A stretch of 63,636 nucleotides of DNA, the filler included, from Globobulimina sp. (Eukaryota), in the NCBI GenBank assembly GCA_003354225.1. It is 49 parts of 49 records of this genome, joined end to end, with 100 filler letters (N's around TTAATTAATTAA, not from the genome) between each part and the next. Parts side by side here need not be neighbours in the genome. Positions count along the whole stretch, not along the records: positions 39,037 to 40,236 come from PIVH01021112.1; 48 more parts are not named here. One strand, given 5' to 3'. A model generated the notes under the pieces. It was given only the letters and a program-made list of their open reading frames with translations, ran no database searches and had not been told where the DNA came from. This document shows positions 1 through 63,636 of this stretch, piece after piece (the first letter of the stretch is position 1; every line of letters starts with the position of its first letter). The position numbers and the translations under genes are program-made.

Positions 1-103
1 ACAGTGATTGCTCTGATTACGGCAATCTTAGTGAATGGATTGCAAAGTTTTGCCTTTCTGCCCTTTGGAATTATTACTTTTATTGGGACTGTTGCAATTT
101 ATT

Positions 104-1111
104 TCATTTTACCAGAGACAAAACATAAATATAAAACATCAACGAATATTTAATGACTAAACCTTTCTTGCTTGATATTTGAGTATACAGTGAAACATTT
201 CTATCATAGCAGTAAGATTTAAATGGTCTTTCATTTGTATGTACTCGAATATGATTCCCCAAAAACGATTTGAAAATAAATGTCTTATCACAATAACTAC
301 ATTTAAATTTGCCATCATTTCGATGAATACTGCTTTCATGACTCTCCAAAGTATAGGCATTCTCAAACTGTTTATTGCAATATTGACATTTAAATACTTT
401 CCTTTGACCATGAACAGTCCACATATGGATCTCATATTCATTAAACCAAACCGATTTATAATCACAAATCCAACATCCATAGATACCGAATCTCCGACAT
501 TTTCTATCATTACTCTCATCATTATCTTTTGCCTCACTTCCATCTGTTTCTTCATTGCTTGTTTCTCTTTCCGTTACTGCATTATTTGTATTATCATTAT
601 CATCACTTACCTCTATGTCCATTGTTTTATTTCTTAGTGTATCATTTATATCACCTTCTTCACTCTCTGTTTCTTCATCACTCATATCATTATTATGATC
701 GTTAATATTTATATATATTTCCATTTCTTGTCTTGAATTGTTACTATCGATATCTTCTTCGGGTTTTATAACCATTTCATTTGATGAGGCATCATTGTTA
801 GTATTAGGAAAGAATGAGTTGTATAATTGATTAATATTATTATGTTCTTTTTTATTTATCTCGTCCAATAATAAACGTTGTTTGGCAAATAATTCATTTA
901 TATTATTTATATAATTATTATCCTCCAATGTATTTTGAAATAATTCAACCACTGATTTTTTTAAATTTTTGTGTCTTTCCATTTGCATAAATTGTGTCTT
1001 CTTTTTATACGCATTTAAACTGCTAAATATATATCGAACAGAATTAACGGCTTCATCTAATGTATCTAAACACATTCCACAATCTTCGAATTCATTTTTG
1101 ACAGCAAGCAT
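104..1111 (-). CDS. C2H2 zinc-finger protein (acidic N-terminal region, 3 fingers; 3' end uncertain)
   Basis: CWICDY..HMWTVH, CQYCNK..HESSIH, CSYCDK..HIRVH followed by the TNERPF linker; likely ATG at 1111. Confidence 0.85.
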   Translation of the reverse strand: MLAVKNEFEDCGMCLDTLDEAVNSVRYIFSSLNAYKKKTQFMQMERHKNLKKSVVELFQNTLEDNNYINNINELFAKQRLLLDEINKKEHNNINQLYNSFFPNTNNDASSNEMVIKPEEDIDSNNSRQEMEIYININDHNNDMSDEETESEEGDINDTLRNKTMDIEVSDDNDNTNNAVTERETSNEETDGSEAKDNDESNDRKCRRFGIYGCWICDYKSVWFNEYEIHMWTVHGQRKVFKCQYCNKQFENAYTLESHESSIHRNDGKFKCSYCDKTFIFKSFLGNHIRVHTNERPFKSYCYDRNVSLYTQISSKKGLVIKYSLMFYIYVLSLVK

Positions 1112-1121
1112 GTTGACGGCC

Positions 1122-1202
1122 ACAGTTGTGAAGTTTTGGAAATGTTCAGAACTTCGTTTTTTTTTAATTGTTTCGAGATGTCATACAGAGATCTCAAACC
1201 AA
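1122..1202 (-). promoter_or_regulatory. Conserved 81-nt upstream element, copy 1
   Basis: 75/81 identical to 51745-51825(+); ends 10 nt before the ATG. Confidence 0.6.
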
Positions 1203-1302
1203 NNNNNNNNNNNNNNNNNNNNNNNNNNNNNNNNNNNNNNNNNNNNTTAATTAATTAANNNNNNNNNNNNNNNNNNNNNNNNNNNNNNNNNNNNNNNNNN
1301 NN
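1203..1302. other. Artificial contig linker (N44-TTAATTAATTAA-N44); recurs 48 times every ~1300 bp
   Basis: Identical N-flanked stop-in-all-frames spacer; contig lengths fall monotonically from 1202 to 1200 bp. Confidence 0.98.
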
Positions 1303-1860
1303 TATACGTACATTTGAAAGAGCCAATGAAAAGTGCCAGACATGCTGCTCGTTACCTGGGAAGATACCTCGGAAGACCAGTCATTGCCCAGTATCGGATT
1401 GTGAAATATGACGGAAAAAATGTAACATTTTGGTATGATGATCACAAAAGTGGCCAACGAAAATATATGACCTTGCAAGCCGAACAGTTCATTGGCCGGT
1501 TGGTTATGCATATTCCTGTAAAAAATTTTCAGATGGTCAGACGGTATGGATTTTATGGTCGCCATGTGTCAGAGGCGATAAAGGCGATGGTTGAGGCGAC
1601 CAGGCGTATGGTACAACAGATATTTGAGTTTATTAAGGGGGGAAAGAAAAGCTGGCGAATGAGATTGATTGAGTCATTTCAACGAGATCCATTGAAGTGC
1701 CCATATTGTGGGGAAGAGATGGAACTCTGGGAAATATGGCATCCGGTTTATGGACAAATTTACGATTTCTACAGAGACGCACCTACTTATGTCCCGAAAG
1801 AAAAAGAAGAAAAAACAACGCAAATCACAAACGAAAAAACTGTTCAAATCCTCTTGCTTT
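1303..1860 (+). mobile_element. IS91-family (Y2 rolling-circle) transposase, C-terminal fragment
   Basis: RYLGRYLGRP (YxxRY), VTFWYDDH, FIGRLVMHIP..FQMVRRYGFY, WR..L...F.RDPLKCPYCG; the ORF tail after ~1860 is read-through into a chimeric segment. Confidence 0.88.
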
Positions 1861-1921
1861 GTAATCTACGCTTTGCTTTGAATTTTGTAATGTCATTCCA
1901 CCCATATTCTCATTTTTCAAA

Positions 1922-2170
1922 TCATAACAAATCTTTTAAATATTCATATAGCATTTTGGGAGTATCACGGATCGTTTCTGTATTTACCATCCTTCCATCT
2001 GCAATAAATTTAATTTGTTCCGGATCTAAAAAATCAATAATATCTTTTATAAATGGTGATGTCCCGAAACAGGCACTCGATTCTTGTTTTTTATAACATG
2101 ATGCAATAATTGATATCGATTCACATCTCTCTGATTTTTTAATTGAAAAATTTATGATTTCCAGGTCCAT
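1922..2170 (-). CDS. Small hypothetical protein, probably prokaryotic
   Basis: 82-aa ORF followed closely by GGGTGGA-ATG of another minus-strand ORF start (operon-like). Confidence 0.35.
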   Translation of the reverse strand: MDLEIINFSIKKSERCESISIIASCYKKQESSACFGTSPFIKDIIDFLDPEQIKFIADGRMVNTETIRDTPKMLYEYLKDLL

Positions 2171-2204
2171 TTTTGCCTGTTTATGTAAAGTAAATATTTA
2201 ATAT

Positions 2205-2504
2205 TTATGTTGAATGTATATATAAACATCTCACATAAAAATCTTTTATTTCTTGTTGTACGTCGTATATAATACTTGCATCTTTCTGATAATTTTGTAA
2301 TCGTTGGATATCTTTTTTAAATTTAGCAATGTCTCTGATTTGTTGGGCGTTAAGAAATTTATTCTCATTTGAATTTAAATTATGTTTTAATTCTTTTAAT
2401 ACAGTTTTATTTTTTTGGGCATTCTTTGAAACTAAACAAATTTCACAATATGACATATACTTATTATTATTCATTGTGCATAATTTACACATCCAGGCAC
2501 AGCC
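2205..2504 (-). CDS. RanBP2-type zinc-finger protein fragment (eukaryotic)
   Basis: W-x-C-xx-C-T-xx-N-x6-C-xx-C (WMCKLCTMNNNKYMSYCEIC). Confidence 0.65.
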   Translation of the reverse strand, partial: GCAWMCKLCTMNNNKYMSYCEICLVSKNAQKNKTVLKELKHNLNSNENKFLNAQQIRDIAKFKKDIQRLQNYQKDASIIYDVQQEIKDFYVRCLYIHST

Positions 2505-3421
2505 NNNNNNNNNNNNNNNNNNNNNNNNNNNNNNNNNNNNNNNNNNNNTTAATTAATTAANNNNNNNNNNNNNNNNNNNNNNNNNNNNNNNNNNNNNNNN
2601 NNNNTTCATTCATTGTTATAAATAAAATAAGTATAGAAAGACTTTAAATAATAACATATTCAAAAATGAAGACATTCTAAGCAACTTTTGGTGGTTGAAA
2701 TAAAAAGGTTAGAACTCCTAGTAAAGCAACTACGTTACACTTCGTTTGCTTTTTTACCCAGGAGGATAAATGGCTACTCAACAATGATCCAGTTAGAGCA
2801 CGGAAATTATTTCAAGAATTAAATGATTCTGGCTCTGATATCAATGATTTAGATGAAAAAGAGCAGGAATTGTGATTTTTACTCATTGTTGGAATATGAA
2901 TCCGTATTTGATTTGTTTTGTTTTCGTATACCTAGATATTTGATTTATCCCTACCGTATACCTCATTTTATTTTTATTTTGTGAATATTTTATGAATATT
3001 ATCAATTTTCATTTCATTTTATTTTATTGCTTAACAAAGTCAGTGTCCGTACATATTTAATTTGACTTTTGATGAATGTATATTTTATTTGAATTTATGA
3101 TTCCTTTTTTGGATGCTGACGATTGTTCTTAGCATTGGTTGGGTTTATATCTCTATATATATATTTTGTAGTTTATTTTGGATTTTATTCAAATTTGTAT
3201 AATATATTTTTCTTTTGTCAACAACCATTTAGTTTTTACCATTGTCAAATATATACTTCTTTTTTATTTTTTATATAGGTAATTATCTTTCTGATTGTTT
3301 GATTTTATTATTATTAATGTATTCTATCCTTCAAATATCTACAATATCCATTTACAGTGTTAGACTTTTCAGTTTTGGTTTTTCATTATTTGAAAACCAC
3401 TTAACTTTAATTTTAAAACTC

Positions 3422-3451
3422 CTGACGAAGACAGCATTTTGTCGAAACGTC
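3422..3451 (+). ncRNA. Minimal hammerhead-ribozyme-like core (Penelope-type), possibly degenerate
   Basis: CTGACGA-A-[GACA gcattt TGTC]-GAAA-CG-TC; stem I pairing is weak. Confidence 0.45.
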
Positions 3452-3617
3452 TATTTTTTTATTTGTTTAAAAGTAACCCTTCCTAGAAGCAAACACCTAA
3501 CTATCTACCTAAATAAATATTTTTTAAAATTATCACTGATTATTTTTTGTGTTCTACGCATATTCGCCCTATTAAGTATTAATTTGTAATATATCCTTTT
3601 TGCAGCTTCAGAAATTC

Positions 3618-3806
3618 GATGACTAGCTCACTTCAACAAAATCTTAATATCAGGGTTATCACCTCATAGACGACAGTGCAAGGATAGATGTTTCCAGGAT
3701 ACTGGCATATGAAAGAAGAGACAAATCTATGCAATAAAGGTAAAAATTTGTCGTCTATGAGGTGAGAGCCCTGATATTAAGATTTTCTTGAAGTGAGCTA
3801 GTCATC
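3618..3806. repeat. 58-bp imperfect inverted repeat pair (MITE/foldback-like)
   Basis: 3618-3675 vs 3749-3806, 55/58 complementary, 73-nt spacer; right arm ends at the contig end. Confidence 0.8.
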
Positions 3807-3906
3807 NNNNNNNNNNNNNNNNNNNNNNNNNNNNNNNNNNNNNNNNNNNNTTAATTAATTAANNNNNNNNNNNNNNNNNNNNNNNNNNNNNNNNNNNNNN
3901 NNNNNN

Positions 3907-5108
3907 ATTCGACAAAAAGTTGTAAAAATTACGGATGAACAAGTTAAATTTATCCAAGACATGTTAAAATCGTGGATGATGGTCAAAGTATATTGTAGCC
4001 AAAAGGCACTATATCAAAAAATTACTAATATTCGACATAAAGAAGTTAACTTTGTTAAATGTGGTGCAGTATTAAACGTAATCAGTGAGTCGTTGCGTAG
4101 TGTAACATCAATTGTTATTATCTTAGTCGTAGTGGTACCTTATATTTATATTCATAATTATTGCAGTCCCGCCATTTTTTTTACAATTATTGGCATCTTC
4201 GGATACGGCAATAATTGCTGGGCTTTCGTTGTTCCATACCTCATACAATGGAGCAATGAGTTAAAAACATCCATCCAACGAATAAACAACTTTTTATTAA
4301 TACCGAATATAGATATAACAAACAATAATATTCTTCGAACCCATGGATCCGGACATGATGCAATCATTAAAATGTGTAATATTTCCTTTTCTTGGGATAA
4401 AATAGTAGAAATTGGCCAGCATTCAAGTGGTAACAATGAAGAAGCGGATTTATTTGAAGATTCTGAACATATACATATGCAACTCATTAATTCTCCTGCT
4501 AAGAAATATAAAATGCATTTAAACAATATTTGCCTCAATATATCGGAAAATATATTAATAGGCATCACAGGTAATATTGCATCCGGAAAAACAAGTTTAT
4601 TACAAGCTATTTTAGGGGAAATCCCAGTAATCAATGATGAAATGGATGAATACGAATATTATATTGGTGGTAAAATAGGTTATGTGTCACAAACACCGTT
4701 TATATTATCAACAACAATTAGAGACAATATATTATTTGGAAGCAAATATGACAAAGCATGGTACGAAATTGTTGTCGCTGCCTGCTGTTTGTTGACTGAT
4801 TTCCAGCAGTTATCCTCTGCGGACCTGACATGTATTGGCGAGTCTGGAATCAATCTGAGTGGCGGACAAAACAGTAGAATTAGTTTGGCGCGGGTTATAT
4901 ATTCAAAACCAAGCATATTATTATTAGACAATACTTTGAGTAATGTTGATTATAAAACCGGCGAGCAAATATTTAATAACTTATTGGAAAATGAGCATGG
5001 TTTGATGCAAAATACAATAAGAATATTAATATCTCATTCAAAATATTATTTATCACAATGTCATCAAGTAAAAGAGATGAAAAATGGTACATTATTTGAT
5101 ATCGATAT
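3907..5108 (+). CDS. ABCC/MRP-type ABC transporter fragment (end of TMD1 plus NBD1)
   Basis: Walker A GNIASGKTS, YVSQTPFI, TIRDNILFG, IGESGINLSGGQ, Walker B LLLDN. Confidence 0.92.
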
Positions 5109-5208
5109 NNNNNNNNNNNNNNNNNNNNNNNNNNNNNNNNNNNNNNNNNNNNTTAATTAATTAANNNNNNNNNNNNNNNNNNNNNNNNNNNNNNNNNNNN
5201 NNNNNNNN

Positions 5209-6052
5209 CATGAGCACCTTTTTCATTTTGATAAAAATAATTTGGCCATACATTTAAGATATTATTTGGTAAAAATCTGATCATTGAACACTTCAAATAC
5301 AAATAACATTTATAATCCTTTGCTGAATTTAAATGAAAGGATAATAAAAATAATTGCGATTCCCACGAATAACTGGCGCCTCCATCCAATTCATATTCAT
5401 ATTTCGTTTTTGCTTTCGACTTTTCCTCATTAGCATCTTTTAATTTTTTTATTTTACAAAATGGCATTACATATTGCTGTGTGTTATAAATTAATTGTTC
5501 CTGAATATAATTCTTTGGTATTTTACCGTATTTATTATCCACTTCATAAAAATAAATCTGATCGCCATTATTTCTTATTTTCTTACTTTTGTTACATGCA
5601 ATATGTGGCTTTAAACGTTTTATGAAAGAATGCTTTAATTTCCTCAATGCGCTCTCTTTTTGCTTTTCCAAATCATAAAAAGTGTTCCTACGGTCAATGA
5701 TTACCATTATCCTACGATTAGATGGTTCGTCATCTCCTTTCTCCGGTTTATTCGCCAATATTTCAACTATTTTGCGTGCAAAAACACGCGATATACTCAC
5801 CATACTCATATCCGTTTCATTTTGCATTGGCACTTTAATATATTTAATATTTCCTAATTCCAATCTTTTGTCTATATTCATTATACCCTCATCTTCCTGT
5901 TCCACATATTCATATTTCTTCTCATATTTGGATCTTTTCTGTCCTTTTTTATATTCCTTAACCATGACTGACTTAGGAATGATCCAAAAATCTATCTGTA
6001 ATGGTAACAAATCATCGTTTCTGCTGATCACTGAATTGATGGCTTGAGGCAT
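5209..6052 (-). CDS. Hypothetical eukaryotic protein fragment
   Basis: ~280 open codons in AT-rich DNA; no motif recognised. Confidence 0.5.
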
Positions 6053-6757
6053 GGCGAGCGAATATTTGACAAATGACGAATAAGAGTCATTTATTAAAAT
6101 GCTATGTATAATGTATTAAAAATATTTATTGCACGCATGTTTCCCTTCGGTTTGTATGCAAAAGAAACGCGAAAACAAATTACATTTTGTATAGAAACGT
6201 TAACGGGAATTGGATACCTTTTATTTCGTGCTATTGGCCAAAAATAATTAAAATAATATTCCTCGATACACTTATTAAGAAATGATAATATTTTTTCCCC
6301 ATTTTGGTCTGCAATGAGTTGAAATGGCTCAGATATGGATTGAAAATATTTAAAAGAATAATTTTTTGGAATTTCTCGTACTGCCATATGTGGATTGTTA
6401 TACACTTTCCNNNNNNNNNNNNNNNNNNNNNNNNNNNNNNNNNNNNNNNNNNNNTTAATTAATTAANNNNNNNNNNNNNNNNNNNNNNNNNNNNNNNNNN
6501 NNNNNNNNNNAGACAAAACAATGCATATGAATCGCGTTTATAGAAATAAATAACCAAAAACATAAAAACAAATATAAAAATAATCTGAGAACAAAAAAAC
6601 TACAAATTATGTCATGACTTATTACTTAATGTTTAATATTATATTAAGGTAAGTCAGTTATATTACAAATGGGTGAAAACAACAAAAAAACATAAACAAA
6701 TAATAAATAATACTTATTACAACAAAAAATTATAGAAATAAAATTGACAAAACTAGG

Positions 6758-7591
6758 TCAATTATTTGTGTTATATTGAATTACTAATTTATTAAAAGAA
6801 GACGCTTTTCTAATTATCGCTACATCAAACTCATTATCATTATCATGCAAATCCATATTAACGTTCTCATTGACAGACGGCGTATTTGTTTGTGGTGCAA
6901 TCACAATCTCCTTATTATTAATACTCACATCACTAAAATCCATAGAAATAGATTTAAACTTTTCAGTCAAAATAAATCTATGATACGAATCCAACATCAA
7001 TTCCAAAATAGATTGTGCAGCTTCGTCAAATACATTAAATAAAAAAGATTCATACTTCTGTTTTAAATGAAGTTTCTTTTCAAAAAAATGAATTAACGGC
7101 GTATGGATAACGTGCGATAAATTTATTTCTTTCACACTCCGAATTGCTACAAATTTATGATACAAATATTCCATTTCCAATGCTAAATTGCTCGATGTTT
7201 CTGCATCTGACAATACTGCACTCCTTGGCAAACCTGACAATATTCACAGAAACAATAATAAATAATAAAAAGTATGTAGTTTTGTAGCGATACCTGGCGG
7301 CAATTCAAGTTTCATGAACACAGAGCCATTATTATGAAACAAATACGAATACATTGATTCTTGTTTTTTTCTCTTGGCTTTTATTTTTGAGCGTGACCTG
7401 CTACGCTGTAAAAATATTGAATTTGGTAATTTAGGCATTGAGGCAGTGGGAATAATATTTTGTCCATCATTTTGAGTGTGAGACATATCGGCTGATAACT
7501 CATCAAATGCAGCGGATGTATCCTCAGATAGCGGTCTCTGCGGTGCTGGCGATGGCGATGGAGATCGTTCAATAGAATTACTACGCTGCAT
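6758..7591 (-). CDS. RGS-domain protein, C-terminal part (intron 7234-7293)
   Basis: Splicing gives ELPPG/LPRSAVL; RGS motifs YHKFV..SVKEINLS and VFDEAAQSILELMLDSYHRF. Confidence 0.78.
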
Positions 7592-8397
7592 AGCGCCAAT
7601 TGCATTAAAATCTATATAGCTTGAACCCTTATTTTTTCGATTCCCTCATTCTGTGATTTTTAATAATTCTTATTTTGTTTTATATAGTTTCTGTAGTGGA
7701 TTTTTCAACATCNNNNNNNNNNNNNNNNNNNNNNNNNNNNNNNNNNNNNNNNNNNNTTAATTAATTAANNNNNNNNNNNNNNNNNNNNNNNNNNNNNNNN
7801 NNNNNNNNNNNNTTATAACTATACTTTTTTCTGTATATTTTAAAAGTACACAAATTAATATCAGTTTAGTTGATTAAATTGTTTTGCACATACACCTGAA
7901 ATACAACAAATGGAGCATCAAATTTCCATACAAAAAGTTCCCATTCGCTATATCCACAACATAGGCAACGTTGGGCCGTAAATAATGCTGAACCTATTTT
8001 AGGAGTTGACCAATGGACGTATTGGATCCGACAGACGGGTCAACAACGATGCTTCATCTATAGCGGGCACTTTTTAGACAAACTCTTGATGAACATTTGA
8101 GATCTAGAGCTGCAACAAATTAACAAGAAGAAGAAGAAGAAGAAAAAAACAGTAAAGTTACATTCTCACATTTTCGTAGCAAGCAATGTCAGCTGCTACA
8201 AAAAAATAATACAATTTAGTACAATTCCGATCCAGGTAAATAATATGAATATTATTGAATGAATTATTACGAACACATTCCCACCACACCACCCCACCAC
8301 AACACCACCACCCCGCCACTACCCGCCAGCCACAGCATTGGCGGATCGAAATTGATGAACAAATAATATGTAATATGAAGAATGAAAATCTGCATCG

Positions 8398-8787
8398 ATG
8401 AGTGACAAGATTTATAAATGGTACATTCGAATCGACGCAGGAATTGGAAATAAAAGTATGGTGATTGGAATTGTCCAAAGTGATTTCAATAACGTAAAGA
8501 AAGAGTTTTTCCGTGATAAAATCTCGATAAATTATGGCTATTCCGGCAAAAATGGAGAAATTTGCTCAAGCAATAAATGGAAAGCATACGGAGAAGAATT
8601 TGAAATCAATGACGTGATTTGTATGGAATTGAACCTGCGAAAGGGACATTTTATCTTTCATAAAAATGACAAATACCAAGGAATTGCATATAAAATAGAA
8701 AAGCAACACAACATTTCATACAAATTGGCAGTCAGTTTGGGATATAAAAATAGTGCGGTTACTCTCACTCGGTTCACTGTGCAATAA
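8398..8787 (+). CDS. SPRY/B30.2 domain fragment
   Basis: YKWYIRI, MVIGIV, YGYSGKNG, YGEEFEINDVICMELNL, FHKNDKYQGIAY, YKLAVSL. Confidence 0.8.
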   Translation: MSDKIYKWYIRIDAGIGNKSMVIGIVQSDFNNVKKEFFRDKISINYGYSGKNGEICSSNKWKAYGEEFEINDVICMELNLRKGHFIFHKNDKYQGIAYKIEKQHNISYKLAVSLGYKNSAVTLTRFTVQ

Positions 8788-9116
8788 AATGATTAAAGTT
8801 CAGAAAAACTTGAATTGTAAATAAATATTTTAAAAAAAATGAGTCAATCAATCAATTATCAATCCCGGCCCCAAATGCAAAAAACAGCTCAGCCCATCTC
8901 AATCCATTCTTGTTTGAAAATATAAATTTGAAATTTGTTTGGCAGTGTCGCCGGCGCCAATTGGTTTTATTTGCGACTCCAAATGATTGAAAAAGTTATA
9001 AATAATATAACATTNNNNNNNNNNNNNNNNNNNNNNNNNNNNNNNNNNNNNNNNNNNNTTAATTAATTAANNNNNNNNNNNNNNNNNNNNNNNNNNNNNN
9101 NNNNNNNNNNNNNNTT

Positions 9117-9950
9117 TATCAATACATTGGTAACACACAAAATGTATCAATACTCCATTTTTATGTAAATTTTGCAGATGCCAATTTATTTCGTTTCTAC
9201 AATGGCAGTTGATTCGCGCAGGACGAGATAATGACATTGGAACACCCGACTCTTGCATCACTACGGGAACAGTTATTAGCTGCAAATCAGAAGGAAAACA
9301 GTAAATTAATTCCATATTGCCGTGGTTCTGTGGTTATATTAAATGCATTGCAACACGGTTATTTTGCACAGAATAAATTAGCGGAAATATATGGTGGCAA
9401 ATTTGCGAGATCGACAATTGATAAAATACGCAAAAGCATCACCATAAATGAACCAGCAGTCATTGATAATATTATTTGCATGGCATCTTTGATGGGAATG
9501 TTACATAAATATAAAGAATCACAAATTAATAAATTATTGAAAACTGCATATTGTGGATTCAATGGCGCAGTTTGTGAGGTATTATATCAACAAATAAAGA
9601 AAGATAAAAGGAATAAAAACAATGCAAATGAAGAAGAGAAGGAGGAAAAAATGGGGGTTCGTAAAGAGATTATTATTCATACTGGAAATTGGGGCTGCGG
9701 CGCTTTCGGAGGTAATATCATCGTACATACTATGCTTCAGGTTATTGCTGCAGTGGCTGCTGGAGTTGATATGATTTATTATCATTCTATTGATCAGAAA
9801 TCAATGAAAAGAGCACAGGAAGGATGTAATGTGTTATTGAAGGAATTGTATCCAAAATGTAGGAACAAAAAAGGAAAACTTAAAACAAAGTTGTTTGTGA
9901 CTGAATTATTGAAAAGAAATTATAAATGGGGAACACCAAACGGTACATGA
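9117..9950 (+). CDS. PARG-like macrodomain glycohydrolase with in-frame TGA at 9210-9212
   Basis: VNFADANLF...*FAQDEIMTLEHP and IHTGNWGCGAFGGN. Confidence 0.75.
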
Positions 9951-10417
9951 TATAATTTCGCTTTCATAGTTATTTTTAAGGTACAAGGTTTGAGTGAGGA
10001 CTGTGAGGCTAAATTTAAACTAAAAAATAATGGAGATGTCATTGCTATGATCAATGCATTTTTAGGCTGGCGATTTTGAGGTAAAGCAAATCTAAAATCC
10101 GAACATCAAAAAAAACCACCATCCCACTGAGAAACATATACAAAATAGTAGTTTTTTTTATTATTAATATTAACTCAAATCCTCTTTCATTGCCATATTA
10201 CGCTATTTGTTGCTTTCTACCCAACGAATTGTATACGATGTCTTCATATTGGTTGTTTTGCCTCTTTTCCAAATTGCAAGAATTGTTTGTTTCCATAGAA
10301 ATATTGACAAAACTCTNNNNNNNNNNNNNNNNNNNNNNNNNNNNNNNNNNNNNNNNNNNNTTAATTAATTAANNNNNNNNNNNNNNNNNNNNNNNNNNNN
10401 NNNNNNNNNNNNNNNNT

Positions 10418-10807
10418 ATTGCATTTTTTAAATATTTATTCAACGACGAAATAATATGGATTGCAAACCTACCATGGATCACCATATTTATTTGGATTTT
10501 ATTGAATGCATATTATATAGTAATTTTTATTAAAATTGCAATGAAATTCGAAAAATTACAAAAAAAACAACGACAGCTTATTATTACACAACAAACATTT
10601 TATATAAATAATAATAAAAATATTGGTGTTGACAATAATGATTATTTGCAAATGGTGGAGAAATTTCGTAACATTCAAGAATTTGTATCACAAAAAACAA
10701 TAATTCCAAGACCATTCGGTGCATCAATGACTGGCTTGACATGGAAAGTTATTATGGGAACGATTTTATCTGTTTTGCCGACAGCCATCAGATATATGTC
10801 CGAATAA
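10418..10807 (+). CDS. Multi-pass membrane protein C-terminus, PHTF/7TM ion channel-like
   Basis: TM helix, long polar helix, PRPFGASMT and a terminal hydrophobic helix. Confidence 0.45.
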   Translation: MAFFKYLFNDEIIWIANLPWITIFIWILLNAYYIVIFIKIAMKFEKLQKKQRQLIITQQTFYINNNKNIGVDNNDYLQMVEKFRNIQEFVSQKTIIPRPFGASMTGLTWKVIMGTILSVLPTAIRYMSE

Positions 10808-10903
10808 AGTTTACCGTAAAATGTTATGTTTTCAAATATTTGTGATCGATAAAAAACTTTCTTTATTTTGAACATCAAAAAAACAAAAACACCTGAAACT
10901 ATC

Positions 10904-11434
10904 ATGCATCTGAATCCTTCTTTGTATCAACAACCACCGAGAGCACAAAATACTGAACCATCAGCTGCATTGCTTGCATTATTACCTGATCCAAATCGTA
11001 ATATAAATAATCGAAATCGTAACCACAATAACACTGGGAATCAAAATGGAAACTTAAAAGTCGATGCGTCATTTATTACACCACAATCAATGCAACAAAT
11101 GTTGAAAGAAATGAATTTGCCATCAAAAATTGACCATTCCACAGCCAAATTTTATCAGGAAGTTTGTGTATTGTATGTGAGAAAGGTTTTTGATTTGGCG
11201 ATGGATTATGCGAATCAACGACAATCCACAAATATTGAAATGAAAGATGTTTTGAGATCAATTAAAAAATATTCGGTCGTACCACCAAACCAATGGAATC
11301 ATGTTAAATTGAAAGGAAATCATCCATTGAGAAAAAGTAAAAATAGGAATGCAATCGCTACACATAAAAAAAGATTAAATATCAAACGAAAACACCAAAA
11401 GATAATGGATAAAAATTCTAATAAAAATAAGTGA
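10904..11434 (+). CDS. TAF12: TFIID subunit 12-like histone-fold protein
   Basis: FITPQSMQQMLKEM...ANQRQSTNIEMKDV histone fold plus C-terminal ATHKKRL. Confidence 0.65.
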   Translation: MHLNPSLYQQPPRAQNTEPSAALLALLPDPNRNINNRNRNHNNTGNQNGNLKVDASFITPQSMQQMLKEMNLPSKIDHSTAKFYQEVCVLYVRKVFDLAMDYANQRQSTNIEMKDVLRSIKKYSVVPPNQWNHVKLKGNHPLRKSKNRNAIATHKKRLNIKRKHQKIMDKNSNKNK

Positions 11435-11730
11435 TCGTATCCTTGCACAGTTGCACTAGAAATAAATATTATTGCTGAGATTGTCACTATTTAAACTTTT
11501 AAACCTTAACGTTTCTGATCCGTTTAGCACACAGTTTTCTGCCTTCAACATTTGCTCGAAATGTCTGATTCGTTTGAGGAATCTCCAGATTCATATACTT
11601 TTTCCGCTGATGAATGGANNNNNNNNNNNNNNNNNNNNNNNNNNNNNNNNNNNNNNNNNNNNTTAATTAATTAANNNNNNNNNNNNNNNNNNNNNNNNNN
11701 NNNNNNNNNNNNNNNNNNTATAATAATTAA

Positions 11731-12045
11731 TTAACTGTCAATATCAACATATAAATAATCAAAACTTATAATATTTAAATTTGCACTAATTTTCTTTGTG
11801 ATAAATGATTCATTTTCATTTAAATCATTATCCAATGAATTCACACATTTTGAGCAAACTCTAAAGGGACTACTTGATATCTTATAATATTCACATTGTC
11901 TCCATGTACCACAGAAATAAAATTGTGTTTCATCTTTTGCATATTGTTTATGACAACATTTGCATTTTAATGTTTGTTTAGTAGGGAATGGTTTTAGCGG
12001 TTTTCCACAATAACAAACAGAATTGACATTTTCTTTATTATCCAT
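11731..12045 (-). CDS. Cys-rich zinc-binding protein, first exon
   Basis: CYCGKPL, CKCC, FYFC, VCSKC pattern. Confidence 0.5.
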   Translation of the reverse strand: MDNKENVNSVCYCGKPLKPFPTKQTLKCKCCHKQYAKDETQFYFCGTWRQCEYYKISSSPFRVCSKCVNSLDNDLNENESFITKKISANLNIISFDYLYVDIDS

Positions 12046-12429
12046 GGTTTAGATTTCTTTATTATCCAGATTTCAGGTCTGGGCGGTATGGTACGAAGCT
12101 GAGAGTTTTTTTTAAATAAAAGTAAAAGCAACTTTGCCTACAAGAGCTTATCCCATACAAGCGTTTGCCGAATCCCCTTGGCGATGGCACAGTTGAGAAG
12201 TTTTGGCGCTGGTCAACACTTCATTTGTTTTTAAACTTTTTTAATCTTTTTGAAACTTTTTGAAATCTTTTGAAACCAATCTTTCTCAAACAAACGTTAG
12301 AAATCAGTTATCCCATCACCTAGGAACTGAATCCACCGAATCTCGCGCGACTTGGCAAGAAATATCATGGCTTATGCATTGATAGTATGTATACACTGTC
12401 AGACAACATATTGCGTTTCTCTTCATTTT

Positions 12430-12735
12430 AAAATAATTCATGATCCAGTGCCAAATGCGATTGAGGCTAAAAATAATGTTCAAATAATAATATTTGAGGG
12501 ACTTTATATGATATATTGGAAACAGGTAAAGATTTATTGGATTATATTGTTTTTATGGATGCAAATAAAGAAAATATGCGCAATAGATTGGCAGAGAAAA
12601 ATCAAATATGCGCAACATTGGAAGATGTACAGAAGAATTATGACTCATTTATGAGAGAGTTGATTCAAAAATCCTATGATATTAAACGATGATAAATTAT
12701 TATTATCAGAGATGGATAAACGAAGAAAAGATATA
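12430..12735 (+). pseudogene. Frameshifted remnant of a uridine/pantothenate-kinase-like (YggC/YFH7-type) gene
   Basis: HDPVPNAI...IIIFEGLYM; homologous-looking DLLDYIVFMDAN continues in a shifted frame. Confidence 0.45.
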
Positions 12736-14321
12736 AAATATTGTCAGATAAGTAATTAATAATGTATACAAATGGAGCGAGTAATTAATAAAGTGTCTAA
12801 ATATTCATTGGTAATCGATTCATATTAAACATAATATTTGATATTTCCATTTTTTGACAAATTTTGACAATTTTTGTCGTATAAACGCATTGCTAGTATG
12901 TTCAAAGTACTTCAAAGTAGNNNNNNNNNNNNNNNNNNNNNNNNNNNNNNNNNNNNNNNNNNNNTTAATTAATTAANNNNNNNNNNNNNNNNNNNNNNNN
13001 NNNNNNNNNNNNNNNNNNNNTATATTTATAAAACATGGCAAATATTTACACAAAATAAAAAAAATATTGTTATAAATACGTGGATGTTAACGGGCTTTCC
13101 CTCAGAAATATTAGATTTATTGATGTATCCATTGAAAAGGGGTGAAAATAAAGTATCAAATAATAATATATTTAAACCAGTCATATTATCATTGTTTACA
13201 AACTTAGAAACAATCTTATTTTATACAACTGATAGTTGGGGTGTTGAAACATTTATTATCATCATTTTTTAGTTTATTTTGGGGAGATATTTTGTTTAAA
13301 CATAAATCATTGAAAAGTATACAAATAAAAGCAACACATAAATATAATGAAGATCATAGTTGGATATATAATGAATATATTTTAATGAATAAAGAGTTAA
13401 ATCAATTAAATCAAACACAATTTAAAATATCATTAAATATCACAGAAAATTCAAATAATTATAAAGAAAATACTTTATGTATTGACAGATTGTAATCTTA
13501 ATTAATACTGTGCTGTATAAATGTTATGTGGTTTACGTTTTTCATTTGATAAACTGTTATGAAACTTGCGTTTTTCAGACCTTGCTAGATTTTCGAATTT
13601 TATAAAAACATTTTTAATTTATTAAATCCGTAAAAATCCGTTGTTTCCAAATTCAACAATGTTACTACATTTACAGTCTTTGACTGTTTTAATACACTGC
13701 AAAAGTAGAAACCCAATCACCACAATGATAGTCGGTGAGTCTTAAACGTAATAAAATAATAAGGCAATCTCATAATGCATATTGACAACACGACTTACAC
13801 GACACCGACAGACCAATTTACAGTATTTAATGCAGCTGGAAAGTGCATGTTCCGCGGCATTCATAATTATAATTAGCATTAATAATTTTATCAATAATGT
13901 TTCAAAGAGTGCATTATGAATATGAATCGGTGCCAAGTCATGATGCTAAAATGTCACATGAATTCAACACACTTGAATTGCGTATTGACAAAATCAAAGA
14001 AAATAATTACAAGGATGAGTGTGGATACCAAGGATATGCATCCATTGCAGTTGTTTGTTTTTGTCTGATTACATTTATTTGTATACAACTTTTTTTATCA
14101 TTGCATGTGCAGCCAACACCATTCCCAAAACAGCAAATAAAAATGCACAACTTACTGCATATTATGAACATGCAAGCAATTGACTTATCTCTATACAAAC
14201 AACCATTTGATTATAGAATATNNNNNNNNNNNNNNNNNNNNNNNNNNNNNNNNNNNNNNNNNNNNTTAATTAATTAANNNNNNNNNNNNNNNNNNNNNNN
14301 NNNNNNNNNNNNNNNNNNNNN

Positions 14322-14492
14322 AGCAGAATAAAATGAATTATTGGAATCCCTATAAATACAGAATTCATCTCCATTGTAAATATCAGTGATATGGAGATTG
14401 TTGCACCATTTTGATGGTGTCAATGTGTGTAAATTTGTCGTATGTCCATCACCAAATTCACCACATTGGTTTCGACCAATACAATAAAGCAT
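14322..14492 (-). CDS. RCC1-repeat protein N-terminus
   Basis: LYCIGRNQCGEFGDGH...ITDIYNGDEF. Confidence 0.65.
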
Positions 14493-14676
14493 GATATGAC
14501 TGGCTTGAAAGCAAATGGGATTTGAATATAGTGTTTGCTGCAAAATAAGGCGGTGATGAGTAGATTTAGTTAGTAGAATTAGTTAGAAGATGGATCAGTT
14601 AATAAAACATTTAATTCAAAATAAATACAATCACGCTGTGACAACAAAATACAAAAACAAGAGATAAAAACATAAA

Positions 14677-15522
14677 TCAATATAAAATCATATAATAAAA
14701 CATAAACCCAGCCATTAATCCATATAATTGTGAGATCATAATCGCATTATCCAAAATAGCAAATTCTCCATTTTCGCAGGATAACACTTTACATTCATAG
14801 GATTGCCCCACTCGATAAACCATATTATTTGGATTGCAAGTTCCAGCGCCATATTCGCCAGTAATTAATAATTGTTCGTCACCGCATTTGTTGGAAACGA
14901 TTGCTTTATATTCATATTCAACCGAAACACATTGATATCCGCATGAACATGGACTTGGTGTTGCTTCTTTAATGAAACACATTTCAATGCTTATTTGGTT
15001 GATATCATTATGGTTCTCAGTGCTTTCTTCTTCGATTGAATCACTTGAATCCACTGAATCTATGTCAAATTGTACATACATATCACCACTGTCAATCGCT
15101 AATATTTGTGCATAATCAATTGGCCAATGATCAGATCTCCCAAATGCTGCATACTGAGCATACACTGTTCCATTTGTACAATAATCAGTTTGGCAGCAAC
15201 ACATTATACGTTTGTCCGTAATTAAACACCCTTCCATACCGACGCCGTTATCATCTTTTAATGAACAGGTTGAGAGTTCTGCGCATTTCCACGACCAAGT
15301 TTTTTCTGCATTAACTTCTGCACCAAACATGACTGACATTTTGCAGGCATTCCGTGTGATTCCTGTGGTTGGATCTGTATGGTCGCACACATCGCCTTTC
15401 CCTGCATATGGCTCACGATTATATGCTTCACACAAATCTGGATAGCTTTGGCATTCTTCACTTTCAGGATTGCCCCAAGTCAACGTTTCTTTGAAGCCAT
15501 ATGGACTCTCATCGTTCTGTTC
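14677..15522 (-). CDS. Cys-rich secreted/GPI-type surface protein (possibly two fused fragments)
   Basis: CCCQTDYCTNG (Ly6/three-finger-like end), second Cys cluster, hydrophobic C-terminus. Confidence 0.45.
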   Translation of the reverse strand, partial: EQNDESPYGFKETLTWGNPESEECQSYPDLCEAYNREPYAGKGDVCDHTDPTTGITRNACKMSVMFGAEVNAEKTWSWKCAELSTCSLKDDNGVGMEGCLITDKRIMCCCQTDYCTNGTVYAQYAAFGRSDHWPIDYAQILAIDSGDMYVQFDIDSVDSSDSIEEESTENHNDINQISIEMCFIKEATPSPCSCGYQCVSVEYEYKAIVSNKCGDEQLLITGEYGAGTCNPNNMVYRVGQSYECKVLSCENGEFAILDNAIMISQLYGLMAGFMFYYMILY

Positions 15523-15734
15523 NNNNNNNNNNNNNNNNNNNNNNNNNNNNNNNNNNNNNNNNNNNNTTAATTAATTAANNNNNNNNNNNNNNNNNNNNNN
15601 NNNNNNNNNNNNNNNNNNNNNNTTGTATATACATTTGCTTCACCATTGCCAAGGTCGTGCCTTTGCGCCAGTGAGAGCAGTGGGCGTGCTACAGAGGTCA
15701 TGTCAACCTTAAACTTAATTTGTAGACTGAACGC

Positions 15735-16618
15735 TTGTATGACATCACTGCAATAAACAGACACAAAGGTGCAGAAATCACACCGTTTAACGTTAAGGAT
15801 AAAGCGCAAATATTTGGAAGTACTGTGAAAAACGCAGGTATTAAACGATACAAAAAGGGCAAAATAAAAAATGATAGAGTCTATAATGGATCTAAGAAAA
15901 ACGACAAAATGAGGAGAGATAGGACGGGTAGTAACGGGAGCGAGCATTCTGTAGAAAGTGTGTCCAGCATTCAATCGAATCTTTCATTAAATAGTGGCAG
16001 CAGCTATGGGAATAACAGTACATTGAACAGAAACTATTCATCCTCATCGAAATCTGCATTGAATGCAAGTGGCTACCCAGAGTTGAGTCGGATTCCTTCA
16101 TTGCAGAAATCTGCAGCGGCGACTTCGGTGACAGTCGAATTGAAAAAGAAGTCACTTCCGAGGAATATAGGGATGCATTCGAGGGAACCGAGCGATGAAA
16201 TAAGTGAAGATACAGACGTCGAATCGCTGTTTAATTCGCGCGAAGGTTAATTGAGTTGTGTTTTTTGATGGTTTTATAGTGTGGCAATCTAAAATATATA
16301 GCCACACCAACATCGGCTGTGAGTACACCCAGAACATTGAAAGCCAAACATAAGAATAAGCGAAAAGGAAAAGGCAAAAGTTGGAGGACCACACACGAAG
16401 TTCAACGCAGTTTATCCACAGTCAAAGCTGATGCCTTTAAAAAAGTGAGCAATGATCGCGATGAATTGTCGCAACTACGACGTGGTTCTGGAGGAAGTGT
16501 CCGGGCGAAAAGGAAACAAATTCAGGATAATATGAAAAAACATCAATTTGGGAAAAAATATGAAAGTTCGAATTATATAAAGCAACATTTCCCATCGAGC
16601 ACATTCCAAAACGTATAA
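15735..16618 (+). CDS. Low-complexity Ser/Lys-rich protein, two probable exons
   Basis: ORFs 15735-16250 and 16319-16618 separated by an intron-like gap. Confidence 0.35.
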
Positions 16619-16979
16619 ATATTAAAAACTTAATATTTGGTTTTACATTGTAAATATATGAGCTTTTAATTGTCAGTTATTTATTTTTGTGTGGTTTAAT
16701 GAAATATATCTCATATTATATGTAATTTATTTTTTCGATGTTTGAAATTCTTGAATCGGAGAACAAAGCGTTTCTCAGATAATTGAATCAAATGTATACA
16801 ACTTATCGACCAGGGGGAGGGGGNNNNNNNNNNNNNNNNNNNNNNNNNNNNNNNNNNNNNNNNNNNNTTAATTAATTAANNNNNNNNNNNNNNNNNNNNN
16901 NNNNNNNNNNNNNNNNNNNNNNNTTCTAATTAAGCCATTTTCTATGGCTGTATAATCTCCTTGCACAACCTCAGAGAGC

Positions 16980-18124
16980 ATGACAGCCTCAACGTCTTCC
17001 AGTTTAATTGATTTAGTAACCCACGATTGGAAACAAATAAATTTACCATCATTACGCAGTGAATTGGATGAAAAACTAATAAATTTTGAGAAATTATCGA
17101 CAGAAAACAAATCACAACGAAAAGAATTATCCAAACAAACCAAAGAATTAAAAAAATCCTCCAAAGAAGACAAATTAAAGAAATTTGGTTCATTATTAAA
17201 ATTATACCAAAAACATATCGATTCCGTCAACTCGCAGTCTAAATTTATATTTGACACTTTTTTGAAAATATATAAGATATTATCACAAGCACCGGATCCT
17301 ATCGATGCGTTACAAAACGGACAAATACAAATCTTGAAATTACAAAAGGATTTATTCGATTATCACGACATTAAAATCAAACTCAAAAACTACGAAAAAG
17401 AGTTCAACGGCCTGGTGAACCAAGAAATTACTGTCAAAAAATTAAAAGAGGAAATCAAAAAAATCGAATCTGACAAACAAAAGGCAATCAACCTACAATT
17501 AATAAAACAAGAAAATACTTTAAAGCTCGAATTTTCTCAACAATTAAACGAGAAAGACACACAATATAAAGAATGCAAAGTGCAATTAAAACAATTGCAA
17601 TCTGAGATAATTCATTTGCAAAACGAATGCGATGAGCAACAAAACAATTTGTTATCGAAGCTAATCAACAATGAGCAAATGAAAAATATGAAGGAATCCA
17701 CCACCACAATGTTAGAGGAAGAGTTAGAAAGAGCAAATAGCGAAATATTGCGGTTATTGCATGTTAATAAAAATAAAAATATTCCTGTTGCAAATACGAA
17801 TGACACTGAACGGGAAATGTTGCTGTTTGAGATTGAGAGTCTTAAGAAGAGGATGAATGAATCTGTTGATCAGAATAAGCAGTTAAAGAATGATATGGAG
17901 CGCAAAGTGAATGACTATGATGATTTGAAGAGAGAGAAAGAAGTCAATATCAATAAATTAGCGCAAAATATTGAAAAATATAAGTTAAAGTTAGCAGAAT
18001 TACCGCCTATGGACGAATATGTTTTATTAAAGCAAAAAGTGACTATTCTTCAGCATGGATTTTTAAATTATAATAATAATACGTCATTTATTGGCGGTAC
18101 CGGCGATGATGTGGCTTCCTTATC
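16980..18124 (+). CDS. Golgin CASP / CUX1-N / Coy1 homologue, N-terminal part
   Basis: WKQINLPSLRSELD..RKELSKQTKELKK..LLKLYQKHID..FLKIYKILSQAPDP followed by coiled coil. Confidence 0.85.
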
Positions 18125-18226
18125 NNNNNNNNNNNNNNNNNNNNNNNNNNNNNNNNNNNNNNNNNNNNTTAATTAATTAANNNNNNNNNNNNNNNNNNNN
18201 NNNNNNNNNNNNNNNNNNNNNNNNTC

Positions 18227-18673
18227 TTAGATAACGACAGTATTGTAGACGGCAATAGCAATCCACTGGGTGGAGTAGGCGCTGGTAATGGTGATTTTGA
18301 TAGTGGAGAAATTTACAATATTACCCCCATAAACGATAACTTCGATTTTGCCATCGATATAACCCTCCACAGCACTGAAAACCTTGATGCGCGTGGCGCA
18401 ACTATGGCGGAAGATGATCCTTTTATCCCGGGTTGCAATATGAATGCGGGTATTGCAACCGTTTGGTATAAATACACGCCATCTGCCGATTCTGCAATTT
18501 CCCTTGATACCAAAGGGGCTGATTACGATACTTTCATCGCTGTCTGGACAGGCTCACGCGGAAACTTGAACCTTGTTGCTTGCAATGATGATGCAGGAGG
18601 CACAAAACAGTCGGCTGTTGCATTTCGTGTGACAGGAGGAGAAACATATTATATTGAGATCGGGCAACCATAA
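18227..18673 (+). CDS. Bacterial extracellular protein C-terminus (PPC-like domain)
   Basis: DNDSIVDGNSNPLGGVGAGNG, VWYKYTP, DTKGADYDTFIAVWTG, VACNDD, GETYYIEI; higher GC than the rest of the contig. Confidence 0.65.
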   Translation, partial: LDNDSIVDGNSNPLGGVGAGNGDFDSGEIYNITPINDNFDFAIDITLHSTENLDARGATMAEDDPFIPGCNMNAGIATVWYKYTPSADSAISLDTKGADYDTFIAVWTGSRGNLNLVACNDDAGGTKQSAVAFRVTGGETYYIEIGQP

Positions 18674-18691
18674 TTCATTGAGCATTTTCAC

Positions 18692-19150
18692 CTAAGAATG
18701 AAATCTTTCAGCATTGATCTTAGTATTTGGTAAAACACGATAACTTTCACCAAAACAACTTTGTGCAAAAGATAAATACGATTTGGACACATATTCAACT
18801 TTATAAACATGGCAATACATGGCCGCAGTTCCAATGATTGTAATTGCATTAAGTGTGCTTAATTTATATTTATTTGGTGTTGCATTTGTGAATATTTTTT
18901 CAAATAATTTTATTAGTAAAAATAATGTCCAATTCCATTTGAAGAAACCAAAATGTTTTTGTGCATTGAACGCAGCACAAAAACCTAATAAACACAGTTG
19001 TATGTTTTTTTTTGGTAAATTAACTTTGTGGATCAGCATTTTTAATACTTTTACTGATCCAAATAATGACAGAGTTTGTCCACTCAATAAAGCTAATTGT
19101 ACTAATAATTTGTTTCCTTCTTTTATTCTTTTATTTGATAATAACGCCAT
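18692..19150 (-). CDS. TMEM135-like membrane protein N-terminus (truncated at chimeric junction)
   Basis: Hydrophobic segments; AMYCHVYKVEYVSKSYLSF. Confidence 0.4.
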   Translation of the reverse strand: MALLSNKRIKEGNKLLVQLALLSGQTLSLFGSVKVLKMLIHKVNLPKKNIQLCLLGFCAAFNAQKHFGFFKWNWTLFLLIKLFEKIFTNATPNKYKLSTLNAITIIGTAAMYCHVYKVEYVSKSYLSFAQSCFGESYRVLPNTKINAERFHS

Positions 19151-20826
19151 TGCAAGTATCCTATTTTGTTATTTCTGGAGATGCTATTTTGGGTAATTAT
19201 GAATCGTATAAAATCAAATAATTATGAATCGTAGATTTTGGGATTTGTATGTTGGAATTATACGACATCGTTCTTTTTGAGGTCAATATTGGCAGTTGGT
19301 TATAACCTGAAGGCTGAATTAACAATTTTAATAACATTTTAACTCGTAATAGAAAATTAATGGAATGTTGTTTTGCCGTTATACTGCCGCACGATGTTTT
19401 TCCCAAAAATATCTTGCGCGATCTCNNNNNNNNNNNNNNNNNNNNNNNNNNNNNNNNNNNNNNNNNNNNTTAATTAATTAANNNNNNNNNNNNNNNNNNN
19501 NNNNNNNNNNNNNNNNNNNNNNNNNTGTACAATTCCCATAATATATCATCCACATTAATACAATACTCAGTCATATGATCATGACAATCATCTGCATCTG
19601 CGACATTTGGGAATAATTTATTATGATCGTCCTTGCAAACGCATGATGTCTGTCGCCAATATTCCTCCTGCAGTTGCAATGCATTATATTTACCATTTGC
19701 ATTCGTACCAATCGGATCGTACAATCCTTGCAACATTAATGATAATCGACGCCATACAATTGACACGCCACGACATTCCCCATTGGCGTCGATATCATTT
19801 GAATCTGAACTTTCGTCATAATAATCGTAGTCATAGCCATCATCATAATAATCATATTCATCTTCATCTTCATTCTCATCATCATCGTCGTCATCCAACA
19901 TAAATAATGCCAAATTTTGGTGCTCTTTCCAGCGCAATAACGTCAGGAATTGCTCATCTTATTTGTATATAATGTATTATATGTATTTATGTGCCAGTTA
20001 TATTAAAGATTAGTTGCAATTGGGACGCTACATACCGTTAAGCATGTAATTGTATTCATGTTTATATTCATCAGGTTCTCGGATCCATTCCTCTCGCAAT
20101 GGTATGATAATAATGGCGTTATAGAGTGAAATGGGCGGACAACGTTTCCACGAGTTCCATAAGCCGGTAATTGAGATAAATACGATTCTTTTCGGTGTTA
20201 TTGATGATACATCAATTGTGTGGGATATATTATACATTTTGTGGTAGTGTTGAAAGAATTCATCAAATGTTTGTGTTTTATTCTTGCAGCGTTTGACAAT
20301 TGTTTTACTTGTACCATCTTGGAAACTGATATTAATATTGGACTTGTTCGTATAATGTTTATTGAAAAAGGAGATATATGTTTATGTTGTACCTATTTTC
20401 ATTCCCCATATTTGTTTGAAAAAATAAAATAAAAGGTAAGTACTTAGGATTATGGAGGTATGTAAAGCTAGTTTCAAGAACCGTTTTTCCCAAAGATAAA
20501 AAAAAAAGAAAAACCGCTAGGTTGTTCTTATATTGGTTAATGTTCATATATTGGATTAATAACAGAATACAAACATTAAACTAGTTGGCGTATTTTTAGC
20601 GGATCTGCATTGTGGAATTTTCTTTAGTGTGAACTAGCATTGTGGAAGTCAAAAAGCATCCCCGCAAAGCGTTTTTCATGTTACAATGAAATGAAGTTTA
20701 ATGATTAACATGAAAAACTTTACCTCNNNNNNNNNNNNNNNNNNNNNNNNNNNNNNNNNNNNNNNNNNNNTTAATTAATTAANNNNNNNNNNNNNNNNNN
20801 NNNNNNNNNNNNNNNNNNNNNNNNNN

Positions 20827-22027
20827 TATTTATAAGATATCTCGCTAATAAATCCGATGCGTGTTTGTATCGATTATATACATTCACGAACGCGCGCCTT
20901 CCATTGCTAATAATCGTCGCAATCTGATGATTCCAATTCAAATTCCAATCAATCCACACACCGAGATATCTCACCGGCGAGTACTTTTTCGTAATTTCTT
21001 TATCGTCCATCATAATATCAAAGTACTTTTGTTTATGACGCTTTGCATCCAATTTGTCATCAATAACCATATAATTTTGCTTACTCGGCTGCAGAAATAG
21101 GCGCTTTTTCTTCGATATATAACTAATTAAATCGATAGCTTCCTGAATATTTTCCTTCAACTCCGCTCCAGAAACGCTTCCATCTGACACCAAATTGTTG
21201 TCGTCTGCGTATCCAATGAGTGTGAGTCCCAAATCCATCTCATTAATCACATCAAATTCCACTGTAAAAAATATAAACAATACAGGCGAAGGTGGCCAGC
21301 CTTGTGGCACTCCACAAATATCCTGACGCCACTCACTGTAAAATCCGTATACTTTAACTCTGCCCCACCGATATTCTAACGATACGTATAAATATTTCAG
21401 CGCAAATCCCGTAATACCAATATCCAATTCCATGCATTCTAAAATCATTCGATGCTGCAATGTATCAAACGCAGCCTTAAAATCAATCAGAATCAAATGC
21501 GTTTCCTTTCGTATCATCCTATTATTCCATATTAACTCCACCAAATAAGCAATGGTGTCGACACAACCAATGCCTTTAATAAATCCAAAGTGGCGAAATC
21601 TGATTATTTTCATCTTCATTCCATACGTAAGATACCTACCAGCCATCCATTTGTCAAATGGATTGCTGCAGCTCGACAGCAAAGAAACCGGCCGATAACT
21701 CTCCATATACTTTGCTTCTTTGCCTGCCTTCAAAATCACTGACACCTCCCTAATATTCATCGATTTCACTCTTAATCCCATAATAAATAAGATATTGTAA
21801 CATCGATACAGCCCTTCGTCCAAAATATCAATTCCTTTCTGAAGCAGTGTATAGTTTGATTTATCACTATTTCCTGCCTTGTTTCTGCTGAATGACATAA
21901 TGATTTTGCGGACTTCATCTAATCTCATAATCGAATTCATTTTCTTAGTTTCATCCATATGCAATTTCGTCCCAAATTTGGCTCGGTTCTTCTGTCGATA
22001 TCGTTTTATGATTTTATCAAACTTATC
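20827..22027 (-). mobile_element. Non-LTR retrotransposon ORF2 reverse transcriptase domain
   Basis: SYRPVSLLS, HFGFIKG, IDFKAAFDTL, GVPQGWPPSPVLF, YADD, RYLGVWID; open across the whole contig. Confidence 0.93.
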
Positions 22028-22609
22028 NNNNNNNNNNNNNNNNNNNNNNNNNNNNNNNNNNNNNNNNNNNNTTAATTAATTAANNNNNNNNNNNNNNNNN
22101 NNNNNNNNNNNNNNNNNNNNNNNNNNNCTCTAAATATATAGCAGGTTGATATATTAATATTTAGCATTCCAACCGACCAAAGCACCACTTCCATTGAAGA
22201 ACTATCAGACAGTATTAGAATTATATGGAATTATACGGCCAATTTCAATCGATACCTACATACAAAACGCGCCTATATTTGAAATATTACTTAAAGACAT
22301 ATTAGTTTATTGCATTAAATCAGAAACAATACGAATCCGTCAGATATCAATAACCAACAACAATACGGCTGTTCAATTTGATCCAAGTTATGTTCCAATT
22401 CATTATAACAAGTATTAATATTTGTTTCTATGTACAAAACATGATCAGATGACGCAATCCGTGTTGTATGGCGAGATTCGAGCGATGCAATGGCAAACTT
22501 GAGCGATTCGTCAAGCGAAGAATATCACGGTTATCAACAACAAACAACTTCAAACAATTCAAGCAGTGAAAATTGTATGTAAATATCTCAATACATATAC
22601 ATTTTTAAA

Positions 22610-23328
22610 TTAAAGCAATGATTTTTCGTGCAAACATGTTGCCAATTCTTCCAAAGTAATGACCCCATCCAACCCACCATACTCCACAAACTTATTATTA
22701 ATCCGGTCAATCACTGATTTATCAACCAATTGCATTTTGAGCAACATACCCTGTAAGAATTCAGCGCGTGTTATATTTTGACCATCATTACATTCATCAA
22801 ATTCTTTTAAATCTTCCAATTTTGTCAATGCAGTTTTCAATACGCTTCGCTGTAACCTCTCCTGTCTCCTATTTGCAATAAACACCGATATGGAACTGGC
22901 AATATTTGCTAATGCAACGCAACCAATTAAAACCGTACACGCTATAAATATTTTCGTAGTATCATCGTGATGCATGGCATGATTATCACCAAAGCCAACC
23001 GTTGTTGCAGTTATGAATCCGAAATATAACGCTTCAAACCAACCCATTTTTTCCTTTGCGAGATGCACAAAATATATAACCCAACAAAATAACCACACAA
23101 TAAACAATAATGTGTACGAAATATATTCACGAAAACGAAGGGGAATTCGAATGGATCTCTCCCAGTTCAGTTGTAATCTCTTTTTTATCTGTCCGTTCCG
23201 TCTACGACGCGCTCTCCGCCCTTTTTTTATTTCATCGGCCAATCTTCGCATTAATGCTTTGCGTTTTTGGCCAGACTCTCTGCGCTTATTAGCCTTCAAA
23301 TGCCGTTTTTGAATTATTAGCTGAGTAT
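22610..23328 (-). CDS. Tandem-pore K+ channel (TPK-like) C-terminal half with EF-hand-like tail
   Basis: YFGFITATTVGFGD selectivity filter; EFDECNDGQNITRAEF and DGVITLEEL. Confidence 0.85.
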
Positions 23329-23629
23329 NNNNNNNNNNNNNNNNNNNNNNNNNNNNNNNNNNNNNNNNNNNNTTAATTAATTAANNNNNNNNNNNNNNNN
23401 NNNNNNNNNNNNNNNNNNNNNNNNNNNNATACTGCATGTATGCCTTCACGCCTGACCGAACACTATGCCTTGTATATGAAGATTTTTACTTAGCCATCGG
23501 TTATACTTTTTACGAATTAATCGTTTCCTGAGCATTGAAATCTGTTGCCGTGAGAGCCGGTATCAGATATAGACAGACGTGTTGCATACAATTCAAATTC
23601 GTTGTTATATATAAAAAAATCATTCTGAT

Positions 23630-24199
23630 ATGACATATCCGGCAAATAAGAAAACCTGTATCGTTGTTTTTATCCTCATTTTTCTGCTCAACAACCTGTC
23701 TTTTGCACAGGACGCAATCCTGAAAAATTTGGTTGTTTCAAATAATGAAGAAGACCTCCTGTTTTTCCTTGATGTTGAAGGGGCTTTCAGGGAGGACATG
23801 GGAAAAGCGGTCCAGAGCGGAGTTCCGACAACGTTTTCATTTTTTGTCACACTTTACCAGGTTCGTGCTTTCTGGCTGGACAAGAAGATCGCCAGTGTCA
23901 ATATTACTCATACAATTAAGTATGATAACCTGAAGAATGAATATAGCGTTACGCGATCATGGGAAAACGACAAGCCGGTTGCTACACAGTCATTTGAAGA
24001 CGCAAAGAAACAAATGGGCAGGATTGAAAGTCTGAGAATTATTCAACTCGAAAGCTTGAGCAAAGGAAAGCAGTATCAAATACGTTCAAAAGCTGAGCTT
24101 AGCAAGATGACACTTCCCCTTTATCTGCATTATGTTCTTTTCTTCGTTTCTCTCTGGGACTTTGAAACAGATTGGTATACAATTGATTTTACATACTGA
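23630..24199 (+). CDS. DUF4390-family exported protein (bacterial)
   Basis: Signal peptide; AVQSGVPTTFSF, HTIKYDNLKNEY, WDFETDWY; lies upstream of an NtrY-like kinase, the usual arrangement. Confidence 0.8.
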   Translation: MTYPANKKTCIVVFILIFLLNNLSFAQDAILKNLVVSNNEEDLLFFLDVEGAFREDMGKAVQSGVPTTFSFFVTLYQVRAFWLDKKIASVNITHTIKYDNLKNEYSVTRSWENDKPVATQSFEDAKKQMGRIESLRIIQLESLSKGKQYQIRSKAELSKMTLPLYLHYVLFFVSLWDFETDWYTIDFTY

Positions 24200-24240
24200 G
24201 CGCTTGCGCAAAAACAGGTTGGAATTTTTCCGCAGGCAAT

Positions 24241-24629
24241 ATGCGTCTTTCCTACACATTAAACATTATGACAGTTGGCAGGTTGAAAAAAATAAATCCG
24301 TCTCTTACAGGAGATGAACGCCGAAGGCGAAAGCGCGAAGGCATTACCGTTATTGTTATCATTGCCGTTGTTGCCCTTCTGACCTTTGCAGAGACCCGGA
24401 TTATCCATTTTGGAGCAGACTTTCCTGTTTCCAATACAATATTGATGTTCATTCTGATCAACATCAATATGCTTCTACTAATATTATTAATATTTCTCGT
24501 TTTCAGAAATCTTGTAAAACTTCTTTATGACAGAAGACGAAAAGTCACCGGCGCGAAGTTGCGGACAAGACTTGTTGTTGCCTTTGTGTCCCTGTCATTG
24601 TTGCCGACAATTGTACTTTTCTTCTTTCC
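24241..24629 (+). CDS. NtrY-like membrane sensor histidine kinase N-terminus (bacterial)
   Basis: LININMLLLILLIFLVFRNLVKL..RRRKVTGAKLRTRLVVAF..LSLLPT. Confidence 0.8.
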
Positions 24630-24729
24630 NNNNNNNNNNNNNNNNNNNNNNNNNNNNNNNNNNNNNNNNNNNNTTAATTAATTAANNNNNNNNNNNNNNN
24701 NNNNNNNNNNNNNNNNNNNNNNNNNNNNN

Positions 24730-25274
24730 TCTATGGATTTGGTATTGCAATAAATGACTATTTGAACGATGATTTGAATCATTCCTTTTTGAAGAGACTA
24801 TGTTTACAAAATAATGGGTTTTATGTGCCGATTCAAGAAAAATATGCAAAGATTGTATTAATGCAATATTTTAAAATGTTGTCAAAGCCAATGTTATTAA
24901 ATGTTTTTGTAAAATATCAATTTGAACATCGAAAGTTAAGTAAAACGAAATTTAATGTCCTATATTATGATGAAACAGATTTGTTTATTTGTGGGGAAAT
25001 TAAAAATCTTAATTTGGAAAAGAATAAAAGTAATTTATCAATGGCAATAAAAGCAACAAATATGGTGAAACAAATGGAAATTAATATAAATAACGGCAAG
25101 AATGCAGAAAGAATTTGTGCATATTTCAAACTTCAACAATTTATAAAAGAAAATAACATTGAAAGTGAGGTGGATAAAAAGGATCAAAATGCACAGAATT
25201 TAATAGCATTGGCATTAAAATATAATTTTTTAACTCCATGGACAGAGTTTCAAATAATACGGAATATTAATTAA
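24730..25274 (+). CDS. VIT/vWA (ITIH-like) protein C-terminal fragment
   Basis: FLKRLCLQNNGF, SKPMLLNV, ERICAY..LQQ, LALKYNFLTPWT. Confidence 0.7.
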
Positions 25275-25487
25275 ATAAACTACGTGTAAATAATTATTTC
25301 CCTTTTTGTTTTTTCTTCGATTTGCACTCATCGCACTTTAATAATAAATATTAAAAAACGAAAACATAGCGAGTAATTTCCAAAATAATACAAAACGGAA
25401 ACCATTTCTAAAAACGGAAAATATAATAATTAAAGGAATAAATAAAAGTTATCATACAACGTTAAAAGTTATCATTTAATAATTATT

Positions 25488-25850
25488 TTATCTTAATGTA
25501 TTTTGTGGAGAATCAGCAAGTTCCATCTCATCATTTTTAGTGACTTCCACAGGCTGATTTTCCGCATTATTTCCACTTTTCTCTTTTGGCATTTCGACAA
25601 AATTCTTATTTGAAACCTTTTCACCATCAATAAATACTTCTTTTTTTGGCCGCCGACTCAAAAAAAACCATATCAACACAGCAAACACCACCACAAAAAC
25701 CGCAGCAACCACAACAACCAACGAAATAATATTAAGTGTACTGTCTGCATCCGATGCAGTTTCACCATCACCTATCAAATCATAATTAGTCCACACTGAG
25801 TCACTGGATTCATCATACGGACTGTCACCAACATCAAACCAATAACCTAC
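25488..25850 (-). CDS. Single-pass membrane protein C-terminus
   Basis: Hydrophobic helix IISLVVVVAAVFVVVFAVLIWFF followed by RRPKK. Confidence 0.5.
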   Translation of the reverse strand, partial: VGYWFDVGDSPYDESSDSVWTNYDLIGDGETASDADSTLNIISLVVVVAAVFVVVFAVLIWFFLSRRPKKEVFIDGEKVSNKNFVEMPKEKSGNNAENQPVEVTKNDEMELADSPQNTLR

Positions 25851-26030
25851 ACCAACATATATATCACATAATGAATATAAAATATACACAGTACACACCG
25901 GGATCGTTAACGTGCCCCATAAACAATACGNNNNNNNNNNNNNNNNNNNNNNNNNNNNNNNNNNNNNNNNNNNNTTAATTAATTAANNNNNNNNNNNNNN
26001 NNNNNNNNNNNNNNNNNNNNNNNNNNNNNN

Positions 26031-27148
26031 TATTTGCCGCCACACCAAATGCTGCGGATAACTTATTTCGAACATGGCCCAAAGTTGGATGTTGTACACC
26101 GTTATTAATTGCGGATTGCATTTCGATTAACTTCTTGGTGTCATCTTTGATGTCATCGTTTAATACACCATATAAACCGTCCAATGTGTTCAATCTCAGT
26201 ACGAATGGTTTGTCTCTTTCGAACATTTCATGCATCGCACAGCCAGAATCACCTGCTTTCAATTTGAATTGTCGAGAATCGTAAAATAAACAGTCATCGC
26301 CGGCTGCTTTGAACACGTTGCTAATTATATGCAATGTCGTATTAATGTCCGTACCTAATTTGCCGGTGGCTGCAGTATTAAGTATTTTCTTTGTGAACGC
26401 AGTGGCTTTTTTTGAATTATCCGAGGTTTGTTCTTTGACAATATCTTGTAACTCATGATATGACTGAACAAATGGCAAACATCCTAAATTGTACAAAAAA
26501 ATATAAACAAACCTTCATTTTATCAAGTTCACATTTTGATGTTGCTTTAAATGTTTGTCCAATTTCTTTGACGGATGTTTGAAATTTTGCTGTTTTGGTT
26601 GCTTTTTCAAAATTTTGTTTAATGTCTGTCATTTGTTTATGTTCCTTGGGGGTCATTTGGTATATTTTAGTGATATAATTATCGTCAGTGTCTTTCTCCT
26701 CTTCTTTAATATCGCCAAATGAAACAAAAACATACTGCAATTCAGACATACCGACACCACACTCTTTCAACAATAACTCATTTGCAAAGGTTTTCCCACT
26801 GCATTCAAACGACACACTCTGTGAATATAATTTTTGTGCTTGCTTTTTCATCCCTTTCTGGCTATATTGTTTAATTAAGTAAGCTTTATAAATGTTTTTT
26901 AATTCTAACACCGTGATTGAAATATCAACATATAAAATATGCTCTGATTTGTCGTCATTATTTATGAATAGTACGGCAGCACATTCTCCTTTGCCTTTTG
27001 TAGGCCGCCGAAGAGAGTCAATGCGCTCTGCTACAAAAATGGAAGACACATTGGTGCAGCCAAGCTTATAATGGTCCAATGTTTGCTGTTTGTTGTGTGT
27101 TTTGTTGTGTGTTGTTATTTGTTTTTGTTTTTCACATAACTTTTTCAT
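26031..27148 (-). CDS. Hypothetical eukaryotic protein (frame change near 26490)
   Basis: Two long overlapping minus-strand ORFs; no clean intron restores the frame. Confidence 0.4.
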
Positions 27149-27571
27149 TCAGGACTTGTCCCATAAATAACAATACAATATTTGCTTCATTTAATGTTTC
27201 GCCACATTTTGTCTTATATTTTTGGATATATNNNNNNNNNNNNNNNNNNNNNNNNNNNNNNNNNNNNNNNNNNNNTTAATTAATTAANNNNNNNNNNNNN
27301 NNNNNNNNNNNNNNNNNNNNNNNNNNNNNNNAAAACCTGGTTCACTTTGAGTATGGTATGAGTACAGCACCTACCGAGCTCAGGTATTGTTGCTTATGCA
27401 TATCTATGTGTAATAGAAGAATTAGAAAAAATTCCACGGAGATGAACTATATAATTTGGCAGAAATTCCTGCTATCAAGAAAGTCAATGGACAATAGAGG
27501 GGAAGTAATGGAATCAATAAATGTTTGTTTTAATGGTATTTATGGATTTAAATTGATTTAAAATTTACAGT

Positions 27572-27647
27572 TGTCGCATAGCTCAAGCAGAGCACTGTAT
27601 GGAATGTATACATACAGCAGATTCAGGTTCAAATCCTGATGCGATCC
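27572..27647 (+). pseudogene. tRNA-like element (pseudo-tRNA / SINE head)
   Basis: Acceptor GTCGCA/TGCGAT, D-arm GCTC-AAGCA-GAGC, T-arm TCAGG-TTCAAAT-CCTGA; abnormal anticodon arm CTGTATG-9nt-CATACAG. Confidence 0.6.
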
Positions 27648-27913
27648 CAGCAAATACATATAAATCAGTAAAAAAAAATACATATAAATTGTGGCAATCA
27701 CCAGCCACCAAATGCAAGCTAGCAATGAAATTGGAATTGGAAAGAAATGAAAAATAAATAATAGTGGTAATCATCAGCCACCAAAAAAAAATATTGTGGT
27801 AATCATCAGCCATTAAATGATATGGTGGAAAAGGATAATTGTGATAACGGCCTAGTGCACGGCCATCAAATTTTATGATGTTGAAAGAGGAACGAGATGA
27901 AGGCATGAAGCTG

Positions 27914-28178
27914 TTTGTAATGAACACAAAAAAAATGTGGTCTTGTTGCAAGGATCGTTTAGATTAAAAATATGTAATTAATTGAATTCATATTTGCGCG
28001 TAAATGCCGCAATTTTGTCCGATATCCTAGCACCTTAGTAACTAATGAGATTGTTAGAAGTTTTAAATGTCAAACACAAATTTGCAGCATTTACGTGCAA
28101 ATATGAATTCAATTAATTACATATTTTAAATCTAAGCGATCCTTGCAACAAGACCACATTTTTTGTGTTCATTACAAA
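27914..28178. repeat. ~104-bp imperfect inverted repeat pair (foldback/MITE-like)
   Basis: 27914-28018 vs 28076-28178 complementary with several mismatches; 57-nt spacer. Confidence 0.85.
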
Positions 28179-28451
28179 TGGTCAAAAATCCTATGATAAT
28201 TTTACTGGGAACTGTGAACCGAGTTATGTTTATATGCATTATTCTCGTAGAATTTGCTTCCATGCCGCGCAATATCGCTACAGGACGTACCTGGCAATGC
28301 CACGCGAATTCATCTCAATCTGGCACATATTCTGAAAGACTTTTTGATTGCTTTCACATATATTCATCCGCTTATATAACATTATGATTTCTTGCGTTTT
28401 GATATTCCATTGATCAATGATAATATATAAACAGGCGCCATACCGCCAATA

Positions 28452-28519
28452 TCCCACGCCAGGATTTTAACCTGGATTCCTACATAAAAACAGTGCTCTT
28501 CTAATTGAGCTACGTGCGT
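28452..28519 (-). pseudogene. Second tRNA-like element
   Basis: Reverse strand CACG-TA-GCTC-AATTAGAA-GAGC...CCAGG-TTAAAAT-CCTGG-CGTG; degenerate anticodon arm. Confidence 0.5.
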
Positions 28520-28662
28520 AATCGCCAATAACNNNNNNNNNNNNNNNNNNNNNNNNNNNNNNNNNNNNNNNNNNNNTTAATTAATTAANNNNNNNNNNNN
28601 NNNNNNNNNNNNNNNNNNNNNNNNNNNNNNNNATGCCAAAATAACACATATTATCATTCGGT

Positions 28663-29833
28663 TCAACAATGCAAAATTCGCATTATGCCGAAATCGTAAA
28701 AGATGCGATCGCTGAGCACAATAAAATGTTTTTCAAACTCAGTAAACGAATAAGAACAATTAATATTCAAATGTCGTACCTTACTCCTTTCCTTTACCCG
28801 TTGTCTAAACACAGCTTCTCGAACATTGATAAATTCCTTTGCCGACGTGGTTTGATCCTCAATTTGTTGCAACATCTCATGCTCAGTATAATGGCCAGTG
28901 CGATTATTCATAAATGTGGTAAATTTCACAGTTTCTCGCATGATTTCCTCCTCCGTCGCATCTGCAAAATCGTACCAATGGATCTTAAATCTTTGCAACT
29001 TACTCACATTCGGTATGTCCATTCTCGCTCGAAATGCCGCCCAAAATGACATAATCACCACACTCACCGCAAACATCGCAAAAGGAACCACGCCTTCAAC
29101 CACGCAGTCCGCCGCATATTTCGAATCAGACAAATCATAAAAAAGCACATTCTCTTCAAACATGACCCACCAGACACATGAAACTGAATTGGCCCACAAC
29201 AAAAAATATAATATTGATATCCCGCAGCATAACAACAGCCGAAATAGCATAATCAACGTTGGATTTTGCCCCAACGAACACTTCTGGAATTTGCCCAATT
29301 CCTTACCTAATAAATTAAGTTCAGCCTCGTGATAATTCACTTCTTTTTGCGACGAGAAACACCACGACAGCATATCGTACGGAGTGCAGTTATTAAACCA
29401 ACCCACAGTCCAATACACTTTCTTTGCCTTCGATTGACTGTCACGCGTCACATCCAACATTGGTGCCATTTGCCACGACGTGGGACACATACAACTGCAC
29501 AAAACATAAAAAAAAAGCAGTTCTACGCTGTTACACATATAACAAACACATACCAACACGATGTGCGATCGCAATATGATTTGGCCCGTTGCGTCAATAA
29601 CTCATTGCGTTCCTGATCCACTTTTTGTAGTTTAGCCGTTAAATCTTGCTCTAAATCCTCCTCCTCATATTTCCACCGTCTTTGTATGACTCGCTGTCTT
29701 TGGGCGATGCGTAAAGATATCCTTTGCACTTTTACTCTGGATTTGTATTTCTCCATTTCGTCAATATACTCAATCACTTTTATCCCACGGCAACAACAAC
29801 AAAATACATCGGCGCACGAACTGTGCGACGGCC
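28663..29833 (-). CDS. Hypothetical multi-pass membrane protein (multi-exon)
   Basis: Long minus-strand ORFs with hydrophobic helices and an intron-like gap near 29500-29550. Confidence 0.45.
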
Positions 29834-30286
29834 NNNNNNNNNNNNNNNNNNNNNNNNNNNNNNNNNNNNNNNNNNNNTTAATTAATTAANNNNNNNNNNN
29901 NNNNNNNNNNNNNNNNNNNNNNNNNNNNNNNNNTCAAAACCTTGAGAAACGTTTCTATCTGCAGCGGGACAGAAGAATCGCAAAGTTCCAAAATCCCAAA
30001 AGTCTATGGATCCTAAAACATGAACGACAATGATTATGAAAATATGTATAAAGATCCAAGCCCATACATAAATTCTACAACTTTTTGTCGTCCTCCACTT
30101 TTGTCGTCCTCAGAATAAAATGAAACTAGCTCACTCTAAATGACATAGAACCCCAGGAAGAACAAATACTTTGTCCTCCCAGGGGGATAAAATGTTATCT
30201 TGTAAATCCTTTCGAAAATCGTAATATTGCATAATCGCGGCTATTGCTAATTTTATACTTCACACAATAATTTTACAATCAAACAA

Positions 30287-31134
30287 ATGGAGTGTTTGAG
30301 CAAACTTTTAGTGTTTCGTCAAATGACAGACACATTATCAACAACAGAATTTAATGCATTCAAACAACGATTTTGCAAACAGCTGGATCGTGCAACATTG
30401 TTACAAATTGTATTTGATGGATTAAATAAAAAAAGAAATCCGATCGACATCAATCAGATATTTAACATTACCAAAAATATCATTGATGCAAGAAAACCAA
30501 CACCATCATCAACATCATCACCGTCACCACCAAAATTGATAAGTATTTCTAGTTTATCATCGTCCATAATACAGTACATTGGCACTCATTTAACATTACA
30601 GAATTTATTAAATTTTGAGAAAACAAATCGATTCATTGCACACAGTCTATTATCACCAGCAGCTGTTACAACTATCACTGATATTGATCATAAATGGATA
30701 CATAAATGGTTACTGTATAGAGCCACAGCTCAAACAACAATTAAAGTGAACATTCATGGATGTTATTTTAATGCTGGTTATGAATATATTGAATCTTCAA
30801 TTAAAAATGATTTAAATCGATTTAAAACTGTAACAAACTTACATTTTAATGTCGACGCAGATGATGATTTAACATATTTTGGTGAAGCTGTCAATTATTT
30901 AAGAAATAATCAAAAGGCTGACCTCTATTTTAGTAGCACTGTTTTTGAAGTATTGCAAATATTTAAATCCCTCAAACACTTAGATTTTTCAGTTAATATT
31001 AAAACATTATTTGTTGAGGGTACCATTGATATCATTAAGAATAATGCAGCCAACTTAGAATCGCTTATCTTAAGAAATCATCATCCAATGCAGATGGCGG
31101 AATTATTTACAAATATGAATTTACAAAATCAGAA
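30287..31134 (+). CDS. F-box-like domain protein N-terminus
   Basis: ISSLSSSIIQYIGTHLTLQNLLNFEKTNRF; open to the contig end. Confidence 0.5.
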
Positions 31135-33369
31135 NNNNNNNNNNNNNNNNNNNNNNNNNNNNNNNNNNNNNNNNNNNNTTAATTAATTAANNNNNNNNNN
31201 NNNNNNNNNNNNNNNNNNNNNNNNNNNNNNNNNNGCTTAATTTTGGTAAATACATTGACTTTGTTTTGCTGTCGATATTTGTGTGGGGTAATTAATAATT
31301 GATGCATTTTTTGTAATTGTATTTGAGTAATATTTATATTATTTGAATCTGATAGAAATTCATCCAAAATATTGTATTTGTTGATTCCCAAAATATTGAC
31401 AAGTTGTAACATTGTGTTGTCGTTATCGTTGTCGTTGTCGTTGTCGTTGTCATGAGTATGTGATGATTGCTGCTTAAATAGTTTATGTATAGATTGTTTA
31501 GTAATTTTTTCATTTGAAAAATGGTGGGTTGTTAGTTGTAATGTCATTTGGGTTGGTGTATAATTAATGGATGGTATAAATCTCACAAACTAATAATAAG
31601 TGAAATTTAGATAGCTGATATAGAGGAGCTATATATATCCAGTGAGACTAATTAATTTTTGTTTGTTTCTTTGATGATTAGTTGTTGAGAAATGATAAAA
31701 TTAAATTAATATTAATACAATGTGTGAGGTCAGAGAATTGATGTGTTAAGCACATCCTGCCATCATCAATCGCTAATTTTATCCGCACCGTTTCCATGGA
31801 CTTGGGCGAGAGTGTATAATATCCAGGAAATTCTTTAAATCGTCATAAAACGACAATAAATATAATAGAATATCTTGTATATGTTATATTGTTTCTGCAT
31901 GATCTGATGTTGTCTCTGTTTGAAAAACTTTTTAGTTGTTGTGCCACTTTACATTTTTCCTTTTGTTTTTGTTATTGATTGTGATTTTCTATTCAAATAT
32001 AATTGTCATTCTACCCATTTTCAGGACAAATTAGCCGAAAGAAAAAAACATTGTCTCCTTGCACTTGTCTGATGTTTACCACCGTATCACAACAACGTTA
32101 CAAGAAATTTCATGAATTTAGCCACCTCATTAACTGATTAACAATTTAAGTTACAAATACATATAGTACGTCATAATGCAGATTAAAATGTCATTATTTT
32201 GGTTCTATTGTTTTTTTTTATTTTTTTTATTTTTTTTTCTTTTTTTTTTCCTCTCATTTGCCTTCTTTATCCTTTTGTATAATGTATAACAATATGACCC
32301 AAATCCCAAAAGGAATACGATCCATATCACTATAAATAATGCAATTGACTGGTCGCTGCTTAACAGAGTTGTTTTTGGGTGCAAAAAAAAATCCACCACC
32401 CTGTAGTCGTAAATATTGAAATAATTACCCATATTNNNNNNNNNNNNNNNNNNNNNNNNNNNNNNNNNNNNNNNNNNNNTTAATTAATTAANNNNNNNNN
32501 NNNNNNNNNNNNNNNNNNNNNNNNNNNNNNNNNNNGTATTATGAAACAAGAACATTTGACAATAAACACAACAATGACAATGTATAATTTAACTTTATTA
32601 GTATTTAATTTACAATTTTCCTACAATAGACATGTTTGTGTTTCTCAATTGCAATCGGTGTATGATATCTGTTGCAGTTTAGTCGGTATCGAGATGGTTG
32701 AGCTCAAAAATTAACTCTGGTTCTTGGGCTTTCGGAGTCTGCTTTGTGACCTTTGTCAGATTCAACTCCTAAACACTACAAAATAAGTATGTTTGCTACA
32801 TTTTAAACCTTCACCAAAACTAATGAGTGAAAAAAAAAACAAAAAAATAAAAAAAAAAATGAAAAAAAATAAATCAAAAAAAAACATTTAAAATTATAAA
32901 TTAAATTGTTTGCATTGTTTAATCAATATCCAATAAAAACTCATTTGTGGCATTATCCAATTTATTAATATGCTGTCTCACTTCATCATTTTCATCCACA
33001 TTTCGTGCACCACTGTTCTGACACTCATCGTTCTCTTTCATTTCCGTATCATACTCATTATTCTTCACATTTCCATTCGTTGCATTAATCTGAATATCCT
33101 CCGAGTCGTCGGTCGTAGTATCACTGTCATCCGACAACGCTTCCACATTCCCATTGCTATTCGTTTCTGTTTTCCTATTATTATAACTCTGCAAATTCTG
33201 CGCAAATATATTGGCATTATTGCCACAATTATCACTGTTCCTTTTCTCCATTTTATTCTTAAAATAATTCTCTTTCTTCTCAATTTCCTGCGAATATCGC
33301 ACATCAATCCGCGACGTAATTTGCTTCACCACATTGATCCACGCAATCCTCGTCCCCGCCGCCTGTGCC

Positions 33370-33678
33370 TTATTCGCAGAATACTTCAAAAAAGCTTGGA
33401 AACTTAAAGAAATTGGATATCTTTAGGAATTTTTCATTGGCTTTGGTAATTGTAAATTTCTTTGATTCCGATTCTGCTTGTCGATATATACCGATGATAA
33501 GATTGACACCCAGTGAATCGACCACATCAACATCTTTAACATTTAAAACGATATGCTCAATTGATTGCTCGCTTTTCAATTTTTTCAAAATCGCATCACG
33601 TAAACTTTCGACATGACTGGCTGTCAAATCACTGCCTGGAATAATCGTTAATTTTTTATCTCTTCGCGATATTTTCAT
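33370..33678 (-). CDS. STAS-domain anti-sigma-factor antagonist (bacterial)
   Basis: DLTASHVESLR, IVLNVKDVDVVDSLGV (phospho-acceptor Ser in DSxG). Confidence 0.85.
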   Translation of the reverse strand: MKISRRDKKLTIIPGSDLTASHVESLRDAILKKLKSEQSIEHIVLNVKDVDVVDSLGVNLIIGIYRQAESESKKFTITKANEKFLKISNFFKFPSFFEVFCE

Positions 33679-33837
33679 CCTGACCTTTTAAAATCGTTTA
33701 TTAATTCATGAATCAAGTAAATTTAAAATTAGCTTTNNNNNNNNNNNNNNNNNNNNNNNNNNNNNNNNNNNNNNNNNNNNTTAATTAATTAANNNNNNNN
33801 NNNNNNNNNNNNNNNNNNNNNNNNNNNNNNNNNNNNC

Positions 33838-35036
33838 GAAGATATTAAATCCTTTTCATATGAGCGATAATATGAATATAATATTGATATTGGATCAAAT
33901 AACCAGACCTATTCCTCAGATGTGATACAATTGCAATCACTGTATAACATATCCTATAATAATGGTGACATAAATGATGGCATTATTGATATTGTATCCT
34001 ATGCATTTGATACAAATAGTACATATATTTCCGGTTTTTATGGAGTAAATGATATGAATGCTGCACCAAATGACTCATGTTATACATATTTCCAAACCAC
34101 AACCACAGAAGTACCAATTATTGAAGATGGTGATGAGAATAAGACAGTATTAATTGCAATATCATTGGTTGCAGTAGCTATATTATTATTATTTACTGCT
34201 TTAATTCTCGTAATCTGTTATTTTCGACATTTAGCTTGTTTTAAATTAGAATGGGATAAAAAACCTATAACAAAAACAGCAGCAATAGCAACAGCAGCAA
34301 CAGCAGCAACAGCAACAAAAGGCGAAGGAGAAACAATGAATGTGGTGGATAATCAGCATATAAAGTCCGGGTCAATACGAATCAGTAGTAAAGACGTAGC
34401 ATATTTACGGGCAAAAACAGTGAATAAGGATTCAGATGCCGTGGCTGCAAAGCATTTAAAAGTAAAGCAAGGTGTATCTGAGCGGGTATTGCAACCTTCA
34501 GATTTACAAAAAAGTATAAGAAGAGAAGATATTGGAAATGGTAACCAGGAGGAAAATCAGGCAATTTATTATTCAAATTCAATATATCAAAGTAATAAAA
34601 GTAATAAAAGTCATGCTATGGACAAATCATATGATTATGGCAGACATAGTAATAGAAGTCATCAACAACAAGATACGCAGGAATATGGCCCATTAAGTCA
34701 ATATTCATCATCGCCCGATGTAGCAGCGGCCGCCGATATGATCGAATTAGAACATATTAACATTAATAAACATGTTGGATCTGCGGATTTTGAGAAAGAA
34801 AACAAGATCGATGATGTATTAAATAAAGCAAAACGTAGTAACAAAGTGATTGAATTTACAGATTTTGAGAAAGAATTAAAATTAATAAAAATAATTGGTC
34901 AGGGCTCCTTTGGTAAAGTGTATAAAGCAAAATGGGATGCGGAATTTGTGGCGGTTAAAATATTTACATCCGCCTCCAATAGTAATGCAACGATGGCAAT
35001 GTCGCGCTCATCAAAAACTTCGCATATATCAGGCAA
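33838..35036 (+). CDS. Single-pass receptor-like TKL protein kinase fragment
   Basis: TM helix VLIAISLVAVAILLLFTALILVICYF; kinase start IGQGSFGKVYKAKW..VAVK. Confidence 0.85.
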
Positions 35037-35136
35037 NNNNNNNNNNNNNNNNNNNNNNNNNNNNNNNNNNNNNNNNNNNNTTAATTAATTAANNNNNNNN
35101 NNNNNNNNNNNNNNNNNNNNNNNNNNNNNNNNNNNN

Positions 35137-35520
35137 AAAAAAAATATTCTTCTTGTTGAAGATGAGATTGCTATCTCTGATGTGCAATATAAGGTATTGA
35201 CTCAAGATCCCTGTAATCACATTGTTGACGTTGCTAATAATGGACAGATTGCAATAGATTTATTTAATAGAAACCAATATGATTTAATAAGTTTGGATTA
35301 TATTCTTCCAGGAGGAATCAGTGGTATGGATGTTTATAATCATATAAGAAATAAAAACAAAACTATTCCGATTCTGTTTATTTCAGGTAATATTGAATTT
35401 TTAGAGTCAATAAAAGCGTTGAAACAAAACGACCTTTATATAGATCACCTATCAAAGCCATGTCAGAATAAGGATTATATTAGTGGTATCAATATACTTT
35501 TTGAAAACAATTCTGCTTAG
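35137..35520 (+). CDS. Response-regulator receiver domain (C-terminus of a bacterial hybrid kinase)
   Basis: ILLVEDE, YDLISLDYILPG, ILFISG, LSKP. Confidence 0.88.
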   Translation, partial: KKNILLVEDEIAISDVQYKVLTQDPCNHIVDVANNGQIAIDLFNRNQYDLISLDYILPGGISGMDVYNHIRNKNKTIPILFISGNIEFLESIKALKQNDLYIDHLSKPCQNKDYISGINILFENNSA

Positions 35521-36067
35521 ATAAATATTAAATTTTTTTATAATAATTAACTGTTCACTAATGGCATAATCGCTCAGGAGTCAAATCCTCCAATCCACCG
35601 AGCGTTTCTTTCACCAGTAATGATATTTGTCATTTTTTCAATCCACGATATATTGTATGGGTAAACCACAATTTTTCTTTGTCTGCTAAAGCGCTAAAGT
35701 TGACAATGTTCGGCATCAGCGTTGAGGGTCAAAACCTTCCGGTTCCCCTCCGGTCCTTTGAAACGTCTGGAATAGTCTGCCCAAAAGCTATATTGAATTG
35801 AAACGAAAGGTCTTTTGTCTGTTTTCGAAATTGCTATCAGAAAACTGTTATCTCAATTGCCAATTCAGAATTATTTTACTTTCAAGTGTGCGTTATGGTA
35901 CTCAATCTAGCCATGTCTATTGAAACTATACATCCGGTAATATTTCATAAAATCATAAAATACCGATGTTTTGTGATTGCTTGCATCAAAAGCATTCATT
36001 TGACAAATAATGTCCTTGTGCATAAATTATCGGCGATAAAAAAGTATAATTCAAATAAGGAGCTATT

Positions 36068-36336
36068 ATGAAAATCACCATATTACAGGGAAGCGCTCGA
36101 AAAAAAGGAAATACTGCCAAGGTGTTAGCTTGGGTTGAAGATGAACTAACAGGCATGGGGCATGAAGTTGATAGTATCTACCTGCATTCCAAAAACCTGA
36201 AAGGTTGCATGGGATGCGGAAAGTGTAAGGAACAAACTGATACTATTGGATGTGTTCAAAAAGATGATGTGCCTGATGTTTTGGAAAAAATGATCAATTC
36301 ACAATTGGTTATTTTTAGCTCTCCGCCATATTTCTG
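36068..36336 (+). CDS. Iron-sulfur flavoprotein / flavodoxin-family protein N-terminus (bacterial)
   Basis: GSARKKGNT, CMGCGKC...C, FSSPPYF; Shine-Dalgarno AAGGAG at 36057-36062. Confidence 0.88.
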
Positions 36337-36691
36337 NNNNNNNNNNNNNNNNNNNNNNNNNNNNNNNNNNNNNNNNNNNNTTAATTAATTAANNNNNNNN
36401 NNNNNNNNNNNNNNNNNNNNNNNNNNNNNNNNNNNNGGAGGGCTGGATTGACGTTGAGATATATTCCAACCACAACTCAAGTAATTGAAGATCCGCAGGA
36501 TAGTGATGCAATAAAATCTGGTTCGGTTTATTTACTGAGAGGACAAACGCATGGACCCACACAAAATAGATATAGAACTGTTCCACAATTTGACGCAAGT
36601 CGACATTTTATGCCATCAAAGCCTTGTAAATTTGTACAAAAATATTGTAAATAAATTATAGTATATGTTTATTATAATTAATTGTTGTACG

Positions 36692-37636
36692 TCAATGCAA
36701 AGCACAAACTGTTCCATCGTACCGTAAAGAAACAGTAGGAACCCATTCAGTATTTCTTGGCAATTGTAATGTTCCGGTGATTTTATTGTTAATTTTCATT
36801 GTTAAACTTGAGTTTGACATATTATATTCCAAACAAATGATATCATCCCAACATGGTTCAATTGGAAATAAAGGTGTTATATTTTCGCGTTTACCTTTTC
36901 CCCGAAATGCGTAATGTACAAAACCAGAAAGACCATATGCTCCAATTAAACCACCATGTGCGGTTTTTGATACATTCTTAGTGTCTGTTGGTACAACACC
37001 AGCAAAAATGTATGAGATTCCAATACGACCCGATCTTGAAGGATTTGTAAATTGTACTTTCCAAAACCAAATGTTTTTAGCTTTAGTATTATTAGTGATT
37101 ACTGGCAATGATTTATCACATTTTGCTGAGCCAACACCAGTTTTGTGTCTAACCTGATGCTGATTGATAACATCAAGATCAGTGCCAACATTTTTTTGTA
37201 AAAATATGCCAGTATATTTTATCTCTTTTGTATTTTCCTCATCTTCTTTTTTCTCCTCATAAATGCGTAATTGTTGAGACATTATTAATTTCAGTTGTTT
37301 TTGTATGCCATTAATTGCATCATCTTTTAACTGAAGATTCTTTTGCATTTCTTTAATTTGTTGCTGATTTTCAGATTTAATCTGAATAATATCATCCTGT
37401 TGTTTTTGTACAATGAATGTTAATTTTGTTGTTTCTTTTTGCATCTTATTTATTCTTTCATTCATAAGTTGCATCATTTTTTTATTCAAATCGTTTGTGG
37501 CTGCTTTACATTTCGCGATATGATCGTTTATTAATTGAGCTAATGAACCATTCCAATGACAATTGTTTTTTCCTGATTTATGGAGATCTCCTTCTTTTTC
37601 ATCCATGGTGTCATAAACACCCATATTTTCATCATT
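36692..37636 (-). CDS. Zinc-finger remnant + coiled-coil + SPRY-like domain protein
   Basis: CHWNGSL..HIAKC, coiled coil, WFWKVQF..IFAGVV..DDIICLEYN..WVPTVSL. Confidence 0.65.
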   Translation of the reverse strand, partial: NDENMGVYDTMDEKEGDLHKSGKNNCHWNGSLAQLINDHIAKCKAATNDLNKKMMQLMNERINKMQKETTKLTFIVQKQQDDIIQIKSENQQQIKEMQKNLQLKDDAINGIQKQLKLIMSQQLRIYEEKKEDEENTKEIKYTGIFLQKNVGTDLDVINQHQVRHKTGVGSAKCDKSLPVITNNTKAKNIWFWKVQFTNPSRSGRIGISYIFAGVVPTDTKNVSKTAHGGLIGAYGLSGFVHYAFRGKGKRENITPLFPIEPCWDDIICLEYNMSNSSLTMKINNKITGTLQLPRNTEWVPTVSLRYDGTVCALH

Positions 37637-37811
37637 NNNNNNNNNNNNNNNNNNNNNNNNNNNNNNNNNNNNNNNNNNNNTTAATTAATTAANNNNNNNN
37701 NNNNNNNNNNNNNNNNNNNNNNNNNNNNNNNNNNNNACTCTTAAAATGATTACATGTTGAACAAAATTCACACATGTTCAACATGTTGCTGACCCACAGA
37801 ATGAAAATCTC

Positions 37812-38450
37812 TTAGAAAGTGTCCACACTCTTTGAATCTAAAAACGACTGCATTTCGTAATTTTGATCAGGATCTGAGTCGGATTTTGTTTCTGTAATTT
37901 CAAAAATGGCATCTTCTTGCAATAAAGCAACATTTTTGTCATCTTGTCGGGCGATCAATGTTTCATTTTGAATGTTCATTAATTGGTTCCATCCCTTTTG
38001 ATGTTGCAATGAAAGGTAAATATAATCCATGCTTTCCATAATATCTTTGGAATATTTGTCTGCAATGTATAGTAATTCCTGATACATAAATTTATTCCCA
38101 TTTTTGCTGGATTTGAACATCCAAATACTGGATGGAAATACAAATTGGTTGAACCAGTCCCATTGTTGAGTAGTAATGGGAGCGGTTAACACTTTTTTGC
38201 AGGAATTGAGCACAATTTCTTCACATTGAGATGGATTTGAATACCATGCGGTTAATAATGTGGGTTCTGAAAATGGAGCATAATGTTGGAAACATTTGCC
38301 TATATTTTCTATCATATATTGTGACATTTTGGATGATTTTGAGTTTAATATCTTCGATCGCTGAGAAAAAATTTCTGCATTTTCGTGTAGTTTCTTACGT
38401 GCTGCGGTTACTTTTTCACCTAGTTGTTGTTTTGAATCCGTGTTACCCAT
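37812..38450 (-). CDS. Hypothetical protein with N-myristoylation-like start
   Basis: MGNTDSK start; ~210 open codons. Confidence 0.45.
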   Translation of the reverse strand: MGNTDSKQQLGEKVTAARKKLHENAEIFSQRSKILNSKSSKMSQYMIENIGKCFQHYAPFSEPTLLTAWYSNPSQCEEIVLNSCKKVLTAPITTQQWDWFNQFVFPSSIWMFKSSKNGNKFMYQELLYIADKYSKDIMESMDYIYLSLQHQKGWNQLMNIQNETLIARQDDKNVALLQEDAIFEITETKSDSDPDQNYEMQSFLDSKSVDTF

Positions 38451-39036
38451 TGTCTGAGTATTAGAATTTGTCACGGTTTTTTTTTGTGTATTCTAAATTA
38501 GCCCCCTCCATTCCCCCTGGTCATCGAGCAACTGCTTTATGTGGAATGACTGGAATCGATCAACACACTGACTTGAATTTACAACACATCAATGTTTAAC
38601 ATGATATATATATTTCTTATCATATGTTTCTTATTATATTTCAGTGGCTATGTTATATGTTATATTTGTACGAAAAGTGAAGATATCATTTGAAGGATCA
38701 GTATCTTGAATATAGTGCAAAAATGCTATTCCTTTTTATGCAATGATTATAAAGAAGATTAAAAGTAAAAAGTTTGCGGATTTTGGATCTAAAAAGATTA
38801 CAAGCTGTCGAACATAAGTACAGGATATAAAAATAATTGGTTTGTTCTGGGTTTATTTAAAAAAAACAGATGTGTAGAAACGATTTTAATTGAATTTATT
38901 GGTAAACAAATAATGGATAAAACAAAACAATTACTCNNNNNNNNNNNNNNNNNNNNNNNNNNNNNNNNNNNNNNNNNNNNTTAATTAATTAANNNNNNNN
39001 NNNNNNNNNNNNNNNNNNNNNNNNNNNNNNNNNNNN

Positions 39037-39930
39037 TAAGTTAAGATGACAGAGGCAATGTATTGCATGGTATTGAATGGCTGCTCTCATTCTGGTTTGG
39101 TCGATGAAGCCATGTCCATTTTCGAGGACATTGTGGCTGAATTTGAAAATAATATGTCTTCGAATGTTGTAACGGCATTCATTGATTGTTTAGCAAGAAA
39201 AGGAAATCATTATTTGGCTCAAGCAGAAAATGTGTATGATACATATATTGGAAATAATATTCATATGTATTATAAATGTAAGTTACATGCACTTTTCTCG
39301 TTGCTGTCAGCGTGCCGCATTCATAATGATATGAGACGGAGTGAGCGCATTTTTGATAAAATAAACATGATTTTGAAGCAACATGAAATCAAAGACATTG
39401 ATAATGATACAGCAGCTTCTATGCATGTGCTGTTATCGAATATCTATGGACAGAATAAAGATTTTGAGAAAGTGGATAAAATTCGTAAGATAATGAAAGA
39501 GAAAAAGATTCGAAAAAAAGCTGGGATGTCATGGATTGAGATAGATGGGGAAACGCATACATTTTTAGCGAATGATAAATCACATCCAATGCATAATGAG
39601 ATAGCAAAAGAAAGAGAAATATTAAAAAATGAATTAAAAAATTATGGTCATGTATTTGATGCGAATGTAATTACGCGGGAATTGAATGAAAATGAAAATG
39701 TTGAGGATCATTTATGTGGTCACAGTGAAAAATCTGCTTTGATTTATGGATTAATAATGACATCGCCAGAAACACCACTTGTAATTGCAAAGAATTTAAG
39801 AGTTTGCAAAAATTGTCATTCTGCAACCAAATTAATATCAAAAATTAGGAAACGAAAATTATCCGTAAGAGATAAAAATAGATGGCATATATTTGAAAAT
39901 GGGCAATGTTCATGCAATGATTATTTTTGA
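39037..39930 (+). CDS. PPR protein with E and DYW cytidine-deaminase domains (RNA-editing-factor type), C-terminal part
   Basis: CSHSGLVDEA PPR, LLSACRIH, VLLSNIYG, AGMSWIEI, HSEK, KNLRVCKNCH, RD..RWHIFENGQCSCNDYF-stop. Confidence 0.95.
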
Positions 39931-40769
39931 TTATTTAATGGATTATTTAATAGTGTAGGCCACGAAATGAACGACTATTTATAGAATGGTTCAAATTATG
40001 CATGAGATACATGAAAAATATTGGTTTTTGAGGAAAACAAAACAGTGAGATAGTTGCTTTGAAAATGTAGTAAGGACAATATTACGCAGTATAATAATAA
40101 GTTGAATTTTTAGTAATATTTAATAAGACACACAATGCACAAACAAAATAAAAAAAATAAACAATGCACATATAGGTAACAAACAATACAAATTGTTTGA
40201 ATTTTTAATATGATAAAAAAAATACACAAAATTTACNNNNNNNNNNNNNNNNNNNNNNNNNNNNNNNNNNNNNNNNNNNNTTAATTAATTAANNNNNNNN
40301 NNNNNNNNNNNNNNNNNNNNNNNNNNNNNNNNNNNNATTTTATTGATATCGTCAATGTGGTATCTAAATACACTTTGTCAATTCGCAAAACCATTCAGAA
40401 ACTACTTTCTGCATTCATCCACTGTTCACCATTATTTGACACCAAAATATCCTCCAAAGAGATTTTTCTTCAAAGATTTAAGAAGCTACAGAAATGTGAA
40501 GGAAATTTATGCAGAAAAATCAAAATCTATGAGAAAGAAACGTTATAAAATGTTAAAGACAGTTCCAAAGAAAATGGATGAATTAAGAAAAACACAAAAT
40601 TTAAAAATTTATAAACTGAAAACGGATACAATTAAACGAGAATATATCTCATTAGCATGGCATCATTGTTTTCATAAGCATCCAAATGATCTAAAACGTG
40701 CACTTTTTACAATGTCTATGGATGTCTCGCATTCTGTGGGTGTACGGTGTTGACAGACTGGCTCGAAAT

Positions 40770-41080
40770 CTCTGTGCAATCCATGATTGACTCACATCGA
40801 ATGGATCCGTATTGAATGGATCTGTCCATTTAAATATACCTTCTGTCTCCTCATCATTTAAACCGATCCAGCAAAGATAATTTCTATTTGAAGCTGTACC
40901 GCAAATAGGTGTAGCAATATCATTGTCTGCTTGCGATGTGATTGTTGCCAACAATGATCCATATGCTTCACAAGCAAGTTGTGCATCTTCGCCAGTTAAC
41001 GGAGTATCAATTCGAAAATAACCATTACATAATTTCACTGCTAATAAATGAAAAGCTGTAATTAATACAAAGACAGACAT
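40770..41080 (-). CDS. Secreted C-type lectin domain protein (truncated)
   Basis: Signal peptide; AQLAC...LATITS, CWIGLND...EGIFKWTD. Confidence 0.8.
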
Positions 41081-41173
41081 TGTTGTAAATACGTGGTGGT
41101 AATTAGATGGTTGAAGGTCTAAAAAAAAACCTGAGGTTTGACTTCAGTAAGATTTATTTTTTAACAGAATAAC

Positions 41174-41536
41174 ATGGGAAATCAAACCTACAACGTAGAT
41201 TATGCACAATCACGGGTAGATCAATGCGAAACTGCTATTATTCAGTCATGCAATAATTTAGCAATCCCACGAGCTATAATTAATATAATTTTACAATACA
41301 GTGAGCATTGGAAATGGCAGCAATATGAAGCAAGCTGGTCTGAAACAGCAAAGAAAAAGTCAAAATATCTGAGAGTGTATGATATTCATTTGAGACAATT
41401 AAGATTGGAATTGAGAGATTCAAAAAGAAGAATAAAGTCGTCGTCAGCATTAAAATCGACACATTTTAATCGTTTTGAATATGCCATAGACCCAAACACA
41501 CGAAAAATCTGTTTTACTTTAAACTTTTTTCGTTAT
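41174..41536 (+). CDS. Hypothetical protein N-terminus (MGN start, F-box-like IPxxIINII motif)
   Basis: MGNQ..LAIPRAIINIILQY. Confidence 0.4.
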
Positions 41537-42172
41537 NNNNNNNNNNNNNNNNNNNNNNNNNNNNNNNNNNNNNNNNNNNNTTAATTAATTAANNNNNNNN
41601 NNNNNNNNNNNNNNNNNNNNNNNNNNNNNNNNNNNNTGTAAAAAAAAAATTGAAAAAAGTCAAATTTTGCAATTTTTACAACCGTTTACATTTGGAGTAT
41701 TAGCCTAATACCCCTTAAATGATCAGAATTGATGTCTATGCTACGATGAATCCTCTGCGTTTTGGATCATCTGGCCACCAATTTGCAAAACGAAAATGGA
41801 AACGCGATTCCAACCACCCGCCAACACTGCGTTTTCATAATTTATTTTCAGTGTTTATATAGAGATCGAATGGAATTTCAGATCAAACCGTGAAATATGA
41901 AGATCATTAGCTGGTATTTTCTCGAATATGAGTTTGCTTTGTTCGGCGTTATTTATTTGTTTTTCTTCATTGTCCTTTTCGTTACATTCTTTCTCATCAA
42001 ATATAGACAACAATTCATTCACTAGAGTGCGTAGAGTCATGTTTCATTTATGTTATTTTTGTTATAAAACTATCTTCAAAACAGCTTACTTAAAGAATAG
42101 CACATATTAGTAGTAGACTACTTTAGAAAAATATGTAATAATTATATATAATAATTAATTGTTTATATATAT

Positions 42173-42835
42173 TTAATATGGGATATACAAAATTGCAGTA
42201 GCAACAACACCAACAATTAAGGCAATAAATGGATTATCCATAGTATGCGGTGCTTTTGCTTCAACTATGCATCCAACCGGCGGTACAACGACCATTGCAA
42301 TGATAAACTGCCACAACGTATACTCATTAAAAGCAAAGGCAACGCCCAAATAGCCAGATAATAACACCATTGACGAGCCTGGCACTGATCTCACATAATC
42401 ATACTCTGTGCAGCATCCATGTGTTCTGTAAGTGCAATCTTTCCCGGTTCCGCAGCCATTGCGACCAAATTTGACACCAACCGGCTCCGCCAATCCATCG
42501 CCTAAACCGCTGATAAAAGCGGGTATCAACACAAAAACTCCCGAATCCAACTCGTTCCACCAAAATGACAATGCAAATAAAAAAACATAATACAATATAC
42601 TTTGCGTATTTAGCCATAATAAATGATTGGGTCTATCCTCTTTTCTTTCAAACGCATCCATTGTATTTTCACAACAGTTGCACCAACGGCACACATTCTT
42701 AGATCTGGTATCGCCACAACACCAATTCGCACACGTCCGGGTCGGCCTTGCCATCATAAATATAAATACTTGCGACTGCCAGCCAGCCCATAGCACGTCA
42801 AATACGATGTTACCAAACGCCTTATCGAGGTCAGC
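42173..42835 (-). CDS. CTP-dependent phytol/dolichol-kinase-like membrane protein, C-terminal part
   Basis: GLGDGLAEPVG..FG, RSVPGS, EAKAPHTMDNP. Confidence 0.8.
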   Translation of the reverse strand, partial: ADLDKAFGNIVFDVLWAGWQSQVFIFMMARPTRTCANWCCGDTRSKNVCRWCNCCENTMDAFERKEDRPNHLLWLNTQSILYYVFLFALSFWWNELDSGVFVLIPAFISGLGDGLAEPVGVKFGRNGCGTGKDCTYRTHGCCTEYDYVRSVPGSSMVLLSGYLGVAFAFNEYTLWQFIIAMVVVPPVGCIVEAKAPHTMDNPFIALIVGVVATAILYIPY

Positions 42836-43338
42836 ANNNNNNNNNNNNNNNNNNNNNNNNNNNNNNNNNNNNNNNNNNNNTTAATTAATTAANNNNNNNN
42901 NNNNNNNNNNNNNNNNNNNNNNNNNNNNNNNNNNNNATATTGTGTGTTGTGTGCGAGACAATTATGTTCGAAGCGATCATTATTGCAATATCTCTGTACT
43001 TTGTTATGTATGAATGTTAAGTGTTGATATGCATTCTATTTTAATCTGATAATCGGATTCTGTAATAACATTTAATTTAATTTAATCATTTTCTCAAATT
43101 TAATTGTATCATCATTCATGATCAATCCATATCATATAGACCTTATGATGGTGCTTACCATGTCCAAGGTCAAGGTCATCATATTATATAATACTTAAGA
43201 TGAAGAGTGTGTTGATGCAAAAAACTTCTCCTCAAAACCAAAAACTTCTTCTCTTCCTTCCTTTTATAGTTTTATTCTAAATCCTATAGTCGTTAACAGT
43301 GAGTAGTCAGATCAAATCAGTTTTGTTGCATTGTAATG

Positions 43339-43535
43339 TTGGTAGCGTTGATTAATTGGTGTGTTGGGTAAGACCGAAATTCAATACATACAGCATATAA
43401 TACATACAGAATTGTTTTTCGTTGGACTTTACCCAAATTTTCCAATACTCCAATTACATCAACGCACCAATGTCCAAATACTCCAATACTCCCAAATTTT
43501 GTATTAAATACATCAACGCACCAATGTCCAAATAC
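43339..43535. promoter_or_regulatory. Repeated CATCAACGCACCAA-type motif upstream of the nor-family gene
   Basis: Exact 27-nt direct repeat at 43455-43481 and 43509-43535; diverged inverted copies at ~43339-43354 and ~43356-43370. Confidence 0.5.
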
Positions 43536-43576
43536 GTTTTATCTAAAATACATACTATATATATTTAGATAAGATT

Positions 43577-44136
43577 ATGGCAACAGAAGTATCAGACAAC
43601 GATGAATGGATTTTACGTCCAGCCAAAACGAATTGGATCGCCACATTATCGAATAAAAATTACTGGGCATTTTATTTCCTCGTAATCGTAGCAATCTGTG
43701 TAGGCGGTATTGGTTACTTCGGCGAAGTGGCTCATTACGAAGTACCACCATTGTGTGATTTCGTAGGTCCTGATGGCAGTGTAATTATCTCTGCCAAGAG
43801 TATCAATCACGGCGAGGAAGTCTTCCATTTACGTGGATTAATGGCTTATGGCTCCTTTTTAGGTGACGGCTCAGAGCGTGGTCCAGATTATACCGCCGAA
43901 GCATTGCACGAATGGGCCCTTGGAATGTCCAAACATTACGAATCCAAATTAAAACACAAGACGCAGCACGACATCGAGGCCATTAAACCGCGCGTTCGCA
44001 GCGAATTACGTAACAACGCGTACAACAAAGAAAAGGATGTCATCGTCTTGAACACGGCACAGATATCGGCGTGGAAACGAGTGGCCACTTATTATCGCCG
44101 CATATTCGCCGGAGCTGAACAAGGAACGTTCACGTT
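43577..44136 (+). CDS. nor: Quinol-dependent nitric oxide reductase family (qNOR/NorZ; Nod-like N-terminus), N-terminal fragment
   Basis: TM helix + PP, GEEVFHLRGLMAYGSFLGDGSERGPDYTAEALH, ELRNNAY, YYRRIF; AT-rich upstream region with no Shine-Dalgarno. Confidence 0.9.
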
Positions 44137-44237
44137 NNNNNNNNNNNNNNNNNNNNNNNNNNNNNNNNNNNNNNNNNNNNTTAATTAATTAANNNNNNNN
44201 NNNNNNNNNNNNNNNNNNNNNNNNNNNNNNNNNNNNT

Positions 44238-45172
44238 GTCCGAATTGCTGCTGAGTTTTGGGAAGAGAATATTTTTCGGAAATCATTAGCCGCCAAATTA
44301 GTGTGTAATATATATATTATATAATATGTAATAATAATGCAAATTAACAGGAGTTTGGATGTGCGATTTATTTTACTATGCTTGCGGACAACGTAGAAAT
44401 GAGAAGTATTTTTTCAAGGAACCTGGCTAATAAACAAAGCATAGAAAATGCATCCATGAAATTTCTAGATATGATTGGTTGGTTACTACGGTGAGTACGG
44501 TCATTGTTGCGTTGCAATGTTAACTTATTAGCAATGTTACAAGAATTAGGAGTTATGCATAGAAATATGGGTATATGTTACCGTCACTTTGAAGCTATGC
44601 TACGGTCATTGTATGAAACATTTTGGTATTATTTCCCGATCAGATATGGTATACAGGTACACATACTCTATATTTTCGTAGATTACGTCCGGACTTTGGA
44701 TTATAACAAAACAGATTAAATACGTGATTGACCAAATATTTACATTGACAGCGCGTGTAATGTGCGGAAAGAGTTTAAACAGAATCGAAGAATATGTAAA
44801 AACGGACCATCTCCATAATAAACATGAATTTTTTGGATCGTTGAAAGTATGCTTAGCATCGAATGTGGGACGAGAATATTTATATAGATACTTACAACAG
44901 ACATTATGCGATGAAATTGCTATCTTCTTGAAATCTTTGGGCAAATTTAAAGTTGCTACATCAGATAAAGAGAGATTTATGATCGCGAGATGTAAATATA
45001 GGCCAGGATGGATATGTTAGAATTAGAACGCATATTTTGTGAGAAAGATGATTTAACAGTATCTAAAGATATGTTTGTTGCGGTTGAAAAAGAAATGCAT
45101 CAATTGATTAGAGCTAATCATTGGAGCAAATTCAACCAAACTTTCAAAAATATTGAAATTTCGCCAATTTAA
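44238..45172 (+). CDS. Globin-RGS fusion protein (introns 44301-44350 and 44657-44714; two lesions)
   Basis: Globin: FGCAIYFTML..EMRSIF..KFLDMIGWL..LQELGVMHRNMGICYRHFEAMLRSL; RGS: SLKVCLASNVGREYLYRYLQQTLCDEIAIFL..FK and DMFVAVEKEMHQLIRANHWSKF. Confidence 0.75.
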
Positions 45173-45538
45173 TTATTAAAAATAATTGTTGTTTGTTTAT
45201 GTGCTTATTTGTATAGCGAATCTGTTTTTTTTATGTGTTTGTTTGTGTTGTTTTTGTGTTTCCATCGATCGATCGAGCGGAGTATTTGTTTTTTTTAAGA
45301 AACTAAATAAATAATATTTTTTAGTGCATGTGCATGTGTCATTTGTGTGATTTTAATTGTGTTATTGTGTAATAATATGTGTTTTTGTTAATATATAAAT
45401 TAGATTTGTGTGTTTTTGATATAAAATACATGCACTNNNNNNNNNNNNNNNNNNNNNNNNNNNNNNNNNNNNNNNNNNNNTTAATTAATTAANNNNNNNN
45501 NNNNNNNNNNNNNNNNNNNNNNNNNNNNNNNNNNNNAC

Positions 45539-46736
45539 TCTCCCGTGCCTTTTTTAGCCGGTGTCAATCGGTCGTGGATCAAAGGACAGCATTACGACGA
45601 TGTTGTTTTTGTGTATTTGGACGACGATACCATACTAACTACGTCTTCCACGCAGTTGGAGGCCTTACCCCAACGACCAAAGAAGAAATTGGAGAGCAAG
45701 TTGGAGGAATTGCTGCCGTGGCTGAATAAAAACGACAAATCGCCCAACAAACACAAAACAAAACTGTATAAGACGTCGATGGGGATCGGCGGCGGCAATT
45801 TGGGCGCGACCTATGAGGACGAAGAGAAGTATAATATGGGCGGCATGACGCAACACATCAACCATAGCTTGGACCTGCTGCCCATTTCGCACTTTCTGAC
45901 CAGTGGCAGTACCATCCATTCCAACGAGGCGAACAAGGAACAGAACTCTGAGGGCATGACCCGGCCGCACGAGATTATATTCCGTGATATACAGAAAGCG
46001 TTTTTGAAATTCTTCACCAGCATTTTGGAACAGCACAACGTGAAATACACCGACAAACAACGCAAGAATGACCCCAGTATACGGCGGCAGGAATATATAT
46101 ATTTTAAGTTGAACAAAGTGAACAATTTGGTGGAGTTTCAGCGGGAGAAGTTTTTAGAGGAAGGCATTGATAAAAATTTCCGCCCCTTCATGGAGATATT
46201 GACCCAGACGCAGCTGTTCATGGCCTTTTGTCAGGAACGGGAGGAAATGATCGAAAGCCGCAGCAAGGACATTCCGTACGAGATTCGCTACTTTGATGAG
46301 GAGATCATTGCGAAAAAAAATAGATCGACGCTGCGGACCAAGAAGAAAGTGACCAGTTTCTTGGATGACCGGTCGATGAATTTGAAGAGTGTGTTTGTAG
46401 CGAACCAGCCCAATTTGAATGATTTGGATTTGAGAGAGTATTCCTACTCCTCCTTCCCCAACGGATTGAAGAAAGAGAGGTTTGGCATCATACGCAAAGT
46501 GACTGCGCCGTGGGACAATCGCATGAATAATGTGTCCAAATTGCGACGCACCAAATCCTTGCGTACTCGCGGCGGCTTTGGACACGTCAAAAACGAGCAG
46601 ACTTTTGGCGCATTACAGCAGTTAATGGCGATGCAGCATACGGCGCATATACACAAAGCTCAATGGTGGGACAATTTCACTGTGCAGACCTTGATCGCGC
46701 AGCCGTATAGCCGTATGATTATAGAGAGGAATGAGA
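45539..46736 (+). CDS. DENN-domain Rab GEF fragment
   Basis: SPVPFLAGV, VVFVYLD, AFLKFF, FMEILTQTQLFMAFCQER. Confidence 0.85.
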
Positions 46737-46868
46737 NNNNNNNNNNNNNNNNNNNNNNNNNNNNNNNNNNNNNNNNNNNNTTAATTAATTAANNNNNNNN
46801 NNNNNNNNNNNNNNNNNNNNNNNNNNNNNNNNNNNNAAAAGCTACTATTTCCAGTTCACTTTGATCAA

Positions 46869-47336
46869 ATGGCACTAGACTTAAAGGTCGACAAGAATGC
46901 AGTAATCGGTCCATCCTGTTTATGGGGGAATCCATTGAAAGGCAAAGATTTGAAACATGATCTCATTGAAATTCGGACATTGAATCCTCATCAAAAAGCA
47001 CGACTCATGGTATTTAAGAATGTTTGTGTGCAATTCTTTGCATTGGAAACATCTGAATTACAATCAGCACAAATATGTAATACTCAATGTTTCAATGCAG
47101 TCAGTGGTCAAACATTTCGTTATCTTAAGAACGCGGTGCCAGCACATCATGTGAATCAAGATTGTGTTCAGTTAACAATTCCCATTAAAAAAGAATGCAA
47201 AATGTTAAGAGTTAAATTTTATTGCATTGAAAATCATCCCTATAAAATGTCGATTGGTGGTCATTTAATGCATGCATTGGGACTCCGACTTGGTAGACCA
47301 TCTGGAAACAATTTTCCACTCGAAACAATTTTTTAA
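46869..47336 (+). CDS. Hypothetical protein fragment
   Basis: 155 open codons; no motif recognised. Confidence 0.4.
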   Translation: MALDLKVDKNAVIGPSCLWGNPLKGKDLKHDLIEIRTLNPHQKARLMVFKNVCVQFFALETSELQSAQICNTQCFNAVSGQTFRYLKNAVPAHHVNQDCVQLTIPIKKECKMLRVKFYCIENHPYKMSIGGHLMHALGLRLGRPSGNNFPLETIF

Positions 47337-47576
47337 TAATTCAAATTAATTAATTCAAATGGCAACATCCATAAACCCATGTCATTAATTAATAAAGCAA
47401 ACAAAACACATGGCGCATTTTCAATTATTTAGTAGTAAGTAGTTTAATAAACTGCAGGATATTATAACATAACATTTCATTATTTTCGAACATTAAACAT
47501 AAAATAATGAGATTGCACGCCATCTTGTTCCACTTTTTCATGCAAACTTCACTCCAAACAAAAACAGTTCAATATC

Positions 47577-48036
47577 ATGACCGAGTCAGACAGTCATAGT
47601 TCTAGCAACAGTGACGAAGAGAAACAAGAAACAACAGACTATATAGCACCACTTCAATCAGCTGCAGACAACAAAAGTGATCGTAAACATGTATTTAATA
47701 GAACGCAAGCCTGGCAATGGAGTAAGAAATCCATTGCTTTAGAATTTGAATCAATGCTTTTAAATTTGCAGGAACAAGCAATTGACTTAGCAGGCAGCGA
47801 TATTGGCAATATGAGTGACTCGGATATGACAGGTGGTGGTGGTGGCGGTGGTTCAGCCGATAATGCCTTACCAAATGTCGATGACTATGTTTCCATGTTA
47901 ACTGCTATGGATTATGTCCAATCCGTCGATATCATGGAACCGAAATTTGAATCAAATAAAGCATTTAAACAAAAATTGGACTCTTTACATGAACGCATTG
48001 GTATATTTATCAAGAAAGTGGGCACTGCGCTCACAG
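47577..48036 (+). CDS. Hypothetical protein N-terminus
   Basis: ATG-initiated and open to the contig end. Confidence 0.45.
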
Positions 48037-48138
48037 NNNNNNNNNNNNNNNNNNNNNNNNNNNNNNNNNNNNNNNNNNNNTTAATTAATTAANNNNNNNN
48101 NNNNNNNNNNNNNNNNNNNNNNNNNNNNNNNNNNNNTA

Positions 48139-49336
48139 ACTGGAGGAATCAAATTAACGTCAGAAGGAACGTACCAAGATAATTTCATGGAATTTTGGAG
48201 AACTATGAGGAGATTGAAAATCCCGGATAATTGGGTTTGGGATTTCCCTATAAATGATGCGATATTGCAAATTTATATAATAAATTGCTGTTTTATTAGG
48301 AAGAAACCCAATGTATACCCTACAATAAGGAATAAAATGAGGGCTATTGATTGGGTGGCACAAATGTGTGGAGTCCAGCAATCCTGGTCTACAAACCCAT
48401 CGATTGCAGCGTTATTACAATTCGTTAAATTAAGGAATCCTGGGAAAGGAAGTGATACTTTGCCAACTACGGCTGACATTTTATTAAATATAATAGAATA
48501 TATATTAATGTTTAAAGTATACATTGGTTTGGATTTAAATAATAATGAAATAAAATTAAAATCGAATTGGTTGTCATTTGAGAAAATATGGAGAGATAAA
48601 TATAGATTATATTGGTATATGTATGCGATGTCTTTATTATTTGTAGGAATACTGGGATTGAGAGGAGCTGAGTGTTATGAAAATAGCAAAAAAGAGTATG
48701 AAGGTTATGGTATATATATAAGTGATATCCTTTTTTATTGGAAAGATCCAATATCGCATAGATTATACCCAAATAATGCATATTCGAAAGCATTTGATTA
48801 TTTAAATCACATAAGAGTAAGATTGAGGCATTCAAAAAATGCAAGGAAAGGACAGGATATTTATTTAAGAATTGGGAGCATGTATCAAAGGATTGAGCCC
48901 GTGTTAATAATTTATCATATATTTAATATACAGAGAAATGAATTAAAACAAATATTTAATCATAAATTAGAAAAGCGTTTCCTATTCCAAACGGAGGGAT
49001 GTAATTGGAAATTAACAGCGATTAAGAAACAATGGGTGAAATTGATGAAAGAAATGGGTTTCCTGGAACCAGCGAGAATGCGTTTCCATGGCTTAAGGAA
49101 GGGCTTTGCAACAACTTTATTGCAAAAAGGGGTTCCAATGAGTTTAATAGCATTTGGTGGAAGATGGAAGCTTTTGGCGGCAATATATCGATATTTAATA
49201 CATACACAAAATGATTTAATAGGTCTGACTGCCATATTTCTATATGGTGAAAAATTGAATGCATATAAAATTGATATGGACAATAATGAGTGTGATTTGG
49301 TACAACAATTACCAAATAATAAAATGAATGCATTGT
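48139..49336 (+). mobile_element. Tyrosine recombinase of DIRS/Ngaro-like (or Crypton-like) element
   Basis: LGLRGAE (R), HSKN (K), FHGLRKG (HxxR), GRW, IYRYL (Y); open across the whole contig. Confidence 0.85.
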
Positions 49337-49436
49337 NNNNNNNNNNNNNNNNNNNNNNNNNNNNNNNNNNNNNNNNNNNNTTAATTAATTAANNNNNNNN
49401 NNNNNNNNNNNNNNNNNNNNNNNNNNNNNNNNNNNN

Positions 49437-50126
49437 GTACCCACTGTTTAACTGAAATGATTTCATCGTTTTTGTTATTTGATAGTACCTTATTGTCCCC
49501 AAACGGTGAGATTCTAAACATATTAGCACAAATATCCCCAATTGGTTTGCTGGATTCATAGATGTTATGATAAAATCTTTGTATACTATTCAAATTTTCG
49601 TCAATTTCTATATTGATTGCATCCGATGCGTATAACGACAAAGTGCATTTTAAATCTTTCCTGACATCATAGTATGGATCCTTATGAAGTATAATGTCAT
49701 TTTGATTCTTTGTATATTTAGTATTGACTTCATTAAATACTTTATATTCCACGTTAGAAGTTCTTGGAACTGAATGAATATATTCCGTTGGTATTTGTAT
49801 TGTGTATGTTTGTGAGACATTGGCGCAATTCGATTTTAATTGGATTGAGTATGACTTGGTAAGTTTGTTATACTGCAGAATTTTGCCAAATAACATTATG
49901 TCTTGGTTATGATTAACTTGATTGTCTGTATATTGTGGCTCTTCATCATTTTGTTCATTCTGCTCAAATCCCATCATGGTAAAGCTTGTTTGCTGTAACG
50001 GTTGGGTGTCATTAACAGTGTTGTTTGCGTCTATTCCGTTGATAAATGATACTGTGTTATTGGCACTTTCAAAGCCCAAAAGTGTTTCCGAATGTTGTCT
50101 TGTTTCTGACAAGTTTGTCTCAGCCA
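49437..50126 (-). CDS. Hypothetical protein N-terminus
   Basis: MAETNL start; open to the contig end. Confidence 0.4.
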
Positions 50127-51744
50127 TTCTTTTTGTGTTAAAAAACCGCTTACAAAAATTGCTTTGTTTCGTGAAACCTTCACAGTACAAATAAACTGCG
50201 TTCAATTTAAAAAGTAAATTATAAAACACGCAAAACAAAACAAAACAACAAAAAAAAGATGCATACGCATTACAGTATTATTATTTATTGATTATTATAT
50301 TAATATATATATATTAATGACTAATCCCTTATTTCTTGAATAGCCAAAGGCTTCGCATCAGACAAATTCTTGGATTTGTTTTTTAATTTATTCAAAAATG
50401 AGAGAAAACAGCCACAACTATTACTTGGTACGTTTGTCATTAATTCCATAGAGTCATCTGGTATATGAGCAGGGATAATATAATTATTCACATCGTCAAC
50501 GTCATCATGTACCACCACTGAACCTTGCACATGAAATGTCGGCCTCACTCCATCATCGCCATCACTTGAGCCGCTCATAAAGTCATCATCCTCGAAATCA
50601 CCACAATCACCAAACGGATCCTCATCAAATGTGTCGNNNNNNNNNNNNNNNNNNNNNNNNNNNNNNNNNNNNNNNNNNNNTTAATTAATTAANNNNNNNN
50701 NNNNNNNNNNNNNNNNNNNNNNNNNNNNNNNNNNNNTCATATGATAAAAAAATCTAGAAATCCAATATTATATTATGTATTTGTTGAATATAAGTATTTA
50801 AACAATTCTGTCACATTTTCGCGGCAGCTGAGAAGGCAGATCATTACTTTCCATTTGTATACGTCTGACTATACAAATGGAAAACAATAACATAAACACA
50901 CAGAAAACAGAAAACAAACACACAGAAAATGAAATAATTAAACACAGTTTGCATAAACAGTACGTTTGCCCAAAATCCCATAAAATACGGACCACTCAAT
51001 TTTCCAATACCTTATAATAATCTGGATCATTATAAAGTTGTTCATCTGCCACCACGCATCGTTATAATTATCATTCCCTTCTGTTGGAGTATTAAAATCA
51101 AAAATAATATCTTCCATTAATACATATTTGCCGCCTTTGTTATAAATAAGTTGGTTCAGTCTCTGTATCAATATCAACATCAATAATATCACTTTCATCT
51201 TCTGTTTCGATGACAGGCATAACACTCATCTTAATTCCATCCAAATTTGCAGGTTTTATGCACATACAAAAATTGCCATTGGTTCCTAATGAGGGTTTCC
51301 GTTTTGGTAATATCTCGTCCGTTGTGCAGGTGATATGATTCGATCGTTTACATTCTGATAATTTATAACAAAATCCATATCTCCAACCATCACTTTCTGC
51401 CACCTCGTCAAATACAGTTGTTTCATCAATATTATTTAGACCCATATCGCAGGCATTGGCACAGGTGTCATATTATAAGCAGATGAATTATAATAAATCA
51501 TTATAAAACGATGTTTTATGTGCAAATTTTAATTGCATTATAGGAATGATAAAATTTGATTCAATATCATATGAATGTCACGTTTGAGATATGTTTTTCA
51601 TTTATATATCATATGTATTTATTTATATCATCTGTTTTTAATTGTATCATTGTATACTGATTGATTCCAATGCTCCATTGTTGTCAGCTGTCGCGAAACT
51701 TAGTAGAATGAGTTCATAGGTGATAGGAGGACTGGATTATAGCG

Positions 51745-51825
51745 TTGGTTTGAGATCTGTGTAGGAAATCTCCAAACAATTAAAAAAAAACGAAGTTCAG
51801 AACATTTCCAAAACTTCACAAGTGT
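51745..51825 (+). promoter_or_regulatory. Conserved 81-nt upstream element, copy 2
   Basis: 75/81 identical to the reverse complement of 1122-1202; 14 nt before ATG 51840 of an ORF open to the contig end. Confidence 0.6.
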
Positions 51826-52273
51826 ATACTTCTGATAAAATGCTATTGTTGACAAATCAGTACATATATATGGAAGAAATTACTCAAACAGTGTTGAAAC
51901 AAATGCACGAAGAAAAACTATCAAATGGTCATAACANNNNNNNNNNNNNNNNNNNNNNNNNNNNNNNNNNNNNNNNNNNNTTAATTAATTAANNNNNNNN
52001 NNNNNNNNNNNNNNNNNNNNNNNNNNNNNNNNNNNNAAAGGTTCCTTATAAATGTCATGCGCATTACCACAACGTTGCAGGTCATATCTCGCTCAATATT
52101 GGTCCGATTTGGTCGATTAATAGCTCATTAGAATCATCTTATCCTTTTTTGGGACGGCAATTTTACTTGGGTTAGCACTTATAAGATAAGTATAGCTAGG
52201 GGAATATAATATAGTTATCACATTAATGTCACAGTTTTAAATGCACATATTATATCATATCTTCATTAGGGCT

Positions 52274-53236
52274 TTAAGTAATTCCTTCTCTATTTTCAGG
52301 AACTTCTTGATTTCGTCTGTCGGTTGATTCTTCTTGGTTTCGTCTGTCGATTATTGATTGTGATTCTCCGCCATCATCATCATTATTGATTAAGACGTGT
52401 TGGTTTATCGTATTGTCATTTATAACTTGGTTGATTATTTCGTCTATATGAATTTCAATATCGTTATTATTATTGATTACTTCGTATATTTTTATTTCTG
52501 GTCTATTCTTGTATAAGACTTTGATTATATTTCCTGTAATGTTTAATATATGTCCATGCACATTATCATCAAGTAGCCATATTGTCGAATATTCAATAAA
52601 TTTATTAATTAAATTTGGTATAGTTGTTGGTTTTGTTTCACCATTTATAATTTGTGGTAACATACCCCACAAATTTTTGAGAGAATCAGAATTTTTTGGT
52701 ATTTTATAGTTATCGGGACAGAGCCATAATAGATGCTCTAAAGATTCGATTTCGTCCGTATCACATCTTGAACATGTTGTATTGCTTCGAGCGTTGAGAT
52801 ATAGTGATCCACATTTCGCTTTTAACCAATATTCAGCACCAGCTTTCAAATTTAGCTTATAGTTGATTTTTGGTGATGTTTTATTTCTATAGTATTTTAG
52901 TGTTGTAGAATTTAGTACCATGTCTCTATATTTTTCTAACCATTTTTCGTATACTATAGTTCTTACTGTAGTAGATAGAGGAATATTGAGGTAGTTTATA
53001 TCGTATTTTTCGCAACATTTTATGGCATGTTGGACCCATGTTATAGTATCAGGATTTTCGTGATATGTTACTAATTGTTCAGTTATCACTAGTTTAACTA
53101 TGTTATTGTCGTCTAGTTTTTGAATATGGTTGAAGTAATTTATTGTTCTTTTTTCAGCTTCCATTATCATTGGTATTAGTTCTGTTTCACCATATAGTAC
53201 TGCTTGTTGTGTATGTCTGGGTAGTTTTGCAATCAT
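52274..53236 (-). mobile_element. Non-LTR retrotransposon ORF2 C-terminus with CCHC zinc knuckle
   Basis: AVLYGETEL, TLKYYR, CSRCDTDEIESLEHLLWLCP. Confidence 0.8.
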
Positions 53237-53336
53237 NNNNNNNNNNNNNNNNNNNNNNNNNNNNNNNNNNNNNNNNNNNNTTAATTAATTAANNNNNNNN
53301 NNNNNNNNNNNNNNNNNNNNNNNNNNNNNNNNNNNN

Positions 53337-53695
53337 TTATTATTATGTCCAACACCTAATACACCCCTTTTATTATAACCACAACATTCATATGTTTCAT
53401 CATCAAATAAAATATATGCTACACCCCAACCATCACCACAACTAACAATATTTTTTATTTCTTTTTGAAATGTTTTTATTTTTGTTATTTTTTTAATATC
53501 TTCATTTCCTCCATTGCCTTGTTGTCCATATCTGTTGTTGCCAATAGAATATAATTCCAATAAAATTGTATAATGGAATGCATGAATAACATTAATAATA
53601 TCTGTATGGATGTAGTGAGACTTATATTTTCTGACATATCCACTTACTAATAATTGCGACCGTCGTTTCCTTGTAAACACTGCATATGTTGACAT
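53337..53695 (-). CDS. RCC1-repeat protein N-terminus
   Basis: LLVSGYVR..IHTDIINVI; LYSIGNNRYGQQGNG, CCGYNKRGVLGVGH. Confidence 0.75.
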
Positions 53696-53980
53696 GATTA
53701 GAGTTTTAGTGATCGTAATAAAAAATGTTCTGAGTGACTCCTCGAATCCCAAATGCCCAAACAAGCTATCTGCCTACCACCAAATGTAAAATCCAAAAAG
53801 AAGAGAAAACAGAAGATTTCATGTTGTAGAATATCAAAGTTATTAATTACTGACAATTCCAAAAATGCAAACAACAACAATGAAAATAAGAAATTACGGC
53901 GTTCAAAAAGGATACGATTCCTCCCATTAAATCATTGGGAAAATGAATTTATTCTAAGTGATCCCAAAAAGATGTTAACA

Positions 53981-54536
53981 ATGAAAGAGGTGCAGGAAAA
54001 TCTTTTGCCTAACAAAGCGCCTGATTTTCCGAATTTGGATATCTCTGGGATCAGCTTGTATTGTGAGGAAGTTGGTGGGGATTATTTTGATTATTTTAAA
54101 TTTTCTGACAATAAAGTTGGTATTGCACTGACAGATTCATCCGGACATGGTGTCGGTGCAGGGCTGCACATGACAACTATCCGAGCTTTTTTTCGATATG
54201 GTGCCGAGGAATATAACGGACCGGCATCATTGCTTCGTGCAGTGAATAAGCATATTACTCGGGACAGTTATGAAACCGGTCGGTTTGCAACTGCTTTTTT
54301 CGTGGAAATTGATCTTGAGAATCGGTTAATTAAATGGATACGGGCTGGTCATGAACCCGCCCTGTTTTACAGTCCTGGTACGGGTAAATTTCAAAAATTG
54401 CTTGGTGATGGAATGGCTTTAGGGGTGGATGCAGATACTCCAGTCACTGAACATGAAATAAAAGATTGGGAGAGTGGAAGTATTCTGCTCATCTATTCTG
54501 ATGGATTGAAAGAATCAAGAAATACCAAAGGTGAGA
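53981..54536 (+). CDS. SpoIIE/RsbU-type PP2C phosphatase domain (bacterial), fused chimerically to a eukaryotic ORF
   Basis: EVQENLLP, VGGDYFD, DSSGHG, FATAF, RAGHEP, YSDGLKE. Confidence 0.9.
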
Positions 54537-54636
54537 NNNNNNNNNNNNNNNNNNNNNNNNNNNNNNNNNNNNNNNNNNNNTTAATTAATTAANNNNNNNN
54601 NNNNNNNNNNNNNNNNNNNNNNNNNNNNNNNNNNNN

Positions 54637-55444
54637 GGAACTATCTCTTTTACTTTATGACGGCACGCAATGTGCAAAGCTTGGTCGCCAGCTTTCGTCT
54701 TTGTGTTCATATGGCCGCCGGCATCGAGTATGAACTGAATCATGTCAAGGTTTTTATTTTCAACTGCCACATGGAAGGGGTTCATGCCCGCATCATCGCA
54801 CACTTCCAATGCGGAGCCACTTGCAATCAACTCTTGCATTGCGAATATTTTGTTATATTTGGCAGCGTAATGGATGGGATAACGACCAATGGCGTCCACA
54901 CAGCAAATTAATTTTGCATTCTTGAGTAATAATTTACGAATAATATTGATATCGCCTAATATGACTGAACAATGTACGGCTTTTGGCAACGATTTGGAGT
55001 CAATGTCTTTACTAAAACCTAATTCTAAATCAGCACCATACGATAATAATAACTCAATTATTTTATTACGTTTCTCAAAATTGATGTTCATTTTATTGCT
55101 ATGACTGCTTTTTGCATCCAATTTGAGTGCAAGAATAATGGGTGTCTCGTGTGAGGAATTTTGACAATTTACGTTTGCATTGTTCTCTAATAAATATTTA
55201 ACAATTTCGACATGGCCTGGTTGCTCACACGCCATATGTAGGCCTGTTTCAGTGTGGAAATATTAAAAAAAAAGTAATTCATAAATTAACAATGCAGACC
55301 TGTAAATTGCTCATACTTTTCTGCGATATTTATATCTACGATATTATTTATTATGTTTCTTTTGACTTCGTCAATGTTGCCCAACGAGCATGCCTGTCGG
55401 AAGTCATTATCAAGTTGGTGTTGATCAAAGTCACCAGACGCCAT
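54637..55444 (-). CDS. Ankyrin-repeat protein (intron 55244-55299)
   Basis: Splicing gives EQFTG/LHMAC; repeats GRYPIHYAA, GMNPFHVAV, GDQALHIAC. Confidence 0.9.
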
Positions 55445-55693
55445 GTCAAGTTGAGGTGTTTCTAACAATTAAAACACCTGACCTTCGGGGGCTTATCTTT
55501 CGGAACTCATCTTTAAGGTATTGCTAAAAAAAAAATAATCTGTGTTCATAATTCCGATAATTCGAACATATCAGCTGTACAGTATCTATTTTGCAAATGT
55601 ACAAATATGAGTTTTAATAGACAACACATCATCAAATATTGCAGCCACACTTATATTGATCCCATGAGGCAACCAACGTGTTAACACATTTTT

Positions 55694-55833
55694 GGGTACA
55701 CCAAGTTTTGCCTATCAAAAAAGCAATCCTCAGCTCTACTGTGTTTAGATACAAAAGCAGGGCCAAACAGTAAATATACCAAACAGAATGGTCACTGATA
55801 TTGCTTTTTTGATAGTCAAAACTTGGTGTACCC
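55694..55833. mobile_element. 140-bp MITE-like element with 34-bp terminal inverted repeats
   Basis: GGGTACACCAAGTTTTG(C/A)CTATCAAAAAAGCAAT at 55694-55727 and inverted at 55800-55833 (33/34); followed by TAA. Confidence 0.7.
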
Positions 55834-56493
55834 TAANNNNNNNNNNNNNNNNNNNNNNNNNNNNNNNNNNNNNNNNNNNNTTAATTAATTAANNNNNNNN
55901 NNNNNNNNNNNNNNNNNNNNNNNNNNNNNNNNNNNNTTAATTGTCCTTAATAACCTATTTTATTAGATGAAATATCACAATAACGTTGATACAATTCAGT
56001 AATTCTTGCAACAGCTGACATCACCAATCAAAAACAAACATTTAATATCTACTAAGATTAAAACCAGCTTAAATGAATGATTTTGTCCTTGACTTGCATT
56101 AAACAGTCCGAGCAATAAATAAATGTCAGCAGCAACAGTGAGCAGTGTCAGCAGAAACGTTGTTGTTTACACAAAACAAAAGTCAACTTGTACACGTTAC
56201 ACAGGCAGTGGTTACCAGTCTTCTTATTCAGAAAATGCGTGGTATACATTACAAATTAAAACATATATCCAACAACATCCGCATGCTCATACAAATGAAA
56301 TATGGGATTGGTTTATTCCAAGTGAAAGCAAATTATGGGCTAAGGATAGATTCAAACAATTAGTTAATAAATATTTAAAGGAGCAATGGTTAAAAAATAA
56401 TCCTTCATTGCTCAATCAAGGATATATTGATAATAATATTATTGTGAGAAAAATAGTGCCAACACAGAAATCATATCCACGAAAAAATAAACG

Positions 56494-57136
56494 TTATGAG
56501 TTGGCTAAGAAAGCTGCATCAATTTTATTGTCATATGCATCAAAAATAGAATAGTTAAATTTTAATCGGTCTCCAGGAAAATATTCACCATTATTTTGAG
56601 GAAATATATCAATCGAATATGGGCTCCAATGACTCACTGTATCTGATGTATAAAAATCATTTATTGATCGGGACTCACTCTCTGTGTCATTTGTATTGAG
56701 AGTAGAACACTGTACATGTAATGTTGTTATATTTTGCGAATTATTATTTACGATGGAATAACAATTCACATCACAACTATCACCAATATTGATATCCCAA
56801 TTTGAAGCATTAATCACTGTATCCACGAACAAATAGTTTCCTTTCTCCATATTTATTATATTTGTTTTATTATTCAAATCATCGACATTTATAATGGTAT
56901 TATCCAATGCAATGAAGGTGTCGTCTTCCATCTTAATGATAGTTGACAGCTGATTCGAATTTATATGGAAAATATTACGCTGTCTTTCGTTATAATCAAA
57001 CAATGAAATATCAATTGCACCAAAAGTACCATACGACTCACAATCATCAACATTAAAATTAAAATATTGCATTAAATCAGATTTAACACACGAACTAACA
57101 TTACCTTTTTTTATCCACAGGGCAAAATTTGTAAAA
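56494..57136 (-). CDS. Asn/Asp-rich extracellular protein fragment
   Basis: Long ORF ending YFPGDRLKFNYSIFDAYDN; collides head-on with ORF 56123-56554. Confidence 0.45.
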
Positions 57137-57236
57137 NNNNNNNNNNNNNNNNNNNNNNNNNNNNNNNNNNNNNNNNNNNNTTAATTAATTAANNNNNNNN
57201 NNNNNNNNNNNNNNNNNNNNNNNNNNNNNNNNNNNN

Positions 57237-57410
57237 TCGATTATGGAATCGAACAAGCTATACAACTCGTTCAGCAAATTAACCACTTCAACGGGTGTAC
57301 TTTTACCACTCAGAATGGTAAACCCAACGATATCAGAGAAGTATATGGTTGCCTGGTCATAGTTCTCTGGGGCCACGACTCGACCAGCCTTCAACTGCTC
57401 GGCAACACTC
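57237..57410 (-). CDS. Animal-type receptor guanylyl cyclase exon (start of catalytic domain)
   Basis: [52 protein letters not shown] after a TACAG acceptor. Confidence 0.85.
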
Positions 57411-57599
57411 CTGTACAACCACAACCACAGCATCGTAGACTGAGACTGAGGTGTGGCATACCGTCATACGATGGATCTTGTCAGATAGGAAACAACCAAC
57501 CAAAAGACACCGTTGGTTAAAGTTTTGCTAAACGGTGTTAAGACATGGACGTGGGGACACGGATCTCGTAACAACATGGCCATGGAGTGATCAACTGGC

Positions 57600-58436
57600 T
57601 CAAATGACGGGGGATACATTATCGTTTCCTTCGAAGCTAGTTTCATTTGAAATTGGCGGAATACACATTCTGACGCCAACCACCACAAACACCAAGAAAG
57701 TGGTTGAAATAAAAAAAAATGTAACTAGATTTTCATCCATATCTTTATTCGACCAGTAAACGTGCTCAATATCGGCAAAGAAATCCTCCATTTTTACTAA
57801 AAAATTCATAATAAGCTCCGTTCTAAATGTTAATAACGCTAAATTTGAATAAATTGAAACTATGGCAAATACAGATAACACACTGGTCCATACACCCAAA
57901 CCACCGGAGCTCGCAGGTACTGGACGTTGTGTTTTGATTAAATTGTATTTATCAACTTTTAATTCAACATAATTATTTATAACAGCTAACAATGGCATTA
58001 ATGGAAACACCACAATAAACAACGTCACATATCCATGCAATACAACAATCTCTGCAGTATTATCTAAATATGGATATTGTGTCGCAGTTAAACCAAAAAC
58101 TAACATGCAAACATACCCAATACATCAGGCGATACAGATAACTCGGACTGTTGCAAAATGTCATCAACATTCCATTGGGTCAAATCGTTTTTATTTTTCT
58201 CATTGACAATAAGTTCAAGCTCAGCATATTCATCATCTTGTTTGCGTTTCTTGTTTTTCTTTCGACGATTTTTTTTTGAGCTGCTACAGTTGCGACACTT
58301 TCGTACAATGCGTGGACAATAAACTGGGCAAAATATTTCGATTGAATTTTTATAAATAATTGCCATTAAAAATAATACCACCTATTGCATTCGCAATGCT
58401 TTCACCCGCACTCTATTATCATCGTAATATTCCCGC
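57600..58436 (-). CDS. Anoctamin/TMEM16 fragment (intron 58064-58116)
   Basis: Spliced SPDVL/DNTAEIVVLHGYVTLF..FPLMPLLAVINNYVELKVD..RPVP...GLGVW. Confidence 0.88.
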
Positions 58437-58536
58437 NNNNNNNNNNNNNNNNNNNNNNNNNNNNNNNNNNNNNNNNNNNNTTAATTAATTAANNNNNNNN
58501 NNNNNNNNNNNNNNNNNNNNNNNNNNNNNNNNNNNN

Positions 58537-59736
58537 GCACATTCCCCTTCAGACATTCCTTCTCCGACATGCCAATGGACATATGCTCGTTGTGAATACA
58601 TCAAGTCATATTTTCCTGTAATTCTCTCTGTAAACAAGCGGTTGATGCATGTATTATTTCCAACCATTGTCACTTGCGTATCTCCGCAATAAATATCATC
58701 TGATTCCAACTCCGTTATCTTATCATCAATATATTTAACAGACGGCTTATCACCACACCAATCCATCCAATTAATACGTTTCTTTTCTCCAATATATTTG
58801 ACACATTTATTTATATCATCCATACATTCACCAATACCCATCCCTCTATAATTGAACTTCATTGCCATATACCGATCTTCCGCAGGATCAAAATCAGCAC
58901 ATTTATGGAAAAAATAACTGCTGTTACAACAGTGGTCTGTCAATTCAAGAAGTGTCTCTTTAGAAATGACATGTTTGTCAACAACAGGGGTCATAGAAGT
59001 GGTCAGATAATGTATTCTTGGATACGGCACCATATCACAGGCAAATGTATTCATATCCTCTCCCAATCCAAATCGCCATGGGGCAGTAATGTTTGATATC
59101 ACTTTATTACACACAGAATTATAATGTCTATATCTTGGCGTTTTTATGTTCAATTTATTCCTACAAATACCATATAATTGGTCTCTGTGTGATCCATCAA
59201 CCAATGCATTGTTAGCAAAGCGTTTATTATCTCCAGCGGTGTTATCGATTTCTTATCATCCAACATTGCATGAAATCCGATTTTTGCTTTCTTGCGGTAA
59301 TCCACGGCAACTCTTTCCAGCGCAAGTGCACCAAAACCACCTCCGGTGCCGCCTGACAAACTGTTATTGATTATAAAGCCTTGGATGCTGTCACATTCTT
59401 CAACCATTAGTCTCAATGTATTGGTAAAGCGATCTATCAGTTCCTTGCCTGTGGTATAATGACCTCTGGCGTAGACAGTGGCTGTTCCGCAATGCCCGCT
59501 GATTAAGTAATTGCTGTTGATAACGTTGCTATATTTGAATAAATGCTGCAGCATATTTATGGAATGCGGCAATAGATCGATAAACAATGATCTTGCTGCA
59601 TATTTACCATTGCTGCGTTCCCTGAATGATGTATGTATTGATTGGTCATATTGTGTTTTGCATTCTTTTTCTCCGCTGATTGATATGCCGCGTTCAACAC
59701 AATTTTGCTCTAATGTGCTTTTCCCGATATTTATTC
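58537..59736 (-). CDS. Highly divergent alpha-tubulin-like gene with a frameshift near 59183
   Basis: AARSLFIDL, YARGHYTTGKE, SLSGGTGGGFG, MVPYPRIHY, YDLMYSQRAYVHWHVGEGMSEGE. Confidence 0.88.
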
Positions 59737-59836
59737 NNNNNNNNNNNNNNNNNNNNNNNNNNNNNNNNNNNNNNNNNNNNTTAATTAATTAANNNNNNNN
59801 NNNNNNNNNNNNNNNNNNNNNNNNNNNNNNNNNNNN

Positions 59837-60125
59837 TTTGTAGATTGTTTGGTTTGTACATGTCACTACCGAGTGATTGATTGATTGATTGATACATTCA
59901 TTGATTCATACAATGTTTGTAGATTGATTGATGTATAAAACATGTCACTACCGTTGATTGATTGATACATTCATTGATTCATGCAATGTTTGTAGATTGA
60001 TTGATGTATATAACATGTCACTACCGAATGACTGATTGATTGATTGATACATTCATTGATTCATACAATGTTTGTAGATTGATTGATGTATAAAACATGT
60101 CACTACCGAATGATTCATTGATCGA
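59837..60125. repeat. Tandem repeat, ~60-80-bp unit x ~4 with embedded (GATT)n
   Basis: TTTGTAGATTGATTGATGTATAAAACATGTCACTACCG... repeated. Confidence 0.9.
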
Positions 60126-60449
60126 TGTACATTAATTTTACTGCATGCAACTTAAAATTAAATGTATGTATGCATTTTTTAGGTCTCGACTGAAACCGGT
60201 CCATCTCAAGTCGAATGAAGTGAAATGATAGTTTTTATTTAGTTGTGACAGATTTAATAAATTGTGTTCAATTTGTGTACATAAATTGTGTGTCCGAGTT
60301 TTTTGTTCCGAGTTTTTTGTTTACAGTAGTTTTCCATCTTGAACTAAAATATCAACATTGAGCGGCAACTTTAAAACAGGTTAAACAACACAGAGATAAG
60401 GGTTTGATTAATCTTTTGTGTTTTAGTTGGCCAACAAATTGTTGTTATA

Positions 60450-60840
60450 GTGTGAACAGAGTGGACGATTAGCTTGTTTACTGCAATGTGAACAGTTGAC
60501 GATTAGCTTGTTTACTGCAATGTGAACTGGACGATTGATTAGCTTGTTTACTGCAATGTGAACAGAGTGGACGATTAGCTTGTTTACTGCAATGTGAACA
60601 GTGGACGATTAGCTTGTTTACTGCAATGTGAACAGAGTGAGTGAACAGAGTTGAACGATTAGCTTGTTTACTGCAATGTGAACAGAGTGAGTGAACAGAG
60701 TGAACGATTAGCTTGTTTACTGCAATGTGGACAGTGAACAATTAGTTTGTTTACTGCAATGTGAACAGAGTGAACGATTAACTTGTTTACTGCAATGTGA
60801 ACAGTGGACGATTAGCTTGTTTACTGCAAATGTGAACAGA
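60450..60840. repeat. Minisatellite, ~32-46-bp unit x ~10
   Basis: Core ACGATTAGCTTGTTTACTGCAATGTGAAC with short variable linkers. Confidence 0.92.
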
Positions 60841-61036
60841 ACGTGCATTCTGGTTGAATGCGCATTGAATGGATTGATTGAACGTGCATTCTGGTTGAAT
60901 GCGCATTTGAATGGATTGATTGAACGTGCATTCTGGTTGAATGCGCATTTGAATGGATTGATTGAGCGTGCATTCTGGTTGAATGCGCATTTGAATGGAT
61001 TGATTGAACGTGCATTCTGGTTGAATGCGGATTTGA
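60841..61036. repeat. Minisatellite, 42-bp unit x ~4.5
   Basis: ACGTGCATTCTGGTTGAATGCGCATTTGAATGGATTGATTGA repeated to the contig end. Confidence 0.92.
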
Positions 61037-61632
61037 NNNNNNNNNNNNNNNNNNNNNNNNNNNNNNNNNNNNNNNNNNNNTTAATTAATTAANNNNNNNN
61101 NNNNNNNNNNNNNNNNNNNNNNNNNNNNNNNNNNNNCACAATGATCCAACCCCCATTCACTGAACACATAAAAAAATGTTGATTTTTTTATAGATTTTCC
61201 CTTTTAAATGAACCAAATGTAATATAGCATTTATCATTCAATACTGAACCTAATTTCAAATTCCTTTCAGGATGAATTTGTTATCAGCTTCTTGCATTTC
61301 CAAAAATATAAAATATTCGCCAGCTTGAGTACTACAACATGCATATACTTGGTAATATGGGTGCCATTATGCGATTTTTCAAAATAGCAATTTTTCAAAA
61401 TATGCAGTTTTTGAAAATTACAATTATTTTACTGACATGATATCAACACCAATGCTACAGTGTGTCAGATTTAGGATTGAATTTTGTGGAATATCAACTT
61501 TCGAATATGTATTAGTCACATACTGCAATATAAAAGAAATTACAATGGCCAATTCAATTAAAATAACTGCTACATTCAATGATTTTTCTGTTTAGTATTG
61601 ATGGTAAAATACAGAATAGATGAAAGAAAATC

Positions 61633-62334
61633 TTATTTATTTCTGTTTAATATCATATTATTATGCACTTTACAATCTATTTTATCGCACACGAAGTCTT
61701 TTATGTTAAAGCTTGACGCAACACTGTAATTGAGAGTTAATTCATCACCCTTTGAAATATTTTTATTCGCAATGAATGCAGCATGTTTCATATTCTTCAC
61801 TTTTATTATACGCAATGTCAAATTGGGATCACAATCATGATTGACAAACATGGATTCATTACCATGTTTATATGCGGATACATAATGGTCATCTTCAATA
61901 TACATATGATATTGGGTGTTTTGCTGTTTTTCTTCATCGATCTCTTTTGTATTCATATGATATCCAATATATTCTGTCATCAATTCTCCATTGGCCACAT
62001 CCCTTCCAGCAAATGCACCAACACCTTTTGTAACAGTTTTTTTCAATTCTATCGGAGCAAATATGTGCTTTGTCAATCGCATATTTCCACAATAATCACC
62101 CCAATTACAATTGCTCTCATTACATTCAATATTATAGCCTGCATTTAAACATTGATTTGGTGCATATTCATACGGAACACATGGAGATTCGCAGTCGCAT
62201 TTCTCTTTTGATTTTTTGTTATGTTTATGTGTGTTATGTTTATTTTTGTTATATTTAAATTTATCAAAGTTATTACGTTTCATATAACGTGTATTTGTTT
62301 GACTAAAAATTTCTTGATTTGCGCATTCAAATGG
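61633..62334 (-). CDS. AWS-SET domain histone lysine methyltransferase (SET2/NSD/ASH1-like), divergent
   Basis: CLN..YNIEC..C..GDYCGN, GVGAFA, EYIG, GNESMFVNHDCDPN, GDELTLNY; post-SET is atypical. Confidence 0.88.
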   Translation of the reverse strand, partial: PFECANQEIFSQTNTRYMKRNNFDKFKYNKNKHNTHKHNKKSKEKCDCESPCVPYEYAPNQCLNAGYNIECNESNCNWGDYCGNMRLTKHIFAPIELKKTVTKGVGAFAGRDVANGELMTEYIGYHMNTKEIDEEKQQNTQYHMYIEDDHYVSAYKHGNESMFVNHDCDPNLTLRIIKVKNMKHAAFIANKNISKGDELTLNYSVASSFNIKDFVCDKIDCKVHNNMILNRNK

Positions 62335-62436
62335 GTNNNNNNNNNNNNNNNNNNNNNNNNNNNNNNNNNNNNNNNNNNNNTTAATTAATTAANNNNNNNN
62401 NNNNNNNNNNNNNNNNNNNNNNNNNNNNNNNNNNNN

Positions 62437-63636
62437 CAACAAATTATCAATGGCGCCTACGGACCCATTAAAGTTAAACTATTTTACATAAATTAATTAC
62501 GTTTTTGTTAACATGTATACAATATATATACAGCGAGTAATGTGTTTGTTTGATTCGTTATACGGTGATCTGTCCAAAGAAAACGACTTTATTGACCGTA
62601 TTATTCGCTCCATACAAACCACCACGAAAAATGTCAACAAACAGCATCAATTTATGCTGTGGTACAATTTAATTGATTGTATGGTGAAGGGAGGCAAAGC
62701 CAAACGCTTTCCTTTGATCAATGACCAAAATGTACCCATAACACGGTCCGAAGCCTTTCATCGCAAATTTAATGTCGATTCCTTATTCTTACGCTTGATT
62801 CAAATCGATGTCTGCATTGAGGAAGTAACCAAAATCAGCCGGTGTATGCAAATGGAAAAACAAGGATTTTGGATCATATCTGAGCTGTTATTATTAGGCG
62901 ATCGGAATCCCACTCATTGCCAGGATATGTTTCATAAAAGTAACGGTATGTTGGCCATATTCAAACCGCATTATAAGGCAGCGATGCTGTCCAATCGTGG
63001 CAAATTAGATTTAATATTACATTCACAAAAAAATCCCTTCCTTGCCATGTTATCCATGTATAAAATATTAAAACCGACGCATACCAATGATCTAACTGTG
63101 TTCGCTCAATATATGGCACGCTTTGTCGATCAATTTACACCTTCTAATAAACCAATGTCTGGCAATCATATTATCAAATATTTCCATAACATCTTAGCCG
63201 AGGATCAAATCATTGCAAAGAACCAACAATTAACAAATTCGATATTAAATAATGATTCGTTATGTTGGCGACAGGAATTTCTCCCATACATTGTACCCAT
63301 ATTATCCATGACCGGCACCCATATCAATCAAAATGACGCAGTGTACGACCGGTTGAAGAAAGTATATTTATTATACTGGCAGCATCAAGGCTTATTATCC
63401 ACGATCATTGAGCTAATTGTCAAGGAGCAGTTGCATATTGACCCATTGGTGGAAGTCATACATGAAGAAAGTGCACGGATTGCAAATATTAGTTTTGAAG
63501 AATGGTTAGAGATCATCGCACACAAACATTCGACGGATGAGATGAAAAACATCCTGGTCAAACATCCTCCGCTGCGATTCAGTAAATTGAAAGAGTTTGA
63601 TCACAAATTGTTGGTCAATATATTGGTGGCGTACAA
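62437..63636 (+). CDS. Large hypothetical eukaryotic protein fragment (intron 62473-62533), absent from the ORF track
   Basis: QQIINGAYGPIK spliced in frame to RVMCLFDSL...; open for ~367 codons to the window end. Confidence 0.7.

Follow-up and report, generated by a model that had tools for sequence, protein, structure and literature searches.

The 3' part of a foraminiferan PPR-E-DYW gene lies at positions 39040-39930 (plus strand) of the window, which is the whole 63,636-nucleotide stretch of Globobulimina sp. DNA (assembly GCA_003354225.1, here G000) analysed in this work, made of contigs of about 1.2 kb strung together by N linkers. Its product, one of at least 34 DYW genes in this assembly, probably deaminates mitochondrial mRNA. 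Regarding the mitochondrial sequences, C-to-U (plus some A-to-G) editing in Foraminifera by this known kind of enzyme is likely, and we are highly confident that RNA editing occurs in this foraminiferan lineage.

Translation of the window revealed an open frame of 296 amino acids plus a stop codon, which corresponds to a PPR-E-DYW coding sequence. The gene is located on the contig at 39037-40236 (G000:C21112) and starts right at the contig edge, which cuts its 5' end; the first three bases of the contig (39037-39039, plus strand) are an in-frame TAA, which could reflect an error at the contig end, an intron or a genuine stop codon. The homologues P0002 and P0003 extend further upstream, and a search for an upstream contig overlapping 39037-40236 to extend the 5' end found none. 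Pfam matches, all above the curated cut-offs, were obtained for PPR (residues 7-32, E 1.1e-9), the E motif (residues 119-167, E 2e-10), E+ (residues 172-188) and DYW_deaminase (residues 203-296, E 9.2e-30). The AlphaFold model (mean pLDDT 95.4, 66-row alignment) presents four helix pairs before the deaminase fold, the long PLS-type array being cut off at the contig edge. When this model was searched with Foldseek, the synthetic PPR-DYW protein 9kfx was the first match (TM 0.84, E 5.9e-21, all 296 residues), with OTP86 and DYW1 also top-ranked, and 9kfx aligns with the protein from end to end in sequence as well (E 2e-62).

All the domain features are on the plus strand. The last two PPR helix pairs (residues 5-35 and 41-71; 39052-39252) were located by Pfam PPR, the model helices and the 9kfx alignment. 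They are followed by two pairs (residues 78-114 and 122-154; 39271-39501), located by the Pfam E motif and the model and labelled E1 and E2 after the plant scheme. The PG-box variant AGMSWIEI and the E+ region occupy 39520-39603 (sequence, Pfam and 9kfx alignment), and the gating-domain helix and beta-finger region 39604-39720, as judged from the alignment with OTP86 (7o4e), the model helix at residues 185-201 and the definition given in the accessible text of PMC7611903.

The HxE(x)nCxxC site is kept together with its catalytic glutamate, since H228, E230, C256 and C259 correspond to H892, E894, C920 and C923 of OTP86, where the zinc ligands (H892, C920, C923), the catalytic E894 and the gating domain have been described (PMC7611903, accessible text). 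The HSE motif (39721-39729) holds the zinc ligand His228 and Glu230, and CKNCH (39805-39819) holds the Zn1 ligands Cys256 and Cys259 and the Zn2 ligand His260. The remaining Zn2 ligands, His283, Cys290 and Cys292, stand with the terminal DYF at 39886-39927, so that the second zinc site (two His, two Cys) is also kept; all these positions were assigned by alignment to OTP86. K251 and L253 match OTP86 residues as well, and the residue after the glutamate is Lys instead of Arg. Hence, the elements named in the first-pass annotation (PPR, E domain, AGMSWIEI, HSE, CKNCH and CSCNDYF) were all recovered in the sequence and by Pfam above cut-off; its term "intact" suits the deaminase but not the gene, whose 5' end is lost at the contig edge with the in-frame TAA. 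The last residue is Phe (DYF) where plant enzymes have Trp, and the box reads AGMSW, not PG. As far as the accessible text of the two sources goes, the terminal Trp is essential in plant DYW1 and PPR65 (PMC7611903), and both the PG box and the terminal tripeptide vary outside plants (PMC13386178).

This gene belongs to a large family. The count of paralogues that had been proposed as a check gave at least 34 matches to the Pfam DYW family in the assembly, and at least 26 to this particular DYW domain, which fall into three types. The plant-like type has two copies, including the gene at 39040-39930; the second type (about 13) is altered in its PG box and usually ends in a DYY/EYY/DFY-type tripeptide; and the third, comprising the remainder, keeps HxE, CxxCH and usually the tail cysteines, the tripeptide being absent. 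The second type was also found in Nonionella (3 of the 10 profile matches looked up), the top match being a papaya protein. Several host DYW loci share contigs with ordinary eukaryotic genes, and two paralogues are unbroken frames of 1241 amino acids. Repeat triplets with a spacing of 99-105 amino acids are clear in four of the ten paralogues tested (L039, L094, L047 and L045), while L040 and L041 show a fainter pattern and none was seen in L037, L048, L086 and L044. Most of the more complete paralogues begin with a basic stretch poor in acidic residues, as measured by residue counts and not by a targeting predictor, while the N-terminus of the 39040-39930 gene is missing.

Some members of the family deserve a separate description. 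The loci L015, L017-L026, L086, L089, L091 and L093 form a long-branch DYW class with neither PG box nor tripeptide, whose sites read HSE or HAE and whose tails are of the kind CSC, CxLC or CxxC. An Atlas search with a tail-less paralogue as query retrieved DYW clusters and nothing else. Adjoining PPR genes were observed head to head in L043 and in tandem in L008, an arrangement that suggests local duplication.

If the family functions as in plants, these nuclear PPR-DYW proteins would be imported into mitochondria, where the PPR array would bind upstream of the target C and so choose the site, and the zinc-dependent deaminase would convert C to U, restoring conserved residues. Such a family would repair dozens of codons per gene. 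A close paralogue, L094 1-1833 (G000:C5329), has a long triplet array that ends inside E1 and carries no deaminase, which makes it, on sequence grounds, a candidate for a factor that recognises sites but depends on a DYW partner acting in trans. The 39040-39930 protein may also act in trans for deaminase-less PPR-E proteins of this kind, because it is the most plant-like copy and is conserved in other foraminifera.

It could be argued that editing is real and that the 39040-39930 copy is nevertheless a broken gene, a non-catalytic helper, or a protein acting on nuclear or kleptoplast RNA. This would fit with the in-frame TAA at the contig edge, the missing N-terminus that leaves the targeting unreadable, the Phe in place of the terminal Trp, and the existence of at least 33 other DYW genes that could serve instead. 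However, all catalytic and zinc residues are kept across the unbroken frame of 296 residues, and orthologues with 64-74% identity are present in the EukProt sets of two other foraminifera. Moreover, a non-Trp ending is the norm in this family, since 13 further paralogues end in Tyr (11) or Trp (2). Such a reading is therefore considered unlikely, and the analysis favours the protein being one of the active editing enzymes, which we regard as probable.

The need for such enzymes was examined in mitochondrial genes. Family searches, a primer pattern and a foraminiferan cox1 protein used as query found no foraminiferan cox1 in the assembly, and family searches for host cob, nad7, nad1, nad2/4/5 and cox3 gave no foraminiferan gene; they returned only nitric-oxide reductases and foreign or chimeric pieces. 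With no foraminiferan cox1 found in the assembly, the link between editing and this host rests on sequencing runs that contain both the DYW contig and cox1. When the COI primers in Table 1 of PMC8589990 are translated in frame, they deviate from the standard cox1 motifs at C/T and A/G positions. A pattern derived from one of these primers, which favours the unmended form of the gene, retrieved 22 metagenome loci, 20 of them with foraminiferan-type cox1; 18 of the 22 were used, leaving out L070 and L073 (chance matches to the primer pattern) and L062 and L071 (short or chimeric).

Of the 252 sites conserved in a motif-selected reference of 29 non-foraminiferan cox1 proteins, L067 has a different residue at 101. 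These departures would be mended by C>T in 27 cases, A>G in nine, T>C in five and G>A in one, the other single types accounting for 1-9 each, and the C>T excess appeared in all eight loci tallied. Among the residues affected are the invariant Trp that precedes the GHH pair and, at several loci, the HPEVY tyrosine. Near-identical cox1 proteins exist in the protein database in both mended and unmended form. One such comparison is that of L057 DNA with the protein P0170, with 32 differences in 328 residues, of which 28 are C>T, three A>G and one other, with none in the reverse direction. In the wider tallies, whose cells are not independent events and in which "foraminiferan-like" was assigned by similarity, 88 foraminiferan-like cox1 proteins showed 413 C-to-U-mendable departures versus 57 in the mirror direction, and 120 atp1 proteins showed 286 versus 42, while the outgroup of 29 cox1 proteins gave 12 versus 26. 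Neither comparison showed a signal of reverse U-to-C editing of the DYW:KP kind (no T>C among the 32 differences of the L057/P0170 pair; mirror 57 versus 413).

About 30-43 C positions are predicted for editing in cox1, all of them at codon positions 1 and 2, which are the only positions that the method can see. A pyrimidine precedes 25 of 30 predicted sites versus 56 of 95 kept C (p=0.016), and a pyrimidine at -1 is the plant preference too; avoidance of G at -1 was weak (p=0.037, 0.071 and 0.054 in three comparisons sharing sites). Four-fold third positions are poor in C (10 of 136), so a general drift to C is not indicated. No general A-to-G bias was found in cox1 (127 versus 119) or atp1 (146 versus 157), and the A-to-G changes thus rest on a few specific sites: in cox1 an Arg to Gly in GHPE and two Ile to Val, and in atp1 an Arg to Gly. 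A search for ADAR/ADAT families gave no match, and it was uninformative since its controls were blank too.

Two further observations concern these genes. In L066 (4118-5344) the atp1 frame has many C-to-U-mendable codons and reads TDRQ for the conserved TDGQ, a substitution that recurs in many foraminiferan-like atp1 proteins and is a candidate A-to-G site. In L059, L064 and L076 there is another, distant type of cox1, which has 73-75% identity to the rest and matches the published miliolid primer; here too C>T is in excess, accounting for 14 of the 34 departures of L076.

Four of the ten sequencing runs that match the DYW contig were compared on L067:470-1580, with X6 and X7 being guessed to be RNA, as no type is on record. 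X1 and X3, likely from the source sample, present the same 16 species differences from L067 and are otherwise unmended; these differences are symmetric, with five C>T and five T>C among the 16. Because X1 and X3 are unmended apart from them, a cox1 that would require about 35 changes is present in the same sample as the DYW gene. Run X6 has the same cox1 type as the host runs and the same 16 differences, and at 1377-1486 it splits into two contigs. In one of these (depth 23 of 61), G replaces A at 1407 and 1443, and T replaces C at 1416, 1422 and 1456. These are exactly the five codons predicted in these 110 bases by P0170 and P0132, which may derive from RNA or from DNA; the probability of a random pick hitting all five sites is about 6e-5. 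Each of these changes restores the outgroup residue, none is silent, and X1 and X3 carry none of them. Outside this 110-base bubble, X6 shows the unmended form only. In X7, a single contig, one of the ten remaining predicted codons is changed, together with an unpredicted A>G at 1029. The run X1 also has minor contigs on L067:497-605, 1095-1189 and 1326-1393, with 12-13 other letters and a depth of 1700-3600, which could be another species, nuclear copies or mended forms.

These data bear on the opposite explanation, in which there is no editing, the cox1 forms are DNA variants (other species, heteroplasmy or nuclear copies), the odd residues are tolerated and the DYW family does something else. 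The contigs of the runs guessed to be RNA are mostly unmended, as such variants would allow, and the three minor X1 contigs can be read in the same way. Mended cox1 forms are also found on some contigs of 5-6 kb and part-mended ones on contigs of 16-20 kb, and no more than two mendable departures were counted in 62 of the 89 foraminiferan-like cox1 rows; these 62 may be RNA-derived or come from lineages editing little. Nevertheless, the species differences are symmetric, whereas all five changes of the X6 bubble are restoring and none silent. Furthermore, 31 of the 32 changes between L057 and P0170 run in one direction, the scarcity of C at four-fold third positions argues against drift, and residues as invariant as the Trp before the GHH pair are hit. 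An absence of editing is thus held to be improbable. The suggestion of the first-pass annotation that this host may edit mitochondrial RNA is favoured by the departures, the L057/P0170 pair and the X6 bubble, and it is weakened by the unmended state of most X6 and X7 contigs and by the guessed RNA status of both runs. Its alternative of kleptoplast RNA is not required to account for these data.

Concerning the origin of the gene, the best database matches comprise proteins 57-61% identical to the 296-residue query and two EukProt entries, which are the nearest named relatives. Identity is 74% to the entry from Bolivina argentea, aligned over 57% of the query, and 64% to that from Nonionella stella, aligned over 67%, while rotifer proteins reach 36-40% and named plant proteins 34-39%, so that the search for near-identity to a land-plant or algal gene found nothing above 39% among named plants. 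A quick maximum-likelihood search with 90 DYW regions, a set without paradinid sequences, groups the protein with Bolivina, Nonionella and three further proteins (SH-aLRT 95) and separates it from both land plants and rotifers; it puts the host DYW genes in three places, so that it does not show a single origin. The GC3 of the gene (0.27) lies inside the range of ten host frames (0.20-0.41), and a paralogue 68% identical in DNA is present on another host contig. Contamination by a land plant or alga, which the foreign contigs in the assembly (with bacterial genes and presumably a ciliate-like cox1 and a diatom-like cob) might bring to mind, is very improbable and largely refuted by the low identity to named plants, the foraminiferan nearest relatives, the position in the tree and the paralogue on a second host contig. 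The gene at 39040-39930 is, from its sequence, a genuine host gene of the known PPR-E-DYW family. Hence, the rhizarian host proposed earlier was borne out and narrowed to Foraminifera, with the host-like composition of the DNA and the proposed DYW phylogeny pointing the same way; the earlier case against plant contamination stands by the tree, the paralogue family and the GC3, but not by the DYF ending, which also occurs in non-foraminiferan matches.

The protein shares with the land-plant PLS-class PPR-E-DYW factors (OTP86, DYW1 and PpPPR56; 7o4e/7o4f, 7w86 and 9kfx) the domain order and the fold (TM 0.84 to 9kfx), the HxE..CxxC motif, the second zinc site and the gating region, together with triplets of about 100 amino acids that here are seen in the paralogues. 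Both cases also have in common C-to-U changes that restore residues through codon positions 1 and 2, as predicted for the foraminiferan genes, and the pyrimidine at -1. In contrast to these factors, the foraminiferan protein, which is at most 39% identical to named plant proteins, has AG for PG, a DYF end and short insertions between helices, and its host has two further DYW classes with altered or lost PG box and tail, and a few A-to-G sites.

Among protists, Naegleria and Acrasis have few editing sites in comparison with the 30-43 or so C positions predicted in foraminiferan cox1. Like the foraminiferan case, they show expanded PPR-DYW families and mitochondrial C-to-U editing, as cited in the accessible parts of PMC11946409 and of the diplonemid preprint mentioned below. 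In Rhizaria, a different group, the paradinids (Ascetosporea), has already been reported to have PPR-DYW genes and an edited mitochondrial transcriptome, with both C-to-U and A-to-I changes (Yabuki et al. 2025, PMC11946409, accessible text). The two cases have in common the rhizarian host, PPR-DYW genes, C-to-U plus A-to-I changes and their restoring, non-synonymous nature. However, A-to-I is dominant in paradinids, with 338 and 306 A sites versus 20 and 21 C sites, one to three DYW sequences and an ADAR-like gene (PMC11946409, same text), whereas in the foraminiferan case C-to-U is dominant (28 versus 3 in part of cox1) and there are at least 34 DYW loci. The diplonemid PPRD1, a protist mitochondrial PPR-DYW protein too, has been associated with the deamination of C as well as A (Valach et al. 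2026, bioRxiv 10.64898/2026.09.04.749523, accessible text); there is only one such gene, its array is of the P type and the sites are clustered, in contrast to the large family, long triplet arrays and scattered sites of foraminifera. A large foraminiferan editing system could tentatively be proposed, with tens of sites per gene, species-specific sites and its own expanded PPR-DYW family, in which a divergent DYW class, and not ADAR, would make the A-to-I changes.

No title or abstract reporting substitution editing or DYW genes in foraminifera was found in the literature search, which covered non-subscription papers. The accessible parts of PMC8589990 and PMC10127745 treat foraminiferan mitochondrial genes as divergent and mention possible RNA modification only for a miliolid cox1 frameshift; in that of PMC11946409 foraminifera are not mentioned. 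The accessible part of PMC13386178 counts 31 rhizarian DYW domains, which may already include the foraminiferan genes, and those of PMC13746701 and PMC10809612 contributed nothing more. Neither the DYW family nor editing was thus found in print for Foraminifera by this search, and the evidence for editing, though strong, falls just short of what matched RNA and DNA would provide.

If editing is real, about a tenth of the cox1 residues would be wrong in proteins translated from foraminiferan mitochondrial DNA, and the long branch seen in mitochondrial trees would be partly artefactual. COI barcodes obtained from RNA and DNA of one species would then be about 3% apart, exceeding the COI species threshold of 0.7% given in the accessible text of PMC8589990. 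A major marine phylum would also join the small number of lineages other than plants in which plant-type editing is extensive, and the natural DYW variants (DYF or DYY tails, or tail-less) would be available for testing which residues the deaminase needs.

Other features were observed in the assembly and the window. Nitric-oxide reductase genes are known from denitrifying foraminifera, and several NorB-type copies were found on host-like contigs (window 43547-44134; L027 and L029-L035), one of them full length (799 amino acids). Foreign contigs, some with bacterial genes, include L028, L036 and L052 and the window segments 23615-24632, 35137-36334 and 53738-54536. Two highly divergent tubulin-like frames (58485-59252 and 59150-59736) are located on neighbouring contigs. 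Finally, reverse-transcriptase-like and tyrosine-recombinase-like frames, recognised by eye at 20771-22030 and 48137-49336, are probably mobile elements.

Follow-up and report, generated by a model that had tools for sequence, protein, structure and literature searches.

The nearest described analogue of the proteins considered here is HGbRL of Methylacidiphilum infernorum (PDB 3wfw), in which an F-type globin is fused to a Roadblock/LC7 domain (PMC4476040, accessible part). Relatives of that output domain (MglB) are GTPase-activating proteins (GAPs), and a relay of ligand state has been proposed in the same text. HGbRL is bacterial, has another output fold, and points to a small GTPase rather than to G-alpha; a GAP role is likewise only a candidate there. 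Globin-coupled sensors of the S family (HemAT, and proteins with diguanylate cyclase, kinase or adenylate cyclase outputs) have the same N-terminal 3/3 globin with a proximal His F8, joined to an output domain. The accessible part of PMC7475203 describes their outputs as chemotactic, kinase, cyclase and gene-regulatory, and a term search of it gives no occurrence of “RGS”; by the same kind of search, RGS is absent from the available portion of PMC8717448. The foraminiferan family that we describe differs from these sensors in being eukaryotic, in its Met-Gly start, in its RGS output, and in a globin that is nearest to single-domain globins of the F family (Hell's Gate globin I, flavohaemoglobin, neuroglobin).

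Among eukaryotes, the 7TM-RGS receptors of plants and Naegleria follow the same logic of a sensor fused to a GAP, whereas the sensor of this family is a soluble globin (PMC9283941 and PMC3971589, each in part). Haem state controls G-alpha in the case of neuroglobin, whose ferric form acts as a G-alpha GDI; neuroglobin stands alone without an RGS domain, and it acts by holding back the release of GDP, not by accelerating hydrolysis (PMC4842972, in part). Acylated globin X is an N-acylated membrane globin, also stand-alone and lacking an RGS domain (PMC7475203, in part). Both domains occur in one eukaryotic protein, with the RGS domain first, in supplementary figure S6 of PMC3971589 (2014), the legible portion of which lists RGS//Globin and Bactofilin//RGS//Globin architectures. 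Hence, the pairing of globin and RGS in a eukaryotic protein had been listed before. No foraminiferan is among the legible species names in that figure, and “Globin” has no occurrence in the main text.

A literature search of the accessible full texts, which include few subscription papers, returned no paper on a globin-RGS protein. In the accessible text of three papers on foraminiferan metabolism (PMC8153729, PMC13561418 and PMC6783311), a term search found no occurrence of “globin”. The expanded family of globin-first RGS fusions in foraminifera thus appears to be undescribed. An earlier sequence-only reading of the locus knew of no characterised globin-RGS protein. We found no account of the globin-first family; against the earlier reading, RGS-first proteins are listed in the PMC3971589 supplement, as far as that is legible. 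The globins of two RGS-first proteins, P0133 and P0151, fall outside the foraminiferan clade in a quick tree (SH-aLRT 99; all trees cited here are quick trees with SH-aLRT support), which points to separate fusions. P0133 and P0151, together with L101 (1-1806) and L102 (1930-3063), show a tandem RGS-globin-RGS(-globin) architecture with strong Pfam scores.

The locus itself lies in a 63,636-nt stretch (the window) that consists of 49 unrelated contigs of ~1.2 kb each with N spacers between them, so the neighbouring parts give no genomic context. Its features are as follows.

44237-45436, no strand assigned: the whole contig (G000:C21116), 1200 bp
44238-44300, plus strand: part of exon 1, coding for globin helix A and its conserved FW pair, placed by tblastn to P0155 and P0041
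44301-44350, plus strand: intron 1, GT-AG, 50 nt, phase 0, in an alignment column common to 12 of 30 other modelled loci
44351-44656, plus strand: exon 2, globin helices B-G, with helix positions from alignment to Hell's Gate globin I
44369-44371, plus strand: Tyr B10, in exon 2
44411-44413, plus strand: Phe CD1, in exon 2
44450-44452, plus strand: Ala E7, in exon 2
44489-44497, plus strand: lesion 1, a 9-bp (3-codon) insertion in helix E, of ambiguous placement, with an in-frame TGA at 44492-44494
44558-44560, plus strand: CAT, the codon of the proximal His F8, a residue that 50 of 51 relatives keep
44657-44714, plus strand: intron 2, GT-AG, 58 nt, phase 0, in a column common to 10 of 30 other modelled loci
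44715-44990, plus strand: exon 3, lacking its 3' end, with globin helix H, a linker of ~20 residues, RGS helices 1-4 and the start of helix 5
44991-45001, plus strand: lesion 2, an 11-nt remnant ending in the AG of a conserved third intron; frame shifted
45002-45172, plus strand: exon 4, RGS helices 6-9 with an NHW motif, 60% identical to P0155
45170-45172, plus strand: stop codon TAA, in exon 4
45173-45436, plus strand: 3' flank, AT-rich, GC 0.24

The sequence-only reading had proposed a globin-RGS fusion acting as a gas sensor that gates G-protein signalling. What it observed was confirmed in part, and its interpretation is partly supported. Both introns are canonical, and their positions at columns shared with other loci confirm the splicing that it gave. 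The globin and RGS motifs that it quoted are all present, as is the proximal His codon, and the order of the domains holds. The FW pair of exon 1 is widely kept in relatives (F in 48 of 51, W in 46 of 51), and the RGS domain starts at ~44838 within exon 3, where the CDEI motif is found. Exon 3 matches 18 places in its own genome and, along its whole length, shares 62% identity with a protein from Elphidium. The match of the locus to the globin-RGS family is far beyond chance. Its single pieces score under the Pfam cut-offs (Protoglobin E 0.072, RGS E 0.11). The 5' end of the gene is truncated by the contig end; judging from relatives, the part beyond it is the Met-Gly start and a disordered arm.

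Removal of the introns had been said to give a reading with a globin-like helix pattern. That reading is not open: the spliced frame is closed by the TGA of lesion 1 and by a frame shift after 44990, at lesion 2. The earlier quotation of the RGS domain placed an ellipsis between “EIAIFL” and “DMFVAV”, which hides the second break. The insertion at lesion 1 has a counterpart in none of 51 relatives and looks like a decayed tandem duplication. Lesion 2 loses ~24 codons (RGS helix 5 to helix 6), the intron donor and most of the intron; the closest protein, P0155, has 24 residues at this position that are missing from the window copy. The break ends at the AG of 45000-45001, at the alignment position of a third intron that 7 of the 30 other modelled loci possess. 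A single deletion that took the end of the exon together with the donor and most of the intron accounts for lesion 2. Two small deletions flanking a shifted “VNI” are a less likely alternative to this one deletion ending at a conserved intron acceptor. The loss removes the Asn of the helix 5-6 loop, which is the RGS Asn that faces the catalytic Gln of G-alpha, and it covers residues 67-81 in the numbering of a modelled paralogue, L008, which are G-alpha contacts in that model.

Several ways of rescuing the frame were considered and rejected. An extra intron could excise the TGA from a strong-looking donor at 44491, but all of the in-frame products lack His F8. Other GT/GC-AG rescues require an 18-nt intron or lose at least 15 codons. 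Alternative splicing gives no full protein, since no route supplies the missing RGS codons. Decoding of the TGA as a residue is needed by no relative, since the insertion is without counterpart among the 51.

We conclude that the locus is probably a real broken gene: a recently broken copy, either a pseudogene or a null allele. The copy proposed as a candidate sensor cannot make the protein. It is otherwise well preserved, keeping 49 of 55 conserved columns, and its end branch in the quick tree is 0.34 (median 0.43); hence, the lesions are either recent or derived from the assembly. The second of these, in which the cell carries an undamaged gene and the two lesions arose in assembly or amplification, is the less likely. 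It would account for the lack of any trace of long decay in branch length or conserved columns, and it suits an assembly fragmented into 48,370 contigs. The orthologue is intact in relatives, and an intact second copy was not found in this fragmented assembly, which makes that a weak negative. One contig with a family gene (L015, G000:C1756; minus strand, 3' part) looks chimeric: within the RGS box, the gene appears to give way to GC-rich sequence that holds an oxidoreductase frame of bacterial appearance. Errors in assembly fit less well with two separate lesions of different kinds, 500 bp apart, or with the confinement of lesions to 3 of 31 modelled loci (the window copy, L003 and L080). L003 is a 92% identical duplicate of the intact L084 with its own 4-nt frameshifting insertion and many substitutions, and so resembles genuine decay of a duplicate. 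The lesion of L080 is a frameshift within helix G of the globin. Seven of the nine sequencing-run entries listed contain part of the stretch, with a best share of 0.38, and RNA runs are absent from these seven.

Other parts of the window hold unrelated frames. The adjoining contig carries the N-terminal part of a nitric oxide reductase (43577-44137; NorB cytochrome c-like domain, E 9.6e-27). Neighbouring contigs carry a dDENN-domain frame (45539-46735, E 1.7e-6) and a C-type lectin frame (40694-41143, E 4.3e-8). A tyrosine-recombinase-like frame at 48139-49337 (Phage_integrase E 1.9e-5, below the cut-off) is perhaps of mobile-element origin.

Rather than a singleton, the locus is one member of a family of dozens. 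Matches to the family lie on at least 32 contigs of the same genome; some of these matches are incomplete, and one gene may be split across two of the contigs. Of these contigs, 31 were modelled with a profile-based spliced aligner. Three loci (L018, L024 and L031) have intronless frames that pass both the globin and the RGS Pfam cut-offs, which establishes the two domains on one polypeptide. Intact intronless genes include L031, L024 and L014. A chimeric contig, or two adjacent genes, is ruled out by the intronless two-domain frames and by transcript-derived proteins. The Pfam search that had been suggested as a check thus succeeds for intact relatives, while the pieces of the window copy stay below threshold.

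A profile search of 1.84 billion representatives, of which we considered the best 150 matches, yielded 82 proteins at E ≤1e-30; a word-indexed search with the family alignment found only 3. At least 69 of 158 collected proteins span both domains, at least 47 of them near full length; among 49 database proteins scanned, 20 score above the Pfam cut-offs for both domains. Of 20 family clusters looked up, 13 carry a species label, and all 13 are rotaliid foraminifera (Elphidium margaritaceum, Ammonia sp., Bolivina argentea and Nonionella stella); the other seven are unlabelled. Bolivina and Nonionella share clusters, so that their two labels may not be independent. The intact two-domain homologues that the sequence-only reading suggested seeking are thus found, as transcript-derived proteins, in Bolivina, Nonionella, Ammonia and Elphidium. 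The fusion is kept across all four genera. Because intertidal genera are among them, the family is not special to low-oxygen denitrifiers; this weakens the earlier remark that such a protein would suit life in an O2/NO gradient.

In the quick tree, paralogues of this genome interleave with proteins of the four genera, which places the expansion of the family before Elphidium, Ammonia, Bolivina and Nonionella. The window copy falls in one group with Bolivina P0041, Elphidium P0032, P0157 and P0035 (SH-aLRT 95, quick tree). It therefore belongs to an orthologous group that is intact elsewhere. The homologues, together with AT-rich genes whose introns are short, support a foraminiferan origin of this genome.

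Intact members share a layout of Met-Gly, disordered arm, globin, linker and RGS box. The Met-Gly start is present in 34 of 46 Met-starting members, as against 7 of 44 other long proteins, and 16 of the 34 have Ser at position 6. The arm is of low confidence in the model of P0032 (residues 1-73), and the linker is 8-46 residues long, mostly 15-25.

The structure prediction proposed earlier was carried out on intact relatives and agrees with both domain assignments. For the globin, the Elphidium P0032 model superposes on Hell's Gate globin I with Z 16.1 (rmsd 2.0, 131 aligned), and a piece of L031 (pLDDT 85) does so with Z 15.7 (rmsd 2.1, 125 aligned). The A-H helical 3/3 fold is present in these models, and a search with the family profile recovers Hell's Gate globin I (E 2.7e-18). 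The best PDB sequence match of one member, P0012, is HGbRL (3wfw, E 1.3e-11). The globin does not test as one of the S-family (sensor/protoglobin) lineage: no member scanned reaches the PF11563 cut-off, and the best scores come from PF00042 and from F-type PDB globins. From its sequence, the globin is of the 3/3 F-family type. In the alignment of 51 relatives (mean identity ~20%), the Gly that precedes His F8 is invariant. Position B10 is Phe in 22 and Tyr in 21; CD1 is Phe in 21 (as in the window copy), Leu in 16 and Met in 8; E7, often hydrophobic, is Gln in 13, Leu in 10 and other residues in the rest; and E10 is Lys in 25. Members thus differ in their pockets: L031 and L024 pair Tyr B10 with Gln E7, and P0032 and P0157 have Leu at CD1.

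For the RGS box, L031 superposes on RGS8 with Z 17.0 (rmsd 2.8, 132 aligned) and P0032 on RGS4 with Z 15.9 (rmsd 2.0, 125 aligned). The family profile finds RGS2 at E 1.5e-17, and at family level both the fold and PF00615 identify the domain. It has the canonical nine-helix fold of R4-type RGS proteins, above all RGS2 (PDB 4ekc, 2af0), with which it shares the Cys of FCEE and the Asn of ENNSY. Identity to R4-type proteins is ~15-21%, and the family has lost the Asn that follows the conserved RGS Glu (present in 1 of 51). In the CDE motif, aligned to RGS2, Cys and Glu are each found in 47 of 51, and the helix 5-6 loop Asn is found in 41. The helix-8 Asp is found in none; 36 have Asn there, as does RGS2. 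The two changed contact positions make the strength of any GAP activity uncertain. The loop Asn corresponds to Asn128 of RGS4, and the switch I contacts are Glu87, Asn88 and Asp163 in RGS4 numbering. The accessible part of PMC7572916 does not name these residues.

Partners for such a domain are abundant. The G-protein toolkit of this genome is very large, with 130 G-alpha and 113 RGS matches at exon level (not gene counts). The switch I Thr-Gly is kept in all 14 aligned G-alpha rows; several G-alpha proteins of the genome have changed P-loops. We predicted a complex of one G-alpha (L063) with the RGS box of L008, GTP and Mg. It scored 0.77 (best control 0.00), which shows likeness to the solved complexes of this textbook pair rather than binding or the pairing of these paralogues, and which may reflect memory of them. 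The predictor was run without alignments, and its score mark is reached by 51 of 78 solved pairs and 2 of 108 mismatched ones. At least 85% of contacts recur between runs, partner pLDDT is at least 86, and the loop Asn contacts the catalytic Gln and switch I. The RGS box is thus modelled to bind switches I and II of G-alpha.

What might an intact member do? We lean towards a membrane-tethered, acylated haem sensor in which the ligand or redox state sets GAP activity towards G-alpha through helix H and the linker. Judging from the sequence of the start, N-myristoylation would tether the protein at the membrane beside G-alpha. The globin would take up haem through His F8. The RGS box, with its modelled fold and interface, would engage switches I and II and speed GTP hydrolysis. 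Binding of O2 or NO, or oxidation or reduction of the haem, would then shift helices E-H and move GAP activity up or down via the short linker, a step for which globin-coupled sensors provide the analogy. Such tuning of GAP activity by gas is plausible. With distal pockets that differ from one to the next, the ~30 paralogues would respond to different ligands or over different ranges. The variable linker, together with a pTM of 0.67 in both models (the L031 piece and P0032), counts against a rigid allosteric unit with a fixed interdomain contact. If this proposal is right, globin sensors would have a new class of output, and G-protein signalling would have a new input. It would also offer a directly expressible candidate, soluble and of ~300 residues, for O2 sensing in foraminifera that live across steep O2 and nitrate gradients; the window copy is unsuited to expression, but intact intronless relatives exist.

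Coupling between the domains could instead be chemical, with the haem consuming or making NO, O2 or peroxide and the product modifying conserved RGS cysteines to switch the GAP. Two such cysteines are each present in 47 of 51 relatives, the second of which (residue 31 of the modelled L008 chain) contacts switch I at the G-alpha interface, and 9 of 51 combine Tyr B10 with Gln E7, as do flavohaemoglobin-type globins. However, RGS2 has a Cys at the same place in the interface without any globin, and the protein has no reductase domain to sustain turnover. We consider this route improbable. An equally improbable alternative reverses the direction of signalling: the RGS box would serve G-alpha as an effector or scaffold, with little activity as a GAP, and active G-alpha would recruit or switch the globin. 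This agrees with the alteration of two canonical contact residues in nearly all members, and there is precedent in the accessible texts both for RGS domains that have lost GAP activity (PMC3971589) and for effectors that use canonical RGS domains (PMC9283941). Against it, the loop Asn and the conserved Glu are mostly retained, active R4-type RGS proteins are its closest matches among solved structures, both in sequence and in fold, and a catalytic output domain is absent. Less probable still is that much of the family has a haem- and gas-free globin serving as a lipid or small-molecule pocket or as a dimerisation module: CD1 is other than Phe in 30 of 51, E7 is highly variable, Pfam globin scores are low and 29 of 49 proteins fail to pass both cut-offs, but His F8 persists in all relatives except one despite the low mean identity, and the top structural matches are haem globins.

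Returning to the membrane-tethered haem sensor, a broader picture can be drawn, which we regard as tentative and as falling somewhat short of an even chance. Rotaliids would carry an expanded set of ~30 haem receptors tethered to the membrane, each with an RGS GAP activity set directly by O2 or NO, and with pockets tuned to different points along the sediment redox gradient. Heterotrimeric G proteins would thereby come under receptor-independent control by gas, and the cells would use these receptors together with globin-fused pentameric channels for finding and holding depth.

Globins occur in other architectures in the same genome. L021 (G000:C6775, 2-2422, minus strand) is an 807-codon open frame with tandem globins (Pfam E 7.5e-27), downstream of which is a domain of the pentameric ligand-gated ion channel type (PDB E 8e-12) that includes membrane helices; L019 and L022 are similar. 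From this arrangement, L021 is a candidate globin-gated channel. L020 (G000:C9501, 726-1904) has two globins in tandem and a hydrophobic stretch at its N terminus; L027, L028 and L029 are single globins related to it. Among the hits are also P0006, with 14 globin repeats, and P0068, in which seven globin repeats are combined with cytochrome b5.
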